Assembly: GCA_001179505.1 (NCBI GenBank)
Contig: CDMY01000751.1
Coordinates: 1-24,219 of the forward strand
DNA length: 24,219 nucleotides
Source of the DNA: Vitrella brassicaformis CCMP3155
Lineage: Eukaryota; Protista; Chromerida
Reading direction: 5' to 3'
Shown here: positions 1 to 24,219 of the stretch, piece by piece
Layout: each line of letters opens with the position of its first letter
Numbering within the stretch: position 1 is the first letter of the stretch
Notes under the pieces: generated by a model
The model's input: only the letters and a program-made list of their open reading frames with translations
Databases searched by the model: none
Told to the model about the DNA's origin: nothing
Program-made: the position numbers and the translations under genes

Positions 1-835
1 TAGGCCATCCACAGTGTTTTTCTAATTATTGCGTGAGCATCAGTGATCCATCAGTCGGTTGCGGCCGCTTCTGTGTGCACCTTGCACGTGGCATACAATT
101 GATTTGTTGTTGGCCTCGCCATGTCGGTCGGTTCCCTCCCGGCTGGATGTGTGTGTGACGTGCGAGAGGGGGGAGGGAGCCGATTGATGAGGTGAAGCTC
201 GAAGCTCTTAGATGTGTGCCCAGGACAGAGCGGGTGGGACAGCCCTCGTATACACGATGCTATCTTCCGCACTCGCTCACTTACTCACTCATTCCCGAAG
301 GGACTCATGGCTGTCTGTCTGTCTGTCTGTCTGTATGCTCGTAGGCCCGACTGGCCCACAACACGGCCGCCAGTCGTCGAAGTGTATGGGTGGGGGGGAA
401 GGGGGCGGTGGTAGGTAGGCCATCACCGGTGTTTATCTAAGTATTGCATGGATTGAGTGAGTGAGTGAGGTCAGTTGCGGCCGCTTCTATGTCCACCAAA
501 AGCGTGCATGGCAAGGTCAGTGGTAAATCAATCCAGCCTGTGCGGCTCTCGTGCCGTCCGTCGCACAGCGATTGGAGCAATCGGGTATGTTGCTGTGTGT
601 GTGTGTGTGTGTGTGTCTGTGCGCCTCCGATGAGCTCGTCGTGTTTGGTCGGTTTCCAGAAAGATGTGCGTGACGTGCGAGAGGGGTGAGGGAGTTGATG
701 GGGTGTGCCGTGCGCCCAGGACAGAGCGGGTGGGACCGCCCTCAAATACGGAACTCTATCTTCCGCACTCACTCACTCGCTCACTAACTCACTCATTCCC
801 GAAGGGACTGATGTCTGTCTGTCTGTCTCTCTGGC
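1..835. repeat. Diverged tandem duplication, unit A ~1-345 and unit B ~416-835
   Basis: Collinear shared blocks: GTTGCGGCCGCTTCT, GTGACGTGCGAGAGGGG, GCCCAGGACAGAGCGGGTGGGAC, TATCTTCCGCACTC, ACTCACTCATTCCCGAAGGGACT followed by (GTCT)n. GGCTCTCGTGCCGTC of unit B recurs at ~1508. Confidence 0.85.
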
Positions 836-2185
836 CGTAGTGCAGGGGGGCGATGGGGGCGAAAAGGCGGAACGATTTGAATGGGATCGATCGGTCAGAT
901 CTATGGGATGGTGGGGTGTCAGTTGCCTGTGCCTGCCTGGCTGGTGAATGGAGTGGCGTTTTTCCCTCGAACAGCTCACCATATGGACTGGCTAGCATTA
1001 CTGCGTGCATATTTGTCGTAACGGCTGGTGCGAAAGGGGTTGTCTGGTGGGTGGTGACATGTAGGTGGCTTGTATCGCTTGTCTGCTGCGCCCGTTCGTC
1101 TGTCCGTGAAGTGCTGCCTATCTCTCTGCCTGTCTGTCTGCCTGTCGGTCTCTCTCTCTGTCTGTCTGTCTGTTTGTTTTTCTTCCCTGCGTGTGGTGCA
1201 CATGTGGGGTTGACGGGTGGGGTGCGGGTGGGTGGCTTGTGTCTTAAGAGGCTTATCTTGGGCAACCAACCATTTTGCTACATGTACGTGTGTGATGCCT
1301 TCATCGACTCTACTGGACTACCGGTGCCGATCACTCACTCACTCACTCACCCACTCACTCGGCCGACCGGCCGGCCGGGCCAGCCATTGGGACGGACACC
1401 ACAAACCGTCAGTCCGTTTTCTATATATACTTGAGGTTTTCGACACACACATGCCGACAAATCCATAGATGCAGTCAGTGCAGTAATTCATATGTGCAGT
1501 CCTTCTGGCTCTCGTGCCGTCGCGTCGCGGCAGCGTCGCGGCACACGGCTCGACCAGACGGATGATGACATTGTTGTGATGCTGACATTGTTGTGGTCTT
1601 CTTGGTTGGCGCCGACGTGAGGGCGAGCAATCTGCACGTGGGTGGGTGGGTGGGTGTGGGTGGTTGGGTCATGTGGGTGCCTCTCATGGGCTATTTACTT
1701 ATCCATCTCACTTACGTACGGTGAGCTGATTGATGTGTGGTGTGGGTGGCATAGAGCAAAGAGCAACAGCGCAGAGATTCAGTGGGACCATCGCGTCGAC
1801 ATCATCTCACTGACGACAGCAGTCCAGTGCGTGGGTGGTGTCACTGGTGTGGTGAGGTGTGGTGTGGTGTGTGCGCGTCTCACGAGCTTCTGACACTTCT
1901 GACGGGATATATGAAGGGGTCAGTCAGCACGACAAGACATTGCCGGCGAGTGGACGTGTGCACCGAGTTCTGACACTATCGCTTGCTGTCTGTGCTGCTG
2001 ATCTGCGAGAGCAATGCAGCGTCTGTGTGCTGCCTGCATGGGACCATCACACACACTTTGAAACATGATGTCACTCGGTCGACGACCGCCATGGGTCTCC
2101 TCATCAACTTAGAGGAAGTGACGCCTGAGCTTCTCGTATCATAGTGTCCACGCGCAGGATCTGTGATGTCGGGGTGTGGACAGAC

Positions 2186-3213
2186 TCAAGATGCAACCAC
2201 GATTGTTCCCGCACAGGAGCTCTTTCTGCCACTCGTCTGCGCTATATTGTATGCCGTGACGTTCACTCAATCGTTCATTCATTACATTGGAGACCATTAG
2301 TCATTCCTTACTCATTCCCGCCCTTTAGGTCAAACTCATTACTCATGTCCCTGTGTGTCTCCCATGCGTCCCTCCCCTCCCTGCACCGTGGGTCCGCCCG
2401 ACACGGCCAGCTTGCCCGAAAAGGGAGTGTGGTCCGCTTCCACCAACCTCGTATGCGATATCCTGACAAGGTTGTGGAAGCACCGTGGTTGTTGGCTGCT
2501 ATGCGCGCGCGCACCTCATTGAAAGGGTTTCTTGCCGCCTTTTCCTTCTCCTGTATCTTCATCTGTCGCCGCATGAGCCGGTCGCGCCCGCTGATCATCA
2601 TATCGTCCTCGGCAAATATTATTGTGTGCTGCGTGATGCAATGAACGCAGAGAATACAACGCATAAACATGTCCTTGTGGCTCTAGTGCTGCGATGACTG
2701 CACGGGGCGGCCTGCGGTCTTGTCGGGCTCCCAGAGAGCGTACGCCCCCAACAACACCCTACACAGACACACAGGGGAGACACACACGACGCTCCGCTCG
2801 CAGTGCTGCTGGGGCGACGGCGGCGCTCCGACGACAACGAACGCTCAAACGCTTCCTGCTTGACGCTGCATGACAAGGCCGACAGACAGAGATACATACA
2901 CACATACATAGAAGAGGGGTGTGAGTCTTGGCTTACAGAACGGTGAAGCGGTCCTGTCTGGGGCGCGAGACATTTTCCCCACTCCCCCCTCCCCCCTCTG
3001 CTTACCAACACCGACTACGCCCTCCTGACCCTCCTCACCACCCGGGTCTGGCGGTGGCACTGCTGGCCTCGCTCTCTCTGGCGGCGGGGCGGTTTGTGTG
3101 GGGGTGGGTGCTGCTGTTCCCGTTGTGTGTGGGGCGGCTGGGTGGGCTGGGTGGGCTTCTGTGCCCTGCGTGGCGCCTTGGGTGTTGGTGTTGCTATCAT
3201 TGTCTGCATCCAT
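2186..3213 (-). CDS. Probable spliced gene of unknown function with a Pro/Thr/Ala-rich N-terminus; 3' end uncertain
   Basis: MDADNDSNTNTQGATQG...GQEGVVGV ends at a strong GTAAGC donor (~3006). Downstream phase-0 exons HTIIFAEDDMMISGRDRLMRRQMKIQEKEKAARNPFNE and DIAYEVGGSGPHSLFGQAGRVGRTH are bounded by AG/GT. The middle and final exons are ambiguous and no domain was recognised. Confidence 0.45.
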
Positions 3214-3435
3214 CAATCAGGCCACACACACCATATCAACACAACACAATGATATGTGGCCCATGACAAACTGAGACAGCAAGTAGTGTGTGGCAGACAG
3301 GTACATCTATGGCGGATGGATGCTCTTGCAGACGCACGCACCAGCGTATTCGTTCATCGATGGACGTGCTGACTTACACCTAAAGAGTGTCGGTCGACGT
3401 ACGCAAAGAGGACCTCGGATCGATAGGCAGACCTC

Positions 3436-3521
3436 TCGTCCGATCAAATCCACAGACCCAACCGACACACACACGCGCGCACACACACACACAAACCCGA
3501 ACTGCACACCACTTTTTCCTC
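3436..3521. repeat. Direct repeat copy 1 (partner at 4280-4354)
   Basis: TCAAATCCACAGACCCAACCGACAC-(CA-rich)-CCGAACTGCACACCACTTTTTCCT. Confidence 0.85.
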
Positions 3522-3523
3522 AC

Positions 3524-4250
3524 TGAGGTCGAACGGTCACTGCTCCTGCGCCGTCTCCACTTAAATGCACCACGCACTTTGTCAAATGCGCTTGCTGCAG
3601 TCATGAACCGAGGCAAAATGACCACAAAGCACCTCCTTCCAGACTGTGTGTCCTCACCAATGAGTGGCACAACGGTCAGCCAGACGAGCGGGAGCCCCAG
3701 CCACAAAGCATGTCGATAGAGCACGCATCTCTCGCCCACATGTGGCCTCAGCACACGCTCCCACATGTGGTAGCTTTGCAAGACCCCTCCATCCCACGCG
3801 AAAAACGACCCGATCAGCGACGATATCCGGTCGTTCCCGAGGGACTCGTCGAACACGACAAAGGCCAGACCACCCACCTGCACACACACCGTCACAGCAA
3901 AGAGGTTGTGAAAGGTGAGCGCATGTGCCTGCCCATGCCTTCACGTACGGCTGTGATGTGGTAGAGCCCAATTTTGATTAATTGCGACGGCACTTCAGCA
4001 CGGGGAGAGGAAGCAGCCCTGAACACACAACACAGGTACAGATGCGACTGGACGGGTTTGTGCGATAGACACACAGATGCGTGCTGACCTTTCCGCGAGT
4101 GCTGTGAGGATGAAGATGGCCATCAGAGTTGTGACAACGAAAATCACATTGACCACGATAATCTGCCACAGTGCGGCACATGGTTTGCAGGGCCATTCCC
4201 TCGTCATTTCTTGAAGACCTTCACCTCTGGCCACTTGGTGAAAAACCCTG
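3524..4250 (-). pseudogene. Truncated paralog fragment of the gene 3 membrane module (Cys-rich end plus TM1-TM3)
   Basis: Exons ~4250-4089, 4018-3949, 3877-3658, 3594-3524 translate to PCKPCAALWQIIVVNVIFVVTTLMAIFILTALAER / AASSPRAEVPSQLIKIGLYHITA / VGGLAF...FAWDGGVLQSYHMWERVL...LWLGLPLVWLTVVPLI. This aligns to gene 3 TALSQR / SSVLPRAHVHAMLIKIGLYHLTA / VSALAF...FRWNGGV...WECLL...WIALPFVWLTVATLL. No upstream ectodomain or downstream LGFLY module is present. Confidence 0.75.
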
Positions 4251-4279
4251 AATGGTCAGCGCAAACTGATTTTCGTCCA

Positions 4280-4354
4280 TCGTTCGGTCAAAACCACAGA
4301 CCCAACCGACACGACAAACACACACGCAGCCGAACTGCACACCACTTTTCCCTC
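4280..4354. repeat. Direct repeat copy 2 (partner at 3436-3521)
   Basis: TCAAAACCACAGACCCAACCGACAC-(CA-rich)-CCGAACTGCACACCACTTTTCCCT. Confidence 0.85.
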
Positions 4355-4607
4355 GGCACACATACGCTAAGGCAACACCCTACTACCCACTTAATGGAAC
4401 GCACAGCGAGGAGGGACGAAAGGGCCCTACTCGCTCACCCTAAAGGCACATCGACCAAAAATACACGAACAGACTGGCGTACTTAGCAGCTCGCGTTGCA
4501 TCCTTACAGAACGGAAGCACGTGTGCGCGGCAAAACCATACAGGACGGAGAGCCCAAGGACGTACGATGGCAAAGAAGCCACGAAAAAGATCACGCGCAT
4601 TCGCATA

Positions 4608-7600
4608 TCACGCGTCTATACAAGCATGCATACACATATCAGTCAGTCAGTCAGTCAGTTAGTCAGTCACCCGATAGGCGATATAGGCCGTCATTGGCCT
4701 TGTCCGCCTGCCGCGCTGCCCTGAAGGCGGCGTACATGTCCTTCCAGCCAGCACCAGCGTTGATCAGCCGATCCACAACAAAGGCCATGCTACCCTGCAC
4801 CACCCACAGACAGACAGACAGACAGACAGACAGAGATGCGGACCTGATACATACGTGTCCGAACAGATGGGGTACTCTTGGTGCTTGTTTGTAATATTAC
4901 CTGGAAGTCTGTGAATGGGATGCCTTCTCTGGTGACATTGTCGTCGGCGAGCGGCTCCTCCTGGATGGTTTTCATCAGGTCCACAAAGGAAGACGAGCCC
5001 CTGCGCAGTGACGACTTGCCGCCCACCTGCGCACGTACACACGTAAACGGAGGGCAGACGACCGAAGCTGTGGAAACAGAGGTGATAGATACGTGTGTGT
5101 TTGTTGCGTACCCTCAGCTCAAGGGAAGGCAGGAGGACGATCCGCTCGTTGCCCGTCGAGGGGTCACGGATGGTCCTCTTTCTGGCTTTGTGCACCTGAA
5201 AAGTCTGGTGCCAGAGGAACTCCACGAAGTCGCTGGGAATGGCCTGAATCCCCACCTGCTCGATTACCCCTTGCATCGACTCGCTCGTCAGATTCATCAC
5301 CTCAGAACACCAGCGCTTCCGCCGATCGCTCTCCACACGACCCGCCCGCATCGTGTGTGGCGTCGACTTGGACGCTACCGCCGCCAGGCCACGCCACACC
5401 TCCCGCTGCGCGTAGGCAGACCGCCCTGACATGTCCGTTGGCACGGCCGTTGGCGGCTCCCCGAGGTCTGTCGCTGTTGGCTGCTGGCTGGTCTCCATGA
5501 GGCTGGCCGGCAGCGAGTCGAGGGATGCGGGAATTTGGGGGCTCGGTGCCCGATCTGGTGGCAGACTGTCAGCTGCGGGAACGGCGTCCCCTCTCAGAGC
5601 AGAAGGTTGACACGCAGTGGGGAGATGGGGGCCCACCGGAAGTGGCTGTAGCGATCTCGGCTCGTCTGCGAAGGAGGGCGGGAACAGGCAAAGAGCATCC
5701 TCTGGCAGCCGCTGCTCGGGCTCATCGACACTCACATCGTTGTAAGCAGCGGGTGGGGCGCTGCGTGACGTCATGGGCACTGGAAGGGGCAGCGAGGAAG
5801 CAACCACCGCTCCCTCGACGACGCAGCTACGCGATCGTTTGCCTGGTCGACGTGAGCCAGATGTACCCGATGGCGTAGGTGCTGCCCTCTCCTTGCCCCC
5901 GCCATCGCTTGTGTCGATGAGGATAGTGAGCTCACTGCCGCCCGCGTCGAGCCGCACTGTCGGCCCGCGCAATCGCCTCTTGTCCTCCAGGTCTCCGAGC
6001 ATAAAGGCAACGCGACGCATTGCCGCGAAGAGGATGCCGTCTCTCTTCTTCTGTTTCGCCCCTGATTCATCTGGAAGATCCTGGAGCAGGATGGACGTCA
6101 TCAGGAAATCTATGCACACACATATACGCAAGCACGTGACTGATCGGATGCTGTCAACCGAAAGCGGTGGTTTGAGCGGCTGCTGTGTGGTTGCCTCACC
6201 AAGAGAGTGGTGTATGGTGTAATAGAGAAGAGCGATGATGTGGTAAGCGTTGAGCAGCACGATGACGCCCGCCAGCGCAAAGCCAAGCCCCCGCTGCAGC
6301 TGCTGGGGTACATTCGGATGAGCAGCTGTCGACGCGAGAAGCATCAGCGCCCACAGAGAGACGTTCCAAATCAGCAAACCTGAATTGAATCAATCGATGG
6401 ACCATAATGCCGACAAGGTGCCCGCCTACATACCTTGCGCTTCCATCCGGTTGAGGATGTTGAATGATCGGCCGTCGAATGGCCTCAGCCACAGCTGCAG
6501 GATGAGCGATACGCCGGCCACCAGCTGCCAACACACCAGCTGGATCACCTCGTCACCAAGGGACGCGCCTACTTGCGCGATGATAAGGGTGAGTATTCGT
6601 CGCAGCGCAAACACGGCGTCCCAAAAGTAGAAGGATCTCCGGTAGCCGTTGTAGAGGAAGCCGAGGTTCTTGCGCGTCTGCCGGCTGTACAGCCGACCTG
6701 ACCGCTGCTGAGAACGCAAAATAGCCAGTGCTGCGACCACTGGCCCAAAAGACCACACGCACAGCCCCACAACGGCGATGATGGTGAATATGCGGTGTCG
6801 GCCGGTGTAGCAGATGATGGACGGGTCGAGCAGGCTCCGCTCGACAGTGGGGTATGGTTCTTGGAGGAGGGTGCCCAGCTGGGCAGATGGGATGTCGGGA
6901 AAGGTGCGGCAAGGGAGAATCTCCAGCAGCTGACGCGTCACAGCTGCAAAGAAGAGAAGAAAGGATGGTATGTATGTGGGCCATCTCCTCGTCTGTCTAT
7001 CTGTATAGCTCACTTGGATGGATAAATGTGAGGCGCACAATCCACAGCTGAGGCGACACGAAGTACTGCAGCCACCTGTCCTTCCCTCTCCGCCGCCTCT
7101 CGCTGAGGCCGCCCGATTGCGACTGTTGCAGCCCAGAGCTGTCCGTGAAGGGCCATTGGGTGGTGGGCTGCTCCTGCTGACGTGGATCTCGCTCGTCCTC
7201 TGTGTCGGATTTGATGGCGCCTGGGCAGCACAGCTGCGACAGGCTAGAGGCCTTGCAGTGGAGAGTCAGAATTTGCCATAGACCCCACAGCAGAGTGGCG
7301 ACGGTCAGCCTGTGAAAGGACAGACAGCAATGAAGACGTGAATGACACCAACCAAGGAATACACATGATTCGAGCTGCGCCCCCGCCTCTGACTCACCAG
7401 ACAAACGGGAGTGCAATCCACGCGGCCCTCCTGGCCAGCATCGCGTCGGTGCCCCGCATACCGCCGTCCTTCAGAAGACACTCCCAACTGAACCAAACAC
7501 CCCCACCAACATACGAGAAGCTGCCTGCCTGTAGTCGTTTCCACAGCCTTGCTTACGTGACGTCTGCCGTCGGCACCCCACCTGCACCAACACACATGAC

Positions 7601-10600
7601 GGCATGCAAACGATGCAGCCGGTAGCCTTGCTTTCAGTGTGCTGCGCACACTTACCGTTCCATCGAAAAGCGCCCCTGAGCACTTCGATGGCCTCCGGCG
7701 GCAGCATGCGGGAAAAGTGGAGGCTTAAGAACGCCAGGGCACTAACCTGTGCGCACAGTGATAAACACACGCACAGGCGGATCTACTTGCGTCCTTGCTC
7801 GCTGTCCGACTGGGTGAGTCACTGACCGCTGTGAGATGGTATAGACCTGTGTGAGTGACACAGACAGACAGACAGACAGGAGAATCTGGCTGGCGGCTTT
7901 CCTGCCCTTTCGGTGTCTTTCCTTGCCCACCAATCTTGATTAGCATCGCGTGCACGTGGGCTCGTGGCAACACAGATGACCTACGCACACAAAACAAAAC
8001 ACACGCATGCAGCCACACAGCAGAGCAGTCAAGTCGGCCGTGTGTGTGTGGCGATCAGCGGGCGCACCTCTGCGAGAGTGCAGTGGCAACAAAGATCACG
8101 ATCAAGACGATAAAATACAGCACGATGGCGGACGTGATGTTCAATGCGTGGTTGTCACACCTCCTGCACAATCCGGAGAGCGTACCCACACTGCGCCACT
8201 TCTTGTCGCAGCTGCCGCACAGCGGCCCCGTGTGGCCCTCCTGGTCGATGAACAAAACAAGCACACAACACCAGTGCGGCTGCCTGTCGCATCCACCGGC
8301 CTTCTTGGTGTGTATGGTGCCATGTTCGTACTCTGCATTTGTTGAGCTTCGTGACGATCTGTGTGGTTTCGTCCCAGTCCGACCCCTCACACGCCTCGGG
8401 GACAGGACACCGGACCATCACCGGACGAGGGGTCACACGGGCGTCGTACCTGCAGGCACATAACACATCCGTGAGAAAGGCAGCCATGGCTACAATCCGC
8501 GCTTGCCTACGTCGATATCGGTAACGCCAGCTGTCGGTAGGTGACGTTCGTGCGAGGATCCACAAATATTGACGGCAACGTCAGCTCACCAGCCACATCT
8601 TCACTGCCGATCGCCGACAGCCGCTCAGCCAACACACTGGTCGTACGATTTTCATTCCCGGCCGTGTATTCCGACAGAGGGATGCCGCGCACAAGATAGG
8701 GGTGGCCCAGCAACAGAGGTTGGTCGCTGTCATTGGCCAGAGGGAGGACCGTGATACCCGCCTCATCGCGCCACATCTCCAGTTCCATGATGGCGCCGTG
8801 GTGATTGCAGACCTCTTTTGAGAGCGCCTCTATCGAGCTGGCCGCCAGCACTGGTACGAGTAGGGGCACCTCCATGTCCAGCTCGTACCAGCCCGGCTGC
8901 ACCAGAAACGCACGCTGAGAGTCGGTGACCTGCATGCCGTCGGTGCTGTTGGCGGCCGCATCGGTCCCGTTGCCATGTGTGTCGCAGGCGCCTGAGCGGT
9001 TCGTCTGTGGCATCGATCTGAAGCTCTCCTCTGGAAGCAGGAAGCACTCCCTTTCCACATGGTCGCTGTGAACAAAAGAAGCGAAGAATGAGAACAGAAC
9101 TGACAGCGCATTGTCATTCCTGCTTACATTGCGTATGGTGCTTCGCAATAGCAGTCTGTTCGTGATGTGCTGCCGATTGGTGATGTAACATGGACACCAG
9201 GACAGCGTTCACACCGTACGCTGTCGCTCCGAACCGTCTTGTAAGTGCCTGAACGACGACAGAAGGTGAGCATTGCATGCTACACAAGTCATCATCAGAG
9301 TTCTTCTGTCTACCTGCTGGACATGGGACGCATACGTTATCCTTGTATTCATATCCCCTATCGCAAGCTGAGCAGGCCGTACCATTATTCATTTCAACTG
9401 CACCACACAACTCATATCATATCACACAGGGAATAACAGAGGATATCAAAAATTGCTCGACTACTTACCCCGGCCAACAGGGCATGCCTGACACTTCTCA
9501 ATGCCCTGAGCATGTATCGTCACTGTGCCAGACGGGCATTTGGTGCAGTTCAGCCCTCTCCCCTCCCATCCATCCTTGCAGCGACACAATACATCAGCAT
9601 TTGCTGTTGGATCTGCCTGAATGGACAGAACATATGAGTAACAGCAAAAAGCAGCATGCAGTTTCTTCTTTCCCTCTTACATACATATACACTCCCACGG
9701 CATTTCTACATATGTTCGTGCACTCCACGGACGGATGCACCTCCCATAAAAGGTCCTCATCAGACTCGACTTCCAAAAGTGGCGTAGAATTATGCCACTC
9801 GCTATACGGTCCGTAATCTACACATACACATACACATACACATACACAAACACACAATCACCGAGCACATCGCTAACATCAAAATCCTGAAGCTCCTTTT
9901 GGATCTCTCACCATCACGATCAGCAACAAGCTGGGCTTCCAGTCCTGATTTTGAGCTTGCTTCTATGTGGGCTGAGCAAGGTTCACCGTTGTGTGGCAGT
10001 ACCTGCGAAGGAAGGAGGCACCATGTATCGGATAGAGAGTACTCTAAACATTCTACGCACCTGAAGCCTCAGATTTTTGTTGTATTCAAGAGATAGTCCA
10101 AGCTGAAGGTGACACTTACAATCCTTGTACCTGAACAAAAACCGAGCATACATCTTAACGCGCATAGGGACGTGAAAAAAGGGCATACCATCCATCGTGG
10201 ATGCCCTCAATCTCATTGAATCCCAGATAAAGGAATTGCAATGCCTCGAATCCCGTTTGCGCCCTCAGATTGATGTCGGGATACAGGTCATCGACCGTCA
10301 CAGAATAATCCAGCTTCTCTACATCAATAGGCAGATCAGAATCATCAGCGACACTCTCATCCGCCGACTCCACTGCAGGCGGCCCATCATCGTTGCCCAC
10401 GACCATGCTCATACTCGTGGCGTTCATCTGCAGCCGATAAGCCGCCATAAACGAGCCCTTGTAGCGCCTGAATGCGGGCGTGTTGAGGAGCCCAGCATTG
10501 AGAACATGCTCTAAGTCAAAAATGGTCATCGCATCTGCCGTCAAAGAGCCGTGAAGGCCGTTGACATCACCATCTAAGAGCTGCAGAGAGCTTTGCCACC

Positions 10601-12942
10601 TCCAGGGCATCAGGAACTCGTCTACAGTCGTATTATAGCCGTTTCTGTCGAGATGTAGGACCTGAAGCTGTGGCCAGTAGGGAGGCGGATTGGACAGGAT
10701 TTCAGCTACGATGCGAGCACTCAGAGCTGACAAGACAAGTCATAGTTTTATGAATTCACCAGGAAGGCCACCGACCTTACTTGTTCCAGCGCGAAGACCA
10801 GATGAATGCACTCCCCATTTGAGCGGCTCTAGACGATTACCGGAAATCCACAGTTCCATCACTGATAAACGAAAACAACAGGAGGGCACGAGTACCGTAT
10901 GTGTAAGTGTGTGTGTGTGTGTGTGTGCGCGTCTATATAGCTCACTTACGGTTGTCTAGACGTCTCCACCCTGAAGGGATGCGCAAAAGGCGATTGTTTT
11001 GGAGCATCAGTTCCTCCAGCCTAGACGCATCATGACGGTATGAATGTTGACGCACAAGTAAATCGATTATAGTGCTGACGTACTTATAAGGCATGCGCCA
11101 ATCACCCTCAAAATCATGAAAGCCATTTTCATGGAGCCACAACTGTCTCAGAGTATCCATGTGGCTCAGCCACGCCGGAAGAAGGCCTGTGAGTCGATTG
11201 CGTGACAGATCTATGCCCCACACATGCTGGAGATCCTCGAGTGTTGCAGGCAGCTTGTCAACACTGAAAGGAAGATATATAGATACAGCGATCCGTCGCA
11301 CTCTCTGTCTTCCAGTGACCGACCTTGTTCTAGTGATTCGGAGTGAGCGAAGCCCGGAGAGCATATTGAGAGAATCAGGAATAGGACCATAAATGCCCTG
11401 CACATCATGGACACATGCACCAAAAAGGACAACACGCTGTACGATCAGGTCATTTATGTACCTTGCTGTTAGAAATTCTCAGCTCTCGCAGAGAAGTGGC
11501 GTTGCCGTATGCGGCCGGAATGGTGCCTGTGACGTTCTCACAGTCCTTCAGTAAAAATGTGTGGATCTTCGGCAAATTCCACAGAGCCGGCAGCCCGCCC
11601 CTTACGGCCGTGCCAACCATCTGAAACTCCTCGAGCGAGCCACAGTGTTCAAATGCCCCCACAAGTGAAGCCGTAATGTTCTCGCCGTATAGGCTCACTA
11701 TCCGCAGGGTGGTGCATTGAGGGGAAGGGGCGGTTGCAGACGAATTGGCGCCCTGTCCGTGGAAGAGTGAGTGCATGGTGAAGGCCAGTGGGTTGCGAAC
11801 AAGGCTGAGGGCCTCAAGCGACTTGCCGAATATCGTGTGGAAGGATGGTGGCAGGGTGCCCTCCAGCTGTGTGTCGTCTCAGTAAAGCCCCCGGAGATCG
11901 GGCAGGCTGACGATTTCCTCAGGCAATTGGCCGCTCAGACTAACCTGAGATACCCCAGGCAGCCATCAGGAGAAGACAAGAAAGATTGAGCGGCTCGCCT
12001 ATCCTACCAGCTGTATCATTCATTCACCTTGTCCATCTAGAGCAGTCTCAGCTGTGTCATTTCGCCGATTCTCTCAGATAGCCTGCCGTACAGGGGGACA
12101 TTCCACAGCGCGACGCCGAGCAGTCCCTTCAGGTCGTAGAAGGATGCATGTAGCTCCACGCCTCCAGGAGGAAAGATAAGATGGTCAGCGTCCAGCACCA
12201 TAATGTAGCCGTCCACCATCCCATCGCCCCCTCCCACCCATTCGCCCATCGCACCCCTCGTTGAAGGCCCCTTGCGCCCCGTCCGGAAGCGAATGCACAC
12301 GATGAAAGGCAGATCGCACACGCGGAAGACCGCCGCAGCCGCACCCCCTCTCATCTCGATGTTCAGTGAGCGAATGAATTCCCTCAGTGGCCCTCGGGCG
12401 TCATCCTCACACACCATGCAGTCCTCATTTATGATGCCCACTGTCCCATTAGTCTTGTTTGCAGCACTGAAGCCTGCCAGCCCACGCATCGATGTGCGGG
12501 GCATCACGCGCTCCACACCGAATGGCCGACCGACCCCGAATGGCCGGTAACTATGAAGCAGTTGCAGCTTCGCCACAGGTGATATGGCATGGTCGCGCTG
12601 CGGTGATGTACTGGTCGAGATCGCGGGAGTGTCCGCTGAGACTCTGAACCAGTCGCTGCATTGGTGTAGCATATCTGTCTCAGCCGACACGCCATCAGCC
12701 ACATCTCGCGTCAATCCATCGGTAGTCTCAGCGACCTGCAGCTGGCGGGAGGCGGCCGCCAGTGGATGCGATGGATCGCAGCGGCAAGGCTTGTCACACT
12801 GATCTTCCACAGTCGAGGTGCCTGTCGGAGCTGGTCTTCCATCCACTTCACCAGAAGCGAGACCAAGGACGAGGAAGAGTCCAATGCAGAATCTCAACAA
12901 TGAGAGCCGCCGCCGTCTTCGATGCGAGTCACATCGTGCCAT
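4608..12942 (-). CDS. ~2114-codon LRR / EGF / GCC2-GCC3 / ~9-TM receptor-like gene containing two in-frame stops (possible young pseudogene or recoded gene)
   Basis: 28 GT-AG exons with consistent phase: 12942-12028, 11944-11462, 11397-11324, 11263-11084, 11020-10950, 10861-10781, 10726-10189, 10130-10061, 10002-9912, 9817-9693, 9616-9469, 9397-9314, 9248-9128, 9065-8511, 8449-8332, 8240-8068, 7980-7931, 7846-7827, 7746-7656, 7581-7557, 7487-7398, 7309-7014, 6943-6434, 6379-6200, 6109-5112, 5026-4901, 4794-4671, 4615-4608. Signal-like N-terminus LSLLRFCIGLFLVLGLASG (an upstream in-frame ATG exists at 13008). Hallmark motifs: EGHTGPLCGSC, LGFLYNGYRRSFYFWDAVFALRR, RPFDGRSFNILNRME. Confidence 0.85.
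4806..4833. repeat. (CAGA)n microsatellite in a gene 3 intron; representative of many CA/GT, CAGA, CT and TACACA tracts (e.g. ~594-616, ~9819-9850, ~20114-20140, ~22132-22175)
   Basis: Direct reading of the sequence. Confidence 0.9.
6215..8145 (-). other. ~9-helix TM module of gene 3, resembling the protist 'GPCR-related' / TRP_C (fungal Flc/Pkd2-like) membrane domain
   Basis: Nine hydrophobic segments plus the family-type motifs WECL, IHPTVT, DPSIICY, LGFLYNGY..FYFWD.V..LRR and RPF....N..E. Family assignment is from motif recall, not a database search. Confidence 0.7.
9135..9740 (-). other. EGF-like module followed by GCC2/GCC3 (ephrin-receptor-like) Cys-rich repeats of gene 3
   Basis: LCRCKDGWEGRGLNC; CTKCPSGT..KCQACPVG; CVPCPAGTYKTVRSDSVRCERCPGVHVTSPIGSTSRTDCYC. 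Confidence 0.75.
10040..12123 (-). other. LRR ectodomain of gene 3 (~15-17 repeats, many with the plant-type LxxLxLxxNxLxGxLP consensus)
   Basis: Examples: LRELRISNSKGIYGPIPDSLNMLSG, VWGIDLSRNRLTGLLPAWLSHMDT, LRQLWLHENGF, LEELMLQNNRLLRIP, LQFLYLGFNEIEGI. Confidence 0.85.
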
Positions 12943-14469
12943 GGGTGGCGCATCACATATCAGTCGTGGCACACTGACTTGGGTCCCGATCTTGCCCAGC
13001 TGGCGCATCTTTCAGCTCGCAGAGCTTCTGGATGATGGGTGGTCAACGTGTCTGCATGGACAGATGGGATCTACACAGACAGGCACAGAATCGCCGGGTG
13101 ACTGAGTGAGCCACACACACAATACCGCACAGGCAGGCATCTTGCCAGATCTCTGCATTCGTATTGGCTGTCCTTTGTTCTCTGTGCAGGCGGGGCTCTG
13201 TGTGTGTGAACGATACGCAGAGCTGGGGTGTTCCGCAAAGTTGACGAATGCATAATCTGTCTGCGCGTGGGGAAGCACACATGCACAAGTACACGAGGAG
13301 GCGTGCGTCAGTCGCGTGTGGTCTTATCTTGTTCGTGTATGTCAGTCAGGACGTTTCTGTCGATGCTGGCGGTCGGGGCGAGTGCAGGAGGGTTGCTCGC
13401 TTCACGCGCATGCGCGCCCCAGATCTTGCTTGGACACAGGTCAGTAGGCAACGAGAGAGAATAGTGGAATTCGTTCTCGCCTCGGCCTATATTATTCTCT
13501 CTCGGTCTATGTATTGTTATGTACAGCGAGCGGGCAGGACGAAGGACCACCTGGCCGGCTGCCCCACACCCGGTGTGGACGTGCGTGCCCACACGAGGAG
13601 CTCTCATAGATTCTTGGACGTGTGTAGGAATGTCAGACAGCGAAGATTGGTACGTCCATACAGTGCGTAGCTCTGTCCACACACGAAGACACAAACCCCA
13701 TGAGTGCAGTGCTGCGATTCGTTCCTCGTCTGTGCCCGTGAGAGGCTCCCATGTTGGAGAAGGTACACATACATAGGTACACACGCACCGTCTCCCACTG
13801 GGCCACAGACACACAGAAATTCACTTGTGCGTATCATCGCCTCCTGCAGGTGATTTGGATGGATGTGGCCCTTGCGTTGCCCCTATCCATGGCCACCATG
13901 ACGCATCTCATCGACCACTATGTATGTACACACACGCCCATCCATAATGAGCACGCAGACATACCCGTACCCGCCCATCTGTGTGCATACCCTTGCTTCT
14001 CCGTGTGCAGGTGTTGTCAACGCTTTGCCCGTTTTGGATCGGTTCCGATAGAAGCGCGCCAGAGACGCTGACAGCGAGGAAGTACTGACGCCGCACGCAC
14101 GCACATGCCACCTTGCCCACAAACAGATCCATTTGTGTCTCTGTCAGTTGCCGCCGTCTGTGTCTCTGTCTGCATGGCGATGGACAGATAGGGGAGATTG
14201 GTCGTCTGGCGCGGACTCATGTTTCTGCGTGTTGAACGTGGTGGGTGGCGGTGGGTCTAGCGTGCGCGGCCGAAGTAGGTGCGTTTTTGGGCTGGGCTGA
14301 AATGCGTGTGCGCGGGGAGGAAGATTGAGTTATATGTATGCTGGACTCCTCATCCAGACGCGCACTCTCTCTCTCTCTCTCTTTCGCCCTTCCCTCATCC
14401 GTCCATATGCAGTCGATAAGCAACTCACTGACACACTGATGCATTCCACTGAGTAGTGTGAGTGACACA

Positions 14470-14525
14470 CAGCTTATCAACCAGCAAACAAACACTGCAG
14501 CTTATCAACCAGCAAACAAACACTG
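14470..14525. repeat. Perfect 28-bp tandem duplication (x2)
   Basis: CAGCTTATCAACCAGCAAACAAACACTG at 14470-14497 and again at 14498-14525. Confidence 0.95.
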
Positions 14526-15082
14526 CAGCAACCACTAGACGGCACATGGTGGAGACAGGCCGACCGACCCCCGGGATGTCCACCGTCCGTACAGAAGCCG
14601 AGGCTGGCGCATGACTTACAAATATGTACCACAACAGATGGACCGCGCCCCAGACACCAGTCGGCTAGTGTATGTGGTCAGTCGATATATTTAAAGCCAA
14701 GAAATAAGAACTGCCCCCACAAGCAAGCAAAGCCTTTTCGGAGGAGCGAAGCGTAAGGGAAAACGGCCAATCGCAGACACACACGCGCCACGCACTCACT
14801 GCAGCAAAGGAAGGCGCAGACAGAGACGAAAAATACTCAGCAGACGTCCGTCGTAGGCAGGCAGGCAGCCATGTATTGCGTTCATTCAACGGGCCTATCC
14901 TATGTATACCTCTAAGGCCTAATGAGCCCCCTCCCGCCCTCTGTTCCCACTCGTGGGTCGGTCGGGGTCGGGTGGTTATGGGGGAGGGGAAGTGAGACAG
15001 TCGTCACTGCACGTGAGTCTTCCGGACGTCGCGAAAATGGTGAAGTGCTTAAACGTGGCGCAGTTCCTGTGCACACACACAT

Positions 15083-18000
15083 TCAAGAGATTAACAGGTA
15101 AGGCAGGGGGCTGTGATCAAACCCCAGATAGTCTGGTCCCTGAGCTGGGTCGATCGTCAAGCCAAATGTTCTCATGTCGAGGGTGTCGAGGGACTGCATC
15201 TCGCGAAGAAGGTCAAGCCAAAGATTGAATGGCACTTGAGTGATGACGTTGGACCGACGGCCATAGACAGACAGACGGGTAGAATAAGAGTCGAGGGTGG
15301 AGTGTCCCTTTGTCTCACCCAGTGTCTGCGTCATCGGCAGCGTCTCGCTATGGCAAGCATAGCCATCTCCATTGCTGTCGAGCTCTACGAAGTGACGCAA
15401 AAGGTCCTGACACGCCTGCTCATCGCAGGGGACCTCTCGAGGGAGCAATTCCTCCTCTCCTCTCCGGCCTGACCGGGAAGGGGCAGAAAGGGTGTACGTC
15501 ACGGTCTGTCTCTAAAAAATGTGATTGACATCGCTTACAAGGGTCCACTTTGGCGATCATTTCTTTGAGTTGTGACGAGTGGCCATCCAAAGTCAGCCAA
15601 CCGGACGAGCAGATCGGGTTAATGCCTTCAAAGACACACCAACGGCAGATCACTTTTTCTCAATGTTTCAGCTGCGTGTCTCTCTGTGTGTGTTTGAGCC
15701 GACCCGTGTTCAGAACTTTCAGCGTGTCCTTGAGTTCTGTGATCTCTATTGGCAGGCTGCCCAGCAGATTGTTCCTCACCGACAGAATTCGCAGGTTCCT
15801 TGCCTCCCCGACACTGCTGGGAAGGTCCACGATCAAGTTGGAGTCAAAGTAAGCACGAGACAAGAGAGGCAGCTCGAACAGAGAGGATGGCAGGACCTTC
15901 ACAGCTGTAAGAAACAACCATGTGACACAGACGGATGGAGGGGTGCTGCGAGCGCTTGTTCACCAGAGTACTCCCAGATGACCAGCCTTAGATATTTGAG
16001 GTGCTTTCCGATCTCCTCGCTTATCTCAGTCACATTGTGTTTGAGCCTGTCGCCCGCATGCTAATGCAAGCACAGAGAGACAGGAAGAGACAGATATGCG
16101 CGAGAAAAGTGCCGTACACTGTCTGGCTCACTTCCAACTCGGGGTAGAAAGCAGCCACCTATCGAAGAGAACACCAACACACACCACACGCCATTGCTGC
16201 CGCAGCCAGGGCCGTGCCGTGTTAACCTCGAGCGTCGAGTAGTGGCTGATGGCGGCATTGAATGCTTCGATGTCAGTGTCATCCTTCGTCGTCATGACCC
16301 GACAATCACACCTGCAACGAAACACGGCAGGGGGCCGACGAGGGTGTGTATGTGTGTCATTAGTTGTGTCATGTGTCTGTCTCTTGTCTGACGGGATGCG
16401 GAAGCCGGGTAGGATGAAATCCTCGGTTTCCCGCTTGAGGCCTTCGTTTTGGCCCAAGATGGAGTCCGACTCCAGCGGTCTGAACGGCGGTGAGGTCGGA
16501 TAGGTGCAGATATGAAATCCAGGCAGGTGACGGCATACATATCCAGCTGAGACATGTACACACGTACACAGATAGGTACGTGTCTCTCTTCCATGACGGG
16601 TCGCGGTATCTGTATACCTCTCACAGTCTGCATGATGATCCACCCGAAGGGAGCCCAGGCAAGCAAGAGCGATAGCGCAGACACCCATTTCGCAATGAGC
16701 ACGTCCCACACGCGAACCATCGGCACCTTCACTTCGGGTTTTTTTGTGCCCTGACGCGCGGCTGACAGGTCGCTGTTGGCCGGAAGCAGCTCGGACTCCC
16801 GGCGGTCTTCCCGATCGTCCTCCCCTGTGGATATGCTGGTCCTGTGCTCGGATGGGGCCAGGGCGATGCTTACGCGAGTAGCCTTGCGGTCGAGACGTGG
16901 TCTGCTGTCAGATTTGAGGATCGACTGGAGTCGTTTCATCTCTGGCTTCATGTCTGACTGCTCCTCAGATGCTCCCTCGTCAAGGCTGCCACGCTTGCTT
17001 GTCGAGCTCCGCTGGCTGATGGTCGGCGATGAGTCACATGAAGATGAAGAGGCAGCGTGCGGTGAGGCGTCTGCCGCTATCTGTGTGGTTTCGGGTACCG
17101 GCGGGAGGAGGCCCTCTCCTAGCACGTCCAAAAGGCTGTTCCGCTTGGTGGAGCGCCGTCGCCCCTGGTCCTCCGGGAGGTCCGGATCGATGTCGATAAA
17201 AATGTCGACAGCATCGATATGTTCAGGGACGTCAGAGTCAACTGATATGCGTGGCGCTCTTTTGGGCACTTCTTCCTTGCTGCAGTCCTCCTCGGTGTGG
17301 ACGTTCTTGGGCGGTTGATGCGCTTTCAGTGCGTGCAGGAGCAAAACTTCGTGGCGGATACAGATTGGGCTGTCGCCTGCAGATGCAGAAGAGAACGTGA
17401 AGGTCAAGAGAAAGAAAGGCTGGCCGGACTGACCTTCACGCACGATTGACAACTGGCTCCGCCGGCCGACTGAGGCGTGGCTTTCGCTGAAGACCCGATC
17501 CCGCTGCTTTGGTGACACCCGTTTCTCGACGGCAGCGGTATCGCCCTCCTCCTGCAGCTCAAGGTCGTCGAGGCGGGTCGGCATGGACTTGAGACTGTCC
17601 TTCTTGTCTCTTCTGCTAGCCGTAGAGAAGATTGACCACCGCCCTGGCTTCCGCGACTCCACTTTGCTCCGCTTGTCGCTCACATCCGACCGCTGACTCC
17701 TCAGGGCGGGCTGAGGCATGTCTCGCCAGCCAGGCACCGCCAACCGAGCGAGCAGCGAGGGGCGCTGTCCCCCTGGCAGTCCCAACTGAGAGCCACGCTT
17801 GACACCATGGCTAACCCGTCTGGATGAACGTCTTTCAGGAGACCGCTCCACTTTTGGGAACTGGAAATCCGTGTCGAGCCAGTCGTCCAGGTTCCCAAGC
17901 ATACCCAGTTGGTCAAAGAACAACTGTCTACCACCACTGACAAGGGAGCGGTAAGCAAAACCACCGAATCGTTTCTAAATACGACATGCTCGCTTCCGTA

Positions 18001-21000
18001 CCTCTGAAGGCTCGACTTTCTCTTGGATCCCTTCCGTGAGCCCGATTTGCTGTCCCCCGTCTGCCTACGGGATTGGGCTGAGCTCTGGAGCTGGGTTGTC
18101 GGCTTTCGAAAAAAGGCAAAGATGGACTGGCGAATGGCCGTGGATGACGGTCTCGACTCGCGGGATTGTCGTTTGCTGGAGGTGAGTGACACTGCCGGTG
18201 AGCCGCCCCCCGCTTCTTGGCCACCAATCTCCTGAGTATATGATGACAGTTTAATTCCAGCACCGAAGTCATCAACAAAGATGGATACCTGGAATTGCTC
18301 GTAGAACGTAATGCCAGAACGGAGAGAGGGCTTAGTCGCCAGGACGGGGAGCATTGGCCGCTCGCCCGCTTGCTCTGGGCGTGGCAGCGAGAGCGCCGCG
18401 TCGGCCGTTGAGATGCCTTCTTCCGTGGGGCCTCCCTCCTCGCCTTCCTCCATCACAGCCGTCAACGCATGTGTTGGCTTCGCAGACTCCTTCTGAGCCT
18501 CTGCATCCGCTATGGCTTGGTTCACCTCTTGAAGCTGCCCTCGAACAGCCAAAAAGGTGAATTTGCAAAAGGCTTCAGAACCATCGCTTGGCTCACTTAC
18601 ATGCAAGTCGGCCACTCGTCGCTTCTGCCGGGCCTTGTATGAGTAGCTGCCCTGTAGATAAGATAAGACGCACAAGCAGAGATAAAGGCGGTCAAGTCTT
18701 CGGCAGAGAGGCGTCTCTTGCCTTGAGAAGGAGAAGGGCGTCAAGCGTGCGCAAACTCCTGCGGTGACAGGCAGCCCGAAACATGCCTTCTCCCTGCCTG
18801 CGTTGCAAGTTTGCATCCCCTCACCCACCACAGTGCGACAAGGAGGGGAATCACTGAAGAGAGCATCCACAGAATGCCTGTGGACCTCAACCCGAGAAGC
18901 GACGCATGCGAGAAAGGGTTCCAAGAGACACGCGTCTGCAAGAAGCTCCCAGCGACACAGAAAGCGTGCAGGGCATACCTGCAGAGCAAACACAAAATGA
19001 TGCTCATCCTAACGCAGCGGGCGGAAAGTGCACTTCAGGGCGTACAGCAGTGGGAGGACAATGGAGGCAAAGATGGCAAATCCTCGTTGGCTCGTGTAGC
19101 AGAGAAGAGCGACAACCTGCAGGCATAATGAAGCAACACATACACAGTGAATGCAACAGAGGAGTTTGTGCAGCAGGTGGGCTGGGGCAGCTCAGCACAC
19201 CAGGGCGTGAGATGCTGCACACCACAACCAGCAGAGACATGGTCTGGACATCGTTCACTGGCTTGAGTGTCAATCGTGCTGCGAACCTATAATTCCGCCA
19301 AGCGATAGGAACACCTATGGCCACACACACGCACACAGAGTCCACTCGCTTTGGGCGATAACGGCACTCACCGCCGCAGGCGCGGCAGGGATCTCGGTCA
19401 CTGGGAGAGGGAAGAGCTCCAAGCCGCAGTAGCTGATCATCCTGAGGATCTGGAGGACAAGAGTACCCACCTGCACAAACAGATACACACTTGTGTGTTC
19501 CTTATCCACGCGCATGGACAAGTAGAGAGCAGCGCACCTCAAGCACACTGTAGTTGACCCAGAACAGTTTGCCGGTAACTCCCACTGTGAGACATGCACA
19601 CACAGATGGCGGCCAGGGTGCACCGGTGACTTTTCACAGACGCACTTACCGTTGCGCACAATAACCAGCCACACACCATAGGCGAAGTTGCGCGCTTTGA
19701 TCCAAGCGTCCGACAATTGCCGCATCCGGCCGCTCGTGGCCGTGGATGTCGTGCTGTCCTCCTTCGAAGGCTGCACCGTCTCAGCTGCCTACGCAGACAG
19801 ACGATAGAAAGGCAGAGCGAGTGTGTGTGCTTCCCGTACAATCTACCCCGGCGTCGGTGTCATTGGGAGGAAGACAGCGAGGCGTTCGTGACTTGTCTTT
19901 CCCAGTGGTGGTCTCCTCGGGTAACGTTCGATCAGAGGCGTGGGGTGACGTGGCATTAGAGGCGGTTTTCGGCGAGAGGAGGCGCTTCTCACGGGCTTTC
20001 CTGGCCGACTCACTGATCATCGAACCCTCTCTCATGCGTCGGCTGAGTTTCTGCAAAGCATCAAGCAGCCGCACGACACAACCAAGAGCTTGAGCATAAG
20101 CTTTGTTGGCCAGAGTCTCTCTCTCTCTCTCTCTCTCTCTATGTCTTGCATCCGCCGGTCATCGATTTACATCCAGTGTGGCCTTCCACCGCCTGACGTA
20201 CGAGACACAAGAATCACCGTTATGCCGTTGCGCCGCCACTATGCATGTCAGGCTTACTTGAAGTTCCAGTACTACACCCAAGTAAGCAAACAAGGCAGGC
20301 AGGCAGGCAGGCAGACAACGACATGAGCAGTGAAGACAGACTGACGGGCTGCGCAGTCCTTACCTCGACGCACTGTTTCCATCTGATGATGTGTGAGTAC
20401 AGGATGGCGAGGGCGAGCGCGCAGAGGCAGATCCACCCACTGCTGAACCAGAAGCGGTTCCCAGCAGCACCCAAGCGCACATACGCACTCTGTAGTAAGG
20501 ACGCAGGAGAGAGAAGACACATGTGCCTTCCATGATGGATGGATGGATGTGATGGGCGATCCGAGGGCCGACCTTCTTGTAGGCATTCCGCTCGATCTCC
20601 TTTTCCAGGTGGTCCGTCTCGCTCAAGTAGACCGAGCTCTCCTCGTCATCAGGAAGCAGGTAGTCCAGGTGCTGCAGTAATCCATCACCGCAAATGGCAA
20701 ACGTGTGTGTCTCACCGCAGCTGCGCTGCGTACCTCACTGTATGCATACCTGCAGACAACACACATAGGCGCACACGATGGTTGCCGCAGCATTCTTCCC
20801 TCGATCATTCTCTTACGTAAGCGCCATGATCGCCACGAGTGACATGAGGCTCCATGCAAACACGTTGTTGATCGTGGCAACGTCCCACAGCCATGAGGGA
20901 CCGGTGTCCTGCCCCCCAGCTGACGGGGCCGACCCTCTGCTCAGCACCGAGGGTCGGCCAGAGGGGTGGGTAGGGGTGGAGAGTTTTCCGCCACCCGTCG

Positions 21001-21509
21001 CTGCAGACCCAGATCTATGCGTTCGCGCGACGAAGACTGAGCCCGTGCGGATGGACGAGAGCTTCCCATACCAAGCACAAGGGACACAGCAAATGATATC
21101 AGAGACTCAAGGGGGAGATTCTAATGTCTTTGCTTGACAGACAGACAGACTTTGGAAATGATGGAAAGGGCCCGTTGGATCTCCACTGGATCGGCTTTGA
21201 CCATTCCCGACTCCAACGCGGATAAAAACTCCTCACGCACACCTGCGCACACACACACAGACACACACACACAGTGTTGCATAGGCCGCGCACTGAGCCT
21301 CTGGAGCGCCTCTTTTTACCTGTTTGCAACCGCTGTAGGCCCCCAATCGACAGCCGTGTTTCCGGAATGGCCACGAGCTGGTCCATGTCGTCCTCATCCC
21401 ACGAGTGGGGCTCCGCTACGGGCGTTTCTTCCTCCAACGATGATTCAAACGATGACCTCCCCATCATGGCCAGTGACTGCCTCCTCAACGTTCCCAGCCG
21501 AACAGCCAT
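15083..21509 (-). CDS. ~1434-aa multipass membrane protein (about 7-9 TM) with a long Ser/Arg-rich loop, C-terminal LRRs and an EF-hand-like motif
   Basis: 29 GT-AG exons with consistent phase and no internal stop: 21509-21320, 21242-21151, 21061-20817, 20749-20734, 20671-20573, 20489-20364, 20271-20258, 20192-20171, 20050-19847, 19788-19650, 19584-19538, 19470-19372, 19314-19287, 19214-19201, 19116-19034, 18978-18825, 18651-18601, 18534-18289, 18231-18002, 17927-17434, 17376-16618, 16546-16393, 16311-16227, 16158-16132, 16060-15964, 15904-15704, 15625-15539, 15468-15319, 15234-15083. LRRs: VKVLPSSLFELPLLSRAYFDSNLIVDLPSSVGEARNLRILSVRNNLLGSLPIEITEL. An in-frame stop lies just upstream of the ATG at 21509. 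Confidence 0.8.
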
Positions 21510-22449
21510 CGTGCTCTTCTCGTTAGTCGACGGATGCTGCTTCAAGTTGGCTCAGTGCTGCAACACACAGGCGACCTCATTCATGCTTCTCCCATCCGTT
21601 CACGCGGCACACCTGATGGGCGACACCTCTCGAGGGGCCGCACGTTGGCCGCTCTATGGAGCCTGGGTCTGACTCACTCCTCCACCCGTCAACGCTCCAC
21701 GCCCGTGTGTTTGCGTCAGTTTGGCGTCAGTCTCTGGCTGAGGATGATGACTACTATCGTGATGATGTGAAAAATGCTATCGGCTTGTTGCTTTGTCGCT
21801 TGCCCGTTTCCGATGAGGGGAGGGAGAGGCAAGGCGGGGCCCGGGACGGGGCCCTACACGATCGCTCCTCAAGCTCGCAAGGAGCGGTCCCGGCCGGACT
21901 GGCCTCCGCGAAGGCTGCAGGCGTGACTTCCTTGCTGTGTATGTGCGTACATCGATGCACGCTTACTTTTTTGGTTGACTGACTGCGATTGGTACGTTGA
22001 ATGCAGCTGATGGATGTGATGGATACGTCCATCTCTCTGTGTCTCTCATTTTGCATCGGAGCTCCTTGGACACACCACCGGGCGCAGAGAATTGCACAGG
22101 GAAGAGAAGAGATCCGACATACTCACAAAGCCAGACAGACAGACAGACAGACCGACCGACCGACAGACCGACAGACAAAGAGAGAAAACGCAGGCACACA
22201 AACGTGGCTGGCGAGACGAGACAAGACAAGACAAGACAGAAAACTCAGGGCCATGAGTCAGAGCGAAAGAACCACAATAATGCACACAACACGGCGCAGA
22301 GACAGACACCACCGCACCCCCGACCGCCCGACCAAGCCACCCACCTTCCACCACTATGTGTGTGTCAGTCAGTCAGTCATTCTACCTGCGGCGGCATTGG
22401 CCGCACCACACACACATATGGCCCATCATCCTTGTGTGCCGACGCCACG

Positions 22450-23729
22450 CTACTTGTTCAACTGCCTCAGGACCATCTGCGCACACACACACATACAAAG
22501 ACATGCAGCCAGACCAGCAAACGCGTCTCTGTGTGGTGTGGTGGCTACGTCGATGAGCCCGTCCATGAAGAAGGCCGCGTTGTCGGCGCCCATATTGGCG
22601 CTGCACTGGCCGCCCTCACCCTCACCGCACACGCCCTTGCCGGCGCAGAAGGCCGTCGCCAGACTGGTGGGGTTCCAAAACATCAACATGCCAAGCGTCA
22701 CGGCAGCTGACCAAACCAAGACAGACACGCACACACACACACACACACACACAAGAGAGAGAGATGAAAGCAGGGAGGAAGACAGAGGTTTCTCTGTGCG
22801 TGCAGGCCACACCTCTTCCTTGGAACACCGGCAGACACGGGGCCTTGGTGCTTGCGCCGCTCCTGCACGAGTGAACGAGCTCCTGCGCGGCATGCTCTAT
22901 CACACCCTCAGTGCGCCTCTTGATGCACTCCTGCACACCACCACACACAGCACAGCCAATGGCCCCACCACTCTCTCTCGTGTTGCGCGTGTTGCGCCCA
23001 CCTTGCACTGAGACGAGCAGTCTTGGTTCGGGCCGTCCCCGGCACCTTTCTTGGGCGGCCCCTGCTTCCCCTTCGGGCCACCTTTAGGCCCAACAGGGGA
23101 GGGCGCTTTGCCCTCCCCTCCACCCATTTGGCCCTTCCCTTTGCCCTTGCCGCCCTTTGGCGCGGTCACAGGAGGCTGCTTTTTCGGCTGCTGCTGCTGG
23201 TCTTTCGGCTGACGAGGGCCGTCCGCTGGGGGTGGCGGTCCTCCGAGCCCAGGTGATGGCGCAGCGCCCTTGCCTTTGCCCTTTTTGGGTTGGGTTGGTT
23301 TCTTGCCTTCCGCCCCTTGCTTTGGCTTCGGTTTTGCCGCAGCAACGTAGTCACTGGGTGGTTGCTCGTCTTCGGCGGCTGCTCCTGGAGGAGCAGTCGT
23401 CACCTCAGCAGCAGCAGCGGCAGCAGCAGAGGTGGCGATTTCGTTCGACTCGTTGGCATGGTCGTCTGCAGGTTGTCTTGACTGCTGTTGTTCCTGCTGC
23501 TGCTGGGGCTCAGTCGAGCGGAGTAACGATGAGAAAGTGCTGAGTTGGGGGATGCCGCCAATGACGTCAAGAACGCTGGCCGTTTTCTGCTGCTGCTGGG
23601 CCTCGCACAGGAGCGCTGCAGACACACAACGGTGCGTGGGAGCGGTGTGTGTGTCGTTGCCTTCGTTTGTTCCTGATACGTACCTGACAGAGCGAGCAGC
23701 AGGCCGGCGATGAGGGTATACACACGCAT
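22450..23729 (-). CDS. Secreted ~320-aa protein: signal peptide, FAS1-like N-terminal stub, Gln/Ala/Pro/Lys/Gly low-complexity linker, C-terminal saposin-like (SapB-type) domain
   Basis: Manual splice model, exons 23729-23684, 23615-23002, 22930-22813, 22706-22549, 22476-22450, all GT-AG with consistent phase. Starts MRVYTLIAGLLLALSALLCEA (signal peptide). Contains CKEC-x19-C-x9-C-x27-C-x5-C. The last intron is ambiguous: an alternative donor directly after GVC would end the CDS at 22382. Confidence 0.85.
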
Positions 23730-24219
23730 TGTGCAACAAAAGGTGCAGAAATAGTGATACACCCGGGCCGTTGACAGGATGCGCCCCTGGCCGCAAGGCT
23801 GCTGCTCGCGTCTTCCCAGGTGTGCGCAAGAAGAAACGCGACGGTGAACGCTTTGGCGCACCTGTGCATGGTTCTCTGCTTTTGAAGTAATAATACGCTA
23901 ATAGCTCTCTCCCGATTTCATTTTGTGATCGTTTACACGGAAGCATGGGCGACCAGCACGTCTGATCTAGAGTCGGTATGGATTTGCTCACGCAAAGACA
24001 CAAACAATCGCAGAAACACATGCGCACCATACGGCATGGATGATAGCAGCACCCTGATATAAACCGAACAGCCCATCAAACGCAATCACACAAGCGACTA
24101 TCACATGCCCTACCAAACCATCCTGCAACCCAAGCCCGACCCATAACAACACGTCCCCAAATCAATCCCTCACGGCCGGTCCTGGCAGGCAAACGTGCGG
24201 GTTTGTGCCCTGTAGGGCC

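Follow-up and report, generated by a model that had tools for sequence, protein, structure and literature searches.

A large receptor-like gene on the minus strand of the window (Vitrella brassicaformis CCMP3155 contig CDMY01000751.1, analysed over its full length of 24,219 nt) is interrupted by two closely spaced in-frame stop codons, and the comparison with related copies in the same genome suggests that it is most probably a young unprocessed (duplicated) pseudogene or null copy. We favour a recently inactivated copy over an editing switch because the sister copies encode Tyr and Leu at the sites of the two stops and because two of the four sisters are themselves broken. Under this interpretation, the point substitutions TAC (Tyr) to TAG and TTA (Leu) to TGA would have knocked out the receptor copy. 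Translation would not proceed beyond codon 302, and a transcript with 26 introns past this stop would be an expected target of nonsense-mediated decay; we infer both this loss of function and this fate of the mRNA.

Gene structure and encoded protein

To reconstruct the gene, we took the annotated paralog CEM20038.1, whose 26 exons are exactly mapped, as a template and transferred its exon structure to the window one exon at a time. The five family copies were aligned with MAFFT, and the window exons were corrected at the few places where the clade of the window gene differs. Frames and junction codons were verified in scripts one exon at a time, and the searches were likewise run per exon.

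The resulting model consists of 27 exons with a total of 6357 nt, corresponding to 2118 codons plus a terminal TGA (Table 1). All 26 introns are of the GT-AG type, with lengths of 54 to 106 nt, and the phase is kept across all junctions. The frameshift count is zero, all 52 splice dinucleotides are intact, and the stops at codons 302 and 327 are the only internal ones. The first-pass annotation had described a 28-exon gene of about 2100 codons, of which the size holds and the exon count is one higher than found here. Its other structural claims agree with the rebuilt model, namely, the codon numbers of the two stops and the preservation of frame and splice sites in all other exons, with no frameshift.

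All five family copies in the alignment share the boundary between exons 1 and 2 and the position of intron 1. A further in-frame ATG lies upstream of the exon 1 start, at position 13008, and is missing from the C671 copy.

TABLE 1 Features of the receptor-like gene, of its public annotation, and of a matching protein record in the window
Feature	Coordinates	Strand	Remarks
Gene model	12942..4663	-	27 exons
Exon 1	12028..12942	-	begins at the ATG of MARCDSHRRRRR... (signal peptide)
Premature stop 1	12037..12039	-	TAG, codon 302, four codons ahead of the exon 1 end
Intron 1	11945..12027	-	83 nt, GTGAAT...CAG; exact counterpart in CEM20038.1
Exon 2	11462..11944	-	483 nt, equal length in all five copies; carries LRRs and the TGA
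Premature stop 2	11879..11881	-	TGA, codon 327 (exon 2 codon 22), at a consensus Leu of the LRR
Exon 3	11324..11397	-	
Exon 4	11084..11263	-	
Exon 5	10950..11020	-	
Exon 6	10781..10861	-	
Exon 7	10189..10726	-	
Exon 8	10061..10130	-	
Exon 9	9912..10002	-	
Exon 10	9681..9817	-	
Exon 11	9469..9616	-	
Exon 12	9314..9397	-	
Exon 13	9128..9248	-	
Exon 14	8511..9065	-	
Exon 15	8332..8449	-	
Exon 16	8068..8240	-	
Exon 17	7931..7980	-	
Exon 18	7827..7846	-	
Exon 19	7656..7746	-	
Exon 20	7557..7581	-	
Additional intron	7488..7556	-	relative to CEM20038.1
Exon 21	7398..7487	-	
Exon 22	7014..7309	-	
Exon 23	6434..6943	-	matches TRP (PF06011)
Exon 24	6200..6379	-	
Additional intron	6110..6199	-	relative to CEM20038.1
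Exon 25	5112..6109	-	
Exon 26	4901..5026	-	
Exon 27	4663..4794	-	
Terminal stop	4663..4665	-	TGA
CEM32410.1 start codon	11964..11966	-	ATG, within intron 1
CEM32410.1 residues 1 to 7	11946..11966	-	MAAWGIS
CEM32410.1 annotated intron	11878..11944	-	67 nt, covers premature stop 2
P0001	4666..7059	-	exact match minus five introns

The predicted product combines a large LRR and Cys-rich ectodomain with a multi-pass TRP-like membrane domain and a long tail. Its parts are a signal peptide, an N-terminal domain, LRRs, ephrin-receptor-like Cys repeats, DUF7630, the TRP-like membrane domain (Pfam ID PF06011), and the tail. Exon 1 opens with the signal peptide-like sequence MARCDSHRRRRRLSLL..., and a search of exon 1, with the N-terminal domain, against Pfam yields no family match. 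Further downstream, Pfam matches were found for LRR_8 (51.5 bits; cutoff, 27), LRR_4, and Ephrin_rec_like (40.5 bits; cutoff, 23.1). The exon at 6943-6434 alone matches profile positions 235 to 350 of the TRP family with 32.6 bits (cutoff, 28.5), whereas the whole annotated protein scores 22.2 and stays under this cutoff. The membrane exon matches part of the profile of the TRP-like/FLC family, for which, to our knowledge, a huge LRR/Cys-rich ectodomain like that of the window gene is not a described feature.

Paralogous copies in the genome

The search of the assembly (72,700,666 bases in 1064 contigs) resulted in four close paralogs, named here C671, C520a, C520b, and C520c; C262 and C277 also belong to the family. 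Two of them are broken. C671 shows about 92% similarity to the window gene around the stops and 84% over window positions 8505 to 13004, and it is truncated as well as disrupted: exon 1 has a 1-bp deletion, the exon 5 acceptor is changed from AG to GG, exon 9 contains 23 additional nucleotides, and the homology ends at C671:919, from where tandem repeats extend to the contig end. C520a, with 71% similarity across the whole gene, carries a TGG to TGA change in exon 4 (FEGD-stop-R, compared with FEGDWR in the others) and a 1-bp deletion in exon 14.

C520b is the only paralog shown to be intact. It encodes CEM20038.1 (2247 amino acids; C520:143015-151828), which was found by searching the protein representatives with the TRP-like exon and has 65% protein identity to the window gene in exon 1. 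Mapped exactly to its own DNA, CEM20038.1 consists of 26 exons with no internal stop, and its 25 introns are of the GT-AG type (24) or the GC-AG type (1). C520c, with 61% protein identity in exon 1, is in frame through exon 11, and its 3' half, from the exon 12 of C520b on, does not give a clean alignment.

CEM20038.1 and the window gene share the LRR_8, Ephrin_rec_like, DUF7630, and TRP (PF06011) domains and most intron positions, with 62 to 82% identity per exon. The window gene differs in having two additional introns (Table 1) and one intron fewer, exons 21 and 22 of CEM20038.1 being fused, and in its shorter exons 8 and 9.

Broken copies next to an intact one are what birth-and-death evolution usually produces in a receptor family. 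In Vitrella, the family of giant LRR and TRP-like membrane proteins would accordingly be small and in active turnover, with copies at differing stages of decay, which is of modest interest for the evolution of surface receptors in free-living relatives of apicomplexans.

The two premature stops and their origin

On the minus strand, the first stop lies in the context CTG CTC TAG ATG GAC AAG, followed by the intron donor gtgaat, and the second in the context tctcag/GTT AGT CTG ... CTT TAC TGA GAC GAC, where the slash marks the intron end. The stop-to-stop distance is 158 bp, or 25 codons. The stops bracket intron 1, one on each side, and are one LRR unit apart.

In the alignment, the four paralogs have TAC, TAC, TAC, and TAT at the TAG site, all coding for Tyr, and TTA, TTG, GTA, and TTG at the TGA site, coding for Leu or Val. 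Because the paralogs encode these residues, the stops are to be understood as C>G and T>G substitutions and not as lost Trp codons. When the substitutions are polarised with C520a as the outgroup, both TAC>TAG and TTA>TGA are assigned to the window gene's own branch.

A pseudogene is further supported by the retained introns, by the exon-by-exon match to the intact paralog, and by the position of the disabling changes at sense codons of the relatives. It would be a young one, with just two nonsense changes and neither a frameshift nor the loss of a splice site so far. Recent pseudogenisation had been the fallback explanation in the first-pass annotation, and the ancestral sense codons, the broken sisters, and the absent rescue signal described below now speak for it. 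The window copy resembles the unprocessed pseudogenes of birth-and-death receptor families in being a recent paralog and in its intact introns, its stops at conserved sense codons, and its two sister copies with independent lesions. It differs from typical examples in being very young, with all splice sites whole, a branch omega of 0.46, and a 3' part that is apparently transcribed.

Some observations fit a pseudogene less well. Two nonsense changes with no frameshift at all in 6.3 kb are a little odd, and the branch omega as well as the apparent transcription and splicing of the 3' part (P0001, see below) also point away from it. The random chance of finding two stops within 25 codons is about 2% (2x25/2118), and this proximity, together with the absence of frameshifts, leaves the door slightly open to other readings. 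Altogether, it seems unlikely that the copy is still alive, be it through a short selected secreted protein or through the removal or recoding of both stops in the RNA in some life stage.

Age and selective constraint

The window gene and C671 are separated by a dS of 0.185. Branch omega is 0.46 for the window gene and 0.55 for C671, compared with a deep family baseline of 0.30 to 0.38. Since the value for the window branch is clearly and significantly below 1 (P = 1e-5), the copy has been under selection through most of its history.

The identity to C671 is 96 to 98% in the 5' part (12400-12001) and about 85% further on, and the stops lie in a tract with 93 to 98% identity between the two copies. 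This 5' tract looks as if it had been homogenised with C671. The 200-nt segment that contains the TAG has just four substitutions, the TAG among them, which makes this stop recent; the adjoining segment, with 14 substitutions, contains the TGA.

Along the window branch, the part upstream of the TAG (13 synonymous and 8 nonsynonymous substitutions) has an omega of 0.21 and the part downstream of the stops (38.5 synonymous and 63.5 nonsynonymous) one of 0.51; in the deep baseline, both parts are at about 0.35. The contrast between upstream and downstream has a Fisher P of 0.051. The first-pass annotation had suggested dN/dS downstream of the stops as a check, and the value found there exceeds the family baseline but is still significantly below 1. 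The downstream constraint on the window branch thus seems somewhat relaxed, which fits a very recent inactivation without proving it.

The same contrast could indicate that the truncated product is being kept. The TAG would then yield a secreted N-terminal domain of about 280 amino acids after removal of the signal peptide, selected while the rest of the gene decays, and the low upstream omega as well as the intact start codon and signal peptide are consistent with such a short form. However, this contrast is drawn from low counts with a borderline P value, the apparent homogenisation of the 5' tract with C671 would distort the branch counts, and a stop with 26 downstream introns should trigger mRNA decay. 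Moreover, the N-terminal domain belongs to no Pfam family, and exon 1 (323 amino acids) matches only the window's own open reading frame (ORF) in the protein collection. We therefore regard a selected short form as very unlikely.

Splicing around the stops

Splice sites were scored with a position-weight matrix derived from the donors and acceptors of 51 real family introns. The conserved sites of intron 1 score 7.8 (donor) and 9.9 (acceptor), both being typical of real sites.

Alternative splicing could in principle drop both stops, for example, from a donor at 12092 to an acceptor at 11804, which would remove 68 codons in frame and with them two to three LRRs. In-frame GT...AG pairs are present, and the intron 1 acceptor CAG/GTTAGT would regenerate a donor-like AAG/GTTAGT once intron 1 is spliced. 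However, chance alone gives in-frame GT/AG pairs in 400 nt, and the conserved donor and acceptor of intron 1 are intact and strong. All donors upstream of the TAG score at most 2.8, under the weakest of the 51 real donors (3.2), and the in-frame partner acceptors reach at most 2.5, except for one at 11752 (5.8), whose possible donors score at most 1.2. In the matrix scan, every candidate pair removing both stops was weak, and a stop-skipping splice is highly unlikely. The splice proposed in the first-pass annotation, from the 12027 donor to an AG at about 11868, is in frame but leaves the TAG in place and removes the TGA alone; the acceptor score is 0.6, compared with 9.9 for the conserved site.

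Assembly error

At 24 kb, the scaffold is a short one, and it belongs to a multi-copy family, which might raise the suspicion that the assembly or the sequencing is wrong and that the organism truly has sense codons at both sites. Two independent stop-making substitution errors within 160 bp are, however, unlikely in an Illumina-type consensus, and the copy-specific substitutions are scattered along the entire gene. Mixing of paralog reads fails as an explanation as well: none of the four paralogs has a G at either stop site, and a consensus blended from paralogs can therefore not be the source of the stops. There is little probability left for such an error.

Editing, readthrough, and recoding

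Stop-correcting A-to-I mRNA editing is described for filamentous ascomycetes, with PUK1 and AMD1 of Fusarium graminearum as examples (PMC4817773, PMC5496914, PMC11156358). In PUK1, a tandem UAG UAG is restored to UGG (PMC4817773), and the fungal editing prefers a U at position -1 and hairpin loops (PMC11156358). The window gene resembles these targets in having close premature stops in an otherwise intact ORF, each one A>G change away from TGG. It is unlike them in its UGA with a G at -1, the absence of a hairpin, the ancestral Tyr and Leu residues, and its host, an alveolate alga (chromerid). We know of no nuclear stop-correcting editing in chromerids.

Rescue of this kind, in which editing of UAG and UGA to UGG or a programmed readthrough would conditionally give the full-length protein, had been put forward in the first-pass annotation as an on/off switch. 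The sequence bears out that a single A>G change turns each stop into TGG, and no other part of the gene is damaged; for the TAG, the base before the A is a U, which is the preferred fungal context (PMC11156358). The objection that was already raised there also holds, since the TGA occupies a consensus Leu position and its A follows a G. In addition, the family residues are Tyr and Leu/Val and not Trp, and no stable hairpin was found: when the 61-nt contexts of the stops were folded and compared with shuffled sequences, neither was more stable (z = +0.82 for the TAG and +1.23 for the TGA). The stop contexts are UAG-A and UGA-G, with a purine at +4 in both cases. A purine at +4 of a stop codon generally favours termination. 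The switch finds no backing in these features, and a rescue at the level of RNA or translation is extremely improbable.

Each individual mechanism also meets objections of its own. Fungal-type A-to-I editing would place Trp at a Tyr position and at a core Leu of the LRR. Programmed readthrough has neither a leaky context (UAG-A, UGA-G) nor a stimulating structure in its favour, the folds being no different from shuffled sequences and the Rfam scan being blank. For selenocysteine recoding, the UGA site is Leu or Val in the relatives, the TAG would be left unexplained, and the Rfam scan of the window detected neither a SECIS element nor any other RNA element. A variant nuclear code is excluded because the intact paralog is free of internal stops (0 in 2247 codons, compared with 2 in 2118 codons here) and because TGA serves as the terminator of the window gene, also in P0001.

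Nothing at the locus points to a new recoding mechanism. Were a short secreted form or a receptor made conditionally at the RNA level nevertheless true, it would be the first for a chromerid.

Public annotation and transcript evidence

The public protein CEM32410.1 (UniRef A0A0G4GPV7; P0151; 2029 amino acids) sits on this contig. The gene models of V. brassicaformis CCMP3155 were predicted using Augustus with RNA-seq hints (Woo et al. 2015, PMC4501334). The annotated start codon lies within intron 1, from which the first seven residues are translated, and an annotated intron of 67 nt spans the TGA (Table 1). The donor GT of this intron is formed by the first two bases of the conserved exon 2, and its acceptor is weak, scoring -0.5. 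Both stops vanish from CEM32410.1 because of this start in intron 1 and the intron across the TGA; the Augustus-based model obtains an ORF in no other way, which also speaks for an inactivated copy. At the 3' end, the model overruns the true stop into downstream ORFs. CEM32410.1 is an annotation artefact at both ends, and the value of the present analysis lies chiefly in the curation of this record.

For the part of exon 2 that follows the TGA (139 amino acids), the protein collection gave no match, and an RNA-derived ORF for exon 1 or 2 is not on record within the length limits of the search. Metagenome contigs searched with the exon 2 piece and with P0001 gave no match, in a set that may lack the records of this genome.

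The 90% cluster of CEM32410.1 includes only P0151 itself and P0001, a JGI/IMG protein of 663 amino acids. P0001 starts with Val, follows the window gene exactly through its last five introns' removal, and ends at the true stop, and it is most simply read as the 5'-partial ORF of a spliced transcript. If this reading holds, the 3' third of the gene, to which P0001 corresponds exactly after splicing, is transcribed and correctly spliced.

Flanking regions and close paralogs

The window gene and its truncated paralog C671 are 95% identical across 417 bp of their shared upstream region, and in the following 220 bp the window matches C671 in inverted orientation at 85%, indicating that the duplication or conversion tract takes in the promoter region together with a small inversion. 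The tandem repeats that end the C671 copy extend to the contig end and show self-matches at offsets of 60 to 140 nt with 75 to 80% identity. On the 3' side of the window gene, a family-like stretch matches residues 1391-1439 of P0002, the protein of the intact paralog C520b, and residues 1282-1332 of P0003; it may be a remnant of a further member of the family, or else a small adjacent gene.

The paralog C520a is broken too: exon 4 carries a TGG-to-TGA change, and exon 14 has lost 1 bp. Towards its 3' end, exon 14 of C520a is near-identical to C520b, which suggests gene conversion inside the C520 cluster.

Coordinates of features in the window and its paralogs
Feature	Position	Strand	Remark
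Family-like stretch 3' of the window gene	window 3662-3805	minus	37-45% identity to exons 19-20 of family members
Upstream region shared with C671	window 13042-13677; L009 (C671) 5700-6304		
Intron 1 acceptor, CAG/GTTAGT	window 11939-11950		
C520a lesions	G000:C520:103408-103587 and 100822-101333 (L010)		
Tandem-repeat block closing the C671 copy	L009 (G000:C671) 1-918		

Introns and the public gene model

The family of the window gene shows intron turnover. Relative to C520b, the window carries two additional in-frame introns of 69 nt (7488-7556) and 90 nt (6110-6199), at least the first of which is shared by C520a, and is without the intron that separates C520b exons 21 and 22 (window 7286-7309). 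The (TGTGTA)n microsatellite in intron 9 (window 9818-9870) is longer in the window than in C671 and C520a.

The CAG/GTTAGT sequence at the intron 1 acceptor is found only in the window and C671. Splicing of intron 1 re-creates a donor-like AAG/GTTAGT, resembling a recursive splice site, and its GT serves as a donor in the public protein model CEM32410.1. This model contains errors at the 5' and 3' ends alike (window 11878-11966 and 2926-4669): its start codon is an ATG within intron 1, its 67-nt intron across the TGA is invented, and at the 3' end it overruns the gene's true stop codon (4665-4663), taking in ORFs located at about 3900-2900.
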